Shown here: positions 1 through 64,000 of the stretch, piece by piece
How positions within the stretch are numbered: position 1 is the stretch's first letter
Layout of the letters: each line of letters begins with the position of its first letter
Source of the DNA: Candidatus Bathyarchaeota archaeon
GTDB taxonomy: Archaea > Thermoproteota > Bathyarchaeia > Bathyarchaeales > Bathycorpusculaceae
Assembly: GCA_963826715.1 (NCBI GenBank)
Contig: CAWGYA010000008.1
Location: 736,001-800,000, forward strand
Reading direction: 5' to 3'
Length of the DNA stretch: 64,000 nucleotides
Translations under genes and position numbers: made by a program
The notes under the pieces: model-generated
Seen by the model: the letters and a program-made list of their open reading frames with translations, nothing else
What the model was told of the DNA's origin: nothing
Databases searched by the model: none

Positions 1-129
1 CTTACCTTGCAACCGAAGATTCCTCTGAAATCGTTCTTACACGCCCAAAAGAGAAAGATCTTTTTCGATAGAATCAGAAAGTTCAAAAACCCCGAGTTAC
101 ACATTGCAGAAAGCCACGGATTGAAAAAA

Positions 130-465
130 ATGGAAGCTAAAGTACAAACTCCACAGGAATTTTTTGAAAAAGTCTTACCTACTAGATTTAACCCAGAAAA
201 AGCCAAGGGCATCAATGTTGTGGCTCAGATTAAAATTTCTGGCCCCGAGGGTGGCAGCTGGGTAATTACCGTAAAGGATAAAAAAATCGCGGTTGTGGAG
301 GGTGAGGCTGAATCCCCAAATTTAACATTGAAGATGAGCCTAACGGATTTTATGGATATGGTCAATGGAAAACTTAGTGCGGAGAAGGCTTTTTTCACGG
401 GAAGAGTCCAATTCAATGGCAACCTTGCTGTTGCTTTGAAGCTTCGAGAAGCAGGCTTCCTCTAG
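130..465 (+). CDS. SCP2 sterol/lipid-binding domain protein
   Basis: SCP2 pattern 'GPEGGSWVITVKDKKI...NLTLKMSLTDFMDMVNGKLSAEKAFFTGRVQFNGN'. ATG at 130 preferred over the TTG at 7 in the ORF track. Confidence 0.8.
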   Translation: MEAKVQTPQEFFEKVLPTRFNPEKAKGINVVAQIKISGPEGGSWVITVKDKKIAVVEGEAESPNLTLKMSLTDFMDMVNGKLSAEKAFFTGRVQFNGNLAVALKLREAGFL

Positions 466-1609
466 CTACTTGAAGGAGAATTTGATTAAATATGGCGTTA
501 TAAACGCAGTAATCATTGTAGCGACGCCGATTATAGGTAATACAAAATCGCTTATCGCGCCTATGTCCTGTCCAGTTTTGGCAACAATGAAAGCGAACTC
601 GCCTATCTGCGCCATACCAAGCCCAACCCTCAGCGAAGTCTTTTTGTCGTAGCCGAATACCCGAGTTCCAAAGCCACAGCTAGCCAATTTGGTCAGTAGG
701 ACAGCCAAAGTTATGAGAACAGCCGGTATCCAGTAGGTGGATATCTGGGTGATATCCATCAGGGCCCCATGGAAACGAAAAAGATGGCTCCGAAAACGAT
801 TTTGAAAGGATCTATTTGACGGTTAATTTCTTCTCTGCGGCGTGATCGGGCGACGACAACTCCAATTATGAAGGCGCCGATGGCTGCGGAGAAGCCGATT
901 TGTGTTGCCATTATGGCGAAAGCAAAACATACTCCTAGCATCAAAATGTAGAGTAACTCCTGCTTTTCCACTTGGGCGAAGCGGTCAATTAGCTTAGGTA
1001 TCAAAAAACCGCCGACAACCAGGGTGCCGCCTATGAAAACAACTAGTTTAGTTACAAGCCACACGGTGGAAGTTATGGAAAAGGCTTGGGCGATAGCGAG
1101 GTTCTGGAGCATAGCAAGCAAAATCACCACAAACACATCCTCAACTACCAGTATTCCAAGCATTATGGTGGAGGATATCTCTTTGAGTCTCCCTGTGTCT
1201 CCCAGAACCTTGGCTATTATGGTTGTGCTGCTGCTTGCAAGGGCCGCCCCCAAAAAGAGGGTATTATAGAATCCCCAATTCAAAAAAGAGCCTAATGCCC
1301 AGCTTATAATAAGCATCAAGGCAATTTCGATTGCTGAAACTCCTATGACAACACTCCCATTGATTTGAGTTTGCGAATGGGGAATTCAAGACCAATGGTG
1401 AAAAGGAGCAGCACAACGCCGATTTCTGCGAAAACATTTATGAAATCGACGTTTCTGACAAGATTGAGCATATAGGGACCGATAAGGACACTTGCGATTA
1501 AATAGCCTATTATCAGAGGCTGTCGTAGCTTATGGAATATGAAGGCCACTATTGACGCAATTACCATCAAGACAGCAAGGTCACTTATAACTTGAATCTC
1601 AAAGCTCAT
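466..1609 (-). pseudogene. Cation:proton antiporter (CPA2/Kef-type) split by two frameshifts
   Basis: Three collinear ORFs (1343-1609, 759-1319, 466-759) carry consecutive CPA2 motifs: 'AEIGVVLLLFTIGLEF', 'SSTTIIAKVL..GILVVED', 'AQIGEFAFIVA'. Adding one base at ~1357 and one at ~766 restores a single frame. Confidence 0.8.
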
Positions 1610-2024
1610 CTCATCTTTGATAATCTTTTTGAGTAATAAGGTTAAGCTTTATCTATCAATATTGTAACAGTTTTCAGGCAAATCGGCACCTGTATCTTCT
1701 TGAGTATTTTGGCTTGGAACTTGTTCTAACATATCGCTAATTTTAAATACACCTCCATTATACGGGTTTCACATTACCTGGTGTCCTATGAGTGCTGGTT
1801 GCTCTAAACGTCCACCACTATGATTTGCTAGAGATGAGTTCTTCAGCAGTAATTGAATCATCCCTAAAAGGCAACACAAGCAATCAAAAACTCGTTTCTC
1901 AAGCTAATTTTCTAAACATAAATCCTCCCGATTTTAAGCTATCTAAGATAAGTTTTATCCAACATTTTGAAGGAATTTAGCTGAATCCCCTTAAATATCC
2001 AAACACCTTGACAAGGAATAATTT

Positions 2025-3149
2025 ATGGAAAAAAATGATGCCGCCCGACTTGAATATAATGATGAAATGAAAGCCCATGGGGCTCTTTCTCTCTTAGATT
2101 GTGCAACCCCACGTGTACCTTCCATAACGCCGGAGCTTTTTTTTGAAAGCAAAATTGCCCGCGATCGTAGCAAGCCCCTAGATGAGCGTCTGGAGTGCTT
2201 TGAGATTATTTTTGACTCGGAAGTAGGAGATACTAGTCTCACTCGTGCACGTAACATAGAGCGGGAAGTTGGGCTCCGCCAGATTTACCTCAAATTCGAA
2301 GGAGGCAATCCTACCGGAACCCAAAAAGATCGTATCGCCTTCACCCAAGCCCTTGACGCTCTTCGTCGAGGCTACAGCGAAATTACAGTTGCTTCTTGTG
2401 GTAACTACGGTTCAGCCATCGCACTTGCGGCTTATCTATCTGGTTTGCACTGTCTGATCTACATTCCAGAGGGTTATCATGTTAACCGGGTCAAGGAAAT
2501 TAAAGAGTTGGGCGCCGAGTTGATTAAGGTCCCAGGCGATTACGAGGAAGCCGTGACGGTTTCTCGCCAGAAAGCCGATGAAAACGGTTATTATGACGCT
2601 AACTCAGGTGGATCCAATACCAACCTACAGTTTAAAACGTACGGCGAGATAGCCTACGAAATATATGATGAACTCCGAGACGCACCTGCAGCTGTGGCAG
2701 TACCCGCCTCTAATGGCTCCACTCTAGCCGGTATCTATCGCGGCTTTGTCAGCCTTTACAATCGAGGGAAAACCTCGCGCATACCCCGCATCATCGCTGG
2801 TTCATCTTACGGCATGAACCCAATCATAAACGCCTTCGTCAAAAATATGACTAATTGCTGTGACTTGAATCCAGATAAAATACGCAATACCTCCATTAAT
2901 GAGCCACTGATAAATTGGCGCTCCATTGATGGCGACTATGCTTTAGCTGCAATAAGGCAAAGTCATGGGTGGGCAGCTTACGCCACTGATAAAAGTATGC
3001 TGGATTATTCCCGTTTAATTCGAGATAAAGAAGGCTTAAATGTGCTTCCCGCATCCACTGCAGGACTAATTGCCCTACTTGATAGGCATAAAAAGGAAGC
3101 GTACCCCAGTGACCGTTACGTCGTCATTTTGACAGGACGAAAAGCATGA
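2025..3149 (+). CDS. PLP-dependent fold-type II enzyme (threonine synthase/dehydratase-like), paralogue 1
   Basis: 'LKFEGGNPTGTQKDR' (PLP lysine), 'ASCGNYG', 'VPASNGSTLAG', C-terminal 'VVILTG'. Confidence 0.85.
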   Translation: MEKNDAARLEYNDEMKAHGALSLLDCATPRVPSITPELFFESKIARDRSKPLDERLECFEIIFDSEVGDTSLTRARNIEREVGLRQIYLKFEGGNPTGTQKDRIAFTQALDALRRGYSEITVASCGNYGSAIALAAYLSGLHCLIYIPEGYHVNRVKEIKELGAELIKVPGDYEEAVTVSRQKADENGYYDANSGGSNTNLQFKTYGEIAYEIYDELRDAPAAVAVPASNGSTLAGIYRGFVSLYNRGKTSRIPRIIAGSSYGMNPIINAFVKNMTNCCDLNPDKIRNTSINEPLINWRSIDGDYALAAIRQSHGWAAYATDKSMLDYSRLIRDKEGLNVLPASTAGLIALLDRHKKEAYPSDRYVVILTGRKA

Positions 3150-4210
3150 GCAATTTACAAGAAAAAGAAAAAGCAGTCGTGTACTGTGACAGAGAATACC
3201 TTAACGCAAACGGCAAAACAGCCCATGGCTTAGTCCGCTATACCACACGCTACCAAATAGTTGGCGTCGTTGATTCCACTGTGTCTTCGGTTGGTGATGC
3301 AGGGGAAATTCTAGACGGCAAACCCCGTGGTATCCCTATGTTTCAAAGTTTAGAGGAAGCCTGCAAAAAAACAAAACCAGAAACATTCATCGTCGGAGCA
3401 GTCTCCGAAGGCGGTATCTTGCCTGACGGTTATGATGAAGCGGTGGTTTATGCTTTAGAAAATCGGTTAAATGTGGTTTCAGGTCTGCATCAGTTTATTT
3501 CAGATAACCCATACTTCACCTCAATAGCCCAAAAAAACAACTGCAAAATTGTGGATGTCCGCAAAATGTTCCGCGACCACAAACGCTTCTATACAGGCGA
3601 AATCAGCGAGGTTGGCTCAACTCGTATAGCGGTTTTAGGTACCGACTCCGCCATTGGCAAACGCACAACTGCAGTGATGATAGTTAATGAACTGCGCAGA
3701 CGAAATCGCAAAGCCGACATGATATACACTGGACAGACAGGTTGGATGCAGGGTTGGCCGCATGGAGCCATCATTGACGCGATGATTAACGATTTTGTTT
3801 CAGGCGGAATCGAAGGCGCTATTCTTGATTCATGGCGAGATGCGCAACCTGAATTTATGCTAATAGAAGGACAAGGCAGTTTGCTGCACCCGTTTTTTCC
3901 AGGCGGTTTTGAAATCATGGCGGCAGGACAAGTCCACGGCTTCACCATGCAAGACGCACCCGGACGCCCCAGCCTCGATGGATTTCCAGATTATCCGATG
4001 CCTGAAACGCGACGTGTTGTCCAATTAGCTAAGCTTTTGTCAGGAAAACCCCTCATCGGCATAAGCCTCAACCATGAACATATGACACAAGAAGCAGTTA
4101 AAATTGCCAAATCTGCAATGAACAAAAAGTATCATGTGCCCGTGGAAGACCCCGTGTTTGATGGCGTAGCAAAACTTACCGATGCAGTTGAGAAACTCCG
4201 AGATGGGTGA
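3146..4210 (+). CDS. DUF1611 family protein (DgcN-like, P-loop fold)
   Basis: 'GKTAHGLVRY', 'VVSGLHQF', 'GTDSAIGKRTT', 'TGQTG', 'IEGQGSLLHP'. ATGA overlap with the upstream gene. Confidence 0.85.
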   Translation: MSNLQEKEKAVVYCDREYLNANGKTAHGLVRYTTRYQIVGVVDSTVSSVGDAGEILDGKPRGIPMFQSLEEACKKTKPETFIVGAVSEGGILPDGYDEAVVYALENRLNVVSGLHQFISDNPYFTSIAQKNNCKIVDVRKMFRDHKRFYTGEISEVGSTRIAVLGTDSAIGKRTTAVMIVNELRRRNRKADMIYTGQTGWMQGWPHGAIIDAMINDFVSGGIEGAILDSWRDAQPEFMLIEGQGSLLHPFFPGGFEIMAAGQVHGFTMQDAPGRPSLDGFPDYPMPETRRVVQLAKLLSGKPLIGISLNHEHMTQEAVKIAKSAMNKKYHVPVEDPVFDGVAKLTDAVEKLRDG

Positions 4211-5654
4211 TAAAACGAATCTTTTATGCTTCACTAACATTGCAATCTCCGAGCCCCAGATTAACGGCAACTCCGTTAGCTCTCAAGTGGTCTGCGAAGA
4301 TTTGAGTGGTGACCAATCCAGTTTTAATCTAAAAGCAACGTACCCCGCCGTTCTGTCTGTGGATGATTTGCCTTTTCTGCGATTAGCCTCAACTATGCCA
4401 CTGCTCAACTATGGGTTATTCACAGATGAAATCCGCCTAAACTTTCCTGTAAGCCAATCGGATTACTCTTTGCTAAAAGACCTCTTAGATATTTTCAGCC
4501 GCGATATTTTCATCAACAAGTTGGCGCGGAAAAAAAACCCCTACATCCTACCCCAGTATACTCTAACCGAACAGGATGTAACTGAAGAGAACGCTAAGCC
4601 ACGGGCAAAAATAACCCCAAAAAAACTCACCGCAGACTTACCGCTATTAGTTGGGGGTGACTCAAACTCTTGCGGAGTGCTCTCCAGTGGTGGCAAAGAA
4701 AGTCTCCTGACATATGCCCTGCTGAAGGAAATCGGGGCCAAAGTCTACCCTCTCTACATCAACGAAAGTGGCGGACACTGGCGCACGGCGCTTGCAGCCT
4801 ACCGACACCACGCCAAAACTGAACCTAACACAGGGCGTGTCTGGCTTAACGTGGACCGCTTCTACACCTTTATGCTTGACCATTTACGTATAATTCGCTC
4901 TGACCACCGAAAAGTGTGGCTTGACACTTACCCCCTCAGACTCTGCATATTTCCAGTTTACGTCTTCTATCTCATGCCCGTTTTTGCCGCCAAAAAAATT
5001 GGTAACCTGCTCATTGGGAGCGAATTCGACGACCCTCGCCCCTCTACCATCTATTGTGGAATAAAACACTACTACGGCGTCTATGACCAAACTCAAGACT
5101 ACGATTTGCGCATGGAGCAATGGTTTCAAAAAAGAATGCCAACAATGAGGCAGTGGAGTGTGGTTCGCCCAGTTTCAGGTTTAATTGTAGAGCGTATCTT
5201 AACTCGGCGTTACCCCAAACTTGCCAGTTGTCAACGTAGCTGTCACAGCTGCCGTCTTCAAAGCGGAGACATCCTGCCATGTGGCGAATGTAGCAAATGC
5301 TTGGCCATCCAACTGTTTCTGAAAGCCAACGGCGTTGACCCCGCCCTCATTAGCTACACCAAAAAAGACGCCGCGCTTTTTCCCGTGCGATTTGCCAAGT
5401 GTGGGTTGCGACTTGATCAAGACGAAAAAGAACATGCTGCATATTTGGCAGGCGAAAATGGTATAGCAATAACTGGCAGAGAACATCCTCATGTCGAGTC
5501 AATTCATCTCTACAAGGAAACTGGCGATTTGCAGCTTGTTCCCGCACAGTTTCGTCAGAGTCTGCTTAACATAATCAAGCAATACACTAGCGGCTACACC
5601 ATGTTATCGGGTTACGATTGGGTTTCAGCTACTGAACTCCATCTATCGCCTTAA
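4203..5654 (+). CDS. PP-loop adenine-nucleotide alpha-hydrolase-like protein with Cys/Zn motif (QueC/MurL-like)
   Basis: 'LSSGGKESLL' PP-loop and 'SCHSC...PCGECSKC'. ATG at 4203 overlaps the DUF1611 stop. Confidence 0.7.
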   Translation: MGDKTNLLCFTNIAISEPQINGNSVSSQVVCEDLSGDQSSFNLKATYPAVLSVDDLPFLRLASTMPLLNYGLFTDEIRLNFPVSQSDYSLLKDLLDIFSRDIFINKLARKKNPYILPQYTLTEQDVTEENAKPRAKITPKKLTADLPLLVGGDSNSCGVLSSGGKESLLTYALLKEIGAKVYPLYINESGGHWRTALAAYRHHAKTEPNTGRVWLNVDRFYTFMLDHLRIIRSDHRKVWLDTYPLRLCIFPVYVFYLMPVFAAKKIGNLLIGSEFDDPRPSTIYCGIKHYYGVYDQTQDYDLRMEQWFQKRMPTMRQWSVVRPVSGLIVERILTRRYPKLASCQRSCHSCRLQSGDILPCGECSKCLAIQLFLKANGVDPALISYTKKDAALFPVRFAKCGLRLDQDEKEHAAYLAGENGIAITGREHPHVESIHLYKETGDLQLVPAQFRQSLLNIIKQYTSGYTMLSGYDWVSATELHLSP

Positions 5655-6123
5655 TCATGCGGACAGCGTTACAGGTGCCATGATGCTCAAATCTGTAGAA
5701 GACCCCCAGCCGCTTTTTCTGTTTGTACCCTGCTTTCTGGTAAAGCTCAATAGCAGCTTCATTACCCTCCGAGACCTCCAACTGCGAAAACTTTAGCCCG
5801 TGACTCTTTATGTCTTCTTCTGCTGCCAACAGAAGCTTGAGCCCTATTCCCTGACTCTGAAAAGCTGGGTCAACATCCAAGGTTTCCAAATATCCTATCT
5901 GTGTGCCTCTTCGATAAAGAACAATAATGAATCCTATTACGCCATCCGAATTGCTTTCTACGATGCTTGTGCTGTTTGCTTTCAAGATTAGGTATTCAAG
6001 TTGTCGTTTAGAATACGCAGTGGCTCCATGGAAGCATTTTTTCTCAATCTCTGCTATGCCATCAACATCGTTGGAATTCGCTTTGCGGGTGAATGAGGGT
6101 TTATTCTTTTCCACAGGTTTCAA
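5629..6123 (-). CDS. GNAT family N-acetyltransferase (RimI-like)
   Basis: Acetyl-CoA loop 'VDPAFQSQGIGLKLL' and 'LEVSEGNEAAIELYQKAGY'. Confidence 0.85.
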   Translation of the reverse strand: MKPVEKNKPSFTRKANSNDVDGIAEIEKKCFHGATAYSKRQLEYLILKANSTSIVESNSDGVIGFIIVLYRRGTQIGYLETLDVDPAFQSQGIGLKLLLAAEEDIKSHGLKFSQLEVSEGNEAAIELYQKAGYKQKKRLGVFYRFEHHGTCNAVRMIKAIDGVQ

Positions 6124-6213
6124 CTATGAATACAACATTCAAGTATTCAAAAGGAAAAACATTTCGACTTGCCCAGTAAGTGTTGATTAGACGAATCTTT
6201 TATTTATGCGTTA

Positions 6214-7197
6214 ATGATTGGATGGTTGGGTTATCCAGAAGGGAAATTGGTGAAGAAAGCAGTTAAAGATTATGAATTTACGGAGAAAATGACTGTAAAT
6301 GAGCTTGTCGAGCAGATGGGTGAGGCATGGGGGTTCACCGCGGGCAAACTATCTGTGGGTGTTGGCATCCTTGAAGACATGATTAAGAGTAAGGGATGCG
6401 TCAAGTTTCTCTCGTTTACTGCCGACATAATCGCCACTGGCACCCGAGGTGTCATCCGCGAACTCGTTAAACGCAAACTCGTGGACATAATCATAACCAC
6501 CTGTGGCACCCTAGACCATGACCTTGCAAGATGCCACAGAGACTACTACCACGGAAGCTTCGTCATGAACGACACTAAACTGCATCAGCAAGGCCTCAAC
6601 CGTCTCGGCAACGTGCTGGTGCCCAACGATAGTTACGGTGTCATCATCGAAAAGAAAATTCAAGCCATGCTTACCGACCTCTACACTGAAGGTAAACGCG
6701 AACTATCTACAACAGAGCTTTCTCGCGAAATCGGGTTACGATGTTGCAATGAAACTTCCATCCTCTATTGGGCAGCCAAAAACAATATCCCCCTCCATGT
6801 ACCCGGAATAACAGACGGCGCGGTCGGGTACCAACTATGGATATTTAGCCAAGACCATAAGGACTTTCGCGTAAACCTGCTCAAAGACGAGGGGCAACTA
6901 AGCGATCTAATGTTTGACACAAAAATAACAGGTGCTCTCATAGTCGGTGGTGGCATCAGCAAACACCATACGATTTGGTGGAACCAATTCAAAGACGGTT
7001 TAGACTACGTCGTCTACATTAGCACAGCGGACGAATGGGATGGCAGCCTCAGCGGCGCTCGACCACGCGAAGCGGTATCGTGGGGTAAAATCAGCGAAAA
7101 AGCCAAGTGCATCATGATAGAAGGCGATGCTACAATGGTGCTCCCAGTGATGACTAGCGCGTTAATAGATAGACTTAGCTCTCACCCAAAATACTAA
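6214..7197 (+). CDS. dys: Deoxyhypusine synthase, archaeal type
   Basis: 'GITDGAVG', 'GGGISKHH', 'WDGSLSGARPREAVSWGKI' with the active-site Lys. The true start may be the TTG/GTG near 6247-6250. Confidence 0.9.
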   Translation: MIGWLGYPEGKLVKKAVKDYEFTEKMTVNELVEQMGEAWGFTAGKLSVGVGILEDMIKSKGCVKFLSFTADIIATGTRGVIRELVKRKLVDIIITTCGTLDHDLARCHRDYYHGSFVMNDTKLHQQGLNRLGNVLVPNDSYGVIIEKKIQAMLTDLYTEGKRELSTTELSREIGLRCCNETSILYWAAKNNIPLHVPGITDGAVGYQLWIFSQDHKDFRVNLLKDEGQLSDLMFDTKITGALIVGGGISKHHTIWWNQFKDGLDYVVYISTADEWDGSLSGARPREAVSWGKISEKAKCIMIEGDATMVLPVMTSALIDRLSSHPKY

Positions 7198-7230
7198 TAA
7201 TCACGCTTTAATACGATAAAACAAGGAATA

Positions 7231-8376
7231 TTGATGGAAGAAAGAGACAAGGGCATTCAAAGTCACAGTCTCAATAAAACCCCCATTGAACAATCAATCA
7301 TTAACGGTTCCTTTTCTCTAATGGATGGGGCCAGCGCTCAGATACCTGTAATTACACCTGAAATATCTCAACTGAGCAAGATAGCATCTGATAAAAGTCG
7401 ATCGATAGAGGAGCGCTTAGAGAGTTTTGAGATAATTCTTGACTCAGAAGTTGGTGATACCAATCTCACTAGGGGGAAGAATATTGAAAGAGAAATCGGG
7501 CTTAGGCAGATATATTTGAAGTTTGAGGGTGGAAACCCCACTGGCACGCAAAAAGATCGAATCGCATTTGCCCAAGCTTTGGATGCACTTCGAAGAGGCT
7601 TTAACGAAATCACAGTAGCCTCATGCGGCAACTACGGCGCCGCTGTATCACTTGCAGCTTCCCTTTCTGGACTCCGCTGCTTGGTCTACATTCCCCAGAC
7701 CTATCACACGCGTAGAATTAAAGAGATGACTGATTTCGGTGCTGAAATTATTAGGGTCCCGGGAAGTTATGAAGACGCCGTAAATGCTTCTCGGCAAGAT
7801 GCAGAAAAAAAAGGTTACTACGATGCCAACCCAGGAGGTGCTAACACTAACATTCAATTGAAAGCGTACGGCGAAATAGCCTACGAAATTTACGATGAAC
7901 TTCGTGACGCTCCGGCTGTCGTAGCTGTTCCAGTTTCGAATGGATCTACTTTAGCTGGTATCCATAGGGGCTTCGTAAGTCTCTACAATCGCGGAAAGAC
8001 CTCGCGTATTCCACGCTTTGTTGCTGGATCTTCCTTGGGAATGAACCCAATAGTGCAAGCTTTTGTTAAAAACACGTCTTATTGTGCCGACTTAAAGCCT
8101 GAAAAAATCAGAAATACATCCGTCAATGAACCGTTGGTTAATTGGCGATCAATAGACGGTGAAATTGCTCTATCGACTATAAGGCAGACGCGTGGATGGG
8201 CCGCTTTCGCAACAGATAAGAGCATGCAAGACTATGCACGTTTGATTAGAGAGCAAGAAGGTTTAAGTGTGCTACCCGCTTCAACTGCTGGACTTATAGC
8301 ACTTCTGGATAGACATAAAAAGGAACCTTTCCTAGGCGATCGCTATGTCGTTATATTAACGGGAAGAAAAGCGTGA
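7231..8376 (+). CDS. PLP-dependent fold-type II enzyme, paralogue 2
   Basis: Same motifs as 2025-3149 ('LKFEGGNPTGTQKDR', 'ASCGNYG') and the identical C-terminus 'DRYVVILTGRKA'. Confidence 0.85.
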   Translation: MMEERDKGIQSHSLNKTPIEQSIINGSFSLMDGASAQIPVITPEISQLSKIASDKSRSIEERLESFEIILDSEVGDTNLTRGKNIEREIGLRQIYLKFEGGNPTGTQKDRIAFAQALDALRRGFNEITVASCGNYGAAVSLAASLSGLRCLVYIPQTYHTRRIKEMTDFGAEIIRVPGSYEDAVNASRQDAEKKGYYDANPGGANTNIQLKAYGEIAYEIYDELRDAPAVVAVPVSNGSTLAGIHRGFVSLYNRGKTSRIPRFVAGSSLGMNPIVQAFVKNTSYCADLKPEKIRNTSVNEPLVNWRSIDGEIALSTIRQTRGWAAFATDKSMQDYARLIREQEGLSVLPASTAGLIALLDRHKKEPFLGDRYVVILTGRKA

Positions 8377-8423
8377 TACCGACTTTTGGGTTGACAGTTG
8401 ATATGAATTGGAGTTATAATTAA

Positions 8424-9491
8424 ATGAAGATAATTCGGGCAGATGCAATACCAGTTGAGTTGGAGTTAAAGGAACCTTTTGCAATTGCTAACGAAACAAT
8501 TGAGGTTGCCGATAATATATTTATACGTTTGGAGACTGAACACGGCCTAATAGGCTGGGGCTGTTCAACCCCGGATATGGTGACCTCTGAAACAAAAGAA
8601 ACAGTGCTAAAGAGTTTTGAAATTGCAAAAAGATATGTTATCGGTTGTGACCCAACAAGAATTAATCTTGTGAATTACGCGTTGGAAAATGATCTTCATG
8701 GCAACCCGTCTCTGAAAGCGAGTGTAAATATGGCTTTGTACGATCTTATCGGAAAAATGGCGGGTATGCCTTTATTCAGGTTATTAGGTGCTTATAGAGA
8801 AAAAATAGAAACATCTGTAACAATAGGATTGAATCCCACAGATTTGATGGTAAAGAAAGCTAAACAGATAGTCTCTGATGGCTTTAAAATAATTAAAATA
8901 AAATGTGGAATTAACCTTGAGAAAGACATAGAGACTATCCTTGCCATTCGAGAAGCGGTTGGTTCAACAATAAAGTTGAGACTTGATGCCAATGAGGGCT
9001 ATTCAGTAGAAGAAGCGCTCAGAATGATAAAAGCTATAGAGGAAAAAGGTGCCGATATAGAGCTGTTGGAACAGCCAACTAAAGCAAGTCACCTTTATTC
9101 CCTGAAGGAAGTTACACACCAAAGCCCCGTTCCAATAATGGCTGATGAAACCGCATTGACTTTAAGAGACAGTGTGAAGCTCTTGAAGCATGAAATTGCA
9201 GACATGATTAACATAAAGTTGATGAAAATTGGTGGGCTAACAAATGCCATTAAAGCTAATGTGCTTGCTGATCTAGCAGGTGTTCCTATTATGGTGGGAT
9301 GCATGAACGAATCAATGGCTGCTATGTCGGCGGGCGTCCACTTTGCTTGCGCTTTTAGAAATGTGCAGTATGCAGATTTAGATTCAGCATTAGACTTTGT
9401 TAACGACGTCGCTAAAGGCGGTGCAAGATATGAAAAAGGCTTCGTGATTCCTTCAGAAAAACCGGGATTAGGCGTCGATGTCCAACTTTGA
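8424..9491 (+). CDS. Dipeptide epimerase, enolase superfamily (L-Ala-D/L-Glu epimerase / DgcA-like)
   Basis: 'KIKCG', 'RLDANEGY', 'EQP', 'MADE', 'INIKLMKIGG', 'GCMNES', 'DLD'. Confidence 0.9.
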   Translation: MKIIRADAIPVELELKEPFAIANETIEVADNIFIRLETEHGLIGWGCSTPDMVTSETKETVLKSFEIAKRYVIGCDPTRINLVNYALENDLHGNPSLKASVNMALYDLIGKMAGMPLFRLLGAYREKIETSVTIGLNPTDLMVKKAKQIVSDGFKIIKIKCGINLEKDIETILAIREAVGSTIKLRLDANEGYSVEEALRMIKAIEEKGADIELLEQPTKASHLYSLKEVTHQSPVPIMADETALTLRDSVKLLKHEIADMINIKLMKIGGLTNAIKANVLADLAGVPIMVGCMNESMAAMSAGVHFACAFRNVQYADLDSALDFVNDVAKGGARYEKGFVIPSEKPGLGVDVQL

Positions 9492-10840
9492 GCAACAACT
9501 ATTTCGCTAAAATATTAGAAGAAGTCCCAAATTATAGTGGATTCTTGAAGGTAAATGAGATTGAGGCTCTTGAGGACAGTTTAAAACAGTATTCATCAGT
9601 TAAGCAGATAACAATTGGTAAGACAGCTGAAAACAAACCGCTCAAAATGTTTACTATGGGTAAGGGAGAGAAAACCGGACTGATAATTGGGGTACCTCAC
9701 AGTGATGAACCTTTAGGTAGCCTAGTAACGACTTATTTTATTGATTGGATGGCAAAGCATTCAGAAGCAAATTTTTTTGGCTGGAGATGGTTAATAATTC
9801 CTATGCTTGAGCAACGTGGGATGCGAATGAATGAAGGATGGTTCAGCAATATCTCCTCGCTTGTTGACACTGCAAAATCCTATTTCCGAGAACCAACCGA
9901 AAACCAGTATGAATGGACATTTCCTTTTGAATATAAAAACTATAAGTGGGTGCAGTCAAGACCTGAATCAAGTGCGATAAAAGAAGTCATTAAAAAGGAA
10001 AAACCAGACCTCTTATACACTCTGCATCATTGCGGTTATTATGATACATACTTTTACCTTAGCAGGTCGCTTCCAAAAGCTTATCCGAGATTGAGGAAGT
10101 TATCCTGTGATTTGGGGTTGGCTCTTTCCACTTCTAGTCCGGATGTTCCTTTCGGTAAAACCTTGGAGCCTGGTTTCTATCAAATGTATGGTTTAAAAGA
10201 TTACATTGATTACTATTCTAAGCACGAACCGGACAACCTCTTAACTATGAGGCGAGGTGCAAACAGTGACGAATGGTACCAGAATATAGTTGGCGGTTTT
10301 AGTTTCAATTGTGAAGTTCCGCTTTTTTGTTCATCAATGAAAACAGACTCAAAATCTTCTGATCGCAAACTAAAACAGTTACTTCAAAATAGCAGAAAAA
10401 AAACAGCAAACACCATTGAATATTGCATAAACTTGTTAAATACGTTGGAACCTTTTTTTAGCCTTTCTGATCCTGTACTTTTGGGTTCAGTGCTTAAAAA
10501 TGTGGCGAACGCCAAATTAGAATTAGAAAATACAGCCTTAGAGATAGACGAGGAAAAAGATCCCAACGCTACTAACTACGAGGTTTTCGAAAACGACTTA
10601 ATGGTTGATATTGCTGATTTGCTCCTGATAGGTCAGGTCTGGCGTGTAACAGAAAATATTCACCGCAATATCAATGATGGCAAAAATGACTATATGCTTG
10701 AGAGAATCGACCAAAAAATAAAGGGCCTTGCCAAAAAGATAGATAAACGAGGCGAATTCAAGCCAATTCCTATTCAAAAATTAGTTAAAATGCAGTTAGG
10801 TAGTCTTCTGATTATTGCTGATGTTCTATCAAGTATTTAA
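9488..10840 (+). CDS. M14 family zinc carboxypeptidase-like protein
   Basis: 'GVPHSDEPLG' (HxxE), 'TLHH' and a downstream 'CEVP'. TTG start overlaps the epimerase stop. Confidence 0.75.
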   Translation: MSNNYFAKILEEVPNYSGFLKVNEIEALEDSLKQYSSVKQITIGKTAENKPLKMFTMGKGEKTGLIIGVPHSDEPLGSLVTTYFIDWMAKHSEANFFGWRWLIIPMLEQRGMRMNEGWFSNISSLVDTAKSYFREPTENQYEWTFPFEYKNYKWVQSRPESSAIKEVIKKEKPDLLYTLHHCGYYDTYFYLSRSLPKAYPRLRKLSCDLGLALSTSSPDVPFGKTLEPGFYQMYGLKDYIDYYSKHEPDNLLTMRRGANSDEWYQNIVGGFSFNCEVPLFCSSMKTDSKSSDRKLKQLLQNSRKKTANTIEYCINLLNTLEPFFSLSDPVLLGSVLKNVANAKLELENTALEIDEEKDPNATNYEVFENDLMVDIADLLLIGQVWRVTENIHRNINDGKNDYMLERIDQKIKGLAKKIDKRGEFKPIPIQKLVKMQLGSLLIIADVLSSI

Positions 10841-11057
10841 TTCGATTGATGACTGTTCCAAAAACTCATTTGTTTGGTACATGTTCGATTAAGGAGTATA
10901 TATTTAGCGTGTATTTTTCAAAGAATTTAAAAAGCTTAGTTTTTTGATAAACTGAACTTTTGTAGCATTGTTTTTCTTAAAAGTATGGTAAAACAAGCCG
11001 TATTTCGATGTTAAATAATTTGATGTGTTAAAAAGTATAAAAAGAAAAAATTGAGGT

Positions 11058-12128
11058 TTATTGTACGTCTTTGAATATCCAGTTCATATCTGGACCTTTC
11101 CGTTTGTCTGGAACGCGGTCAGCCAATGCATGGCAGATGAGTGGCAATGCAATGGTTGCGTCGCAGTAGCACACTGCGCGGGTTCCGGTTTGGCTGTTGA
11201 TTTTGCCCCAGCTAATAGCTTCTTCCAACGTGCAGCCAGATAAGCCTCCCCATTGCGGAGAGTCAGTTGTGATTTGGATGGCGTATTTGTGCGGGTAATA
11301 GTACTCTTGTAGGCTTTTGCGTAGTCCGCCTTTTCTGCCCTGTACCCCTTTGTCTTCAGTCATTGGGCTGACGGATATGGCGATGAGTTGTGTGAGGTCT
11401 TTGGGGACGCCTCCACCGAGGTAGACCACCCCAACTTCTTTGGTTTTGGTTCCGATGCTCACGAACTGGTCAAATTCTTTGACGCTGTCTATATGGACCA
11501 TGTGTCCCTGATTTTTTGCCAAAAGGAAAGTTTCGCCGTAGGCGCTGTCCACCATGGCTGGGCTGAAAATTGGAACTTCATTAGCTGCGGCGACTGCAGA
11601 TATAGCTGGGATGTTTTTTTTGCCCAAGTACTTGCCTAGAAGGTAAAGAAACTCGGCTGAGGTGTAGTTATAGTCAGTTTTGCATGTCATGACAAAGTCA
11701 GTGACGAGTTCTTCCATTTTGCGGTAGTCGGTTTCTTTCCCGAATACGTCGTAGTAGCGGTTAACATCGGCGTTGAGTAGTTCCTCGTCGTTGACCATGT
11801 GGCTGCCTTGATAGTAACCAAGTCCCATAGCGTCCACAATATCCTCAGACACGTTGGCGCCTGTAGAGACGAGGACGTCGATAAAGCGGTTTTCCATAAG
11901 CCAATTGATTATGGTCCACTGCCCCGCCGTGGACATGGAGCCTGCGAACCCCATTGCAATGACTGTATCTTTCTCTTTAATCATGTTCTCCCAGACATCA
12001 ACGGCTTCTCCTAGTTTGCGTCCTTGATAGGCTGTTTTGCCCATTTCTTTGAGAAGTTGTGAAATATTTTTTTGTTTGGTAACCTTGATTGGCTCAAGTT
12101 TCTTTTGGAAATATAAATCTTCACTCAT
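11058..12128 (-). CDS. Second deoxyhypusine synthase-family protein (DHS-like, possible homospermidine synthase)
   Basis: 'STGANVSED', 'GGGVPKD', 'QITTDSPQWGGLSGCTLEEAISWGKI', 'CDATIALP'. Confidence 0.85.
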   Translation of the reverse strand: MSEDLYFQKKLEPIKVTKQKNISQLLKEMGKTAYQGRKLGEAVDVWENMIKEKDTVIAMGFAGSMSTAGQWTIINWLMENRFIDVLVSTGANVSEDIVDAMGLGYYQGSHMVNDEELLNADVNRYYDVFGKETDYRKMEELVTDFVMTCKTDYNYTSAEFLYLLGKYLGKKNIPAISAVAAANEVPIFSPAMVDSAYGETFLLAKNQGHMVHIDSVKEFDQFVSIGTKTKEVGVVYLGGGVPKDLTQLIAISVSPMTEDKGVQGRKGGLRKSLQEYYYPHKYAIQITTDSPQWGGLSGCTLEEAISWGKINSQTGTRAVCYCDATIALPLICHALADRVPDKRKGPDMNWIFKDVQ

Positions 12129-12344
12129 TGTTAATGTGCACCTGTCGTTTTATGTTATTAGGCTGGTATTTGAAATTTGTCATTGTCAAAAAACATCCAC
12201 TAATTACTGCTTTCTGTTAGTGCCTCTATAGGCTCTATGATGTGTTAGTCGATTGGATGTTTTCAACATCGTTTGCATGTTAAAACGCAAGTTTTTGTCT
12301 AAATAAAGAAGGGTATAAGTTGTAGATAAAAACAGAAATGTATT

Positions 12345-14303
12345 CTACATTTTTTCTGGCGCGACTACACCTATGAGATTTAGCGCGTTTTTCATAATGG
12401 TTTGGATGGCTCGGGTGAGCGCTAGACGTGCTTCGCATAACTGCTGTGAATCCGCTTTGAGTACGGGGTAGGCGTTGTAGAAGGTGTTGAATTTATCAGC
12501 TAATGCGTTGGCGTAGTCAGCTATCAGGTTGGGTTTCAAGTATTCGGTGGCTTCGATGAAAATGTCAGGGAACCCAGCTAGGTTCAGAATTAGTTCCTTT
12601 TCTAGCCGTTCCGATAGCAAACTGAACTCGGGGTCGTCGGGTTCTTTTGTCGCTTTTCGCAGTATGCTACAGGCGCGTGCATGAGTGTACTGTACGTATG
12701 GGGCGCTGTTGGTTTCAAAGTTAAGTACCCGTTCCCAAGTGAATACCACAGGCTTACCTGAATCAACATCCACCAATGCATAACGCACAGCGCCTAATCC
12801 GACGAAATCTGCAATTTTGCTTTTCTCTGCCTCAGAGAGCGTAGGTGAGCGCTTGGAAACTTCCTCGTATGCACGTCTCACTGCTTCATCTAGTACTTCG
12901 TCAAAGGTTATATAGTGTCCACGGCGACTGCTCATTTTGTAACCTGGTAACGTGACGAGGTTGTAGGCAAAATGCACTAGATTCTCTGCTTCTTTGCTAT
13001 AGCCCATGGCGTAGAGCGCCAATTTCAGCTGCAACTGCGCCAATGACTGCTCCATACCGATGACGTTGATTACTTTATTTGAATGCTTGAATTTCCAGAT
13101 GGTGTAGGCGATGTCGCGGGTGGTGTAGAGTGTTGTCCCATCGGCGCGTACCAGCGTAAGCGGCGGGACCTCATTGTTATCGCTTAAGCCCAATTTTTCT
13201 TTTAGGTCAAGAACTTGAGTCACCTGGTTAGCGTCAAATTGGAGGACCCCTTTTTCATTGAAAATAAATGGAGTTGTTTTTAAACGCGTCATAACCTCGT
13301 TAACCTGAGGTGTCCAGACAAAATCACTTTCCCAATCCCACGAGTCATATGTTACGCCAATACGCTTCATGGTCTGCCGGAAACCTTCTAAACAAAGATC
13401 GCTAACTTCACGTATAAGCTTCTTTGCTGCTGGGGCTCCGTCTTCGTAGGCGCGGTTGAGACGGTTGATTTCATCTTCTGGGTTTTGATCTTCGCTTATT
13501 TTTGTTAGTAGTTCTTCGAAGAGAATTGGATACTTTTCTTTGAGTTCCGCAGCGATTGCAACCCATTCATCAAGTTCCTTGTTTGCCTTGGCTAAGTCAT
13601 CGGAGTTTTGGGCTGTAGCTGTTTGTTCTCTGATTCTTTTGAGGCGGTTAATTTCAACGATGCATGAAGTGACAGTGTAGATTTTGCCTACAAACAAGTC
13701 AGCTTTTTCGGTGGGTTGAGGTCTGCCTAATTTGGCATAACCATATGCTACTACGCTAGATTGACGTCCCACGTCGTCAATGTAGTAGTGCCGAGAAACA
13801 TCATGCCCCCTATTCTGTAGGATGCGTGCCAGGGCGTCTCCGAGCATTGGGTTTCGGGCTTGACCAATGTGAATAGGATGCAATGGGTTAACGCTAGTGT
13901 GCTCAACAATGATTTTTTGTGGCTCAGTAGTCTTCACAAAGCCGTATTCATCTTTTAGATGCTTGATGGATTTTAGGGTAAGTGCGCCGAATTTGGCGAA
14001 GTTAAGATGGAAATTTATGTATCCTGCACCTGCGGCTTCGACTTTTTCTATGAGGTCAAAATCTGATTGATCAATATTGGCGACCATATCCTGTGCAAGA
14101 GCAAGAGGTTTCTTGGTGAGTTTTTTTGCCAGTTCAAAACATAGGGAAGTCGCAAGTTGCCCATAGTCAATATTGGGTGTTTTTTTGAGGGTGATTTTAA
14201 GCTGTTTGATTTCAGGTAGGGTCTTTTGTATGGCGTTTGCTAGTAGGTTTTGGCATTCTTGGCGAAAGAGTTCAAAGGGGTTTTGGGCAATCATTATTTC
14301 CAA
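12345..14303 (-). CDS. argS: Arginine--tRNA ligase
   Basis: 'EHTSVNPLHPIHIGQARN', 'RADGTTLYTTRDIAY', 'KMSSRRG', 'PYVQYTHARACSILRK', C-terminal 'EKM'. Confidence 0.95.
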   Translation of the reverse strand: MEIMIAQNPFELFRQECQNLLANAIQKTLPEIKQLKITLKKTPNIDYGQLATSLCFELAKKLTKKPLALAQDMVANIDQSDFDLIEKVEAAGAGYINFHLNFAKFGALTLKSIKHLKDEYGFVKTTEPQKIIVEHTSVNPLHPIHIGQARNPMLGDALARILQNRGHDVSRHYYIDDVGRQSSVVAYGYAKLGRPQPTEKADLFVGKIYTVTSCIVEINRLKRIREQTATAQNSDDLAKANKELDEWVAIAAELKEKYPILFEELLTKISEDQNPEDEINRLNRAYEDGAPAAKKLIREVSDLCLEGFRQTMKRIGVTYDSWDWESDFVWTPQVNEVMTRLKTTPFIFNEKGVLQFDANQVTQVLDLKEKLGLSDNNEVPPLTLVRADGTTLYTTRDIAYTIWKFKHSNKVINVIGMEQSLAQLQLKLALYAMGYSKEAENLVHFAYNLVTLPGYKMSSRRGHYITFDEVLDEAVRRAYEEVSKRSPTLSEAEKSKIADFVGLGAVRYALVDVDSGKPVVFTWERVLNFETNSAPYVQYTHARACSILRKATKEPDDPEFSLLSERLEKELILNLAGFPDIFIEATEYLKPNLIADYANALADKFNTFYNAYPVLKADSQQLCEARLALTRAIQTIMKNALNLIGVVAPEKM

Positions 14304-14361
14304 CCTTATTTGGGCAGTTAGACACTGTTAAACGTTATATTTTAAATGGGATGCTACATTT

Positions 14362-15234
14362 ATGTGTCTGTTGGATGCAATCTCGATGAAGACAAAGATA
14401 GTCTATTCTGAGAAGTGTTTAGGCTATGGAACGTGGCATATTGAGGGTCCGCAACGAGTAAAAATTGCTCATGATGTCTTAAAAGAAAAAGGCTACGAAT
14501 TCGTGGACCCCATAGCTGCAACTGAAGACGAAATCCTATCAGTTCATGATATGGAATATATCTGGAACCTGAAAAAGGGGCTTGTGGAAGACTCTGACAC
14601 ACCAGCTTATGATAATATCTTTGAAGTTGCCAGGTTATCAGTCGGCGGCGCTTTAATGGCGAGTAGGATCAACGGTTTCTCTATAACACGTCCACCAGGA
14701 CACCATGTAGGCAAATATGGTAGTGCCTTGGGTTCTTACACTCGGGGATTCTGCTACCTAAATAACATAGCTATAGCCGTCAAGCAACTGGGGAAAAAGA
14801 CTCTGATTTTAGATATTGATGGACACCATGGCAATGGTACGCAGGAAGTTTTTCTCGGCAAATCAAATGTAACGTATGTTTCGTTGCATCAATCCCCCAA
14901 TTACCCTGGTACAGGAAGCTTTTCTGAGAAAAACTGTATTAACTATGCCCTACCGCCGGATGTAGGGGGCAAAGTTTACTTGGAAACCTTATCTAAGGCT
15001 CTGGGGTTGGTTGATTTACGTAACTTTGAGGTTTTGGCAGTTTCTACGGGATTTGACACTCACAGTGGTGACTTAGCGACTCTGGGGTTGGTTGGACAAG
15101 ATTTCTTTGATATCGGCAAAAAAATTGCTTTGCTTGGGTTACCTGCTTTTTTTGTTTTGGAAGGCGGCTACAATGGACAAAATGTTGGGTTAGATATTGA
15201 TTTGTTGTTGAGGGGCTTTGAAGAAAACTTATAA
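14362..15234 (+). CDS. Histone deacetylase / acetylpolyamine amidohydrolase family protein
   Basis: 'RPPGHH', 'GFCYLNN', 'DIDGHHGNGTQ', 'GFDTH', 'LEGGY'. Confidence 0.9.
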   Translation: MCLLDAISMKTKIVYSEKCLGYGTWHIEGPQRVKIAHDVLKEKGYEFVDPIAATEDEILSVHDMEYIWNLKKGLVEDSDTPAYDNIFEVARLSVGGALMASRINGFSITRPPGHHVGKYGSALGSYTRGFCYLNNIAIAVKQLGKKTLILDIDGHHGNGTQEVFLGKSNVTYVSLHQSPNYPGTGSFSEKNCINYALPPDVGGKVYLETLSKALGLVDLRNFEVLAVSTGFDTHSGDLATLGLVGQDFFDIGKKIALLGLPAFFVLEGGYNGQNVGLDIDLLLRGFEENL

Positions 15235-15257
15235 AACTATAGAAAAGTGAGAAGATT

Positions 15258-15881
15258 TTACTCTTCTTTTTGTTCTCTTTTCGCCATTGCCTTCTGGTTA
15301 AGGGCTTCAAGTTTTTCTGAGATTTTCTCTGATCGCTTCTCTGCGTTTGCAAGTAGGGGCTTCCAGTCTTTGCTTTTGACTGTTTGGCTGAGTTTCTCGC
15401 TCTGCAGAGGCAGCTTCTCTAGGGCATCGTTGAAGCGTTTTTCTGCTTCCTCGTCTGATGTCACCAGTTCTAAGGCTTCTTCTGGGCAGGATTCAATACA
15501 CTTGGGTTCGCCTTCGCAAAGGTTACATGCGATGGCTTTGCCTGTTTCTGCATGAAGCGTGATCCCCCCGTGTGGGCAAGCTTGAATACACCAATCGCAG
15601 CCTTTGCATTTCTTCTCATCGATAATAAGAAGGCTGTTAACTGCTGATTGGGTGATGGCTCCTTCAGGACATGCTTTAACGCAGCGTGCGTCAACGCATC
15701 CTCGACACGTCAGTGCAAAATTGAAGACAGGTGCCATGCGAACAACTCGGATTCTGCTACGAATAGGGTTCCAGATACCTTCGCCTTTTTCTACTGTGCA
15801 GGCGTACTCGCAGATGCCACAGCCGATGCATTTGCTGGGGTCAACTGAAACAAATTTTCTGGGAGGATTTTTAGCCGACAT
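15258..15881 (-). CDS. 4Fe-4S dicluster (DmsB/HydN-like) ferredoxin with charged C-terminal tail
   Basis: 'CIGCGICEYAC', 'CRGCVDARCVKACP', 'CKGCDWCIQACP', 'CNLCEGEPKCIESCP'. Confidence 0.9.
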   Translation of the reverse strand: MSAKNPPRKFVSVDPSKCIGCGICEYACTVEKGEGIWNPIRSRIRVVRMAPVFNFALTCRGCVDARCVKACPEGAITQSAVNSLLIIDEKKCKGCDWCIQACPHGGITLHAETGKAIACNLCEGEPKCIESCPEEALELVTSDEEAEKRFNDALEKLPLQSEKLSQTVKSKDWKPLLANAEKRSEKISEKLEALNQKAMAKREQKEE

Positions 15882-16008
15882 TGTAACCAAACCTTTGGTG
15901 TAAAGTAACACTGTGCAACATTTGCTTTTATGCGTTACTTAAAAAAAGGAATGTTTTGATGGAAAATCCATAGATGAACAAGGGAAATTGGTATTTGAGA
16001 GCTGTTTA

Positions 16009-16212
16009 TTATTTTTGTTTATAGTCTGGAGATACTTGGGAGTGGAGTTTGCCTCCGCTTGCCCAGTTCTCCTTTGGAATTTCTACAATCATTATGGTGG
16101 TGGCTTGGTTTGGGATCCCCATGTCGGTGAAGACTTGGGTTATTCCTTCGACAATTTTTTGTTTATTTTGGGGCGTCATGCCTGCCCAGACATTAACCTG
16201 CACAAAAGGCAC
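16009..16212 (-). CDS. 4-oxalocrotonate tautomerase family protein
   Basis: A GTG start at 16212 gives the N-terminal catalytic Pro: 'PFVQVNVWAG..QKIVEGIT..EIPKENWASGG'. Confidence 0.85.
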   Translation of the reverse strand: MPFVQVNVWAGMTPQNKQKIVEGITQVFTDMGIPNQATTIMIVEIPKENWASGGKLHSQVSPDYKQK

Positions 16213-16270
16213 ATAAATCACCAATAATGTCAAAGGTGGCAAGACAGATTAATTTTTCTAGTTCTATGCT

Positions 16271-16819
16271 TTAGCTTAGAGGTGGAGGATGCTGTTCTGG
16301 CGACTGCTTGCCGAAGTATTCATCGGTTATTTGTTTTAGGTGCTCTCTTTGGCTTTTCCGTTTTCTGCGACATCGGTAGTCGATGCCAAACATAAGTACG
16401 TATGGTATCGACAGGTAGAAGGTGGCAAAGATTAGGTTGGTGAACAGTTGAGTATATGGATTAGAGAGGAGGATTGCGGAGTTAGATAGGTCAAAACCAT
16501 ATGATGAATAAAAAAAGTCAATCAGCACGAACCCAGTCAACGTCAAAGATAGGCATACAATGAATTGTACAAATACACTGCGCTCTTTACCCAGAATCAA
16601 GCCAGGTATGATTGAGGATAAAACAAATACCCACGCAAACGCATAGACGAAAATAACTGTATCGATATGGGAATTAAGCCATAGCCCCAAAAGAGGTGTA
16701 TAGGTAACAAGGGAACCTACAACGGTTTCAACGGCTGTTTTCGTGAAGATTTGATAGCTAACCAATAAAGCCCAAGCTACCGATAGATACGCGGGAGTTA
16801 TCAAAGCAGTTTTGACCAC
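16271..16819 (-). CDS. Multi-pass membrane protein of unknown function
   Basis: About four hydrophobic segments and a basic tail. AGGAGTG RBS precedes the GTG at 16819. Confidence 0.65.
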   Translation of the reverse strand: MVKTALITPAYLSVAWALLVSYQIFTKTAVETVVGSLVTYTPLLGLWLNSHIDTVIFVYAFAWVFVLSSIIPGLILGKERSVFVQFIVCLSLTLTGFVLIDFFYSSYGFDLSNSAILLSNPYTQLFTNLIFATFYLSIPYVLMFGIDYRCRRKRKSQREHLKQITDEYFGKQSPEQHPPPLS

Positions 16820-17227
16820 GTAAGACACTCCTAAATTGATATGTTTATAGGGCAACGCCAATTATTAACTTATCTCTTAAGATATGGTAAACTGTCTCTG
16901 ATTATAGGTTTTGGCGAGAGTTATCCGCATTATAGTTTTCACATCTTCAAAACGGTTTCGTCAAGAACAAATGGCGACCGGAAAAATTATGGTATACAAG
17001 CACAGTTCAATCCCCAAGTCGCCTCACCTATGGCTAAACAACTTAAACCTTAGGCAACAACATAATATCTATCTACCACAAAAATCAACAACCCCGAAGA
17101 CTCTTCACTACATGAAAACTTAAGGTTGGCGTCAATACACTATATACATGTTAATCATTCTGATTGGCTGAATCAAAATGTCATCTTAACTAAAATGCGA
17201 AAAAGGAAACTTTGTTGGCATAACGGT

Positions 17228-17596
17228 TTAGGCGAATTTACTTGACTCTTCTTCTGCAATTTCCATGGCCTCTCGAATCAATTCGACTTCACGTACCGTT
17301 AATGGCTTATTTGTGGCCTTCAAAACCACTCGCTCCTGCCAACCACAATCAGGGCACTCGTAACTAGGCGGCAATATTCCCAAGTGTGACCACATATCCC
17401 CACTTTGACTCTTCGCTCTCCTGACTTTAGGGCTTTTGCATTTGGGGCAAACTTGAATTTCGAGGTGTTCACCCTGCTTTTCCAATGCTTCTGTGACTTT
17501 AATAGCATTCTGGATCGCTGTATCTTCCAGTGCAGGTTCGAGAACAAAGCATTTTGGTTTTCGCCGTTTTTTCTTTTGTACTTGTGTTTCAGGCAT
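17228..17596 (-). CDS. Zinc-ribbon protein
   Basis: 'CPKCKSPKV...YECPDCGW'. GAGGGG RBS upstream. Confidence 0.7.
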   Translation of the reverse strand: MPETQVQKKKRRKPKCFVLEPALEDTAIQNAIKVTEALEKQGEHLEIQVCPKCKSPKVRRAKSQSGDMWSHLGILPPSYECPDCGWQERVVLKATNKPLTVREVELIREAMEIAEEESSKFA

Positions 17597-17670
17597 TTCC
17601 CCTCAAACCATAGGAAATTAATGCTTGCTTTAAGAAAAGTTTTCTGGTTATTTCAAGAATACCTGTGAAT

Positions 17671-17758
17671 TGGTGCGGAGGGTGGGATTTGAACCCACGA
17701 ACCCCTGCGGGATAGGAGCCTCAGTCCTACGCCTTTGGCCATGCTGGGCGACCTCCGC
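17671..17758 (-). tRNA. tRNA-Leu(GAG), CCA encoded, no intron
   Basis: Reverse complement: GCGGAGG...TAGGA-CTGAGGC-TCCTA, long variable arm, GTGGG-TTCAAAT-CCCAC, CCTCCGC-A-CCA. Confidence 0.95.
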
Positions 17759-17861
17759 GAAACTGCATCAAATTGAGGCTTTGCGGAGATATAGAAACAT
17801 ATAGCCCATTTAAAGGCTTTACCGTGAAAACTGTACCGGAATTACCAAAACAAATCTCAAA

Positions 17862-18476
17862 TTAGGGTCTGCTGAGCAGAAAATAGCCGAATTCTGCAAA
17901 GAAATTGGGCAAAAACTTCACTGCACGATTACTTGATCTGAAAAATTCTTGTTCGATGGTTATGCATTTTTTTTGGCAATAATCCCGAAAGTCAGCTAAA
18001 CTGAGAAAATGTAGGTTCGGCGTGTTATACCACTCAAACGGTAAAGACTCTGTTACAGGTACCCTTCCTTTAAAGAAGATGCATGCTCGGGCAACATAGT
18101 GTGCAAAATTGGGAATACTAACGATCGCTTTTTTACCCACTCGCAGAGCCTCTGATAATGCAAAATCGGGCTTTTTAACTTGCTGAATTGTTTGATTTAA
18201 TATAACATAGTCAAATGTATTGTCAGAGTATTCTGAGAGGCCTGTGTCAATATCTTGCTGAAAAACGCTCAAGCCCTCGGTGACGCATCGGTGTATGGCT
18301 TGCTCATCTATTTCAATTCCTTGTGCATGTACCTTCCGCTCACGAGTTAGATACGCCAAAAGTTCGCCGTCGCCGCATCCTAAATCAAGCACTGAGGCAC
18401 CTTGAGTAATCCACTTGGCGAAAATTTGAAACTCAAAAATGTTCGGCACGTTATTTTTGCCCCTTTTCACTGCCAT
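17862..18476 (-). CDS. metW: Methionine biosynthesis protein MetW
   Basis: '[13 protein letters not shown]', '[11 protein letters not shown]', 'SIPNFAH', '[12 protein letters not shown]'. Directly downstream of metX. Confidence 0.9.
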
Positions 18477-19563
18477 TGTAGACGCCTTTGAGAAAACCTC
18501 TGATTAGATGCCCTTCCTGCTCTGTTTCTAACAGAAAAGAGTCGTGTCCGTATTTGGAGGTTATTTCACAGTAGCTTGCATCTACGTTAGCAAGCTTGCA
18601 GGCTTTTACGATTTCTTGCGATTGTGTCACAGGGTAGAGCCAATCCGACTTGAATGCAATCACCAGTACTTTTGCCTCCAAGTCACGGAAGATGTTTCCC
18701 AGGCTGTGGCCGTTTAAGAGGTTAAAGTAATCTATGGCTTTGGTTAGGTAGAGGTAGCTGTTAGCATCAAAGCGTCGAACAAAGCTATCCCCTTTGTTAT
18801 GCAAATAACCTTCCACTTCAAAGGCTGCACCAAACTTGAACGGCGTTTTATCTGCGCGGAATCTTCGCCCGAACTTTTCCCCCATAGAAATATCACTCAT
18901 GTAGGTTATGTGTCCAATCATCCGTGCTATCGCTAAGCCCTTGGCAGGTATTGTTTTGCCGTAATAGTTGCCGTTTAGCCAATCGGGATCTGCAATGATT
19001 GCTTGGCGCCCAACCTCGTTGAAGGCAATTTGTTGTGGCGTATGCTTGAGAGTAGTTGCGATTGGTATTGCTGATCTGATACGTTTGGGGTAGGCTCTCA
19101 TCCACTGGAGTGCTTGCATTCCACCCATTGACCCCCCGACGACAGCTAAAAGCTCCTCGATGCCTAAATAGTCGATTAGATATCGCTGAGTGTTAACCAT
19201 GTCACCGACCGTAACTATAGGAAAATCGACGCCGTAAGCCTCACCTGTTTTGGGGCTAATTGACGATGGTCCCGTGGAGCCACGACAGCCGCCTAAGACG
19301 TTGCTACAGATTACATAGTACTTGCTTGTATCTACGGCTTTGCCCTCACCAACCAGGTTGTTCCACCAACCCCCTTCATCACTTACATGGGAGTCGCCGC
19401 TGAGCGCATGCAAAATAAGGATTGCGTTGGATTTGTCCGAGTTGAGGGTGCCGTAGGTTTCATACGCAAGCGTAATAGGACCTATTTTTTCCCCTGATTC
19501 AAGCGTAAATTCGCTTGGTGTTGCCGCAAAAGTGAATGTTTTGGTTTGCTCGGTAGGGTTTAG
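18451..19563 (-). CDS. metX: Homoserine O-acetyltransferase, start apparently non-canonical
   Basis: 'HALSGDSH', '[10 protein letters not shown]', 'RFDANSY', 'GHDSFL'. The conserved N-terminus '[32 protein letters not shown]' lies in frame upstream of the ORF-track start at 19413. Confidence 0.9.
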
Positions 19564-19587
19564 ATTTTATTCCTCCTAAAAAGGTTG

Positions 19588-20886
19588 TCAAAGCTCGGCT
19601 GAGGCTTTAAGTGCCTGGTCTAAGTCTTTAATGATGTCTTCGACGTCCTCAATACCTATTGATAGGCGGAGATAGTCTGCGGTAACGCCTGTAGTTGCTT
19701 GCTCCTCTACAGTTAACTGTTGATGTGTAGTGGAGGCGGGATGAATTATAAGACTTTTAGTGTCGCCGATGTTTGCCAAATGCGAAAATAACTTCACTGA
19801 TTGGATTACCCGCTTTCCTGCTTCCAATCCACCTTTGACGCCGAATCCCACGATGCCCCCGTATTTGCCTTCGAGATATTTCTCGGCGAGCTTATGGCTT
19901 GAGTGATTAGGCAGTCCGGGGTAGTTGACCCAGTTGACCAGAGGATTAGCCGAGAGGAACTCGGCGACTTTGAGAGCGTTCTCGCTGTGTTTGCGTTGCC
20001 TAAGAGGCAGAGTTTCCAATCCCTGTATGAATAAAAAGGCGTTAAAGGGACTCAGAGCTGGTCCAAGATCGCGAAGAAGTTGCACCCGAGCCTTGAAAGC
20101 AAAAGCGACGTTACCTAAGACTGGAAAGTTGCCGAATGCCTCCCAGTATCTAATACCGTGATAAGCGGGGTCTGGTTCGGTGAACTCTGGAAATTTACCA
20201 TTGTTCCAGCAGAATTTGCCGCCATCTATTATGATCCCCCCGATGCTTGTGCCGTGTCCGCAAATGTACTTGGTTGCTGAGAGAACAGTTATGTCTGCAC
20301 CGTACTCGATGGGTGCCACTAACCCTACGCCAACGGTGTTGTCAACAACAAATGGGACCCCAGCCTCATGGGCAATTGCGGCTATAGCTTGAAAATCAGG
20401 GACATCGAGTTTAGGGTTGCCTATGGTTTCGGCGTATACTGCCCGGGTTTTGTCTGTTATAGCTTTTTTGAATTCTTCAATTTTAGATGAATCTACGAAA
20501 ACCACCTTCCTGCCCAGTTTGGGAAAGGTATAGTGGAAAAGCTCGTAGGTGCCACCGTAAAGGTTGTTGGCGGAAACAATTTCGTCACCTACTCGCGTGG
20601 ATGTTAGAAGCGCCAACGTAATGGCTGCTTGACCCGACGCCACAGCTACCCCCGCGGAACCTCCTTCAATGGCTGCAACCCGCCTCTCAAAAACATCAAG
20701 GGTGGGATTGCCCAATCGTGTGTAAATATTGCCTAATTCTTTGAGTGCGAAGAGGTTTGCTGCGTGCTGAGGGCTTTTAAAAACGAAAGAGGATGTTTGG
20801 TAAATTGGGACAGCTCGAGCGCCTGTTGAGGGATCGGCTGTTTCTTGTCCCGCATGGACGGCGATGGTGTCTAATTTTTTTGGCAT
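19588..20886 (-). CDS. metY: O-acetylhomoserine aminocarboxypropyltransferase (sulfhydrylase)
   Basis: '[12 protein letters not shown]', 'YTRLGNPT', '[15 protein letters not shown]', '[21 protein letters not shown]'. Confidence 0.93.
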
Positions 20887-20918
20887 AGTTTAAAGCTCCT
20901 GTACTACAATGTCTATCG

Positions 20919-20931
20919 ATAACGGTGTTAT
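20919..20931. promoter_or_regulatory. Palindromic operator ATAAC-GGT-GTTAT upstream of metY
   Basis: Perfect 5-3-5 palindrome about 33 nt upstream of the metY ATG. In gene orientation it reads TATAACACCGTTAT, 13/14 identical to the cysK site. Confidence 0.7.
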
Positions 20932-20987
20932 ATCCATTTTTGCAAAAAATATTCCAAACAGAATAAAACAACGAAAAGATATGACCG

Positions 20988-21347
20988 TTAAATGTAGTAC
21001 TCAGGCTTAGGACTATTGACCTCAACACTTTTCCCACAGAAAGAAGAGCAAAGCCGACAAAAATCAACAGTAATCTCCTCCGCACTGATTTTCTCACTCG
21101 CCAGCCTCAGTGCAGTTTCATTCGCCAATGTCTGAATTTTCGGCAGAAACTCCTCCACCTGCTCCATCCCTTTAAGGGCACGTTTAGAACTAAGATACTG
21201 ACTGACGGCTGCTTGGGTAGTGCCTAGTTTCTTTGCAGCTTCCGTCTGGGAAAGATGATGTTTCTGAACTAACTCTTTGGCTATCATTGACCTGAAAACG
21301 GGGAGAACATATTTCCCTATTAATTCGCATTGGGGGTCCATTGGCAT
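20988..21347 (-). CDS. HTH transcriptional regulator (COG2522-like) with Cys-rich C-terminus
   Basis: 'PQCELIGKYVLPVFRSMIAKELV..LSQTEAAKKLGTTQAAVSQYLSSKR' and 'FCRLCSSFC'. Start is ATG 21347 or 21341. Confidence 0.85.
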   Translation of the reverse strand: MPMDPQCELIGKYVLPVFRSMIAKELVQKHHLSQTEAAKKLGTTQAAVSQYLSSKRALKGMEQVEEFLPKIQTLANETALRLASEKISAEEITVDFCRLCSSFCGKSVEVNSPKPEYYI

Positions 21348-21355
21348 CGTTTGAT

Positions 21356-21368
21356 ATAACAGCATTAT
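21356..21368. promoter_or_regulatory. Operator variant ATAAC-AGC-ATTAT upstream of the COG2522-like regulator
   Basis: One mismatch to the metY/cysK palindrome, about 9 nt upstream of the regulator ATG. Confidence 0.55.
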
Positions 21369-21479
21369 ACCTAATATTGCTTTTCCGAGTTCTATCTTTG
21401 GCTGAGTGAGGAAACTTTTTTGTTTTTTCAGCTTTTTATTCCAAAAATAATATTACTCTACATATCACATTCTAAACGT

Positions 21480-22034
21480 ATGTTCCCAACGCTCGAAGAT
21501 ATCGCTAAACGTCGCCGACTTCTCGGCCTAAAACAATCCGAACTCGCAAAAGCTGCAGGTGTAAGCCAATCTTTGATTGCCAAGCTTGAAGCAGGAACCA
21601 TTGACTCCTCCTATTCCAAAGTCAAAACCATCTTCGACGTGTTAGAGAGATTGGAATTCAAAACCAAAATCCAAGTCGAAAAACTTCTCCACCACGAAGT
21701 TATAAGCGTACAGAAAACCTCACCCATTTCAGAAGTTGTTAGTGTTATGAAAGAACATGGTATCTCACAGATGCCTGTTTTCGATGGCAAACAATCGGTT
21801 GGCAGCATTTCTGAGAAGGCGATTCTGCATCAGATTTTGGCTGGACAGGCTTTAGAGGAAATTTCGAGGCAACCGACTGAAAGAATCATGGAGGAGGCTT
21901 TTCCCCAGATTGATGAGGAGGCCCCGCTTTCGCTAATTTCTAGTTTGTTACAGACTTACCCGGCAGTTTTGGTTTCCAGAAAAGGCGAAATCATTGGCAT
22001 TATCACTAAAGCTGATTTGCTGCGGATGCTTTGA
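21480..22034 (+). CDS. XRE-type HTH plus CBS-pair transcriptional regulator (COG3620-like)
   Basis: 'IAKRRRLLGLKQSELAKAAGVSQSLIAKLEAG' followed by two CBS repeats ('ISQMPV', 'GIITKADLL'). Confidence 0.9.
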   Translation: MFPTLEDIAKRRRLLGLKQSELAKAAGVSQSLIAKLEAGTIDSSYSKVKTIFDVLERLEFKTKIQVEKLLHHEVISVQKTSPISEVVSVMKEHGISQMPVFDGKQSVGSISEKAILHQILAGQALEEISRQPTERIMEEAFPQIDEEAPLSLISSLLQTYPAVLVSRKGEIIGIITKADLLRML

Positions 22035-22152
22035 GGGCACTTTTTAAGTAGAGGTTTGACTTCTGGTTGATAGGATGCGCAGGCTTTGAGAGGTTAGGAG
22101 CTTTAGTTTCTAGCTTCTCATTGGTAAGTAAGAGGCTTTAAACTACGACACC

Positions 22153-22173
22153 CTTAAATTATAACACTGTTAT
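22153..22173 (+). promoter_or_regulatory. TATA-like box (CTTAAATT) abutting operator ATAAC-ACT-GTTAT upstream of cysK
   Basis: Perfect palindrome at 22161-22173 directly after a TATA-like element about 30 nt before the ATG. CTTAAAT recurs at similar spacing at 1990, 28130 and 61595. Confidence 0.7.
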
Positions 22174-22190
22174 GAGAAGCGTGGATTAAA

Positions 22191-23114
22191 ATGAAAATAA
22201 ACAACAACGTGTTAGAAACCATTGGCAAATCACCACTCATACGCCTAAACAAACTAACCAAAGGGTTAGATGCCACCGTTATTGCCAAACAGGAATCTCG
22301 AAACCCAGGGGGAAGTGTCAAAGACCGAGTTTGCCTCAGCATGATAACTGAAGCAGAAAAACAGGGCATATTAAAACCCGGGGCAACACTTATCGAACCC
22401 ACCTCAGGCAACACAGGAATCGGCTTAGCAATGGTCGCCGCCGTTAAAGGTTACAAACTTATACTAACAATGCCCGAAACAATGAGTATTGAACGCCGGA
22501 CGCTCCTCAAAGCTTACGGCGCACAATTAATCCTAACACCCGGACCCGAAGGTATGGGCGGTGCTATCCAAAAAGCGGAAGAAATACACGCCAGAACAGC
22601 CAATAGCTATATGCCCCAGCAATTCAGAAACCTCGCTAACCCAAAAGTACACCGAGAAACAACTGGACCCGAAATTTGGGAAGGTACCGATGGTAAAGTT
22701 GACATTGTAGTGGCTGGTGTGGGCACAGGTGGAACCATAACCGGGGTAGCCCAATACATCAAACCGCTAAAGCCAGAGTTTAAGGCCGTGGCGGTAGAAC
22801 CAACAGGTTCGCCTGTGCTTAGTGGCGGCCAGAAAGGTCCTCACAAAATCCAAGGTATAGGCGCAGGCTTCAAACCAGATGTGCTGCAGATGAGCTTAGT
22901 TGATGAGGTTGTTAAGGTATCTGATGATGCTGCATTTGAAACGGCGAGACTGTTGGCGGAGAATGAAGGCTTGCTTGTGGGCATTTCGTCAGGCGCGGCA
23001 ACCTACGCAGCGATAGAAGTGGCTAAGCGACCTGAAAACAAAGGCAAACTAATTGTGGTTATCCTCCCCGATACAGGCGAACGTTATCTTAGCACACCAT
23101 TATTTCAGAAATAA
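22191..23114 (+). CDS. cysK: Cysteine synthase A
   Basis: 'NPGGSVKDR', '[12 protein letters not shown]', 'GVGTGGT', '[11 protein letters not shown]', '[10 protein letters not shown]'. Confidence 0.95.
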
Positions 23115-23189
23115 TCTAAATTATCTTTTGGTCTTCAGGATACGCTCCTCTTATATTCCCCGCCTACAATATTGAGGGAAGATAGAAAC

Positions 23190-24257
23190 ATGAGTTCAAA
23201 CGCAAATCCGCCTAGCTCAAAAGACTGCAAAGAATGTAAAGAAAGACACTTGGAGGATGCAGACTGCTGGAACCCTGACCGAATGATAGACACCCTAATG
23301 CGCAACAACTCTGACGTTGAACAAGACTGGGTTATCAAAGGGCTGCCGAAGATAGTTGACGAAGTGATGGTTACTTATGAGAAATTCGGTGGTATGGACC
23401 ACCTGGAGGGACGCGATTTGCCTTCCAAAAAAGTTGTAATCGACGTGCTTGAAGACTTATTTATGATTCTTTTCCCTGGTTATTTGGGTGATTCAGAACT
23501 CACAAAAGCGAACATAAAATATCACTTAGGTACCAAATTAACCTCCGTCTATACCCGCCTCACCAATGAGGTTGAGAAAAGCCTCAAGTATATATGCAGA
23601 AAAATCAGCGAATGCCCCCAAGATATCTGCCAGAAACGGGCTCATGTTGTTGCACGTGAATTGCTTGAGAAGTTACCATCTATCCGCGCGGAACTAAGTG
23701 GTGACATCCAAGCTGCCTACAGTGGCGACCCTGCGGCTGTTAGCAACGAAGAAGTTATCTTAAGTTACCCCTGCGTAATGGCAATAACCACCTACCGCTT
23801 AGCCCATGAACTTTACCTGAACGGTGTGCCTATGATTCCAAGGATTATGAGCGAGCATGTGCATTCACTAACTGGCATCGATATTCATCCAGGTGCAAAA
23901 ATCGGCAAAAACTTCTTCATTGACCACGGTACAGGTGTCGTTATCGGTGAAACAGCTGAAATCGGAAACAACGTTAAACTCTACCAAGGCGTTACTTTAG
24001 GCGCGCTAAGTTTCCCCAAAGACGAGAAGGGAAATATAATCAAAGGACGTAAACGCCACCCAACAGTCGGCAACAATGTTGTCATCTACTCTGGTGCAAC
24101 ATTGCTGGGCGCAGAAACAGTTGTTGGCGACAACGTGATTATCGGCGGAAATGTTTGGTTGACGGGTCCTGTGGCTTCAGGAACAAAAATCACGATCGCA
24201 GCTCCTGAACAGAAATACAAGCTGGAGAACCATCAAATGAGCAAACCAAACGCTTAG
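23190..24257 (+). CDS. cysE: Serine O-acetyltransferase (EpsC/CysE type)
   Basis: 'GDPAA..EEVILSYP', 'GIDIHPGAKIG..FFIDHGTGVVIGET', 'YQGVTLG', 'KRHPT'. Confidence 0.93.
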   Translation: MSSNANPPSSKDCKECKERHLEDADCWNPDRMIDTLMRNNSDVEQDWVIKGLPKIVDEVMVTYEKFGGMDHLEGRDLPSKKVVIDVLEDLFMILFPGYLGDSELTKANIKYHLGTKLTSVYTRLTNEVEKSLKYICRKISECPQDICQKRAHVVARELLEKLPSIRAELSGDIQAAYSGDPAAVSNEEVILSYPCVMAITTYRLAHELYLNGVPMIPRIMSEHVHSLTGIDIHPGAKIGKNFFIDHGTGVVIGETAEIGNNVKLYQGVTLGALSFPKDEKGNIIKGRKRHPTVGNNVVIYSGATLLGAETVVGDNVIIGGNVWLTGPVASGTKITIAAPEQKYKLENHQMSKPNA

Positions 24258-24554
24258 TCTTCACCTGTTGATTCTACAACTTTTCGGTTTATTTGAAAAT
24301 CGTGGATGCTGTGGTCTAACCTTCAACATGATTGTTTTAATAATCAAGTGAAAAATTACCGGTTTTATTTACGCCTACAAGGTGAAAGCTTTTTGGGTGA
24401 AGAGCTTTACTGAGGCTCTGGCAAATTATAGGAGAAAAGACAAATGCAAACTATGGCTATATGAACGATTGCCAGAACCTTCTCAGTGCAATCTTTTCAC
24501 CTATTCTTTTTGAATCAAACTAAAAAAGGGGAAAGATTTTTTTGATTGATGTTT

Positions 24555-27161
24555 TTATGGACGTTTCCTTAGAAGCAATAGAGCCAGAATTACACCGACT
24601 ATTGCTATAGTTGCTATGATACCTGCTACTGCTGGAATGAAGTATGCGTCAGTCATCGATTCTGTCGAAGCTTCAGTTGGTGCTGGCGTTGGTGATTCGT
24701 CAACAGCAAAAGCGGTTTCAGCGTGCGAAGGCCAATAACCTTCACTGCCTGCAAAGGTTGCCATAACGGTGTATTTTCCTGAAATATCTGGTTTCCAGTG
24801 GAAGCTGTATGCTCCATTTGCATCACTATTGGTTGTACCTATGTTTCTATAGTTGCCATTTGAGTCAATGACGTCGATTGATACTTCAACACCTGTTGCA
24901 TTAGTTGGTCTCAGTTTTTGCATGTATACGTACTCCATCCATGCTGCCATACTGTCCTCAGAGACACATGGAACACCATTTGGAAATCGCATAGCTTGTT
25001 CATGTTGACGTGTGCCGGCTGAAATATCCATGACAGTGCCTGTGATAACTAGGCTTTGATCAGTTGTAATAGCAGCTTTAGGGGCTTCAACCGTCATAGT
25101 GGTCGGTCCTTTTGCGACTGCATAAACTTGGTGGTCATAGTTGTTCCAGTAAATCAATGTACCATCAGCAACTGCAAATGTGTAGGGATGAGCCCAACCG
25201 TACATAGTCCAGACTTCTTCGCCTGTGGTAACGTTCAATGCACGAACTTTGTTTCCTTTGAATAGTGGCGTATCTGCAGAGTGCTCATGTGTACCAACAA
25301 AGATTTTTCCATCAGCGACAGTTCCCAGCATCAAAGTGAAGTATGGGAACACTGTTCTGCCCGTGTAATCTTCGTATCGCCATTGCAATTCACCCGTGGT
25401 TAGGTTATAGCAGTGTACTGCCCCAGTGTAGCCTCCAGTGAATAACTGACCGTTAGCGATAGCTGTTGATTCTGTGTGAATTAGGCTTGGGAAGCTGTAG
25501 TAGCCAAATGGGTTAAATTCTGCTTCAGGTGGATCGGTTTCCCAAAGTTTGTTGCCTGTCTTAGTATCGTATCCTATCCATTGTCGTTCAAAAAGTTTCA
25601 CAAAGACCGCTACTCCTTCGCCGACTCGTTCCATCATAATTTCCCCGCCGTCAGGGGGGCTTGGAATTGTATCGATGTTTTTCATGTACAGCAATTGACC
25701 TTCACTTCCAGGCTGTAGACTGCACGCCCAGATAGTGACGGGACTCGGATAGTCAAAGCGTGGACCGCCAGTTCCTATAGGGTGGCTGCCGTTTCTGCCA
25801 AACAGATATTCGCCAAGTACAACTTCTTGTACGCTTATGCTAGACATTCCTTCACTCCATGGAGTTGAAACGTTAAAGTTAAAGTCCGTGGGGTTATTTG
25901 CTGTTTGTATTCCACTTTCAGAGTCGTCAAAGACTTTGCTTGAGTTCCATTGATACATGTAGCCATTGCTGCCAACTTGGGTTCGGATATGTTCACCTTG
26001 TGGAGCGCGAACCTCAAAACCAGAGGGAACACCAGTCAAATTAAGTTGACCTACTGTTCCATAGCGTGGGTGAATTGATGTCGCGAAGTTATTTGAGAAT
26101 AGCCAGCCAGGAGTGACAACGCCGTGGTTATTCATATTATCTAAGTCATAGTAGTAGCCGAAAGCAGGTTCAATACTGTTGCCCACTAAGTTAGGATCTT
26201 CCCAGATTGTTTCACCTGTCTTTAAGTCGACGCAAATCCAACCGCCGTTACCGCCAGCCCATGTAACTGGGAGTTCGTAATAGAGTCTTCCCCACATGAT
26301 TATGGGGTTAGTGAAGCGGGTCTGATATTGGTGGCCAGCATTGAAAACTTCTCCGGGTACTGAGAAATCGTTACCTCCAACTAAACCGCCGTCTTCTGTA
26401 ATTTTTGTCCATAGGATGTGTGCGCTGTTAGGTGCGATGCCATCTCTTTGGAATTGGTTACCTGAACCGTAAAGGTCATTGTCGCCGGGACCGCTGAGAT
26501 AATTGCTAGCAATTTCGTACCATCCAGTGTTTGTTCCTTCAATCGGGCGTGCCCAGTATTCTGTCGGTAAAGGTTGATGTGTCCAGCCGGTTGGTAAGAC
26601 CTGCTCTTCTTGGACAACTAGGGTTTTTGTGTAAGAGGCGCTGTTATAAGTGACACCGTAATAATTGCGTTCAGTGCTTGTTCCATTCCATCTGTAGAGC
26701 AATTCAAGGAAATTCACTGTAATGGTATAATTTCCAATTTCTGACGGAGTGTATAGCGTGTATGCCGTGCCAGTGGAGTCAGATTCTATAGGTCCAATAG
26801 TCTTTTTTACACCATTGGGGTCAGTTACGTCAACTGTGTAATGATATCTGATGTCATTAGTAGCGGAGGCACCGTTAGGTTGCTGAGGCATAAACAACAC
26901 GAATGAAACTTGTTGTCCGACGCCGACTGGGTTAGGGGACATAACCATATACACTTGAGTGGGAATATGGTCTTGATACCGCTCCCAGAGCAAAAGTCTA
27001 AGGTTTGAGGCATCCTGAGCTAAATCATAATTCATGCCCGCATCGATAGCATCTTGAGTAGACTGGTTATATGCCGTAGTGAAAGGAATTGATGTGATGA
27101 TGCTCAATATTAGAAGCATAGATATCGTGGTAGCTATAGTTTTTGTTTTAGATATTTTCAA
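24555..27161 (-). CDS. Secreted, membrane-anchored PQQ-like beta-propeller protein
   Basis: Signal peptide after TTG 27161, repeated 'xDxxTGxxxW' blades, Ig-like flanks, a PTPAPT linker, a C-terminal TM helix and 'RKRP'. Confidence 0.85.
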   Translation of the reverse strand: MKISKTKTIATTISMLLILSIITSIPFTTAYNQSTQDAIDAGMNYDLAQDASNLRLLLWERYQDHIPTQVYMVMSPNPVGVGQQVSFVLFMPQQPNGASATNDIRYHYTVDVTDPNGVKKTIGPIESDSTGTAYTLYTPSEIGNYTITVNFLELLYRWNGTSTERNYYGVTYNSASYTKTLVVQEEQVLPTGWTHQPLPTEYWARPIEGTNTGWYEIASNYLSGPGDNDLYGSGNQFQRDGIAPNSAHILWTKITEDGGLVGGNDFSVPGEVFNAGHQYQTRFTNPIIMWGRLYYELPVTWAGGNGGWICVDLKTGETIWEDPNLVGNSIEPAFGYYYDLDNMNNHGVVTPGWLFSNNFATSIHPRYGTVGQLNLTGVPSGFEVRAPQGEHIRTQVGSNGYMYQWNSSKVFDDSESGIQTANNPTDFNFNVSTPWSEGMSSISVQEVVLGEYLFGRNGSHPIGTGGPRFDYPSPVTIWACSLQPGSEGQLLYMKNIDTIPSPPDGGEIMMERVGEGVAVFVKLFERQWIGYDTKTGNKLWETDPPEAEFNPFGYYSFPSLIHTESTAIANGQLFTGGYTGAVHCYNLTTGELQWRYEDYTGRTVFPYFTLMLGTVADGKIFVGTHEHSADTPLFKGNKVRALNVTTGEEVWTMYGWAHPYTFAVADGTLIYWNNYDHQVYAVAKGPTTMTVEAPKAAITTDQSLVITGTVMDISAGTRQHEQAMRFPNGVPCVSEDSMAAWMEYVYMQKLRPTNATGVEVSIDVIDSNGNYRNIGTTNSDANGAYSFHWKPDISGKYTVMATFAGSEGYWPSHAETAFAVDESPTPAPTEASTESMTDAYFIPAVAGIIATIAIVGVILALLLLRKRP

Positions 27162-27516
27162 ATTTATCTCTCTTATTATTTTATTTTTTTGAACAATAAG
27201 GTCTATCTCATTGCTCAGCAAATACCACTTTTCTATGCTAGATGTATATATAATTTTGTAATATCCTATTAGCTTAATTTTTTAAATATTTTAATTTAAA
27301 AAGACTTATTATTATCGGCTCAAAAACATCTATATACTGTTTGAGTGTTCCTGAAATCTAATGATCTTTAAAAAAACGCATTTCTGACTAGACATACGTA
27401 TTTTTGCCCACTAATATTGGGAACGACTAACTCACCGAGTATTTTCAAATTAAAAAGAAAGTTGCTTTAGTGAGGTAGCGTTTTTGAAATGCTATTCGCA
27501 AAATTATTTTAGCTTC

Positions 27517-27960
27517 TTATAGGAGGCGGAATTTTTCTTTTACAGTTGTAAGTACGACATGTGTGTTAGTGCGTTCTATGTAGGGCAGTGCAAGCAAGCG
27601 TTTAGTAAAAATTCCGAGGTCTTCACGGCTCTTGAATTTCGCAATTATAACGGCGTCCGTTAACCCTGTAACATCGTAAACTGCGCATACGCTGGGGAAT
27701 TTAGCGATTTCACTCTCAGTTTCAACGAGTCTGCCCTTTGAAACCGAGATTTCTGTCACCACCGTAAGCTGGAAGCCGAGTTTTTCGTGGTCAAGTATAA
27801 CTGAGTAACCCTTGATTAGACCTTCGTCTTCCATTTTTTTTATCCTCGAAAGGACAGTGCCCACAGATACACCGACATTCTTGGCGATTTGGCGACTGGA
27901 GAACCTTGCGTCCTCTAGAAGTCCTTTGAGGATTTTGACGTCTGTATCATTTAATTCCAT
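27517..27960 (-). CDS. Lrp/AsnC family transcriptional regulator
   Basis: 'TDVKILKGLLEDARFSSRQIAKNVGVSVGTVLSRIKKMEDEGLIKGY' and RAM domain 'YDVTGLTD'. Confidence 0.93.
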   Translation of the reverse strand: MELNDTDVKILKGLLEDARFSSRQIAKNVGVSVGTVLSRIKKMEDEGLIKGYSVILDHEKLGFQLTVVTEISVSKGRLVETESEIAKFPSVCAVYDVTGLTDAVIIAKFKSREDLGIFTKRLLALPYIERTNTHVVLTTVKEKFRLL

Positions 27961-28169
27961 AACAATTCTCTCTGCACATTTTTTCAGTTAAACCTTATTT
28001 TTTGAGACGTACTTCTAGTAATCAAACAGTTAAGTTTATAAAAGTTTACTTTTTTCAGATGAGTCCTCATGAAGATTGGAACACTATATATTGTGACAAG
28101 TTTGCTTTTTACACAAAACTGACAGGAATCTTAAATTACACCATAAACCCAGATAGTTCTGAGCCTAAA

Positions 28170-29720
28170 ATGCCAACTAAATACGACACCATTCTTGTCC
28201 TGGACTTCGGTGGGCAATACTGCCACCTCATTGGAAGAAGAATTCGTGAGCATGGCGTTTACTCTGAAATCGTGCCCCATGACATCTCGCCTGAAGAAGT
28301 GGCGGCACTAAACGAGAAGTTAAACGTTAAAGGCTTAATCTTCTCCGGTGGTCCGTCAAGTGTGTATGAACCAAATGCGCCTAAACTTCATCCACGCATC
28401 TTAGACGTCAACTTGCCAATTCTTGGATTATGTTATGGTCATCAGTTACTAGCACAGATAGTCAGAGGCAAAGTGGAACCTGCCTCCTGCAAAGAATATG
28501 GTATCGCACAAGTTACAATTGACAAGCCAGTCGGTATCCTTGAGGGCTTAGGCGAGAATGAGCAGGTTTGGATGAGCCATGGTGATACTGTAATGGCTCC
28601 GCCGCCAGACTTTGAAGCCCTTGCACACACCGATAACTGTCCCGTAGCAGCCTTCCGTCACAAAACCCGCCCCATCTACGGTTTGCAGTGGCACCCTGAA
28701 GTTATCCACACTGAGCATGGTATGCGAATGTTGGAGAACTTTGTTTTCCAAGTTTGTAGAGCAGAGGCGAATTGGCAGATGGAAGACCTAATTGGAAAGA
28801 TGATCAAGGAACTCCAGACTGAAACCGACGGTGCCTGTGCCATAATAGGATTAAGCGGTGGTATAGACTCCAGTGTCGCTACTGCCATAGGGGCGAAGGC
28901 TCTGGGTGAAAAATTAACAGCGGTCTACGTTGATCATGGTTTTATGCGAGAAGGCGAAACTGAAGCCATACGGCAGGCATTTGGAAAATTTGAAATAAAC
29001 TTCATAGTTGCTGACGCACAGGAACGCTTCATGAACAGGCTTCGAGGTGTCACTGAACCTGAGACTAAACGCAAAATCATGGGTGAAGAATTCATACGTG
29101 TCTTTGAGGAAATCGCAGCCCAATCCGGTGCTGAATACCTTATTCAGGGGACCATCTACCCTGACCGAATTGAATCGGGTTTCCGAAAAAACTCAGATAA
29201 AATCAAGTCTCATCATAATGTGGCTGGGTTGCCTGAGAAAATCAAGTTCAAAAAAATCCTTGAGCCACTACGTGATCTCTACAAAGATGAAGTCCGCAAA
29301 CTCGGACGCATGCTGGATTTGCCCAAAGAAATCGTCAACCGTCAACCCTTCCCTGGACCCGGTTTAGCAGTGCGCATTATTGGTCCATTGACAGATGAGA
29401 AGGTTTGGATTGCTAAAAAATCCGATAAAATTGTTCGCGAAGAAATCGAGCATTGTGACCTCGCAGAGAATCTCTGGCAGTACTTCTCCGTAGTTACCGA
29501 TACCAAAGCTACAGGTGTGAAGGGGGATGCGAGGGCTTATGGCTACGTGGTTGCTGTGCGCGTGATGGAAAGCCGAGAAGCCATGACTGCAAGCTTTGCC
29601 AAATTGCCTTATGGACTTCTGGAGAGGATGTCCACGCGAATAACTAACGAGATTCCGCAGGTAACCCGCGTGGTGTATGATGTCACGCACAAGCCACCCG
29701 CGACAATAGAATGGGAATAA
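28170..29720 (+). CDS. guaA: GMP synthase (fused glutaminase and synthetase)
   Basis: 'LDFGGQY', 'GLCYGHQL', 'QWHPEV', 'LSGGIDSSV', 'IKSHHNV', 'KPPATIEWE'. Confidence 0.96.
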   Translation: MPTKYDTILVLDFGGQYCHLIGRRIREHGVYSEIVPHDISPEEVAALNEKLNVKGLIFSGGPSSVYEPNAPKLHPRILDVNLPILGLCYGHQLLAQIVRGKVEPASCKEYGIAQVTIDKPVGILEGLGENEQVWMSHGDTVMAPPPDFEALAHTDNCPVAAFRHKTRPIYGLQWHPEVIHTEHGMRMLENFVFQVCRAEANWQMEDLIGKMIKELQTETDGACAIIGLSGGIDSSVATAIGAKALGEKLTAVYVDHGFMREGETEAIRQAFGKFEINFIVADAQERFMNRLRGVTEPETKRKIMGEEFIRVFEEIAAQSGAEYLIQGTIYPDRIESGFRKNSDKIKSHHNVAGLPEKIKFKKILEPLRDLYKDEVRKLGRMLDLPKEIVNRQPFPGPGLAVRIIGPLTDEKVWIAKKSDKIVREEIEHCDLAENLWQYFSVVTDTKATGVKGDARAYGYVVAVRVMESREAMTASFAKLPYGLLERMSTRITNEIPQVTRVVYDVTHKPPATIEWE

Positions 29721-29950
29721 GCAATTTAACACGCTGCTGCCCAGACACAATTCCCCTCAAATTATCGATAGGTGAGCTGTTTTTGTTTTGGTGGTCCTCC
29801 TCCTTTTCAGTCTTATTTTGGGTTTGAACTTTCTGGAAACTCGAGAAATCCTTGTAATCGCCTAATCTGAAGCAAAGGATAGGGAGTAGTTACCGCTAAC
29901 TGTTTATATAAAAATGAGTTAATACTGTAATTATTACCTAAGGTGACATT

Positions 29951-31045
29951 GTGAAGGCGTTGATTTTAGCAGGTGGTTTCGCGACTCGTCTTCGACCACT
30001 AAGCTGTGTAAGACCCAAAACACTTTTTCCAATTGTTAACAAACCCCTTTTACAGTGGATTTTTGAGCGACTATCTCAGGGCGGAGTAGACCAAGCCATT
30101 TTGGCTGTTAACGCACTCACTCAGTTCTATATTCGCCAGTACAAACCTCCAAAATGTGGGTTAAAAATCCACTTCTCAATAGACCCGCCCAAGAAGCCGC
30201 TGGGAACCGCTGGTCCAATAAAGAAAGCCGAGCACCTTATTGGGCATGATGAGCCCTTCATAGTGATTAATGGAGACATATTTGCAGACATAAATTATCA
30301 GCAACTTGTTAAGTGTCACAAAAACTCAAACGCACTCGCCACTATTGCCCTTTGTACGGTGGAAGATCCTTCAGCTTTTGGTGTTGCGGAACTCTGCGAG
30401 GGTAACTGTATAAAACGCTTCATTGAAAAACCCCCTCGAGGAACAGCACCCAGCAATCGTATCAATGCAGGTGCCTATGTGCTGAGCCCTGAAGTTTTTC
30501 GGTACATTCCAGAAGGCAGATCAGTTTCGATTGAGCGGGAAGTCTTTCCCAAGTTGGCTGCAGAAGGCAAATTAGCGGGTTTTTGCATGGAAGGTTTATG
30601 GATGGATATTGGTAAACCGCAGGATTACCTTGAAGCAAACAGAACAGTCCTTGATACGATCGCAGGCACCCTGCAGAAACCCAAGGGAGACCTCTATTCT
30701 TTGAAATTTCCCGTAGCCATAGACAGAGGCGTACACGTTGGCGACAAGTCCATCATTGGACCATACGCAATTTTGGGCAAGAACGTAAAAGTTGGCAAAA
30801 ACGTACAAATCGCCAATTCTGTGGTTTTCCCAGATGTAGAAGTAGGTGAAGGCGTCACATTGAATGGCGTAATAGTCGGCGAAGGCGCAAAAATCGGTAG
30901 TCACGTTACTCTAGGCAAGGGCTGTATTGTGGGTGATCAAGCCAGAATTAAAGATACCCTACACCTTTGTGATGGCTCTGCAGTATGTCCGGCTAAAGAA
31001 ATCTCTGAAAACATTTTAAAACATAACTTAACTGTTAAACTGTAG
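29951..31045 (+). CDS. NDP-sugar synthase (mannose-1-phosphate guanylyltransferase-like) with hexapeptide repeats
   Basis: 'ILAGGFATRLRPLS..PK', 'FIEKP', 'WMDIGKPQDY', C-terminal left-handed beta-helix repeats. Confidence 0.9.
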   Translation: MKALILAGGFATRLRPLSCVRPKTLFPIVNKPLLQWIFERLSQGGVDQAILAVNALTQFYIRQYKPPKCGLKIHFSIDPPKKPLGTAGPIKKAEHLIGHDEPFIVINGDIFADINYQQLVKCHKNSNALATIALCTVEDPSAFGVAELCEGNCIKRFIEKPPRGTAPSNRINAGAYVLSPEVFRYIPEGRSVSIEREVFPKLAAEGKLAGFCMEGLWMDIGKPQDYLEANRTVLDTIAGTLQKPKGDLYSLKFPVAIDRGVHVGDKSIIGPYAILGKNVKVGKNVQIANSVVFPDVEVGEGVTLNGVIVGEGAKIGSHVTLGKGCIVGDQARIKDTLHLCDGSAVCPAKEISENILKHNLTVKL

Positions 31046-31058
31046 AGTTGAGGTTTAC

Positions 31059-32429
31059 ATGAGTACAAGAAAGCTTTTTGGAACGAACGGAATTAGGGGA
31101 TTTGTTAATATCGAGTTGACCCCTGAAATGGCAATTAAAGTTGGAGCATCCATCGGAACATTTTTCGGCAAAGGCAAAAGGCTGCTACTGGGGTATGATG
31201 CACGAACTAGCGGTCCAATGTTCTCTAAAGCCGTCATTTCGGGTCTTATGGCGACGGGCATAGAGGTTTATTTTGCTGGTATGGCCTCTACTCCTGCCTT
31301 GCAGTTTGCAGTGAAGAACCACCAGATGGACGGGGGAGTAATCATCACAGCTTCTCATAACCCGCCAGAATATAACGGCATAAAAGTCATATGGAGCGAC
31401 GGTATCGAAACCAGCCATGAACAGGAATTAGAAATCGAAAACATATACTTTGATAACAAAATTCAGTACGTCTCTTGGGATCACTTGGGTGTCAAGCATG
31501 AGCTGCCTGAAATAAATGACGAATACAAAGAAGCCATAAAAAAACATGTTAACACTAAAAAAATCGCTTCTAAACATTACCATGTTGTTATCGACGCTGC
31601 TAATAGCGTAGGAGGAATCGCTGCCCCGATGCTTATGCGAGAGCTTGGTTGCAAAATCACAACCATAAATGCCAATATCGATGGCACTTTCCCAGGGCGC
31701 CTCCCAGAACCCCGCCCTGAAAGCCTCGGCGACTTGGCAGCAACCATAAAGGCAGTGGGCGGTGATTTAGGCGTTGCATTTGACGGAGACGCTGACCGCT
31801 CTATTTTTGTGGGCAAAGACGGCAGTATATTTTGGGGTGACAAAACCTTCGCAGTCGTAATCAAACAATACCTTCTTAAGAACCCTGGAGCAAAAATCGT
31901 TACACCCGTGAGCTCCTCAACATTAATCAAAGACACCGTGGAAGCCTATAAGGGTCAGCTTATCTGGACTAAAGTGGGCAGTGTAACAGTTTCGCAGACT
32001 ATGAAGGCGGAGGGAGCCAACTTAGGCGGCGAAGAAAATGGCGGAATCTTCTATGGACCTCATCACGCTGTTCGAGACGGAGCCATGACGACTGCACTGC
32101 TGCTCGATATTATGGCTGATACAGGAAAATCCCTCGTTTCACTTGTCGCTGAAGAGCCCCAATACTTCATCGAGAAAGGCAAAATCGAATGCCCCGACAT
32201 TAAAAAAGAACGTCTACTACAAAAAATCATTGAGCAAGTTAAAAATGAGAACATCAGCACAATCGATGGTGTCAAAATCTGGTTCAGTAACAGTAGTGCT
32301 ATCTTGATTCGCCCTAGCGGAACCGAACCAGTCTTTAGACTCTATGCAGAAGCAAAAGATCAAGAAAAAGCAGTGAAGCTAGTCAAGGACTACACTTCAA
32401 TGCTTGAAAGACTCCTAGCAACCCTATAG
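31059..32429 (+). CDS. glmM: Phosphoglucosamine mutase / phosphomannomutase
   Basis: 'LFGTNGIRG', 'TASHNP', 'DGDADR', 'GEENGG', 'RPSGTEP'. Confidence 0.88.
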   Translation: MSTRKLFGTNGIRGFVNIELTPEMAIKVGASIGTFFGKGKRLLLGYDARTSGPMFSKAVISGLMATGIEVYFAGMASTPALQFAVKNHQMDGGVIITASHNPPEYNGIKVIWSDGIETSHEQELEIENIYFDNKIQYVSWDHLGVKHELPEINDEYKEAIKKHVNTKKIASKHYHVVIDAANSVGGIAAPMLMRELGCKITTINANIDGTFPGRLPEPRPESLGDLAATIKAVGGDLGVAFDGDADRSIFVGKDGSIFWGDKTFAVVIKQYLLKNPGAKIVTPVSSSTLIKDTVEAYKGQLIWTKVGSVTVSQTMKAEGANLGGEENGGIFYGPHHAVRDGAMTTALLLDIMADTGKSLVSLVAEEPQYFIEKGKIECPDIKKERLLQKIIEQVKNENISTIDGVKIWFSNSSAILIRPSGTEPVFRLYAEAKDQEKAVKLVKDYTSMLERLLATL

Positions 32430-32452
32430 TAGCCTTTAGCCGAGGAACTGTT

Positions 32453-33772
32453 GTGCCCGCATTTCAAGATTTAAAACCAATAGACTTAGACTCCAAAGAG
32501 AAACGCTCAAAATACACCATTGCCATTGTCGGCTGCGGGCACAAGGGAATTTTTTATGCCAACTTATTCGCAGATATGGGTTTTCAAGTTGTCTGTACCG
32601 ACGCCAATGCGAGTGTATTGAAAAAACTGGCAAAAGGCAAAACCCCCTTTGCTATACCTGAAGTCGAAGTAAAATTCAAAAATCATGTGACAAAAGAAAA
32701 AATCTGCGTTATCAGTGAACTCAAAAATGCAGTTTCACAGAGCGCCGTGGTTGTGCTATCAATCAATATAAAGAGAGATGAGCAGAAAACAAACGATGAT
32801 AACGGGCTCCTGAGTACATGCAAGCAGATTGGTTCAGCGATGCGACAAGGTACACTAGTGTTATACGGAGGAGTGGCGGCAATGGGTTTTATGGAGGGCA
32901 TCAAAGAGACCCTGGAGAACACTTCGGGACTTAAAGCTGGACAACAATTCGGCTTAGCCTATTGCCCTCTAGTAATTCCTTTCCAGCCGGATTTGGGGTT
33001 TAAAGTTGCTGCAGCCGACAAAATGAGTTTGCAAGTCGCATCAGCAATATTAAAAACACTAACAAAAAAAGTCACTGAAATAAGCGATTTCAAGATCGCT
33101 GAGATAGCCATCCTTTTTAACTTAGCAAAGCAGGATTCCAGTGTGGCTCTGGCAAATGAGTTAGCGCTGTTCTGTGAAAACGCCAACGTAGACTGTTTTT
33201 CAGTTCTAAAAATCATAAACCAAGATGACCCTGCCTTTTATCCTGCAGTTGCAGATGAAAAAAACAGAACGCAAACGTATCTGCTACTTGAGACGGCCGA
33301 AAATTTCAATGCGAAGCTCAAGATTCCTGTGTTGGCGCGCCAAATCAACGAGGACATGGTGAAGTATGCGGTAAACTTGACCGCAGAAGCATTTCGGTTT
33401 AGCGGAAAAACTCTTCGGCGGGGTAAGGTTGCGGTTTTAGGGTCAGCAAATCCCGTGTCTGCAACGAGTGCTTTTATTAAATTGCTTGAGCAGAAAGGTG
33501 CCAAAGTTAGTCTTTATGATCCAGCTGCGAGAAAGGAGTCGCTGGATGCGAGGGTGGTTAAGCGTAGTCTTAATGAAGCTGTTGAAGGTACAGACTGTCT
33601 TGTTTTGTTATCAGAACTGGAAACGCTTGGTCGCTTTAACCTTAAAAAAATTAAAGTTCTAATGAAATCACCGTCGGTTATAGTGGATTTAATGGGTAAA
33701 TTTGAACCTGCCAAGGTGGAAACAGAAGGATTCATATACGCAGGGCTAGGAAGGGGAATAGAAAAGAAATGA
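32453..33772 (+). CDS. UDP-glucose/UDP-ManNAc dehydrogenase-fold protein lacking catalytic motifs
   Basis: Three-domain layout is recognisable ('IAIVGCGHKG', 'LENTSGLKAGQQFGLAYCP', 'ALANELA', 'ARQINEDM', 'KVAVLG', 'YDP'). No GxGGxC motif and no catalytic Lys. Confidence 0.75.
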   Translation: MPAFQDLKPIDLDSKEKRSKYTIAIVGCGHKGIFYANLFADMGFQVVCTDANASVLKKLAKGKTPFAIPEVEVKFKNHVTKEKICVISELKNAVSQSAVVVLSINIKRDEQKTNDDNGLLSTCKQIGSAMRQGTLVLYGGVAAMGFMEGIKETLENTSGLKAGQQFGLAYCPLVIPFQPDLGFKVAAADKMSLQVASAILKTLTKKVTEISDFKIAEIAILFNLAKQDSSVALANELALFCENANVDCFSVLKIINQDDPAFYPAVADEKNRTQTYLLLETAENFNAKLKIPVLARQINEDMVKYAVNLTAEAFRFSGKTLRRGKVAVLGSANPVSATSAFIKLLEQKGAKVSLYDPAARKESLDARVVKRSLNEAVEGTDCLVLLSELETLGRFNLKKIKVLMKSPSVIVDLMGKFEPAKVETEGFIYAGLGRGIEKK

Positions 33773-34719
33773 AGAAACTTGGTGTAGCAGTGATTGGTAC
33801 GGGTCAATGGGGTAAAAATCATGCCCGTGTCTACAAAGAACTCCAATCAACTGAGCTTATCGCTGTATGTGACATTAATATGGAGCGCGCCAAGACAATG
33901 GCGGACCACTATGGCGTTAAAGCCTACTCTGATAGCTCTGAGATGCTAAAAAACACACAGATCGAAGCCGTCAACGTTTGCACATGGTCTACCCTCCTAG
34001 CCAAGGAAGCCCAAAAGGCTCTGCACGCTGGCAAACATGTACTTGTTGAGAAACCAATGGCAACTACGCCTCAACAAGCTCAACAGCTAGTTGATACGGC
34101 AGAACAAAACGGTCTACATCTCTCAGTCGGTTTTCTAATGCGTTTTATTCCGGGTTTGCAGCAAATTCGCCAATCGGTTTTAGACAAGAAATTCGGTGAA
34201 CTTGTTTGTGCTACTGCCAAGCGGGTTTCTCAGTGGCCTGAAAGGATTGGCGATGTTGGTGTCGTTAAAGATACCGCCATCCATGATATAGATGTGATGA
34301 ACTATATTTTTAACCAGTATCCAACTTCAGTCTACGCTAAGATGGGTAGTATGCGCATAAAGAAATTCGAGGATTATGCCCAAATTATGCTAACTTATAA
34401 CGATGGTAAAACTGCGTTTATTGAATCCAATTGGTTAACACCGTATAAAACACGATCATTGACTGCAACATGCAGTGAAGCCATAATGAGACTTGACTAT
34501 ATTACACAGGAATTTTGGATTGAGCAGAAAACTGAGACCCTGCAACCACGGTTGCCTTTCCAGGAACCGCTTAAGTCCGAACTTTCGCACTTTGTAGAAT
34601 GTATTGTTGAGAAGAAAAAGCCACTGGTTACAGGTCAAGATGGTGTGAGAGCTCTACAGATAGCCACTGCTGCAATTCAATCTTCAGCTAAAAACAGGGC
34701 AATACAATTGAAAAAATAG
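33769..34719 (+). CDS. Gfo/Idh/MocA oxidoreductase (UDP-GlcNAc 3-dehydrogenase-like)
   Basis: 'VIGTGQWGKNHAR', 'HVLVEKP', 'DVGVVKDTAIHDID', 'NWLTPYKTR'. Confidence 0.9.
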   Translation: MKKLGVAVIGTGQWGKNHARVYKELQSTELIAVCDINMERAKTMADHYGVKAYSDSSEMLKNTQIEAVNVCTWSTLLAKEAQKALHAGKHVLVEKPMATTPQQAQQLVDTAEQNGLHLSVGFLMRFIPGLQQIRQSVLDKKFGELVCATAKRVSQWPERIGDVGVVKDTAIHDIDVMNYIFNQYPTSVYAKMGSMRIKKFEDYAQIMLTYNDGKTAFIESNWLTPYKTRSLTATCSEAIMRLDYITQEFWIEQKTETLQPRLPFQEPLKSELSHFVECIVEKKKPLVTGQDGVRALQIATAAIQSSAKNRAIQLKK

Positions 34720-34723
34720 TTAT

Positions 34724-34993
34724 TTATTTTAGGTTGAAGGGTTTGCCTTCAGAAACAATCTTTGAAGGCGATTGTGCTTTCCATTTTTTGAGGAACGGCA
34801 AATCCTCTGATTCCTTACGCAACTCGTCTGGCAGCATTTCTGGGATTTCGTCGCGTATAGGGTACCATCGTTGGCATTTTGGGCATACAATTAGGCCCTC
34901 CACAATTTCGTCTTTCTCTTCGAAAACATGAAGTTCAAGTGGATGGTATTTATCGATGGGGCATGCGAGGATTTCCATTAGTTTTCGTTTCAT
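34724..34993 (-). CDS. Trm112 family methyltransferase activator
   Basis: 'LMEILACPIDK..L.L....EGLIVCPKCQRWYPIRDEIPEMLPD'. Confidence 0.9.
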   Translation of the reverse strand: MKRKLMEILACPIDKYHPLELHVFEEKDEIVEGLIVCPKCQRWYPIRDEIPEMLPDELRKESEDLPFLKKWKAQSPSKIVSEGKPFNLK

Positions 34994-35028
34994 GAGTTTC
35001 AACTATTTAGATTAGGAGGGTTGAGTTA

Positions 35029-35901
35029 TTAAAACTTGCTCGGTACCCGAATAACTTGAACATCGAGGACGGTCTGGTACCAATTCGGGCCTATACTTCG
35101 TACGACTCGGGAATTTGCGAATGTGTAACTGACGCCTAGGCTGTTAAGTTTCGTCGCAACTTTTTGCTTAGTTTTCTCAGTAGGGTCCTCTTTGTTGATA
35201 GTATGCTCAAAATCGTATATGTGAATCCAGCCCCCACTTTTTTTAAGTGCTGAAACCGCGTACGGTAAATACTCAAAGGCTAACTCAGGTAGTGGCATCA
35301 ACACTCGGTCCGCAATTCCCAACAAGTGATTTTCTTCGATTTCTTTAGCATCGCATAGAATTGGTATAACTTGTTCATAGAGACGATTAATTTGTACATT
35401 TTTAACCATTTCTTCGTAGGCGGCTGGATTAAGGTCTATGGAATATATTTTGGTCTGAGGTGAGGTTTTGGCTATAATAATGCTGAAGCAGCCCACACCT
35501 GCGAACATGTTGACAATAGTTTCTCCTGGGGAAACCTGGTGGGCTATTCGTAGTCGTTCATGACTGAGTCTCGGAGAAAAATAGCAATCCTTTATGTTTA
35601 CTGAGAAGACGCACCCTGCCTCTTTATGTTGGGTGCTGGCTTTGTTTTCGCCTGCTAATAATTGAAGTTTTCGGGTTCGGTGATTCCCCTTTACGGGACT
35701 TATCTGGATAAAAACAGTTTTTACGGATTTATGAGTCGCCATTATCTGCTTTGCCACTATCTCCGCGTTTAGACGGTCGCTCCCGAATGTTTTGATGATC
35801 GCTATGTTGCCGATGATGTCAAATGTATTGTATATTTTGTTTAGCTCCTGAGGCGGAATCGCAACAGCAAGCTTTTCTTTGAGGCGAACTCTCAACTGCA
35901 T
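35029..35901 (-). CDS. Trm5/Taw2-family tRNA G37 SAM-dependent transferase
   Basis: 'FDIIGNIAII', 'YFSPRLSHERLRI', 'NMFAGVGCFSI', 'DLNP', 'DRVLMPLP'. Confidence 0.88.
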   Translation of the reverse strand: MQLRVRLKEKLAVAIPPQELNKIYNTFDIIGNIAIIKTFGSDRLNAEIVAKQIMATHKSVKTVFIQISPVKGNHRTRKLQLLAGENKASTQHKEAGCVFSVNIKDCYFSPRLSHERLRIAHQVSPGETIVNMFAGVGCFSIIIAKTSPQTKIYSIDLNPAAYEEMVKNVQINRLYEQVIPILCDAKEIEENHLLGIADRVLMPLPELAFEYLPYAVSALKKSGGWIHIYDFEHTINKEDPTEKTKQKVATKLNSLGVSYTFANSRVVRSIGPNWYQTVLDVQVIRVPSKF

Positions 35902-35974
35902 ATCCTCATTCTATTAATGTATTGGAAATGTTTAAAAGTAAAATGCTTTTCTTTGTAGGAACAGGCGTTAATCC

Positions 35975-36136
35975 ATGGAAAAATCAGGGATTGTTTATGA
36001 ATGCATGAGATGCGGCTCAAGAGTGCCCTCTGAAGAGTTAGAATTAAGAGGCGGAGAAACCAAATGCATCATTTGTGGCTATAGAATTCTAAAAAAGGTT
36101 AAGCCGCCAGTCGTGAAACGGGTTCAATCCAAATAG
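35975..36136 (+). CDS. rpoP: DNA-directed RNA polymerase subunit P (Rpo12); absent from the ORF track
   Basis: My translation: MEKSGIVYECMRCGSRVPSEELELRGGETKCIICGYRILKKVKPPVVKRVQSK*, matching YxCxxCG...CxxCGYRILxK. Confidence 0.92.
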   Translation: MEKSGIVYECMRCGSRVPSEELELRGGETKCIICGYRILKKVKPPVVKRVQSK

Positions 36137-36189
36137 AATGGAAAAAACTCGTGTTTGTCACGAGCACAAACTTTTGTTTTGTTTCTGAT

Positions 36190-36486
36190 TTAGTAGAAAT
36201 CGTCTCCAAGTTTACGCAGCGCTTTTCCCTTCATTTTAACTGAGGTATCAAAGAAGTCATCTTCTAAATCTTTTTCAACGGTTTTTCGTCTTACGGTTTC
36301 GCCACAGATTGCTCCAGGTAAAAGTCGTCTTTTCATACACATGGCATACATGCATTTAGCTAATGCACATGGTTCTTCGGCGTCTTTACACCAAACTGAG
36401 TCTCGTCTGAAGAGTGCAACGTTTTTTCCACATTTAAAAGATTGGCATGCTGGAGAACAAGCTTTTGTTTGAGCCAACAGATACAC
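36190..36486 (-). CDS. Small Cys-rich hypothetical protein
   Basis: Eight Cys in about 55 residues. The GAGGTG RBS suggests a start at TTG ~36477. Confidence 0.7.
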   Translation of the reverse strand: MYLLAQTKACSPACQSFKCGKNVALFRRDSVWCKDAEEPCALAKCMYAMCMKRRLLPGAICGETVRRKTVEKDLEDDFFDTSVKMKGKALRKLGDDFY

Positions 36487-36565
36487 CTCATGCTATCAAA
36501 ATTGTTTGCTGTTTTGTACTGCCTTGTTTTGGTTTATGTTTCTTGGAAGCCATATAAACTTTGTT

Positions 36566-38662
36566 CTATTGTGAGAGAAAATTAATTTGAGGCTTTAAAC
36601 GCAGTTTCGTTTTTTTATGCCGATAAACTTCAACTAAAGCAAACAGGCTAACGGCGACAATTATTATCACTATGGTGATGAGGGTGCTTGCTTGAATCAG
36701 CATACCGTTAACTGAAACATATTTATCGATTTTTATCTGAACGGTTGTTGGTTCGTTTACAGTTACCGTAACGGCTTGGGAGGCATCAGCTACTCCCGTT
36801 GCTTGAGCAGTAATTAGCATGCTCCCGCCGATAATGTTGTTAAAAGAGACTTTGCCATCGCTCGGAGTTATTGCTGAAACCTTTTCAGGACCCTTAAGCG
36901 TTACCTGAACACTGGGGATAGGTGCTCCGAATATGTCAACCACTGAAATAAAAAGTTGTATACCGTAGAGTGTACATCTAATTTCCTGTTGTATATCAGT
37001 GAAAATCGGCACATTAGATTCATTGAGTAATGAATTATCCTTGAAGATACGCAGTCGATAAACACCTAAAGTAGCCTGAGTTGTCGCCGAACCATTGCTG
37101 TTGGTTGTGGCCGAATAGAAGAGTCCATTTGAGAGCTCTACAAGTTCCAGGTGTGCTCCTGCAATCGCTTCTTGGTTATACCCCGACACGTTGATTGTTA
37201 AGTTTTTGTTGGGGCAAATAATCAAAATCTGAGAGTTTGCCTGCTTGGGGAGGTTGATAACTGTGTTGTTACCTGCATTGAAGACTTGATTGTAGATCGA
37301 GGCATCGATAGTGTATGTTGCGCCTGCTAAAGCGGAGGTTAACTTGAAACTGCCTGCCGGGTTAGTTATCCCTGTTGAGCTGCCTGTTTTGGATCCGCCG
37401 CTGCTGCTTTGATAATTAAATTTGATTATTAAGTTCACGTATGACATTTCGGCACCGTCAGCATTTCTTACGAGGATTTCTAGATTAGTGAGCTGGCATT
37501 GGAGTGTAAAGTTTCCATCGCCAGTAACGGTTATGTTTGATTCCGCAACCTTTACGTCTTGAAGATAGGCCATCAAAGTTTGGATTCCTTTTTCCAGTTT
37601 AAACGAAGCTGTGCCGTTGATGTCGCTGGTAGCATTTGTTTCCAAATTACTCGTAGTGTCTTTTGCCTTAACTAAAATATCTGGGACGACATCGCCTGAA
37701 AGATTTATGGTTTGCACTTTTACGTTGTAGCCCGCTACAGTAAAGGTTTGTTTGTCTACAATGCTTTTTTGAGGTCCCTCTGGAGTGATTTTAATTGTAC
37801 AAACGCCGATCGGTGTATTTGCTGTAACAGCCCAGTTCAGTGAAATGATGCCGCTGTTAGAAGCAGTAACTGTTTTGGAGTCAACTGTTTCACCTGACTT
37901 GCCGGTTATGGTTACTGTTGCGGCTTGGTTAGGTTGATACCCTATTGCCTTAATTGAGGCTGTATCTCCCCTGTGATATACCGCTTGGTCAAGAATGCCC
38001 ACGGTGAATTGGGTCTGTGCAAGGGAATTGTTGAAGATAACTGTGTATATTCCTGAATAATCCATCATAGCATCGGGCGAGAAACTGCTATCTGGAAAAG
38101 TTAATTCTGCACTTGCGGTTCCCTGAACATTAGGTGCACTTAGGGGCACTGTTTTAGTATAGGTAGTTCCGACAGCGTTGGGAAGCGAAACTGCTACAGT
38201 TGCGCCGTATAAAACGCCAAGTTGAGTTCCCGTTACTGCTGCTTCTAATGTTACAGTGCTTCCTTCCTGAACAATTGATGGTGTTGGGGTTATGCGGTAG
38301 CCTGTGGTGACCGTGAATACTCGAGTTGAGTTAACCTTTGTGGATAGGTCGTGCAGAGTGAGGGCATATAGATTGCTTGGGAGTTCAGGCACTGTGAAGT
38401 TTGCGTTAACTTTGAAAATCTCGGATTTACCACTTGCTACAACTGTTTTGCCTAACGTAATTTGGTAAGAGCCATTTGTGGTGTCTATGCTTCCAACTAA
38501 GTTAACGCTTGAGCCGTAAGGTCCACTTGCGGTAGCTGGGGTTATCTGTATTATGGCTACCCCTAAATTGCTGTTTTGCGCATCAGCCCCTAGAGGGCTT
38601 ATCAAAATTGGAAAAACTATGAGAAACAGTGCAGCGGCTGCAACAATTTTATTGTTGCTCAA
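36566..38662 (-). CDS. Secreted multi-beta-sandwich surface protein (carboxypeptidase-regulatory-like repeats) with C-terminal TM anchor
   Basis: Signal peptide, Thr/Ser/Asn-rich sequence, repeated 'TS/TNxxGxAxF' motifs, C-terminal hydrophobic helix and basic tail. Confidence 0.8.
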   Translation of the reverse strand: MSNNKIVAAAALFLIVFPILISPLGADAQNSNLGVAIIQITPATASGPYGSSVNLVGSIDTTNGSYQITLGKTVVASGKSEIFKVNANFTVPELPSNLYALTLHDLSTKVNSTRVFTVTTGYRITPTPSIVQEGSTVTLEAAVTGTQLGVLYGATVAVSLPNAVGTTYTKTVPLSAPNVQGTASAELTFPDSSFSPDAMMDYSGIYTVIFNNSLAQTQFTVGILDQAVYHRGDTASIKAIGYQPNQAATVTITGKSGETVDSKTVTASNSGIISLNWAVTANTPIGVCTIKITPEGPQKSIVDKQTFTVAGYNVKVQTINLSGDVVPDILVKAKDTTSNLETNATSDINGTASFKLEKGIQTLMAYLQDVKVAESNITVTGDGNFTLQCQLTNLEILVRNADGAEMSYVNLIIKFNYQSSSGGSKTGSSTGITNPAGSFKLTSALAGATYTIDASIYNQVFNAGNNTVINLPKQANSQILIICPNKNLTINVSGYNQEAIAGAHLELVELSNGLFYSATTNSNGSATTQATLGVYRLRIFKDNSLLNESNVPIFTDIQQEIRCTLYGIQLFISVVDIFGAPIPSVQVTLKGPEKVSAITPSDGKVSFNNIIGGSMLITAQATGVADASQAVTVTVNEPTTVQIKIDKYVSVNGMLIQASTLITIVIIIVAVSLFALVEVYRHKKTKLRLKPQINFLSQ

Positions 38663-38866
38663 AGCATATAGCTCTCCCAGTTAGGCAGCTAATCATCAAC
38701 TCATGAGTAACTACGAGAGCATTTTAAAGGTTTACCTAAAATTTGAGAAGCAAATCTCTGGAATATTATTCAGCCTCTATTTTTTAATTCATGAAATCTG
38801 CAGCTGGAAATAGGGATTTTTAAATGCCTGTTTTTTCTATGTTACAGAAAGCTCTGGTGTTACCTC

Positions 38867-39829
38867 TTGAATCAAGCTCCTCCATCTCCGCTTTTAGCTT
38901 CTCTAAAAAAACAAAAATATCACCTAATTGGACACCATTCAGCGGTGAAGCGGTGTAAATGGTTGTATGAATCTATAGTTAACAACCGCCCATGTTATAA
39001 ACAGAAGTTTTACGGTATACAAAGTCACCGCTGTATGCAGATGACTCCCTCGCTATATAGCTGTACCCAGCAATGTCTCTTTTGCTGGCGAGCGCAAAGC
39101 GGGGACTTGGACGAACATTGGGATGAAATGCAAAACCCCAACAGAGACACGCCTCAGGAGATTGTCGCGGGCTGTTTTAAGGCGCAGGAAAAAATTATCT
39201 CAGGATACAAGGGAAATGAAAAAACGGATTGGCGCAAATTTCAAGAGGCGCAACGCCCCAATCAAGTTGCAATAAGCTTAACCGGCGAACCCACGCTATT
39301 CGAGTCACTGGGGGAGTTAATTAGCCTTTTCCATCAAAGGGGCGCAACAACTTTTCTGGTGACTAATGGTACGTTGCCCACGAAACTTTCCAGACTCAGT
39401 CAAGACCCCAGCCAGCTTTATGTGTCGCTTTGTGCCCCCAATCAAGAAGTCTACAATAAAGTTTGTCGACCACAGTTTCCTCATGCTTGGGAAAAATTAA
39501 ACGAGACGTTGGGGCTTCTGCAGAGTTTCAGTTGCCCAACCGCTGTCCGTATGACCTTGGTGAAAGACCATAATATGGCTCTTATTGACCAATACGCTAA
39601 GATAGTGGAGAAAGCCAACCCTACTTATATCGAAGCCAAAGCTTACATGCATATAGGATTTTCGAATCTGCGTTTGGGTTTTGATCGCATGCCGATGCAT
39701 CAAGATGTGCAGGTTTTCGCTAAGAATCTTGCTGAGAAAACAGGGTATAAGATCATTAATGAAGCGCCTGAGAGTCGTGTGGTGTTGCTCAGTAGGCTGG
39801 AAAAACCTATCAAAGTCGGCGCCAATTAA
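38867..39829 (+). CDS. taw1: 4-demethylwyosine synthase, radical SAM (Tyw1/Taw1)
   Basis: 'HSAVKRCKW', 'CYKQKFYGIQSHRCMQMTP', 'CTQQCLFCWR', 'AISLTGEPT', 'ESRVVLL'. Confidence 0.93.
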   Translation: MNQAPPSPLLASLKKQKYHLIGHHSAVKRCKWLYESIVNNRPCYKQKFYGIQSHRCMQMTPSLYSCTQQCLFCWRAQSGDLDEHWDEMQNPNRDTPQEIVAGCFKAQEKIISGYKGNEKTDWRKFQEAQRPNQVAISLTGEPTLFESLGELISLFHQRGATTFLVTNGTLPTKLSRLSQDPSQLYVSLCAPNQEVYNKVCRPQFPHAWEKLNETLGLLQSFSCPTAVRMTLVKDHNMALIDQYAKIVEKANPTYIEAKAYMHIGFSNLRLGFDRMPMHQDVQVFAKNLAEKTGYKIINEAPESRVVLLSRLEKPIKVGAN

Positions 39830-40025
39830 GGCCACTACTCGCCTATAAGGGATCAGAAACCTAAAAGGGAACGAGAAAAGTGATGGTTTTACGGGGGTTT
39901 GCATTTTTTTTTAACTGCTATGCGTGATTTTGTGGGGTATATGCTTAACTGGTTTTGGGAAAAACGCTTTTTCAGGGGGTAACGTAAATTAAGTAATTGA
40001 ATCTCTATTTGCATATAAAATTCTT

Positions 40026-40814
40026 GTGATTATTATGAAAGTTGCAGTTGCAGGTAAAGGCGGCGTCGGCAAAACTCTTATTGCCGGGGGACTGGCAAGC
40101 GGGTTTGCGGCGCGTCATCTTAAAACAATCGCGATAGATGCAGACTCATCTCCAAACTTAGGTTTAACGTTGGGTTTGACTGCGGAAGAAACCCGAAAAA
40201 TCGTGCCCATATCCGACAACAAGGATCTAGTCGAATCTAAAACGAGCACCGGTTATTCTGGTGTTTACAACCTTAACTTCAGCGTTGATGATATTGTTAA
40301 GCAGTATTCTGTGCCTACCCCTCTGGGTGCAAACTTGATAGTTATGGGGACTGTTCATTCCATGGGTGCAGGTTGTATGTGTGCTCCAACAGCAGTTATC
40401 CGGGCACTTCTTAGACATTTAGTGGTAGAAATTAACGAAGCAGTGGTTTTGGACCTTGAAGCCGGAGTGGAACATATCGGCAGAGGTACAGCACGGCAGG
40501 TTGATGCATTGCTAATTGTGGCGGATTCTAACTTGAAATCGCTTGAAATTGCCAAACACATCCACGACATGGCATCTGCGGCTGATATGAAACATCTCTA
40601 CCTTATTGGCAACCGTGTAATGAACGACGAACAAAAACAAGCCATTCAAAAATTCGCTGACCAAAACGGTATCATTGTGCTTGCCTATGTGCCCTGGGAT
40701 CAGAAAGTCATTGAATTCGACATGCTAGGCGTTACTCCGCTGAAAAACAAGGAAATTGAAGCGGTTAAGTCCATTGATAATATATGTGAGCTTTTGCTAA
40801 AGGAAAAAACATAG
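40026..40814 (+). CDS. cooC: CooC/AcsF nickel-insertion ATPase
   Basis: 'GKGGVGKT', 'DADSSPNL', 'GCMCAP', 'DLEAGVEHIGRG'. Confidence 0.9.
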   Translation: MIIMKVAVAGKGGVGKTLIAGGLASGFAARHLKTIAIDADSSPNLGLTLGLTAEETRKIVPISDNKDLVESKTSTGYSGVYNLNFSVDDIVKQYSVPTPLGANLIVMGTVHSMGAGCMCAPTAVIRALLRHLVVEINEAVVLDLEAGVEHIGRGTARQVDALLIVADSNLKSLEIAKHIHDMASAADMKHLYLIGNRVMNDEQKQAIQKFADQNGIIVLAYVPWDQKVIEFDMLGVTPLKNKEIEAVKSIDNICELLLKEKT

Positions 40815-40920
40815 TTTTCTATGGTGGTATACCCTGTTAGGTAATAGCCTTATGCGCCTTTATTGGACCCGCTTATTCCTTATTTGAAGTATTATGGTGG
40901 GCGTGTGTGGCGTAAATTGA

Positions 40921-41499
40921 GTGGGAGTGACAATAATGAAGCCATACGAGTTTAAGAAAATTGAAACTGCATTGATTATCTACTGGTCAAAAACTGGCAA
41001 CACCGAGAAAGTAGCAAATGCTATAAAGCAAGGTCTAGAAGATGCAAAAATTCATATAATCATTAAGAAGCCGGAGGAAGCCGAAAATTTAGACTTCTTA
41101 GATTACGACTTAGTTTGCGTAGGGTGCCCCTCCCATTCTTGGCATGCCCCCGAACAGATGTCGAATTTTCTGAAGAAAAAATTTAATTTCTACAGAGAAA
41201 ACGGGAAAATTAAGCTTGGTGCCCCACTATTCCAGGGCAAAAAAGCAATAGTTTTTGTAACCTATTCAGGTCCGCATACAGGAATTAATGAGGCAATTCC
41301 TGTTGGGAAGGATATAGGTCAATACCTTGAGCATATAGGCTTCTCTGTTATCGCTGAATGGTATGTTTTAAGTGAATTTCATGGTTCAAAAGAATTCAGT
41401 ACTCAAGGTCGATTAGGTGATATTAGGGGTAAACCCACGGTAGAGCAATTGCAGGTTGTTAAAGAAAACGTAAATCAATTATTTTTAAAAACTCCATAA
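40921..41499 (+). CDS. Flavodoxin-like protein
   Basis: 'YWSKTGNTEKVA', 'YDLVCVGCPS', 'FVTYSGPHTG'. Confidence 0.85.
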   Translation: MGVTIMKPYEFKKIETALIIYWSKTGNTEKVANAIKQGLEDAKIHIIIKKPEEAENLDFLDYDLVCVGCPSHSWHAPEQMSNFLKKKFNFYRENGKIKLGAPLFQGKKAIVFVTYSGPHTGINEAIPVGKDIGQYLEHIGFSVIAEWYVLSEFHGSKEFSTQGRLGDIRGKPTVEQLQVVKENVNQLFLKTP

Positions 41500-41621
41500 T
41501 TCCTTGTCTTCAAGTTTAAATTTTTAAGCTGTCGAAAAACAGATAGAAACCTAAGTTAGGAACCATAGACAATATATTCGAGTTTTGGCTTAAAAATTAG
41601 GATAGAACTCTTTGAGGTTTA

Positions 41622-42392
41622 TTGGAAATGAAAACTCTTGTTACTATTGGTCGCGGTGGAACAGGAAAATCCAGCTTCACCGCTTTGATGGCGAAATGTT
41701 TCATTGAGAAAGGTCATGCGCCGCTGCTTCTAGTTGATGCTGACCCAGATCAGAATTTGGCTGAGATGCTGGGTGTTGACCTCAAAGAAGCAGGAAAATC
41801 TACTATAGCCGAACTCTTGGTGAATACCTTCATAGAGAAAGGTGGCACGACAGTCGGTGTTCCTCCAACAGAGCGTATAGAAAGTCGTATTTGGGAAAAC
41901 GGGTTGTATGAAAGCAAAAATTTCGATTTTATTTCTGTAGGCACTAAATGGATTGAAGGTTGCTATTGTATGCCTAATTCCGCGCTTAAGGGTGCATTGG
42001 AATCTTTAACTAAAAACTATAAATACATTCTAGTTGATTCGCCTGCGGGTTTGGAAAACCTTAACAGACGTATAACATCAGATGTCGATGACATCTTTGA
42101 TATACTGGATCACTCAAAGAAATCTCAAGATCATGTGCGCCGCGCTTATAAAATCGCAAAAGAAGTGGATATGAAATTTAAGAATTTCTACCTTGTTGGA
42201 GGCTATAGATTCCCAGCAGAATTGGGTAAAGTGGCCGAAGAGGACTTGAAATTTAAGTACCTGGGCAAAATCGAGGCAGATGAACACTTGGACGATTACG
42301 TTTTGAACGGGAAATCACTGCTTGAGTTACCTAACGAAAATAAAGCGTATCTTTCTGTGCAGAAAATCCTTAACAGTTTAGGTTACCTGTAA
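41622..42392 (+). CDS. cooC: Second CooC/AcsF ATPase
   Basis: 'GRGGTGKS', 'DADPDQNL', 'EGCYCMPN', 'DSPAGLENLNRR'. Confidence 0.88.
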   Translation: MEMKTLVTIGRGGTGKSSFTALMAKCFIEKGHAPLLLVDADPDQNLAEMLGVDLKEAGKSTIAELLVNTFIEKGGTTVGVPPTERIESRIWENGLYESKNFDFISVGTKWIEGCYCMPNSALKGALESLTKNYKYILVDSPAGLENLNRRITSDVDDIFDILDHSKKSQDHVRRAYKIAKEVDMKFKNFYLVGGYRFPAELGKVAEEDLKFKYLGKIEADEHLDDYVLNGKSLLELPNENKAYLSVQKILNSLGYL

Positions 42393-42415
42393 GCGCCGCT
42401 TTTTTTACATAACTT

Positions 42416-42516
42416 TTTTTAAACCTTTCTTTTCTATCGGTCATACCTGACTTTTGCAAAAAGAATCTGGAAAGGTTTAAAAAGATAGTAAGAAGGTTTA
42501 GATGTAAACCTTTACT
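42416..42516. promoter_or_regulatory. cdh operon promoter with nested inverted repeats
   Basis: GAAAGGTTTAAAAA (42470-42483, BRE+TATA-like) has its exact reverse complement at 42416-42429. AAGGTTTA-gatg-TAAACCTT lies at 42493-42512. Confidence 0.6.
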
Positions 42517-42528
42517 GAGGTTTCCAAT

Positions 42529-44877
42529 TTGACCACTAAAAACGTCCGTGTAAAAATAGACGAAATGAAGACCAACTCTGGTCTCATTAAAAACCTTGAG
42601 TTATCCATTGGCAAAGTTATTAATGACAACTATAATGAGCCGATGGGTCCAACTCCTATGCCCTCTATAACCGCTCTCCGCGATTGGGACATGAAGCTTC
42701 TTAATAAGTACAAGCCTTTCTATATGCCCGATTGCGATTCATGCTGTCTTTGTACTTTTGGTAAATGTGACTTGACAGCTGGAAAACGTGGAGCTTGCGG
42801 TTTAGAAATAGGGGCGCAATCATCCCGTATTGTGATGTTAGCATGTGCAATTGGAGCAGCATGTCACACAGCACACTCAAGGCACTTAGTTCATCATTTG
42901 ATCGAAAAATATGGCCGCAGGTATCCCTTAGATGTCGGCGGATTGAATGTGAAAGTTGAAGCGCCAGTCTGTCGCCTTGTAACTGGTATTAAGCCTGAAA
43001 CACTCGGCGATCTGGATGATATTTTAACTTATACAGAAGAGCAGATTACCCAAATTCTTGCAACTGGACACACCGGTCAAGAAAGCAACAACTTAGACTT
43101 TGAATCGAAAGCACTCCATGTCGGTATGGTTGATCATGTAGGTATGGAAGTTGGCGATATCGCTCAAATTTCAGTATTCGGGTATCCAAAAGCTGACCCT
43201 GAAGCGCCACTCGTAAAACTTGGCATCGGTAGTGTTGACCGCACCAAACCCGTCATTATGTGCATCGGCCACAACGTTGTTCCCTCTATCGGAATAATTG
43301 ACTATGCAAAAGAAACCAAAGTTGATGAAAAAATCGAAGTAGTCGGTTTATGCTGTACAGCCCATGACATGACGCGTTACTACAACCGTGCAAGAGTTGT
43401 TGGTCCAATCAGTTGGGAACTTAGATTCATTCGTGCAGGTTTAGCAGACGTAGTGGTGCTTGATGAACAATGTATCCGAACTGATGTTGCAGAAGAAGCT
43501 GCAAAAGTTAATGCACCAGTTATTGCAGCCTCGGAGAAGAACTGTGTTGGCTTCAAGAATCGTACCAATGATCCAACAGACGAAATAGTTTCTGATCTTG
43601 TCAGTGGCAAAGTCAAAGGTGTTCTAGTTCTTGATCCTGAAAAAGTTGGCGAAGTTGCTGTTCGTGTTGCTCAGGCAGTTGCTCCTGTTCGTAAACGTAA
43701 AACTGTGCTTCCAAGTGCAGAGGAAGTTGTGGCAATTGCTAAGGCTTGCACGCAATGTAAGCAATGTCAACGCAACTGTCCACAGGACCACGCTGTTCCA
43801 GCAGCCATTAAAGCGGCAGCTGCAGGTGATCTCTCACTGTTAACGGACCTCTATGAAGTTTGTATCGGATGCGGAAGATGCGAACAATCGTGCCCACAGA
43901 AAATCATGATACACAGCCTTATCGTTAAAGCAGGCGAAAAATCGATGGAATGCGAAGACAATCTTTGCCGAGTAGGCAGAGGTGCAGTCTCAGACGTCGA
44001 AATCCGCAATGTTGGCAGCCCAATTGTCCTGGGAGAAATCCCTGGCATCGTAGCAGTCATAGGATGCAGTAACTATCCGAAAGGCGGGAAAGACGTTTAT
44101 GATATATGCAGAGAATTCGCTAGCAGACGATACATTGTTGTATTATCCGGCTGTTCTGCCATGTCAGCAGGCAGCTACCGTAATAGCGAAGGCAAAACCC
44201 TGTATGAAGAATTCCCAGGTGGATTTGAAGCAGGAGGAGTCCTCAATGTTGGCTCTTGCGTAGCAAACAGCCACATCGCAGGTGCAGCAATTAAAGTTGC
44301 GAACATCTTCGCAAAACGCCCACTTAGAGGAAACTATGAAGAAATCGCAGACTACATACACAACCGTCTCGGCGCAGTCGGCTTAGCCTGGGGTGCATAT
44401 TCACAGAAGGCAGCTGCAATTGCATCAGGCTTCTGGCGCTTAGGTATACCCGTCTTAGTTGGTCCGCACGGAAGCAAATACAGACGTATGCTCCTTGGCC
44501 GGAAAGAAGACCCGTCAAACTGGGAAGTTCTCGATGCACGCACAGGCGAAACTGTCAACGTTGGTCCCGCGCCAGAACACCTCTTCAACGTATCTGAAAC
44601 CAAAGAAGAATGTATGGTTCAGATCGCAAAACTCTGCATCAGACCTAACGACACCTGGAAAGGGCGCAGCATTAAATTGAGCCACTATGTTGACCTCAGC
44701 AAACGCTACTTAGGCGTCATGCCAAATGATCTGCATCTATTTGTGAGAACAATGGCTGATGTCCCCATGACTATGAAAGATGAATTCGAGAAAATCTTGG
44801 CAGCAAACAACTGGAAAGAAACAGTAATTCCAGATCCAACTCTGCTTCCGAGAATGGTACGGAAAATGAAGGAGTAA
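42529..44877 (+). CDS. cdhA: CO dehydrogenase/acetyl-CoA synthase complex subunit alpha
   Basis: 'PMGPTPMP..LRDWD', 'CCLCTFGKCDL', 'CIGHN', 'GLCCTAHD', two 4Fe-4S motifs, 'GSCVANSH'. Confidence 0.96.
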   Translation: MTTKNVRVKIDEMKTNSGLIKNLELSIGKVINDNYNEPMGPTPMPSITALRDWDMKLLNKYKPFYMPDCDSCCLCTFGKCDLTAGKRGACGLEIGAQSSRIVMLACAIGAACHTAHSRHLVHHLIEKYGRRYPLDVGGLNVKVEAPVCRLVTGIKPETLGDLDDILTYTEEQITQILATGHTGQESNNLDFESKALHVGMVDHVGMEVGDIAQISVFGYPKADPEAPLVKLGIGSVDRTKPVIMCIGHNVVPSIGIIDYAKETKVDEKIEVVGLCCTAHDMTRYYNRARVVGPISWELRFIRAGLADVVVLDEQCIRTDVAEEAAKVNAPVIAASEKNCVGFKNRTNDPTDEIVSDLVSGKVKGVLVLDPEKVGEVAVRVAQAVAPVRKRKTVLPSAEEVVAIAKACTQCKQCQRNCPQDHAVPAAIKAAAAGDLSLLTDLYEVCIGCGRCEQSCPQKIMIHSLIVKAGEKSMECEDNLCRVGRGAVSDVEIRNVGSPIVLGEIPGIVAVIGCSNYPKGGKDVYDICREFASRRYIVVLSGCSAMSAGSYRNSEGKTLYEEFPGGFEAGGVLNVGSCVANSHIAGAAIKVANIFAKRPLRGNYEEIADYIHNRLGAVGLAWGAYSQKAAAIASGFWRLGIPVLVGPHGSKYRRMLLGRKEDPSNWEVLDARTGETVNVGPAPEHLFNVSETKEECMVQIAKLCIRPNDTWKGRSIKLSHYVDLSKRYLGVMPNDLHLFVRTMADVPMTMKDEFEKILAANNWKETVIPDPTLLPRMVRKMKE

Positions 44878-44892
44878 ATGGAGGAGAACTAT

Positions 44893-45438
44893 ATGTCCTG
44901 TGAACCATGGCAATGTGCAGAAATAGCATCAACTAAAAAAGCAAACCCCATCCAAAAGCCCGAGATAGCAGTTGCAATGATCAAAAGAGCCCAACGCCCC
45001 CTTCTTATTGTGGGCAGCAACGTTACTGAACGTTGGATGGAGGGCAAACCAGCAATCGAATACATCATTGACTTTGCAAACGCAAGCAAAGTTCCAGTTG
45101 TAGCAACCGCCCATATGGTGGGCGAATTCATCAAACGCGGTTACCAGCCTGCTGGTTTCATGAATGCAATGGAAATTAGTCAACGCGTCGGCGACCCAAC
45201 CTGGATGGGTCTGGACGGCAAAGGTCACCCAGATCTCGTTATGTATGTTGGTATGCCCTACTATATGGAAGCACTTATTCTATCTGGTCTCAAGCATTTT
45301 GCACCAACGCTCAAAACCATGACTCTTGATAATATGTATCATGTGCATGCTAGCTGGTCTTTTCCCAACGCAACCCTTGAAGAGTGGGCTGTAAATCTCA
45401 AAGTAATGACCTCAAAATTTAATGAAGGAGGAAATTAA
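44893..45438 (+). CDS. cdhB: CODH/ACS complex subunit epsilon
   Basis: 'AMIKRAQRPLLIVG', 'WMGLDGKGHPDL', 'LSGLKHFAP', 'ASWSFPN'. Confidence 0.93.
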   Translation: MSCEPWQCAEIASTKKANPIQKPEIAVAMIKRAQRPLLIVGSNVTERWMEGKPAIEYIIDFANASKVPVVATAHMVGEFIKRGYQPAGFMNAMEISQRVGDPTWMGLDGKGHPDLVMYVGMPYYMEALILSGLKHFAPTLKTMTLDNMYHVHASWSFPNATLEEWAVNLKVMTSKFNEGGN

Positions 45439-45440
45439 AA

Positions 45441-46859
45441 ATGTCAATGTTTAAAGATATACCTGTTGAAGTTGGCGTAATATACGAAGGCGAACGTATC
45501 CGAAGAAATGACATGCAAGTAGAGCTCGGCGGACCCACAGTTAAAGAAAAATTTGAACTCGCTAAAGTAAAACCCATGGACCAGGTCGATGATGGCAAAA
45601 TTACCATCATAGGCCCAGACTTAAAAGACCTCAAAGAGGGCGGTGCATATCCGTTCGGCATTCTTGTTGAAGCAGCAGGTGCTAAACTCGATGCGGGTCT
45701 TGAAGGTGTCATTGAAAGGCGCATTCACGGTTACCTCAATTACATTGAGGGCTTCATGCACCTAAACCAGCGTTATGACATTTGGATACGCATCGGCAAA
45801 AAAGCCTTCCAGAAAGGCTTAAACAGCTTTGAGCCAATCGGTAAAGTTCTCTATCGTCTCTTCAAGAGCGAATTGCCAATCATCGAAAAAGTGCAGATAA
45901 CATTCGTAACTGACACTGCTAAACTCAACGAAATGTTCCCAGATGCAGTTCAATCATATGAATCACGCGACGCAAAAGCTCGTGGACTCAAAGACAGTGA
46001 AGTTGACACATTCTATGGTTGCGCTCTATGCCAATCATTCGCACCCAGCCACGTATGCGTTATTACACCCCAACGATACAGCAATTGCGGTGCCATCAGC
46101 TGGTTTGACGGCAAAGCCTCAGCAAGCATCGACCCGAAAGGTCCAGTTTTTGCAATTCCAAGAGGCGAAATGATTAATGAAGAAAAAGGCGAATTCACCG
46201 GTGTTAACGAAGCAGCAAAGAAACGTAGCATGGGCGAAGTTAACAAAGTCTGGCTTTATACAGCCTTTGATCACCCACACACTTCATGTGGATGCTTCGA
46301 AGCAGTAGCTTTCTACATCCCAGAAGTTGACGGCTTAGGCATAGTACAACGTAACTTCAAAGGCGCAACGGTAAACGGCTTGCCCTTCAGTACCATCGCA
46401 GACTCTGCGGCAGGTGGACGTCAAATTGACGGATTCCATGGTATGTCCATCGAGTATATGCGAAGCAAGAAATTCTTTGCAGCAGACGGTGGATGGAACC
46501 GCATCGTTTGGGTGCCTAAAGAAGTAAAAGATCGCGTTAAAGAATTCATCCCGGCAGAAATCGTTGATAAAATTGCAACTGAAGAAGATGCAAAGAATGT
46601 TGAAGAACTCCAAGCTTTCCTGAAAGCAAAGAATCATCCAGTGGTTGCAAAATGGGAAGCAGAAGCAGCTCCAGAAGCCCAAGAAACGTCCGTTGTACAG
46701 GTATCTGAGGAAGCAGCAGGTACTATGATGCCAGTTATGTCTGCAGGTACAATGCCAATCATGGCTGGTGGCTTTAAGATAATTCTTAAAGACGCAAAGA
46801 TCTATGCAAACAAAGTTATCATTCAAACCCTCGACAAAGACGGCAAAGACAAACGGTGA
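45441..46859 (+). CDS. cdhC: Acetyl-CoA synthase subunit beta
   Basis: 'YEGERIR', 'ERRIH..NYIEG.MHLNQR', 'CALCQSFAPSHVC', 'PHTSCGCFE'. Confidence 0.96.
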   Translation: MSMFKDIPVEVGVIYEGERIRRNDMQVELGGPTVKEKFELAKVKPMDQVDDGKITIIGPDLKDLKEGGAYPFGILVEAAGAKLDAGLEGVIERRIHGYLNYIEGFMHLNQRYDIWIRIGKKAFQKGLNSFEPIGKVLYRLFKSELPIIEKVQITFVTDTAKLNEMFPDAVQSYESRDAKARGLKDSEVDTFYGCALCQSFAPSHVCVITPQRYSNCGAISWFDGKASASIDPKGPVFAIPRGEMINEEKGEFTGVNEAAKKRSMGEVNKVWLYTAFDHPHTSCGCFEAVAFYIPEVDGLGIVQRNFKGATVNGLPFSTIADSAAGGRQIDGFHGMSIEYMRSKKFFAADGGWNRIVWVPKEVKDRVKEFIPAEIVDKIATEEDAKNVEELQAFLKAKNHPVVAKWEAEAAPEAQETSVVQVSEEAAGTMMPVMSAGTMPIMAGGFKIILKDAKIYANKVIIQTLDKDGKDKR

Positions 46860-46865
46860 TTCTTT

Positions 46866-48092
46866 ATGACTCACCACGACACAGACAAAAAGAAAGAAGC
46901 TGACGGGCTACAGCTCAGTGAAGAGCTCTTGGCGGCCCTGGCTAAATTCAAGCAAATAGAGCTTGAAGATTTCCAGATGGACGTTAAAGATCTCGAAATA
47001 ATCTTTGAGCCAGGAATGGCTGGGCAAATTATGCCTAAACTGAAGCTTCCCACAGCTATTGCAGGCGGCAAACCTGTTAGTATGCTTTCAAGAGCTTTCA
47101 TGCCTCCAGTTGAGAAATACGTTAACACAATCAGTACAGTCAAACTTGGCGCAACTAAAAGCGAAGGCGGCACACGCGGTAAAACCTACACTATCGGCGG
47201 AGAGCTCTCTCCTGCTTTCTATACTTTTGAGAACTCTATCCCGCACAAGCCAATTGTTACCTTAGACGTTTTCGATATGGAAGTTCCCCTATCCAAAGCG
47301 GTTAAGATGCACGTTAAAGAAGTCGTCGGCGACCCAGCAGCTTGGGCAAAACTTGCGGTCGAAAAGTTCGGCGCAGATATGGTAACAATGCACCTAATCA
47401 GTGTTGACCCCTTGTTAAAGGATGCATCACCCAAAGACGCATGCAAAACCATCGAAAAAGTATTGCAAGCAGTTGATGTACCACTTGTAATCGGTGGATG
47501 TGGTGACCCAGTTAAAGACACCGCGCTATTCGAAGAAGTGTGTGCACAATTTCCAGGTGAACGCTTTCTCATAAGTTCAGTCACTCGCGACATGGATGTT
47601 GACAAATGCGGCGAATTCATCAAGAAATCAGGTCATGCAGTTCTCGCATTTACACCAATGGATCTTAATTTTGCACGCGAATTAAACCGGCACCTCTTTG
47701 ATCACTTAACACGCGAAGACATCATTATGGACTTAACAACCGCAGCTTTAGGTTACGGTTTAGACTATGCTTTTACTAACATGGAACGTGCACGTATCGG
47801 CGGATTAATGGGTGATGTTGAATTGGCGCAACCTATGTCTTCTGGTACAACTAATGCATGGGCAGCCCGTGAAGCTTGGCTTAAGATGTCAGCTGATTGG
47901 GAACCCCGCGAGCTTAGAGGTCCACTTTGGGAAGTCACAACTGCACTCACTCTGTTAACGGCAGGTGTGGATTTGTTCATGATGATGCACCCCGCAGCCG
48001 TCAAAACCCTCAAAGACGTAATCAACTACCTGACAGCTAACAAGAAAGCCGACCCAGCAAAGTTTCTTGATTGGGTCAAGGTAAAGGCTTAA
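46866..48092 (+). CDS. cdhD: Corrinoid Fe-S protein small subunit (delta)
   Basis: 'LGATKSEGGTRG', 'GGCGDPVKD', 'TAALGYGLDY', 'NAWAAREAW', 'MMMHP'. Confidence 0.95.
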   Translation: MTHHDTDKKKEADGLQLSEELLAALAKFKQIELEDFQMDVKDLEIIFEPGMAGQIMPKLKLPTAIAGGKPVSMLSRAFMPPVEKYVNTISTVKLGATKSEGGTRGKTYTIGGELSPAFYTFENSIPHKPIVTLDVFDMEVPLSKAVKMHVKEVVGDPAAWAKLAVEKFGADMVTMHLISVDPLLKDASPKDACKTIEKVLQAVDVPLVIGGCGDPVKDTALFEEVCAQFPGERFLISSVTRDMDVDKCGEFIKKSGHAVLAFTPMDLNFARELNRHLFDHLTREDIIMDLTTAALGYGLDYAFTNMERARIGGLMGDVELAQPMSSGTTNAWAAREAWLKMSADWEPRELRGPLWEVTTALTLLTAGVDLFMMMHPAAVKTLKDVINYLTANKKADPAKFLDWVKVKA

Positions 48093-48098
48093 GGAGCG

Positions 48099-49532
48099 AT
48101 GACTGATATGGCAGAAAAGAAAAAAGGCGGAATAAAAGAACTCAGTCCAATAGCTATCTACAAGAATTTACCCAAAACTAACTGCAAAGAATGCGGTCAA
48201 GACAACTGCATGGCATTCGCTACAAAAATTGTCAACCGTGAAGTCGAACTCGAAGCATGCAAGCCAGTGCTAAAACCGGAATTCGCAAAACAGTATGCTA
48301 CACTAAAAGATATGCTCAAACCAGCTGTTAAAGAAGTAACCATCGGTGTTGGAGAGAAAGCTAAGAAAATCGGCGGCAAACTTGTCATGTACCGCCATGA
48401 GCTTACCTACAAGAATCCAACAGCAATAGCTATCGACGTAACTGACGAAATGCCTGAAAACGAACTTGTCGCCCGTGTACAAAAGACTGAAAATTTCAGC
48501 TTTGAATACATTGGTAACACCCTCAAACTTGACATGATTGCAGTTCGATGCACCTCTGACGATGCCGACAAATTCAAGGTATGCGTTAAGAAGGTCTCCG
48601 AAGCCACCAAACTACCCTTAATACTCTGCTCTATGAACCCTCAAATCATGGAAGCAGGCATTATGGCAGCACCCAAAGTACGCCCACTTCTGTATGCAGC
48701 AACTACAGCAAACTGGAAAGAAATGGCTGAACTCGCAATTATGTACGATGCCCCGCTGGTTGCCTCATCACCAAATGACCTAAACAGTCTCGTCTCATTA
48801 GCAAAGACTCTGCAAGATTATGGCGTTAAAGACATAGTTCTTGATCCAGGCACTTTTGCAAACGAAGGTCTGCAAGACACAATCAACAATTTCACAATGC
48901 TACGACGCGCAGCCACCAAAGCCGGCGATGACTTAGCTGGCTTACCTCTATTGGGGGTTCCAATGGCAGCTTGGGCTAACAAAGGTGAAACCGCAGACGA
49001 CCTAATCAAATGGCGCGAATCATACATCGCATCAATGCTAATTGTCCGCTATGCAGACGCACTCATTATGCACGGCAACGACGGCTGGTCATTACTTCCG
49101 CTTGTAGTTCTACGCCAAAACATTTACACCGACCCGCGCAAACCCGTCGCAGTTGCACCAGGCCTAAAAATCTACGGCACCCCAGACGAGAACTCACCTG
49201 TCATGTTCACCTCAAACTTCGCATTAACCTTCTACACCGTAGCCTCAGACATCGAAAGCAACAAACTAAATGCATACCTAATCGTTGTAGACGCAGAAGG
49301 CAGTGCAATCGACAGCGGAGTTGCAGGACGAAAACTCACAGCTGAGAAAATTGCGGATGCAATCAAAACCTCAGGTATCGAAAGCAAAGTTAAGCATCGC
49401 GTAATCATCAGTCCAGGAAAGGCATCCCGTATCAGCGGTGAAATCGAGGAACTCAGTGGCTGGAAAGTTCAAGTTGGACCACGCGACAGCAGTGAGATAC
49501 CTAAATACATAATCGATAAATGGCAACCATAA
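48099..49532 (+). CDS. cdhE: Corrinoid Fe-S protein large subunit (gamma)
   Basis: 'LPKTNCKECGQDNCMAFA', 'YRHE', 'RQNIYTDPRKP', 'NFALTFYTV', 'VGPRDSS'. Confidence 0.95.
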   Translation: MTDMAEKKKGGIKELSPIAIYKNLPKTNCKECGQDNCMAFATKIVNREVELEACKPVLKPEFAKQYATLKDMLKPAVKEVTIGVGEKAKKIGGKLVMYRHELTYKNPTAIAIDVTDEMPENELVARVQKTENFSFEYIGNTLKLDMIAVRCTSDDADKFKVCVKKVSEATKLPLILCSMNPQIMEAGIMAAPKVRPLLYAATTANWKEMAELAIMYDAPLVASSPNDLNSLVSLAKTLQDYGVKDIVLDPGTFANEGLQDTINNFTMLRRAATKAGDDLAGLPLLGVPMAAWANKGETADDLIKWRESYIASMLIVRYADALIMHGNDGWSLLPLVVLRQNIYTDPRKPVAVAPGLKIYGTPDENSPVMFTSNFALTFYTVASDIESNKLNAYLIVVDAEGSAIDSGVAGRKLTAEKIADAIKTSGIESKVKHRVIISPGKASRISGEIEELSGWKVQVGPRDSSEIPKYIIDKWQP

Positions 49533-49536
49533 ACCA

Positions 49537-49565
49537 TTTTCTTTTTTCCTTTTTTTAATTTTTTA
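49537..49565 (+). terminator. Oligo-T tract terminator after cdhE
   Basis: ttttcttttttccttttttttaattttttt-like T-run immediately after the stop, typical of archaeal terminators. Confidence 0.6.
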
Positions 49566-49787
49566 GTGGTTCAGAACTTCTTTTTTAACTGCTTGGTTTT
49601 CTAGATTTTGGTGATTTTTGTTGGGTTGGTTCAGCATCTTTATTTGAGTTGTTCGTATGTCTCAACCCTGACTTGCTTTAACGTTTCTTGTGTTAAAATT
49701 ACCATAGGTTTTACTTAAATTTGTACTAAAAATTGATAAACCCCCCTTGTTTACTACATGCTTACTTAACGCGAGAAGGGAATAAAA

Positions 49788-51269
49788 ATAGGCTGCGGCA
49801 TCTTTGGTGCAATAAATTATGAAAGTCAACCCGTTTTCCCTTATATTTACTGGGGACTAAGGGCACAGAATCATCGAGGTCACCAATCGCATGGTTTCCT
49901 CACTTTCAATAATAAACAATATTTTACCTATAAAAACCTCGACCTTGTGCCGAAAGTTAAAAGCACCGCAATAACTGAATGGTTTGGGCGATTGCCTGGA
50001 CATATAGGCATAGGAAATGTTCGCTATACCACATCAGGCAAATGTGATGAAGTTTCTATACTCCAAGGCACACAACCAGTCACAGCCTCGGTGGATGGAA
50101 TCAAACTTGCGCTATCCTTCAATGGCAATATTGTGAACACTTTGCCACTTAAGAAAGAGATGAGCGAGAATTTTTCTGATTTCTACTATAACTGCGATTC
50201 TGATATCGTCTGCCACAAAATGTTACTAGCCCTCAAGCAGGGAAAAGATTTGGCGGAGGCGGCAAGGTACGTTATGGAAAGCCTAGATGGCGCGTTTTCT
50301 GTAACAGGAATAACAGGTGAGGGTGACTTTTTTGCTTTCAAAGATCCTCATGGCATAAAGCCCCTTTGTGCTGGACATGATCCTGAAGGCAAAACCTTAG
50401 CTTTTTCCTCCGAGACAGTAAGTCTTGACATGAACAGTTTTGTGCGTGATTTTGAATTAAATCCTGGAGAATTCGTGCTGGCTACCAAAGATGGCTTTAA
50501 GCGAAGCCAACTTATTAACAATCCCCGTCCAGCTTTCTGTGCTTTTGAATATGCTTACTTCGCTAGACCTGACTCACGCTTTGACGGCAAATATGTTTAT
50601 GAAATCCGCGAGGATTTTGGACGTAACATCGTAAAAGAAAACCCTGAAGTGGTTAAAGACGGTGACATTATCATGTCGGTGCCAGAAACCGGTGATGACT
50701 CCGCGATGGGGGTCCATGAAGAGTCAGGATTGCGGTGGGAACGTGCTTCTAGGCGGCATCGCTATGTTACTGAACGTGCCTTCATTTTGCTTAATCTGGA
50801 ACGGTATTCGACGATTGATAAAAAAATCAACATTTTAGGTCCCAAAGTTAAAGATAAACGTGTTATCATCACTGAAGACAGCGTAGTCCGGGGTGACACA
50901 ACCAAAGTTATAATCGAAAAGATGCGCAAGGCAGGTGCCAAAAAGGTCTATGTTTTTGTGACTTTTCCCCGCATTATAGGACCCTGTTTCTATGGCATCG
51001 ACATGTCTAGTTACGGGCAACTTATCGGCTCCCGCAACAACTCTGAAGAGATCGCTAAAATTATTGGAGCCGACGGTGTTTGTTACCAATCCATTGAGAG
51101 CTTAATTCACGCTACAGGGCAGACCGAGGATCAACTTTGTTTAGCCTGCATTACTGGTAAATATCCTACACCGTGTGCTCAGAGGATGGCTGATGCCATG
51201 AAGAGACGCTTCATAGAAGGCTATGAAGAGAAAGGCAGAATTTATGAGAACGAAGAGTCTCAGCCGTAA
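49788..51269 (+). CDS. purF: Amidophosphoribosyltransferase, probable ATA start
   Basis: 'GCGIFG...QNHRGHQSHG' lies in frame upstream of the track start at 49947. Also 'GNVRYTTSG', 'FEYAYFARPDS', 'EDSVVRGDT', 'CFYGIDM', 'CLACITG'. Confidence 0.92.
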   Translation: MGCGIFGAINYESQPVFPYIYWGLRAQNHRGHQSHGFLTFNNKQYFTYKNLDLVPKVKSTAITEWFGRLPGHIGIGNVRYTTSGKCDEVSILQGTQPVTASVDGIKLALSFNGNIVNTLPLKKEMSENFSDFYYNCDSDIVCHKMLLALKQGKDLAEAARYVMESLDGAFSVTGITGEGDFFAFKDPHGIKPLCAGHDPEGKTLAFSSETVSLDMNSFVRDFELNPGEFVLATKDGFKRSQLINNPRPAFCAFEYAYFARPDSRFDGKYVYEIREDFGRNIVKENPEVVKDGDIIMSVPETGDDSAMGVHEESGLRWERASRRHRYVTERAFILLNLERYSTIDKKINILGPKVKDKRVIITEDSVVRGDTTKVIIEKMRKAGAKKVYVFVTFPRIIGPCFYGIDMSSYGQLIGSRNNSEEIAKIIGADGVCYQSIESLIHATGQTEDQLCLACITGKYPTPCAQRMADAMKRRFIEGYEEKGRIYENEESQP

Positions 51270-51317
51270 TTGCTTTAAGCGTTCCCTCACAGAATAGTGC
51301 AGTAACGGTGTATCTGG

Positions 51318-52733
51318 ATGGAAAAGACAGGTGTACTCTTGGTTTCTTATGGCGCACGAGAAGTCGCAATGGCAGATGCGCTTCTTCGCAGTCCAAACCA
51401 TCAAGTTGAGCTCTATGTTGCTGACAAACAACGCAATCCGTTTAACGCCAAACATGCCACTAAACACGTGGTAATTCCTGGTCTTGATGTGCATGAAATT
51501 TGTAAATTCGCGCAAACTAACAAGGATCATCTTGATTTTGTTTTAGTAGGATCTGAGAATCCAATAATTAAAGGCATTCGGGACCTCATTGAAGAGAAAG
51601 TCGGCATACCTGTTATATGCCCAAAAAAAGCTTATGCCATTGAAGAGAGCAAAGTTGCTCAACGTCTGCTCTTTGAGGAGATTGCTCCGGAAGCTAATCC
51701 CAGATTTCAAGTTTTTGACCCTGCAAACTACAACTCAACTTCTGATGTTAAATCTGCTGTCTACAAGTGGCTAGATGAGCTTGATAATCAAGCTGTTGTG
51801 AAACCGGATAGACCTGCCTTGGGCAAGGGTGTGGGTGTTTGGGGTGATCATTTTGCTAGCCGAGAGGAGCTTTTTGATCATTTTCTCTCCAGCTTCAAAT
51901 TTGGCTCCGTTCTTATCGAGGAGAAAGTGCCAGGTGAGGAATCTAGTTGCATGGGCTTTTCTGATGGTAAACACTTTATTCCTTTGCCTGATACTCGCGA
52001 CTATAAACGTGCCTTCAACGGTGATCAAGGTCCGAACACCGGTGGAATGGGTTCCTATAAGGATAGTGAAGATTACTTGCCGTTTCTCACTTTGGCTGAT
52101 CGTGAAGCAGAATTGGCGTTAGCCAATAGAGTGTTTTGTGGTTGGAAAAAGAAAATTTCAGATGATACTGCTCTTCGGGGTGTGCCGCTTTATCTTGCTT
52201 TCATGCATACGGGTAGAGGCATTAAGATTTTGGAAATCAACAGTCGCCCGGGTGATCCTGAAATCATGAACCTCCTACCCGTTATCGAAGATGACTTTGT
52301 TGATGTTTGTCTTAAAATGGTGGAAGGGAACTTGATGGGTGTTGCAATGGAGCAGGCGGCGACGGTTTTAACCTACAAGGTTCCAGCAGATTACGGTGGA
52401 TACGCAAATGTTTACCCCACTTTGGTGGATAAAATCGCTGTTGATAGTCCAGTTGATCTGTCCAAGGCTGAAGCGTTGACAAAGAAATATGGCGACAACA
52501 TTCGCATCTATCCGGGCTCAATGGAAGTTCGTGGTGGTAAAAATTATGCCCTGAAATCCCGTGCTATAGGTCTTTTGGGGATCGGTGATTCTATTGAGGA
52601 AGCTCGCCAAATCAGCCAGGAGGGTGCTAAGGCCATAAGTGGTGGGGCGCTTTGGAACCGAACTGACATCGCTACAGGGCAGCATATTTCTAAAAGTATC
52701 CGTCACATGGAGCAACTGAGATGCAAAGCATAA
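51318..52733 (+). CDS. purD: Phosphoribosylamine--glycine ligase
   Basis: 'GARE', 'IEESK', 'VVKPD..ALGKGV', 'DYKRAFNGDQGPNTGGMGS', 'EINSRPGDPE', 'RTDI'. Confidence 0.93.
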   Translation: MEKTGVLLVSYGAREVAMADALLRSPNHQVELYVADKQRNPFNAKHATKHVVIPGLDVHEICKFAQTNKDHLDFVLVGSENPIIKGIRDLIEEKVGIPVICPKKAYAIEESKVAQRLLFEEIAPEANPRFQVFDPANYNSTSDVKSAVYKWLDELDNQAVVKPDRPALGKGVGVWGDHFASREELFDHFLSSFKFGSVLIEEKVPGEESSCMGFSDGKHFIPLPDTRDYKRAFNGDQGPNTGGMGSYKDSEDYLPFLTLADREAELALANRVFCGWKKKISDDTALRGVPLYLAFMHTGRGIKILEINSRPGDPEIMNLLPVIEDDFVDVCLKMVEGNLMGVAMEQAATVLTYKVPADYGGYANVYPTLVDKIAVDSPVDLSKAEALTKKYGDNIRIYPGSMEVRGGKNYALKSRAIGLLGIGDSIEEARQISQEGAKAISGGALWNRTDIATGQHISKSIRHMEQLRCKA

Positions 52734-53812
52734 AGAAAATTGTTGTTTCGGACTGTGAGGGTCCAATATCTAAAAATGATAATGCCTATGAACTTTCGGC
52801 GCATTTCATTCCAGATGGAGATAAACTCTTTGCTAACATAAGCAAGTATGATGATGTTCTTGCAGAGGTGCTGCATAGGCCAAATTATGCTGCGGGTAGT
52901 ACTCTGAAGCTGATTTTGCCTTTCTTTAAAGCCTATGATGCGACTGATCGGCAAATCGAGGATTATTCAGCCCAAAACATCCTTCTTATCCCACAAACAA
53001 AAGATACTATTAGGCACATGCAGGAGTACGCCGAAGTGTTCATCGTCAGCACAAGCTATGTGCACTACATAAATGCCCTCTGCAAAGCGATTGATTTTCC
53101 AATTAACCACACATATTGCACAAAAGTAGCTCTCGACGCCTATAGTATAACGCCTGAGGAGAAGGTGCTTTTAAAGGAGATTGGGACAGAAATCTCTAAA
53201 ATGCCTCTCATCGAAATACCTGTCAACGCGAAAACTGAGGCTGATTTTTCAGATGCCGATCAAGCATTAATCAAGCGGTTAGACGAAATCTTTTGGGAAA
53301 TACTTCCTAAATTGAGTGTGGGTAAATTGCTTTCTGAAGTAAAGACGGTGGGTGGCGAACAGAAGGCTGAAGCCATCAAGGATGTTGTAAATCGGTTAGG
53401 CATGAGGTTCTCTGAAGTCATGTATGTTGGTGATAGTATAACAGATGTTGAAGCCTTTAAGTTGGTGCGCAAGTTTGGTGGGTTAGCTGTGTCTTTTAAT
53501 GGCAACAGTTATGCTGTTCGGAACGCCGATGTCGCTATAATGTCTGAGGGTAACTTGGTTACGGCTTTGCTTGCTGATCGCTTCTGTAGACTTGGAAAAG
53601 AGCAAACATTAAAGGCGCTTTCATATTGGTGTAAATCTGCGGTTGAACAGAGTGGCGTAAGTATTGATCTTTTAAGGCAGCTCTATGCGATTTATCCTGG
53701 GGCGCTTCCCAGAGTTGAATTGGTAACGTTGCATAATGTTGATGGTCTTGTTAGGGAGAGTGCTGAATTCCGCAGAACTGTTAGAGGAGTAGCAATAGGG
53801 AGACTTGGATAA
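52721..53812 (+). CDS. HAD-superfamily hydrolase (COG4030 / EhaR-like)
   Basis: 'SDCEGPISKNDNAYEL', 'STSY', 'KAEA', 'YVGDSITD', 'SFNGNSYA', end 'VRGVAIGRLG'. Overlaps purD by 13 nt. Confidence 0.8.
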   Translation: MQSIKKIVVSDCEGPISKNDNAYELSAHFIPDGDKLFANISKYDDVLAEVLHRPNYAAGSTLKLILPFFKAYDATDRQIEDYSAQNILLIPQTKDTIRHMQEYAEVFIVSTSYVHYINALCKAIDFPINHTYCTKVALDAYSITPEEKVLLKEIGTEISKMPLIEIPVNAKTEADFSDADQALIKRLDEIFWEILPKLSVGKLLSEVKTVGGEQKAEAIKDVVNRLGMRFSEVMYVGDSITDVEAFKLVRKFGGLAVSFNGNSYAVRNADVAIMSEGNLVTALLADRFCRLGKEQTLKALSYWCKSAVEQSGVSIDLLRQLYAIYPGALPRVELVTLHNVDGLVRESAEFRRTVRGVAIGRLG

Positions 53813-53813
53813 A

Positions 53814-54719
53814 ATGGACAATAAAATTGATGATACGTTTATTGAAGCCTTTGCTGGAATATTTTGTCGCGTAATTGTAACTGCAGATGACGAGGAAACC
53901 GTCCGTAAAGCTGCTGAAGACTCAACTTCTACTCCGTCGGTTGTTATAGGTAGAACTGAGGGCGGCGTAGAAAAATACTTATCTGAAAAACAAACCCCTG
54001 ATGGACGCAAAGGGGCTATTCTTCAGTTCTGGGGTGGAATTAATCCCAAGAAAACTTTTTCTGAGTCGCTTAAAAAGTTTGAAATGGAGCTTTCTTATCG
54101 AATTCGTCAAGATATTCTGGTTAAGCCGTTCACAGCTGTTTACGATGCTCTTCCCCGAGCCGAGGGCAAGTTTGATATGATGGAGCGTGTTGGGCATTGT
54201 GGTGATGGTTTTGAATGGGTTGAAACGCGGTATGGTAGAGAAGTTATAGTTGTGCCTTTGATGGTTCCGGATTTTGTCATCGAACATTATATTGGTTATG
54301 CCCAGGGTGTGATGGGGGGTAACTTTTGGATTATGTGCTCCACAAAAGAAGCGCTTAAACAAGCGGGAAATAAAGCCCTAAAGGCTATTCATAAGGTATA
54401 TGGTGCAGTAACAACTTTTGACATATGTTCTGCAGGTTCAAAACCCGAAACCCACTTCCTGCAAATCGGGCCCACAACTAACCAATTTTACTGTCCTTCG
54501 CTCAAGGCTCGTTTGGGAAAAGAATCCCAGGTTCCTGACGGCGTTAAATATATCGCTGAAATCGTTTACGATGGTCTATCTTTAGATGCAGTTAAAGAAG
54601 CTACCAAAGTAGGCATCAAAGCAGTTCTTGATGTTGAGGGTGTGGTGCGGGTTTCTGCAGGTAATTATGGTGGCAAACTAGGTCAATATAAGATACGGTT
54701 GAGTGAGTTGTTTGTATGA
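53814..54719 (+). CDS. Formylmethanofuran:H4MPT formyltransferase-like protein (divergent Ftr paralogue)
   Basis: Ftr motifs 'DTFIEAF', 'TPDGR', 'GGNF', 'YCPSL', 'SAGNYGGKLG', with divergent 'STPSVVIGRTEGG', 'RIRQDILVKPFT' and 'HCGDG'. Confidence 0.88.
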   Translation: MDNKIDDTFIEAFAGIFCRVIVTADDEETVRKAAEDSTSTPSVVIGRTEGGVEKYLSEKQTPDGRKGAILQFWGGINPKKTFSESLKKFEMELSYRIRQDILVKPFTAVYDALPRAEGKFDMMERVGHCGDGFEWVETRYGREVIVVPLMVPDFVIEHYIGYAQGVMGGNFWIMCSTKEALKQAGNKALKAIHKVYGAVTTFDICSAGSKPETHFLQIGPTTNQFYCPSLKARLGKESQVPDGVKYIAEIVYDGLSLDAVKEATKVGIKAVLDVEGVVRVSAGNYGGKLGQYKIRLSELFV

Positions 54720-55627
54720 CAAAGTTTGATGTAATTGGTTTTGGTGCACTCAACATTGACACACTTTTAAAAGTAGACAAGATTGCAGGTGCCGAGGAAG
54801 AGAGCTTTATCCGTGACTACACTGAAGCATGTGGTGGTTCAGCAGCTAACACAATAGTTGGCTTGGCTAGATTGGGTTGTAACGTAGGTTTTGTAGGCAA
54901 AGTTGCTGATGACCCTGAGGGGCAACTTCAAATTGACTGCTTCAAAGCTGAAGGCGTGGACACTGACGGTCTTATTCATTCGGCAAAAGGCAAAAGCGGT
55001 GTCTGCTTGGGGTTTGTTGACAAGAAAGGTGCGCGTGCACTCTATATCAACCCCGGGGTCAACGATTCAATAGAATTTCGAGAGTTAAAATCCACATATA
55101 TTTCTCAAACCCAAATCCTGCATCTATCGTCCTTTGTTGGAGAAAAATCTTTCAGATCGCAAAAGAAGCTCTTGAGCTATCTACCTGACGGCATAAAAAT
55201 CAGCTTTGATCCAGGTGCCCTATACGCTCAGAGAGGCTTTGCAGCTATTGAACCAATCATTCAAAATTCTTTTGTTATGATGCCTAACTCTCTTGAACTT
55301 GAACTAATAACTGGTGAAAGTGACATACCTAAAGGCGCTGAATTGCTGCTTGGTATGGGTGTTAAAATTGTCGCTGTCAAACTTGGTGCCAAAGGATGCT
55401 ACGTTACCAACGGTCAAGAGAAGGGCATAGTAGGACCCTTCAAAGTCCAAGCGGTTGATACAACTGGCGCTGGAGATGCCTTTAATGCAGGTTTCCTGTA
55501 TGGTCTACTTAACGATAAGGCTCTCTTCGAATGTGGCAGATTGGGTAATTTTGTTGCTTCTAGAAGCGTAATTAGGATGGGGGCTCGGGAAGGCTTGCCG
55601 CACAAAGAGGATTTATCAAGAGTCTAG
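54716..55627 (+). CDS. PfkB/ribokinase family kinase
   Basis: 'GGSAANT', 'SFDPG', 'VKLGAKG', 'VDTTGAGDAFNAG'. ATGA overlap with the Ftr-like gene. Confidence 0.92.
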   Translation: MTKFDVIGFGALNIDTLLKVDKIAGAEEESFIRDYTEACGGSAANTIVGLARLGCNVGFVGKVADDPEGQLQIDCFKAEGVDTDGLIHSAKGKSGVCLGFVDKKGARALYINPGVNDSIEFRELKSTYISQTQILHLSSFVGEKSFRSQKKLLSYLPDGIKISFDPGALYAQRGFAAIEPIIQNSFVMMPNSLELELITGESDIPKGAELLLGMGVKIVAVKLGAKGCYVTNGQEKGIVGPFKVQAVDTTGAGDAFNAGFLYGLLNDKALFECGRLGNFVASRSVIRMGAREGLPHKEDLSRV

Positions 55628-55711
55628 TCATCTCGGAAAAGGTTGATTAATATTTTTCTTGTAGGGTTACGTTGGAAATGGTTAGTTATAATTTAAAAGA
55701 GGAAGGTGAAT

Positions 55712-56170
55712 TTATTGTTCGCCGGTTATGGAAATTTGGACGCTAAAGTTTGTTACGTCGGTTATGCTAGATGAGACTGTTAGAGTTATGGTTGCGGTGG
55801 TTACTTGACCTGGTGTAAGTACTGTGTTTTCTCTGTTCCAAGTTATTATTATTGGTCCATTAGCGCTTGACGGGTTCCAACTTGATGTTGCCATACTTAG
55901 TGAAAGTGATACTCCAGCGCCAGTATTTTTAACATAGATTGTTTGTGTCGTACTTTCTCCCGGTGTTAGATTTCCCCAACTAATTGTGCTTAGCGTAGTG
56001 GTACATGCACTGTCAGAGTAAACCCCGAGATTTGCTGATACATCAACTGTTCCAGTTGTGGAGAGGTTTCGATTTGTACTTAAGGCTGCGTAAGTTGTGG
56101 CTGTGAGAACAGTTGCTACTACAATTAATACTGTTATGCTCAAAACGATTTTTTTATTTGTAAAACCCAT
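55712..56170 (-). CDS. Small secreted Thr/Ser-rich beta protein (possible fibre subunit)
   Basis: Signal peptide 'NKKIVLSITVLIVVATVLTATTYAAL'; 'WGNLTPGESTTQTIYVKNTG'; no C-terminal anchor. Confidence 0.7.
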   Translation of the reverse strand: MGFTNKKIVLSITVLIVVATVLTATTYAALSTNRNLSTTGTVDVSANLGVYSDSACTTTLSTISWGNLTPGESTTQTIYVKNTGAGVSLSLSMATSSWNPSSANGPIIITWNRENTVLTPGQVTTATITLTVSSSITDVTNFSVQISITGEQ

Positions 56171-56389
56171 ACTTATCACATGTCTCAAGTGTTAATACTT
56201 GTTACAATAGACTGCTTTAAAAACTTTTGTTAAAACACGGTAAATATGCTGATTTGTACAACAATAATACTCTCTAATTTACTTTAATTTGTCATTCTTG
56301 GCTACCTCCCGTAGAACTGATTTGCTATCATTCAGAATAACTATTATATAGTTGGTAACAGCGTTAAAATTACACAGGCGATTGATTAC

Positions 56390-56818
56390 TTGCAAACCGA
56401 CAGTGACTCCGCTAAGGGATCTGATGAGCATTCTTCTCGAGGTAAGAGTCAAAACCAAAAGCGCCTTGTTGAGGAATTAATTGTTCAATGGAAACTCTTG
56501 TGGGGAGAACGGTTTGATGACAAAATAAGGGCTGAAGGCATTTCTGTAACTGATTATGCGAGTTTGTTTGTGGAGCAAGGAATGGTTATTCATGCAACCA
56601 AAGATTTCAAGGCTTTGAACTTCAAAGATATTTTAGAAAAGCACATGGTTGAAAATCCTGAACGATATATCCAACCTAATGTTAATTTAGGTGGTTGGAA
56701 CAAGTTTATAAAAACAGAAGTTATAGGTCAAAGGACTAAAATGAAAAACTCTCAACCTAAAAAGCCATCTATTCAGACGCAAAAAAAGAGTAAACGCGGT
56801 TGGCTTCATACAACCTAA
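56390..56818 (+). CDS. Hypothetical protein
   Basis: 142-aa ORF with a plausible composition and no recognised motif. Confidence 0.6.
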   Translation: MQTDSDSAKGSDEHSSRGKSQNQKRLVEELIVQWKLLWGERFDDKIRAEGISVTDYASLFVEQGMVIHATKDFKALNFKDILEKHMVENPERYIQPNVNLGGWNKFIKTEVIGQRTKMKNSQPKKPSIQTQKKSKRGWLHTT

Positions 56819-57267
56819 TTTAGGATTTAAGGCTGTATCTATTTATTATTTGAAGGTCAAAATCGTGCTATTGGAAAACTGTATTTTTTATTGAGGTTAG
56901 TTTTAAGTGTTTTTGTTACGCAATTTGGATCCTCGGCGTGAGGTTTTGGGTTTTTGGGCAGAAAAATTTTCGAAGGTGATTTTTCATCTCCTTGGAAGAT
57001 ATTTTTGGAGTATGGTTTTGCGAGTTTCTTTCAGAGGATGCTTTTTTGGGGTTACTGGAAAAAATTCTGGATTCTTCTAGATGATTTTATATAGAAGTTT
57101 TCTGCTGGATTAACTAACGATATCCTATTGCTTATATGGAAACATTGGGAACGGCAACAATCAGAATATTGACCTATTGATTCTCGTCCACTCCTGTCAG
57201 GGAGGGATTGTTATAGGATAAGTTATGTTCATCCACTTTTAGACTTTTATTGGACGCGTGGATTATC

Positions 57268-57591
57268 TTGGCTAATTATCGACAAAGGTTAGATATTATA
57301 GCTGATATACTTGAAGTTGTAAGTGTTGATGCTAAAAAGACTCAGATTATGTTTAAGGCAAACTTGAGTTACAAAGCATTAACTAAATATCTATCTGACG
57401 TAATAAAAGCCTCACTCGTTACATATGAGCAGAAACGACAATGTTATAGGCTTACTGATAAAGGACATAATTTTTTGAATACTTACAAAGTTTATTGTAA
57501 AACTAACAAGCAAATTATGAAGCGTGAAGAAACCAAGAAAGCTTTAGATGCATTATGTCCATGTAGTAAATTCAGTCAGACTTTAGATTGA
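57268..57591 (+). CDS. Winged-helix regulator (COG3432/HTH_45-like)
   Basis: 'YRQRLDIIADILE....KKTQIMFKANLSY....YL......YRLTDKG..FL'. Confidence 0.85.
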   Translation: MANYRQRLDIIADILEVVSVDAKKTQIMFKANLSYKALTKYLSDVIKASLVTYEQKRQCYRLTDKGHNFLNTYKVYCKTNKQIMKREETKKALDALCPCSKFSQTLD

Positions 57592-57644
57592 ATGCAATAT
57601 CTTAACTTTTGTCAATGTTGATTGTCGCTTCTTGAGGTGATGGC

Positions 57645-58145
57645 TTGAATAGACAGGCGTTTTTGATAATTATTGCGCTCTCTATTTTACTAGTAATTTC
57701 GAGTTCCTATATTGTGCTCGTTAGTGCAGAAAATGATAATAGTGAAATAAACGCTGCTCGTTTATCTATTGACCAAGCTTTCTTGAATGTTTTGACTGCT
57801 GAAGAAGCAGGTGGAAATGTTACTGAGCTACTGTTTAAGTTAAACGGTGCTGGACAACTTTTAGCAGATGCTGAAAATATCTATAAAAGTGGCAGTTCAG
57901 AGAATGTTACTTATGCTGCCCGAAATGCTATCGCACTTGCTAATCAAATTAACGATGAGGCTATTGCTCTTCGCAACGTCAATATTTTAGCGTCGCAGAA
58001 CAATCTTTGGTTCACTTTGGCTTTTTCACTTGTCGGGGCAGTTGTTTTTGCGTGCGCTATCTTTTTTATTTGGCGTTGGTTCAAGCGCCGTTTTATAACC
58101 AGATTTCTTGACATGAGACCAGAGGTGTTAGATGATGCACCTTGA
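57645..58145 (+). CDS. Secreted helical protein with C-terminal TM anchor
   Basis: N-terminal signal, 'AEEAGGNVTELL.KLN.A..LL', C-terminal TM helix and basic tail. Confidence 0.7.
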   Translation: MNRQAFLIIIALSILLVISSSYIVLVSAENDNSEINAARLSIDQAFLNVLTAEEAGGNVTELLFKLNGAGQLLADAENIYKSGSSENVTYAARNAIALANQINDEAIALRNVNILASQNNLWFTLAFSLVGAVVFACAIFFIWRWFKRRFITRFLDMRPEVLDDAP

Positions 58146-58728
58146 TAATTACAAGATTATCTTTATTGCAGTTGGTTTAATCGGTATCTTGTTGTTTTCC
58201 TGGCCAACTATCGGTCTGTTAGTAAAGCCTCCTCTGGGGGAAGTATTCTCTGAACTCTACATTCTTGGACCTAATCATTCGTTCGATGACGTCCCTTTTA
58301 ACATTACAGCGGGAGTAACATATTCTGTCTTTTTGGGAGTAGGAAACCATTTGGGCTCCTCTAGTTACTACACGACCTTCGTAAAGTTTGGCAATGAGAC
58401 TGAACCTCTTCCTAATGTAACGCCAGGAATACCCAGTCCCTTGCCTGCACTATATGAATATGATTTTTTTATTAATAATGGTGGTAATTGGGAGACTCCT
58501 TTCACCTTCAAAATTAACGATGTAAGTTTTTCTGCTGATAAGTCCTCTCTGAATAATATTACTATTAATGGGCGGGATTTTCGAGTAAACGAAGCATCTG
58601 TTTGGAATGTAAATAAAACTGGTTATTATTATAATCTTATTGTGGAGCTATGGCTGTTTAACTCTACTTTAGGTGTTTCTCAATTTCATAATCGTTCTGT
58701 TAATTTAATTTTGAATATGACTGGTTAG
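58132..58728 (+). CDS. DUF1616-like membrane protein
   Basis: TM helix followed by 'EVFSELYILGP...P.NI..G..YSVFLGVGNH'. Confidence 0.7.
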   Translation: MMHLDNYKIIFIAVGLIGILLFSWPTIGLLVKPPLGEVFSELYILGPNHSFDDVPFNITAGVTYSVFLGVGNHLGSSSYYTTFVKFGNETEPLPNVTPGIPSPLPALYEYDFFINNGGNWETPFTFKINDVSFSADKSSLNNITINGRDFRVNEASVWNVNKTGYYYNLIVELWLFNSTLGVSQFHNRSVNLILNMTG

Positions 58729-59337
58729 AGCTTTTTAAAAATTGGCAAAGCATCCATACTGCAGTTTCCTATATAATGACACACTTTTTGTGTCCCTGAT
58801 TGAAACGTCTTTTGTGGAAGGAGAATTTGTCATTCATAACAGTTTTGAAGGGACCCAATTGTAATGCTGCAAACTTCAAAAATAGGTATTTGGAGTACGG
58901 TAATCGATTTAACATTGATTTCTCTCTATAAGGTTTGAAGGGATATTCTGACTTTCTGACAACTGTAGCTACTTTCCATCCGTTGTTGGATTAATTTCTC
59001 AGTTTATGAGATTTGAATTTTCTTAAGAGATCATTAGAGTGGATCTTTTGTGAGAACATTTTACGATTTCAAAATTTTGATAATTAACTTAGGCTAAATA
59101 ATTATGTTATAAACGGCTTAAACTTGAGGTCTCCATTTCAGATTGTTATCGAATTAGAGATAAAAACTCAAATTGGAGCACTATCTTATCATTTTGAGGA
59201 TAATTAATCAGTTTTGTAGCGTAAAATTTACACGTTATAAAAATTTGTTGATGATGTTTTTTTATTTATCGAATACGTCTATATTATTTAAAAGGTAATG
59301 ATATTACTCATAAGAGAAAACCCGAGGAAAAGAACAA

Positions 59338-60216
59338 ATGAAAATATTACTTTCTGGAGCCGCAGGAATGCTTGGCAGTGCATTATGCCCTACTTTAAAG
59401 GATAGAAAACATGATGTAATTGCTACAGATTTGATGCCCCCCACAGATGAAATTAAATTCCTTGATGTTAGAAATTTTAATCAAGTAGACGACATGGTGA
59501 AACTCATCAAGCCAAATATCGTTATGCATTTAGCAGCGGAAACAGATGTTGATCGATGTGAACTTGAACCTGATCATGCCTTTTTGACTAATACTATCGG
59601 GACCCAAAATGTTAGCATTGCTTGCCAAAAGCAGAATATCATAATGGTTTACATTAGCACCATAGGTGTTTTTCATGGTGACAAGGTGGAGCCATATACA
59701 GAGTTTGATACCCCAAATCCAATAAATATTTATGGTCAAAGCAAGCTCGAGGGTGAAAAAATCGTTCAGTGTCTTTTAAATAGGTATTATATAGTTCGGG
59801 CTGGTTGGATGATTGGTGGTGGACCTAAAAGGGACAAAAAGTTCATAGGCAAAATAATACGAAAAATGGATGAGACTCACAGTTTGAAGGCTGTTAATGA
59901 TAAGATCGGAAGTCCCACGTACACAGTAGATTTTTCCAGATGCTTAGCTGATCTTATTGAAACGGGTTATTTTGGTCTTTATCACTGTACCAATAAGGGA
60001 TATTGTTCAAGATTTGATGTTGCTAAAAAAATCGTTGAGATTTTTGGTAGATCTGATGTTACTATAGAACCTGTTAGTTCTGCGCATTTCCCTTTGCCTG
60101 CTGCACGTGCGAGATCAGAAATGTCTAGAAATTATAAGCTAGATCTAATAGGTATGAGCCCAACAAGAAATTGGGAAGATGCTCTTGAACATTATATAAA
60201 TACCTCTTGGAAGTAA
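59338..60216 (+). CDS. rfbD: dTDP-4-dehydrorhamnose reductase-like SDR
   Basis: 'GAAGMLG', 'HLAAETDVDRCE', 'YIST', 'PNPINIYGQSKLEGE', 'DKIGSPTY'. Confidence 0.85.
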   Translation: MKILLSGAAGMLGSALCPTLKDRKHDVIATDLMPPTDEIKFLDVRNFNQVDDMVKLIKPNIVMHLAAETDVDRCELEPDHAFLTNTIGTQNVSIACQKQNIIMVYISTIGVFHGDKVEPYTEFDTPNPINIYGQSKLEGEKIVQCLLNRYYIVRAGWMIGGGPKRDKKFIGKIIRKMDETHSLKAVNDKIGSPTYTVDFSRCLADLIETGYFGLYHCTNKGYCSRFDVAKKIVEIFGRSDVTIEPVSSAHFPLPAARARSEMSRNYKLDLIGMSPTRNWEDALEHYINTSWK

Positions 60217-60303
60217 ATTCAAAAATTTTTTCGGATTTTTCTTATTTTATTTATCCCTCTTTAAATAAATACAATTATTCCTTAAATTAGCCTTTGTGAT
60301 AAT

Positions 60304-61410
60304 ATGAGAATTGCCTTTTTAGCAACCATGGGAATTCCCGCTCGCTATGGTGGCTTTGAGACGTGTGTGGAAGAGGTCGCTACTAGACTTGCTAAACAAG
60401 GACATGAAGTAATCGTGTATTGCGGTTATTGGGGTTCTAAGCCAAAACTAAAATCCTATAAAAACATTCAGCTAGTTTATTTTCCCTGTTTAAAAAATAA
60501 ATTCCTTGATTTTCCACTTCGTGCAATGCTTTCTACCTTAGATTTACTACGACGAAGAGTTAATATTGCTCACTTTTATGGTTCTGATGCTTGGCCGTTT
60601 ACGCTGTTAACTAGACTAATGTCGATAAAAACCGTTCTTACTCTGGATGGGTTAGTTTGGAAAAGATCAAGTTACCCTACATTAGTGCAGAAGATATTGT
60701 TTCTGACAGCTAGCCTTGCTTTTTATTTTCCGAATTCTACAATAGTTGATTCCATGTTTGTTCAACATTGGTATCAACAAAATATCGGCAAGAGCCCCGT
60801 CTATGTTCCTTATGGCGCTAATATTAATCTGAATAAGCCCGAAGAGAAAAACTTAGTTAAGAGAGGCTTGTCTAATGGAAAATACATCTTATTTGTTGGA
60901 AGGTTGGTAAGGGAGAAAGGTGTTCATTATCTGGTTGAGGCGTTTAAAATGCTCAAAACCAACTATAACTTGGTGATCGTTGGCTCAGATCCATATAACA
61001 AAGACTATGAGTTATATTTAAAAAAGATAGCAAATGAAAAAACGGTTTTTTTAGGGAAGGTTTACGGAAAAGAGGTTGAGACTCTGTATTCTGGGGCTTA
61101 CCTTTATGTTACACCCTCTGATCTCGAAGGGACATCTCCTGCCCTTCTTACTGCAATGGCTTTTGGAAAGTGTGTGCTAGTTAGTGATATTCCTGAAAAT
61201 CAGGAAACTGTTGGAGATGCTGGATTCTTATTTAAGCAGGGGGATGTTGACGATTTATCTCAAAAATTAAATTTTCTTATAGAAAATCCTACTATTGTTG
61301 AGCAAACTGGGTTGAAAGCAGTAAATCGTATAAAAACAACTTATAATTGGGACTTGATAGCTAGTCAAATCGCAAAAATTTATGCTAAACAATTTGCATT
61401 TACTAGCTAG
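60304..61410 (+). CDS. GT4 glycosyltransferase (DUF1972-type N-terminus)
   Basis: 'GIPARYGGFET', 'DGLVWKR', 'FVGRLVREKG', 'EGTSPALLTAMAFG', 'SDIPEN'. Confidence 0.9.
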   Translation: MRIAFLATMGIPARYGGFETCVEEVATRLAKQGHEVIVYCGYWGSKPKLKSYKNIQLVYFPCLKNKFLDFPLRAMLSTLDLLRRRVNIAHFYGSDAWPFTLLTRLMSIKTVLTLDGLVWKRSSYPTLVQKILFLTASLAFYFPNSTIVDSMFVQHWYQQNIGKSPVYVPYGANINLNKPEEKNLVKRGLSNGKYILFVGRLVREKGVHYLVEAFKMLKTNYNLVIVGSDPYNKDYELYLKKIANEKTVFLGKVYGKEVETLYSGAYLYVTPSDLEGTSPALLTAMAFGKCVLVSDIPENQETVGDAGFLFKQGDVDDLSQKLNFLIENPTIVEQTGLKAVNRIKTTYNWDLIASQIAKIYAKQFAFTS

Positions 61411-61636
61411 ATCTATCAAAATTAATGTTAATCCAGCATAAATGGATAAAGTAGTCATTGAATAAAGTGTCAGGCAATTGGGAGAGTCTCAAAAAATTTT
61501 TGAGAAAATAGGTTCTAACTTTTAATGAATGACTTGGTCATAAATGCTCTTTTTTATTATCCTCACGCTATATTTGTTATAGCAGCTAGAAAACCTTAAA
61601 TGAAATCTGACAATAGAGAAATTGGTGAAATAATTC

Positions 61637-62788
61637 TTGAAGACAAAAGTGGCAGTTGTTGGAACTGGTGCAATGGGCCGGGGAATTGTTCAGGTGGTTC
61701 AAAGATCCCTTGATATGGAAATTGTCGCAATTGCAGATATAGATCCTCAGGCTATAGAGAATGTCAAACCATTTCTACCAGCGGATGCCTTAGCAACAAC
61801 TAATCCTTATGATGTCTTCAATAAAAAACCTGATGTCTTGGTTGAGGCTTCACCAAGTATTACTGATGCTGCTCTATTGCTTAGTTCTGCTATTGCCAAA
61901 GGAATTCACGTCGTTCTAATGAACGGTGAAGTTGACCAGGTCTTTGGACGTTTATTGGCAAAGAAGGCCAAAGCAAATGGGGTAATTCTAACTTCTGACG
62001 CCGGAGACCAGCACGGTGTTTTGCTTCGCAAAATCGAAGAGGTTCAATCTATGGGCTTAAAAGTAATCATGGCTGGCAATAATAAGGGATTTTTGAACAA
62101 GCATGCAAATCCCACCTTACTTATAGAAGAGGCTGCAAAAAGGCGTCTTTCACCTAGTCAGTGTACAGCATACACTGATGGAACAAAGCTATCGATTGAG
62201 ATGGCCATAGTCGCAAATGCGACTGGATTCGGTCTATTACAAACTGGTATGTGTGGTCCACGAGTAGAATGTGTGGACGACGCTTTGAATGCTTTTGATT
62301 TAGACAAATGCCGAGAGCTTGGCGGGGTTGTTGACTACGTTTTGGGTGCCAAACCTGGAGGTAGTGTCTTTGTGATAGGTTACTCAGATGACCCTGGAGA
62401 TAAATTCTTCTTGGATTATTATAAGATGGGGGAGGGGCCGTACTATCTTTTCTTGAGACCTTATCATTTATGTCATTTTGAGACCCCGTATGCTATTCAG
62501 AGGCTTATTAAGTATAAAGAACCTGTTTTGGTTCAGAATAGTCGGGTTTTAGAGGTTGGTAGTCGTGCCAAAATTGATCTTAAAAAGGGCACTGCTTTGG
62601 ACGGCATCGGCGGTTATCATTTGTATGGCGTGTTGGAAAAACCAAGTAGTTTACCAATAGGGTTATCTAAAAATACAACCCTGAAAAGGGAAAAGAAGAA
62701 AGATGAACCAATCGAATGGGATGACGTTGATTTTCCAAAGGATGACCCTCGATTGGCGCTATGGGCGGAGCAAGAAAAAATTAGTTAA
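61637..62788 (+). CDS. NAD(P)-dependent oxidoreductase with C-terminal SAF domain (COG4091-like)
   Basis: 'VVGTGAMG', 'HVVLMNGE', 'GDQHG', 'DGTKLSIEM', 'YKMGEGPYY.F.RPYHLCH', 'LDGIGGY', 'LPIGL'. Confidence 0.85.
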   Translation: MKTKVAVVGTGAMGRGIVQVVQRSLDMEIVAIADIDPQAIENVKPFLPADALATTNPYDVFNKKPDVLVEASPSITDAALLLSSAIAKGIHVVLMNGEVDQVFGRLLAKKAKANGVILTSDAGDQHGVLLRKIEEVQSMGLKVIMAGNNKGFLNKHANPTLLIEEAAKRRLSPSQCTAYTDGTKLSIEMAIVANATGFGLLQTGMCGPRVECVDDALNAFDLDKCRELGGVVDYVLGAKPGGSVFVIGYSDDPGDKFFLDYYKMGEGPYYLFLRPYHLCHFETPYAIQRLIKYKEPVLVQNSRVLEVGSRAKIDLKKGTALDGIGGYHLYGVLEKPSSLPIGLSKNTTLKREKKKDEPIEWDDVDFPKDDPRLALWAEQEKIS

Positions 62789-62916
62789 TAGTTTATATTG
62801 TTTAAGATGAAAGTACTAGTTTGTGACGCCAATATCTTAATTTAAGGGTGACTCGGTATTGGAAATAATTTTCTGTTATATTTTGGTCTAATATTTAATT
62901 TGGGTGTTTCGGTTAA

Positions 62917-64000
62917 ATGGATGAGTTTATTTTTAATTCTTCTATGAGCGGTAACAAACTTTTCAGTACAGTGACCGTTCCAAAAAGCTTACTGAAATAC
63001 TTCAATTCCAATAAATTATATGTTCATTATGATACTTCTATCTCTGCTGACTTGAGTATTCTTAATATACCCTTAATTTCAAATATTCTGCCCTTAGCAT
63101 GGTTAACTGGAAAGGATGTGCATGTTGAGACTCTTGATAAGAATTATGTTCAAGCAATGAACGCACTTAAACATGAGTTTAATTTGATATTTCCGCGGGG
63201 AAGGTTCAAAACAAAGATTGTAGTCGATGATTTAGTTGAGAACGAGACTAAATCTAAAGAGACTGCTCTTCTGTTTACGGGCGGAATTGATTCTACATAC
63301 TCAATGATAGACAAAATCAGTCTCAAACCTCGACTCATAATGTTTTCAGGTATACAACATTATCAATTGCACCCATCATTCGAAAAGCGCGACAGATTTG
63401 TAACAGAAATATATCGTAAATTCGCTGATCGCCAGGGACTTGATATAAATTTTGTCAAAACAAATATCATAGGAGTACTTAATGACATCCGAATAGCACA
63501 CGATTTCCATAAGATTCTACGCGGTACTAGCTTATGGTTGGGTCTACAATTTCCTCTTGTCCTACTGAGTCTTCCTGCACCACTATCAATAGGTCGATTC
63601 AATAAATTGCTTATTTCCGGCAGTGTTGATCCAACCCATAATTATTCATTGTATCCTCACTCTTCACAACCTCGGATAGATGAAAAATTTGCTTGGGCTG
63701 ATCTTAAGGTAACTCATCATGGATACATTCATAGATTCAGTAAAACTGGTTTAATAAAAGAGTACTCAAAAAATAACAAAATTGAGATAAATGTTTGTAA
63801 TAAACCCCCACCAAATTTGTTGAACTGTAGTGCTTGCGAAAAATGTTATCGTACTATTGCATCTTTGGTTCTAGAAGGTGTAGATCCTAATCAATGTGGT
63901 TTCAATGTGAACGATTCAACTTTTAAGTTGATGCAGCAGATGTTTATAAAAAAGAAAGCTGACTCTCTTGCCGTTGACTCAATCTGGAGAAAATTACAGG
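62917..64000 (+). CDS. PP-loop-like protein with CxxCxKC motif, truncated by the window end; absent from the ORF track
   Basis: My translation from ATG 62917 stays open to the edge: 'ALLFTGGIDSTYS', 'HSSQPRIDE', 'NVCN..LNCSACEKCYRT'. Confidence 0.75.
   Translation, partial: MDEFIFNSSMSGNKLFSTVTVPKSLLKYFNSNKLYVHYDTSISADLSILNIPLISNILPLAWLTGKDVHVETLDKNYVQAMNALKHEFNLIFPRGRFKTKIVVDDLVENETKSKETALLFTGGIDSTYSMIDKISLKPRLIMFSGIQHYQLHPSFEKRDRFVTEIYRKFADRQGLDINFVKTNIIGVLNDIRIAHDFHKILRGTSLWLGLQFPLVLLSLPAPLSIGRFNKLLISGSVDPTHNYSLYPHSSQPRIDEKFAWADLKVTHHGYIHRFSKTGLIKEYSKNNKIEINVCNKPPPNLLNCSACEKCYRTIASLVLEGVDPNQCGFNVNDSTFKLMQQMFIKKKADSLAVDSIWRKLQ

What the first reader, a model, noticed from the sequence alone, without database searches (positions are those of the whole stretch)
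49788..55627. purF-purD operon continues into a HAD + Ftr-like formyltransferase + PfkB kinase trio: candidate PurN/PurT-independent route for purine step 3
Seen: five co-oriented genes. purD overlaps the HAD gene by 13 nt, the HAD gene abuts the Ftr-like gene, and the Ftr-like gene overlaps the kinase by ATGA. There is no purN or purT in the window. The Ftr homologue has divergent motifs (STPSVVIGRTEGG, RIRQDILVKPFT, HCGDG). Established: PurF and PurD make GAR, the next step is N-formylation of GAR's primary amine, and Ftr moves a formyl group between H4MPT and a primary amine. From memory and needing verification: a similar trio is annotated ehaR/ehaS/ehaT at the end of the Methanothermobacter eha operon with no known function, and some H4MPT-using archaea lack both PurN and PurT. 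No hydrogenase genes are adjacent here. Inference: the trio is a purine module in which the Ftr paralogue formylates GAR, or its riboside with the HAD removing and the kinase restoring the 5'-phosphate, using formyl-H4MPT or formyl-methanofuran. The adjacent cdh operon supplies the C1 context.
Basis: partly seen in the sequence, partly recalled or inferred. Interest (0 to 1): 0.88.

Follow-up and report, generated by a model that had tools for sequence, protein, structure and literature searches.

The report
Candidate missing archaeal purine formyltransferase module
A second copy of a methanogen-type formyl-transfer enzyme, inherited together with a phosphatase-like and a sugar-kinase-like gene, sits inside the purine operon of this archaeon and is found almost only in archaea that lack both known enzymes for the third step of purine synthesis, so it probably fills that long-standing gap.

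Summary
The genome (Bathyarchaeia, 96% complete) has a separate canonical Ftr, FwdA, PurL, PurM and PurP, but no PurN or PurT, so step 3 is a true gap. Ftr2 is a distinct clade. In 51 Bathyarchaeia-type loci, 38 have the same intact five-gene row and 37 also have purL nearby. In PurN-type Bathyarchaeia, purN sits directly after purD, where the trio sits here. In a 201-genome sample, 79 of 83 Ftr2-bearing genomes have neither PurN nor PurT, and 111 of 118 genomes without Ftr2 have one. In 151 Bathyarchaeia, none of 59 Ftr2-bearing genomes has a PurN over cut-off. The HAD and kinase genes co-occur with Ftr2 genome-wide (78 and 82 of 83), often as their own coupled pair. In Methanobacteriaceae the trio ends the eha operon. 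Best reading: an Ftr-family, methanofuran/H4MPT-dependent GAR formyltransferase module, a third analogue of PurN and PurT. I found this in no searched paper. The donor, the exact acceptor (GAR or its riboside) and the phosphatase/kinase roles are inferred, not shown.

The parts
49533..49787 (.). Spacer between the cdh operon and purF. T-rich runs follow the cdhE stop, then the likely promoter and ribosome-binding region of the pur operon.
   Evidence: Sequence read. No ORF with a family hit lies here. The promoter and terminator roles are inferred from T-runs only.
49788..51269 (+). purF-like amidophosphoribosyltransferase (purine step 1), with an apparent non-canonical ATA start two codons before the catalytic Cys.
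   Evidence: TIGR01134 matches model positions 1-432 at 315 bits, below the cut-off of 350, and is the only such gene in the genome. The frame is open from 49770. ATA aligns with ATG of L029, ATA of eight relatives and ATC of L024.
51318..52733 (+). purD-like GAR synthetase (purine step 2).
   Evidence: GARS_N/A/C domains. TIGR00877 scores 233 bits, below the cut-off of 288, and this is the only copy in the genome. The motif reads RPGDPE.
52721..53812 (+). HAD-superfamily protein of the EhaR / AF1437 (PDB 1Y8A) family, with a DxE variant of motif I. Probably a phosphohydrolase.
   Evidence: Generic HAD hits cover only the C-terminal motifs. It scores 112 bits to 1Y8A_A. D11, E13, G14, P15, S110-T111-S112, K215 and D238...D242 are invariant in 19 sequences. 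An Atlas cluster is named EhaR.
53814..54719 (+). Ftr2: paralogue of formylmethanofuran:H4MPT formyltransferase, and the proposed GAR formyltransferase.
   Evidence: PF01913 and PF02741. It forms a separate clade from Ftr1/FhcD. Profile scores are bimodal. E249 aligns with the catalytic Glu of solved Ftr/FhcD.
54716..55627 (+). PfkB-family, ribokinase-like kinase (EhaT type).
   Evidence: PF00294 at 183 bits. The best NCBIfam hit is ribokinase at 167 bits, below the cut-off of 299.65. N13, D15, G40, G41, N45 and D248-D254 are invariant in 16 sequences.
55628..55711 (.). End of the operon: a short spacer with a T-run (about 55653-55659), then a convergent gene.
   Evidence: Sequence read. The next ORF, 55712-56188, is on the minus strand and has no family hit.

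Best explanation
The HAD-Ftr2-PfkB trio is the step-3 module of de novo purine synthesis in archaea that have methanofuran and H4MPT but neither PurN nor PurT. PurF and PurD make GAR. Ftr2 keeps the Ftr catalytic glutamate. It moves a formyl group from formyl-methanofuran, or from N5-formyl-H4MPT, onto the primary amine of the glycinamide moiety, and this yields FGAR for PurL. The HAD protein and the ribokinase-like kinase are inherited with Ftr2 and have intact catalytic motifs. My preferred reading, at lower confidence, is that they act on the ribose 5'-position of the substrate and product: the phosphatase acts before the formyl transfer and the kinase after it, at a cost of one ATP, as PurT costs one. 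The alternative is that Ftr2 acts directly on GAR and the pair has a supporting role. Shown here: gene content, operon structure, clade separation, the complementary distribution, co-inheritance and conserved residues. Inferred: the reaction, the donor, the acceptor and the order of steps.
For: (1) The pathway gap is real. G000 has PurL (690 bits), PurM, two PurP and FwdA (791 bits), plus a single purF and a single purD, but no PurN and no PurT.
(2) Operon evidence. Of 51 Bathyarchaeia-type loci, 38 have intact co-oriented purF-purD-HAD-Ftr2-PfkB (39 with the fragmented L052), 43 have at least purD-HAD-Ftr2-PfkB, and 37 also have purL in the locus.
(3) Displacement in place. In the PurN-type Bathyarchaeia G086 and G121, purN starts 16-18 nt after purD in a purL-purF-purD-purN...purM row.
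(4) Complementary distribution.
- 39 diverse Ftr2-bearing genomes: PurT over cut-off in 0 of 39, PurN over cut-off in 3 of 39.
- Bathyarchaeia sample of 151: 59 are Ftr2+. None of them has PurN over cut-off, 1 has a weak PurN-like hit and 1 has a 175-bit PurT-like hit. Of the 92 Ftr2- genomes, 73 have PurN, a PurN-like hit or a PurT-like hit.
- Within family f11: 2 Ftr2+ genomes lack a PurT-like gene, 6 PurT-like genomes have only Ftr1, and 1 genome has PurN.
- Phylum of G016, 201 genomes: Ftr2+ with PurN/T 4, Ftr2+ without 79, Ftr2- with PurN/T 111, Ftr2- without 7.
(5) Co-inheritance. HAD is present in 78 of 83 Ftr2+ genomes and 9 of 118 Ftr2- genomes. A kinase orthologue (E<=1e-40) is present in 82 of 83 and 11 of 118 (my reading of the table). 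HAD is present in 35 of 39 diverse Ftr2 genomes.
(6) Chemistry. The catalytic Glu is conserved. Formyl-MFR hydrolysis is -22.9 kJ/mol and Ftr transfers are near equilibrium (passages of PMC6926001).
(7) Literature fit. Brown 2011 (passages) reports that purine C8 in Methanosphaera stadtmanae comes from acetate C2 even with formate present. A carrier-bound C1 donor would explain this; a formate ligase would not.
(8) The taxa reported to lack PurN/PurT (Archaeoglobi, Methanobacteriales, M. kandleri, ANME-1) are the taxa reported to carry Ftr2 (passages). Those papers do not connect the two facts.
Against: There is no biochemical or genetic evidence; everything is comparative.
- Co-occurrence exists. 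4 of 83 and 3 of 39 Ftr2 genomes also have PurN. Chadwick 2022 reports Ftr2 in the PurN-bearing ANME-2a/b.
- Outside Bathyarchaeia, Ftr2 is almost never next to pur genes: 1 of 29 loci. A Pfam tally of 129 neighbour ORFs from 26 loci shows no pur enrichment.
- In Methanobacteriaceae the trio belongs to the eha operon.
- Four PurN-bearing genomes keep the HAD-PfkB pair without Ftr2. That fits poorly with a pair that acts only around Ftr2.
- Kin are not independent, and the handles of the two phylum samples carry no taxon labels, so I could not count the number of independent switches there.
- Brown 2011 states that formyl-H4MPT (N10) is not believed to be a formyl donor.
- 19 of 92 and 7 of 118 Ftr2- genomes have none of the three enzymes, so either a further solution exists or the assemblies are incomplete. 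One of the seven has an Ftr2 fragment at a contig end.
- PurN and PurT were not searched in the Methanobacteriota sample.
Confidence: 0.65

Rival explanations
1. Ftr2 is only a second isoenzyme of the C1 pathway, or the trio is an accessory part of the Eha hydrogenase as the eha annotation implies. It would then have no role in purine synthesis, and the anticorrelation with PurN/PurT would reflect shared ancestry of folate-free lineages.
For: The trio is cotranscribed with ehaA-R in Methanothermobacter (Kaster 2011, passages) and follows the hydrogenase and polyferredoxin genes in L074. Ftr2 passes the NCBIfam Ftr subfamily cut-off (330 against 297) and keeps the catalytic Glu. Most non-Bathyarchaeia loci show no pur linkage.
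Against: No hydrogenase is adjacent here or in the 51 Bathyarchaeia-type loci, where the neighbours are purF, purD, purL and purM. The folate-free PurT-type genomes also lack Ftr2: 0 of the 12 strong-PurT genomes in the phylum sample, and 0 of the 10 Bathyarchaeia with PurT-like hits of 224 bits or more. The state switches within one family, f11. purN occupies the same operon slot in relatives. An Eha link is also compatible with the main reading, because Eha would replenish formyl-MFR drawn off for biosynthesis; that point is recalled from Lie et al. 2012, which I did not read here.
Confidence: 0.1
2. The trio acts in some other ribose-phosphate, nucleoside or cofactor pathway that folate-free, PurT-less archaea happen to need. 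Examples are salvage or repair of dephosphorylated ribosyl intermediates, or making a carrier. The true GAR formyltransferase would then be another, unidentified protein.
For: HAD->PfkB is an autonomous, translationally coupled pair in 9 of 9 examined loci of the G016 phylum sample, with Ftr2 elsewhere in the genome. The pair persists without Ftr2 in 4 PurN-bearing genomes. The kinase is generically ribokinase-like. A phosphatase plus a kinase is not needed, on paper, for a direct formyl transfer.
Against: This needs a second unknown enzyme with the same distribution. It leaves the purD-adjacent position and the purN slot replacement unexplained. A PurP paralogue cannot be that enzyme in general: the PurN/T-less G012 and G016 have 1 and 0 PurP copies, and the PurT-like G044 has 2.
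Confidence: 0.15
3. Ftr2 formylates glycine, and a modified PurD ligates N-formylglycine to phosphoribosylamine, which bypasses GAR.
For: PurD here is divergent: 233 bits against a cut-off of 288, an unusual P-loop and an RPGDPE motif.
Against: PurD divergence does not track Ftr2. Ftr2-bearing G012 and G032 have canonical PurD (477 and 518 bits), while the PurN-type Bathyarchaeon G086 has an equally low-scoring PurD (212 bits).
Confidence: 0.04

Closest known systems
Ftr, formylmethanofuran:H4MPT N-formyltransferase (PDB 1FTR/2FHJ, 1M5H, 1M5S), and FhcD (6S6Y)
   Same: Same two-lobe fold family (PF01913 + PF02741). Pairwise scores to solved Ftr are 167-183 bits. The oxyanion-stabilising Glu is conserved. 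The chemistry is formyl transfer to or from a primary amine.
   Different: Ftr2 is a separate clade with profile scores of >=340 bits against <=273 bits for Ftr1. Its signature residues differ from Ftr1, for example C129 where Ftr1 has F and P220 where Ftr1 has A. It coexists with a canonical Ftr, and its distribution follows PurN/PurT absence rather than methanogenesis.
PurN (folate-dependent) and PurT (formate/ATP-dependent) GAR formyltransferases
   Same: Same proposed pathway step. purN occupies the same slot after purD in relatives. The distribution is mutually exclusive.
   Different: There is no sequence relationship. The proposed donor is a methanogenic C1 carrier, not formyl-H4F or formate. 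Two extra co-inherited enzymes are involved.
EhaR/EhaS/EhaT at the end of the Methanothermobacter eha operon
   Same: Same three families in the same order. This is confirmed in the Methanobacteriaceae locus L074, downstream of the hydrogenase and polyferredoxin genes.
   Different: Here and throughout Bathyarchaeia the trio follows purF-purD and no hydrogenase is nearby. In the phylum of G016 the HAD-kinase pair and Ftr2 are often unlinked.
AF1437 of Archaeoglobus fulgidus (PDB 1Y8A), a structural-genomics 'hypothetical protein'
   Same: Same HAD subfamily (112 bits over residues 9-301), with the same DxEGP motif I.
   Different: The depositors' molecule name assigns no function. Identity to the window protein is only moderate: relatives outside Bathyarchaeia and Methanobacteriaceae are 30-37% identical.
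Ribokinase, and adenosine kinase phosphorylating AICA-riboside (recalled, not from a call)
   Same: The PfkB fold, the NxD and GG...N sugar-binding motifs and the DTTGAGD catalytic motif are conserved. There is precedent for a PfkB kinase returning a purine-pathway riboside to its 5'-phosphate; that precedent is recalled.
   Different: It scores below every NCBIfam equivalog cut-off. The substrate is unknown.

Membership tests
Ftr (formylmethanofuran:H4MPT formyltransferase) | Both Pfam lobes (FTR, FTR_C) present over their full length | tested here: met
   PF01913 at 146.6 bits and PF02741 at 178.6 bits.
Ftr (formylmethanofuran:H4MPT formyltransferase) | Curated NCBIfam cut-offs | tested here: inconclusive
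   Subfamily NF002554 scores 330.1, above its cut-off of 297. Equivalog TIGR03119 scores 232.9, below its cut-off of 292.6.
Ftr (formylmethanofuran:H4MPT formyltransferase) | Catalytic, oxyanion-stabilising glutamate | tested here: met
   E249 aligns with the YEIVING Glu of 1FTR and the LEIVID Glu of 6S6Y_D. Its role is described in PMC6926001. It is invariant in A1 and A5.
Ftr (formylmethanofuran:H4MPT formyltransferase) | Groups with the biochemically characterised Ftr clade | tested here: not met
   It falls in a separate clade in a FastTree of 56 sequences. Profile scores are bimodal. The genome has its own canonical Ftr.
Ftr (formylmethanofuran:H4MPT formyltransferase) | Uses formyl-MFR and H4MPT as the substrate pair | not testable with these tools
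   This needs an enzyme assay.
GAR formyltransferase (functional class, EC 2.1.2.2-like) | Forms FGAR from GAR | not testable with these tools
   Only context and phylogenetic profile are available.
GAR formyltransferase (functional class, EC 2.1.2.2-like) | Present where PurN and PurT are absent, in genomes that have PurL | tested here: met
   Own genome. Samples. PurL was checked only in the own genome and in the loci.
HAD superfamily phosphohydrolase | Four catalytic motifs: Asp nucleophile with an acidic residue at +2, Ser/Thr, Lys, and an acidic pair | tested here: met
   D11/E13 (a DxE variant), S110-T111-S112, K215 and D238/D242 are invariant in 19 sequences.
HAD superfamily phosphohydrolase | Curated subfamily membership | tested here: not met
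   All 11 NCBIfam hits are below their cut-offs (best 35.4 against 45). Its own family is that of 1Y8A / EhaR.
Ribokinase (PfkB) | PfkB domain and catalytic DTxGAGD motif | tested here: met
   PF00294 at 183.4 bits. D248-D254 are invariant.
Ribokinase (PfkB) | Equivalog score | tested here: not met
   TIGR02152 scores 167.1, below its cut-off of 299.65.
Eha hydrogenase operon member (EhaR/S/T) | Lies downstream of the eha hydrogenase genes | tested here: not met
   No hydrogenase is adjacent in the window. The feature is met in the Methanobacteriaceae locus L074.
PurF / PurD equivalogs | Curated cut-offs and key residues | tested here: inconclusive
   PurF scores 315, below 350, but has the N-terminal Cys and a full-length match. 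PurD scores 233, below 288, and has an RPGDPE motif. Each is the only copy in the genome.

The most novel reading that the evidence does not exclude
Step 3 of purine synthesis in these archaea is a three-enzyme, ATP-consuming riboside shunt. The EhaR-type HAD phosphatase removes the 5'-phosphate of GAR. Ftr2 formylates glycinamide riboside from formyl-methanofuran or N5-formyl-H4MPT. The EhaT-type kinase restores the phosphate to give FGAR. The shunt would link the methanogenic/Wood-Ljungdahl C1 pool directly to purines. It would also explain why the trio rides on the anaplerotic Eha operon in Methanobacteriales: Eha would refill the formyl-MFR that purine synthesis withdraws.
Probability: 0.3. 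Interest if true: 0.92.

Novelty: new variant of a known kind. Interest (0 to 1): 0.85.

Why it matters
Brown et al. (2011) and Chadwick et al. (2022) both record that Archaeoglobi, Methanobacteriales, Methanopyrus and ANME-1 make purines without any recognisable GAR formyltransferase. That gap has stood for some 15 years. The data here point to one specific, widely distributed gene set for it: 149 of 151 genomes in the Methanobacteriaceae-centred phylum sample, 83 of 201 in the ANME-1-centred phylum sample, and 59 of 151 Bathyarchaeia.

If the reading is right, five things follow:
- It adds a third, non-homologous solution to a universal pathway step.
- It shows that methanofuran/H4MPT-bound C1 units feed nucleotide synthesis directly.
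- It re-assigns three "hydrogenase subunits" (EhaR/S/T) and a structural-genomics orphan (1Y8A).
- It corrects the routine annotation of thousands of Ftr2 genes as catabolic Ftr.
- It changes metabolic models of methanogens, ANME and Bathyarchaeia that currently require free formate for this step.

The idea can be tested directly in Methanothermobacter or Methanococcus.

Tried and rejected
Steps that led nowhere or were rejected:
- Complex prediction with Ftr2 + PfkB + HAD (HAD as partner, own alignments A5/A6/A4) returned no verdict (score 0.00). I use it neither for nor against binding.
- The look-up of sequencing runs for RNA: none was listed.
- Rosetta-stone fusions. The long Ftr-containing representatives carry amidohydrolase or GXGXG parts, which I read as FwdA/FhcA- and FwdC-type (recalled labels), and no purine enzymes. 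No HAD homologue of 637-2000 aa scored E<=1e-15 (weak evidence).
- Neighbourhoods of Ftr2 outside Bathyarchaeia and Methanobacteriaceae: 129 ORFs from 26 loci (one 3128-aa ORF of L088 was dropped before the alignment). No enriched purine family appeared; the top families were TPR, beta-lactamase-fold and methyltransferase.
- Neighbours of the HAD-PfkB pair in 9 loci (Nre, SAM synthetase, PhoU and others) were uninformative.
- PurP paralogue as the missing enzyme: rejected on copy numbers.
- Divergent PurD / N-formylglycine route: rejected.
- I could not map Ftr2-specific residues onto the MFR and H4MPT sites, because no tool returns coordinates. The signature list is therefore descriptive only.
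- Fisher tests are not valid probabilities, because kin are not independent, so I report only the counts.
- Literature. Searches found no paper that links an Ftr paralogue, EhaR/S/T, COG4030 or AF1437 to GAR formylation. That library lacks most subscription journals, and supplements were closed. The supplementary gene tables of Brown 2011 and Chadwick 2022 could bear on per-genome calls.
- Papers seen as passages only: PMC3261824, PMC3087415, PMC9012536, PMC6926001 and PMC10579436.
- Recalled and not read: Lie 2012, Tersteegen & Hedderich 1999, Acharya 2006, White 1997, Choquet 1994, the E. coli ribokinase residues and the enolase-phosphatase DxE motif.

Full report
**What is in the window**

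Five + strand genes run from 49788 to 55627.
- A purF-like gene is open from 49770, but its first ATG/GTG/TTG is at 49947.
- A purD-like gene runs 51318-52733.
- A HAD-fold gene runs 52721-53812 and overlaps purD by 13 nt.
- An Ftr-like gene follows. Its database-identical protein P0004 starts at ATG 53814, one base after the HAD stop.
- A PfkB kinase gene runs 54716-55627 and overlaps the Ftr stop by ATGA.

Pfam and NCBIfam confirm the families. A 255-nt T-rich spacer separates the operon from cdhD and cdhE upstream. A short spacer with a T-run and a convergent ORF end it.

**The gap is real**

The window lies in an 8-contig, 2.64-Mb genome that is 96% complete.
- PF00551 (the PurN fold) finds nothing. 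The best PurT hit is 43 bits against a cut-off of 502, inside a 1090-aa ORF that I read as carbamoyl-phosphate synthase, a label from no call.
- The purF-like and purD-like genes are the only copies.
- PurL (690 bits), PurM and two tandem PurP are present, so FGAR is needed and must be made.
- FwdA (791 bits) and a canonical Ftr at G000:C8:535477-536493(-) (184.9 bits against 148.1 for the window copy) show that formyl-methanofuran and formyl-H4MPT are available.
- Close relatives of the Ftr paralogue are labelled Candidatus Bathyarchaeota.

**Ftr2 is a distinct clade**

I searched 1.84 billion cluster representatives: 609 scored E<=0.001 and 47 scored E<=1e-30. A FastTree of 54 full-length representatives plus the genome's two Ftr proteins puts the window protein with ten representatives in a clade apart from the canonical Ftr/FhcD sequences, which include the genome's own Ftr1.

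A profile of that clade (A1) scores Ftr2 genes at >=340 bits and Ftr1 genes at <=273 bits in 151 Bathyarchaeia, with nothing in between. The glutamate that stabilises the oxyanion in Ftr/FhcD (passages of PMC6926001) aligns with E249 and is invariant in the clade. Formyl-transfer chemistry is therefore probably retained. Signature differences from Ftr1 include C129 (F in Ftr1) and P220 (A in Ftr1).

**Gene neighbourhoods**

A scan of one genome per prokaryotic species returned the best 80 of 587 confirmed relatives. I searched their ORFs with the window's proteins.

Fifty-one loci carry Bathyarchaeia-type record titles (50) or the title Nitrososphaerota (L040). Among these:
- 38 have the intact co-oriented row purF-purD-HAD-Ftr2-PfkB (39 with L052, where the genes are fragmented).
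- 43 have at least purD-HAD-Ftr2-PfkB.
- 47 have the trio.
- 37 also hold purL, usually with purM, convergent about 0.8 kb downstream.

Most of the loci without the full row end at a contig edge.

Among the other 29 loci:
- Four (the Methanobacteriaceae locus L074, L075, L081, and L080, which carries a Bacteroidaceae label) have the trio without pur genes.
- One (L101) has purM and purP divergent from Ftr2.
- The rest have Ftr2 alone.

In L074 the trio follows NADH-dehydrogenase-like, NiFe large-subunit and polyferredoxin genes. This is the eha arrangement described by Kaster et al. (passages). A Pfam tally of 129 neighbour ORFs from 26 loci of "lone" Ftr2 showed no enriched purine family.

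**Displacement in place**

In the PurN-type Bathyarchaeia G086 and G121 the row is purL-purF-purD-purN...purM. purN begins 16-18 nt after purD. That is the slot the trio fills here.

**Phylogenetic profile**

(a) In 39 diverse Ftr2-bearing genomes, PurT passes its cut-off in 0 and PurN in 3 (two Promethearchaeota and one uncultured archaeon). The set covers Bathyarchaeia, Methanobacteriaceae, Methanophagales, Methanosarcinales, Methanocellales, Archaeoglobaceae, Alkanophaga, Hadarchaeota, Hydrothermarchaeota, Odinarchaeota and Promethearchaeota.

(b) In 151 Bathyarchaeia of >=85% completeness, 59 have Ftr2.
- None of the 59 has PurN over cut-off. One (G154) has a 101-bit PurN-like hit and one (G040) has a 175-bit PurT-like hit.
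- Of the 92 without Ftr2, 22 have PurN over cut-off, 41 have a sub-threshold PurN-like gene (mostly family f18, around 90-105 bits, function uncertain), 10 have a PurT-like gene (224-450 bits in total) and 19 have none.
- The state switches inside family f11: two genomes have Ftr2 and no PurT-like gene, six have a PurT-like gene and only Ftr1, one has PurN and one has nothing.

(c) In 201 genomes of the phylum of the ANME-1 MAG G016, 83 have Ftr2.
- Four of these also have PurN and none has PurT.
- Of the 118 without Ftr2, 101 have PurN and 10 more have a strong PurT (437-459 bits). Seven have neither. One of the seven has an Ftr2 fragment at a contig end.

(d) In the phylum of the Methanobacteriaceae MAG G012, 149 of 151 genomes have Ftr2. 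PurN and PurT were not searched there. Brown 2011 reports their absence in the order (the text prints "Methanomicrobiales" for what are Methanobacteriales species).

Kin are not independent and the two phylum samples carry no taxon labels, so I rest on the counts, the within-family switches and the operon slot, not on p-values.

**The companions**

The HAD protein belongs to the family of PDB 1Y8A (A. fulgidus AF1437, "hypothetical protein"; 112 bits). An Atlas cluster of the same family is auto-named EhaR. Its motifs are invariant over 19 sequences from four labelled groups: D11-x-E13-G-P, S110-T-S112, K215 and D238-S-I-T-D242. I therefore expect an active HAD enzyme with Glu at the +2 position.

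The kinase keeps the NxD, GG..N and DTTGAGD motifs and scores best to ribokinase, though below cut-off.

At genome level:
- HAD is found in 35 of 39 diverse Ftr2 genomes.
- In the 201-genome sample HAD is in 78 of 83 Ftr2+ and 9 of 118 Ftr2- genomes.
- A kinase orthologue (E<=1e-40) is in 82 of 83 Ftr2+ and 11 of 118 Ftr2- genomes. The PurT-type genomes have only a 107-129-bit paralogue (my reading of the table).

In nine loci examined from that phylum, the HAD and kinase genes are adjacent with small overlaps or gaps and Ftr2 lies elsewhere. In G259 and G216 the order is HAD-PfkB-Ftr2. Four PurN-bearing genomes keep HAD-PfkB without Ftr2.

**Interpretation**

The simplest account is non-orthologous displacement: an Ftr paralogue, with its two companions, does the job of PurN or PurT. 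The chemistry is plausible.
- Ftr moves a formyl group between a primary amine (methanofuran) and H4MPT near equilibrium.
- Formyl-MFR has a hydrolysis free energy of -22.9 kJ/mol.
- GAR offers a primary amine.

The account also fits an old puzzle quoted by Brown 2011. Purine C8 in Methanosphaera stadtmanae derives from acetate C2 even when formate is present. That is expected for a carrier-bound C1 unit and not for a formate ligase.

Chadwick 2022 reports two facts in separate sections without linking them: Ftr2 occurs in ANME-1, Archaeoglobales, M. kandleri and Methanothermobacter, and PurN and PurT are absent from ANME-1, Archaeoglobales and Methanobacteriales.

The eha association is compatible with this account if Eha replenishes formyl-MFR withdrawn for biosynthesis. 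That is a recalled idea, not one I checked.

**What remains open**

Nothing here shows the donor, the acceptor or the roles of the HAD protein and the kinase. A riboside shunt (dephosphorylate, formylate, rephosphorylate) is the only scheme I can name that uses all three conserved activities. It also matches the gene order HAD-Ftr2-PfkB in two distant lineages. Against it, the HAD-PfkB pair is autonomous and persists in four PurN genomes. I give the shunt about 0.3, the general claim that the module supplies step 3 about 0.65, and rivals the remainder.

Rivals tested and weakened:
- A PurP paralogue as the missing enzyme (copy numbers).
- A modified PurD using N-formylglycine (PurD scores do not track Ftr2).
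- A pure hydrogenase-subunit role (no hydrogenase near the Bathyarchaeal loci).

**Novelty**

Eight literature searches found no paper that assigns Ftr2, EhaR/S/T, COG4030 or AF1437 to purine synthesis. A 2023 Methanothermobacter systems paper still treats free formate as the purine C1 source (passages). The library lacks most subscription journals and supplements were closed, so the absence is provisional.

I rate this a new variant of a known kind: a known fold and a known reaction type recruited as a third analogue for a universal step. Interest is high because it makes a documented pathway gap directly testable.

Noticed in passing
window 49782-49799; loci L024-L036, L040: purF appears to start at ATA. 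The codon two positions before the catalytic Cys is ATA in the window and in eight relatives, ATC in L024 and ATG in L029, and there is no canonical start in frame upstream. More distant relatives have an ATG and a 7-8-residue propeptide. This looks like a conserved non-canonical start, perhaps one that keeps translation low.
   Followed up: partly
G000:C2:429514-431637 (outside the window): Two tandem PurP paralogues (159.6 and 151.9 bits to PF06849). The same tandem pair occurs in the PurT-like Bathyarchaeon G044. Brown 2011 notes that the function of second PurP copies is unsettled.
   Followed up: partly
Bathyarchaeia family f18 (e.g. G179:C37:7264-7818, G173:C65:1707-2261): A PurN-like gene of about 275 aa scores only 90-105 bits and matches model positions 1-156. 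It is the sole PurN-like gene in most f18 genomes and lies in tandem with a true PurN in G148, G184, G083 and G124. It could be a divergent GAR formyltransferase or a PurU-like enzyme.
   Followed up: no
L080 (record titled Bacteroidaceae bacterium): This contig carries the archaeal HAD-Ftr2-PfkB trio, and the genome groups with the Methanobacteriaceae-centred phylum sample (G017). The bin is probably mislabelled or contaminated.
   Followed up: no
G000:C8:848224-849171 (outside the window): The PurM match is reported with one in-frame TAG. The stop-to-stop ORF I extracted is 283 aa (848395-849243). I did not check whether this is a boundary effect, a frameshift or a read-through.
   Followed up: no
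L109 4677-7464 and L111 78-2860: PurN-type and PurT-like-type Bathyarchaeia have two consecutive PurF-like ORFs upstream of purD. The Ftr2-type operon has one.
   Followed up: no
Atlas hits of the HAD protein: Clusters with very similar language-model features are dominated by Thermodesulfobacteriota and other bacteria, so the EhaR/AF1437 HAD family may extend into bacteria.
   Followed up: no
G000:C8:565151-565837 (outside the window): A 612-aa ORF matches the N-terminal half of the purF model (118.7 bits, positions 1-227). It is probably another Ntn amidotransferase such as GlmS. I did not examine it.
   Followed up: no
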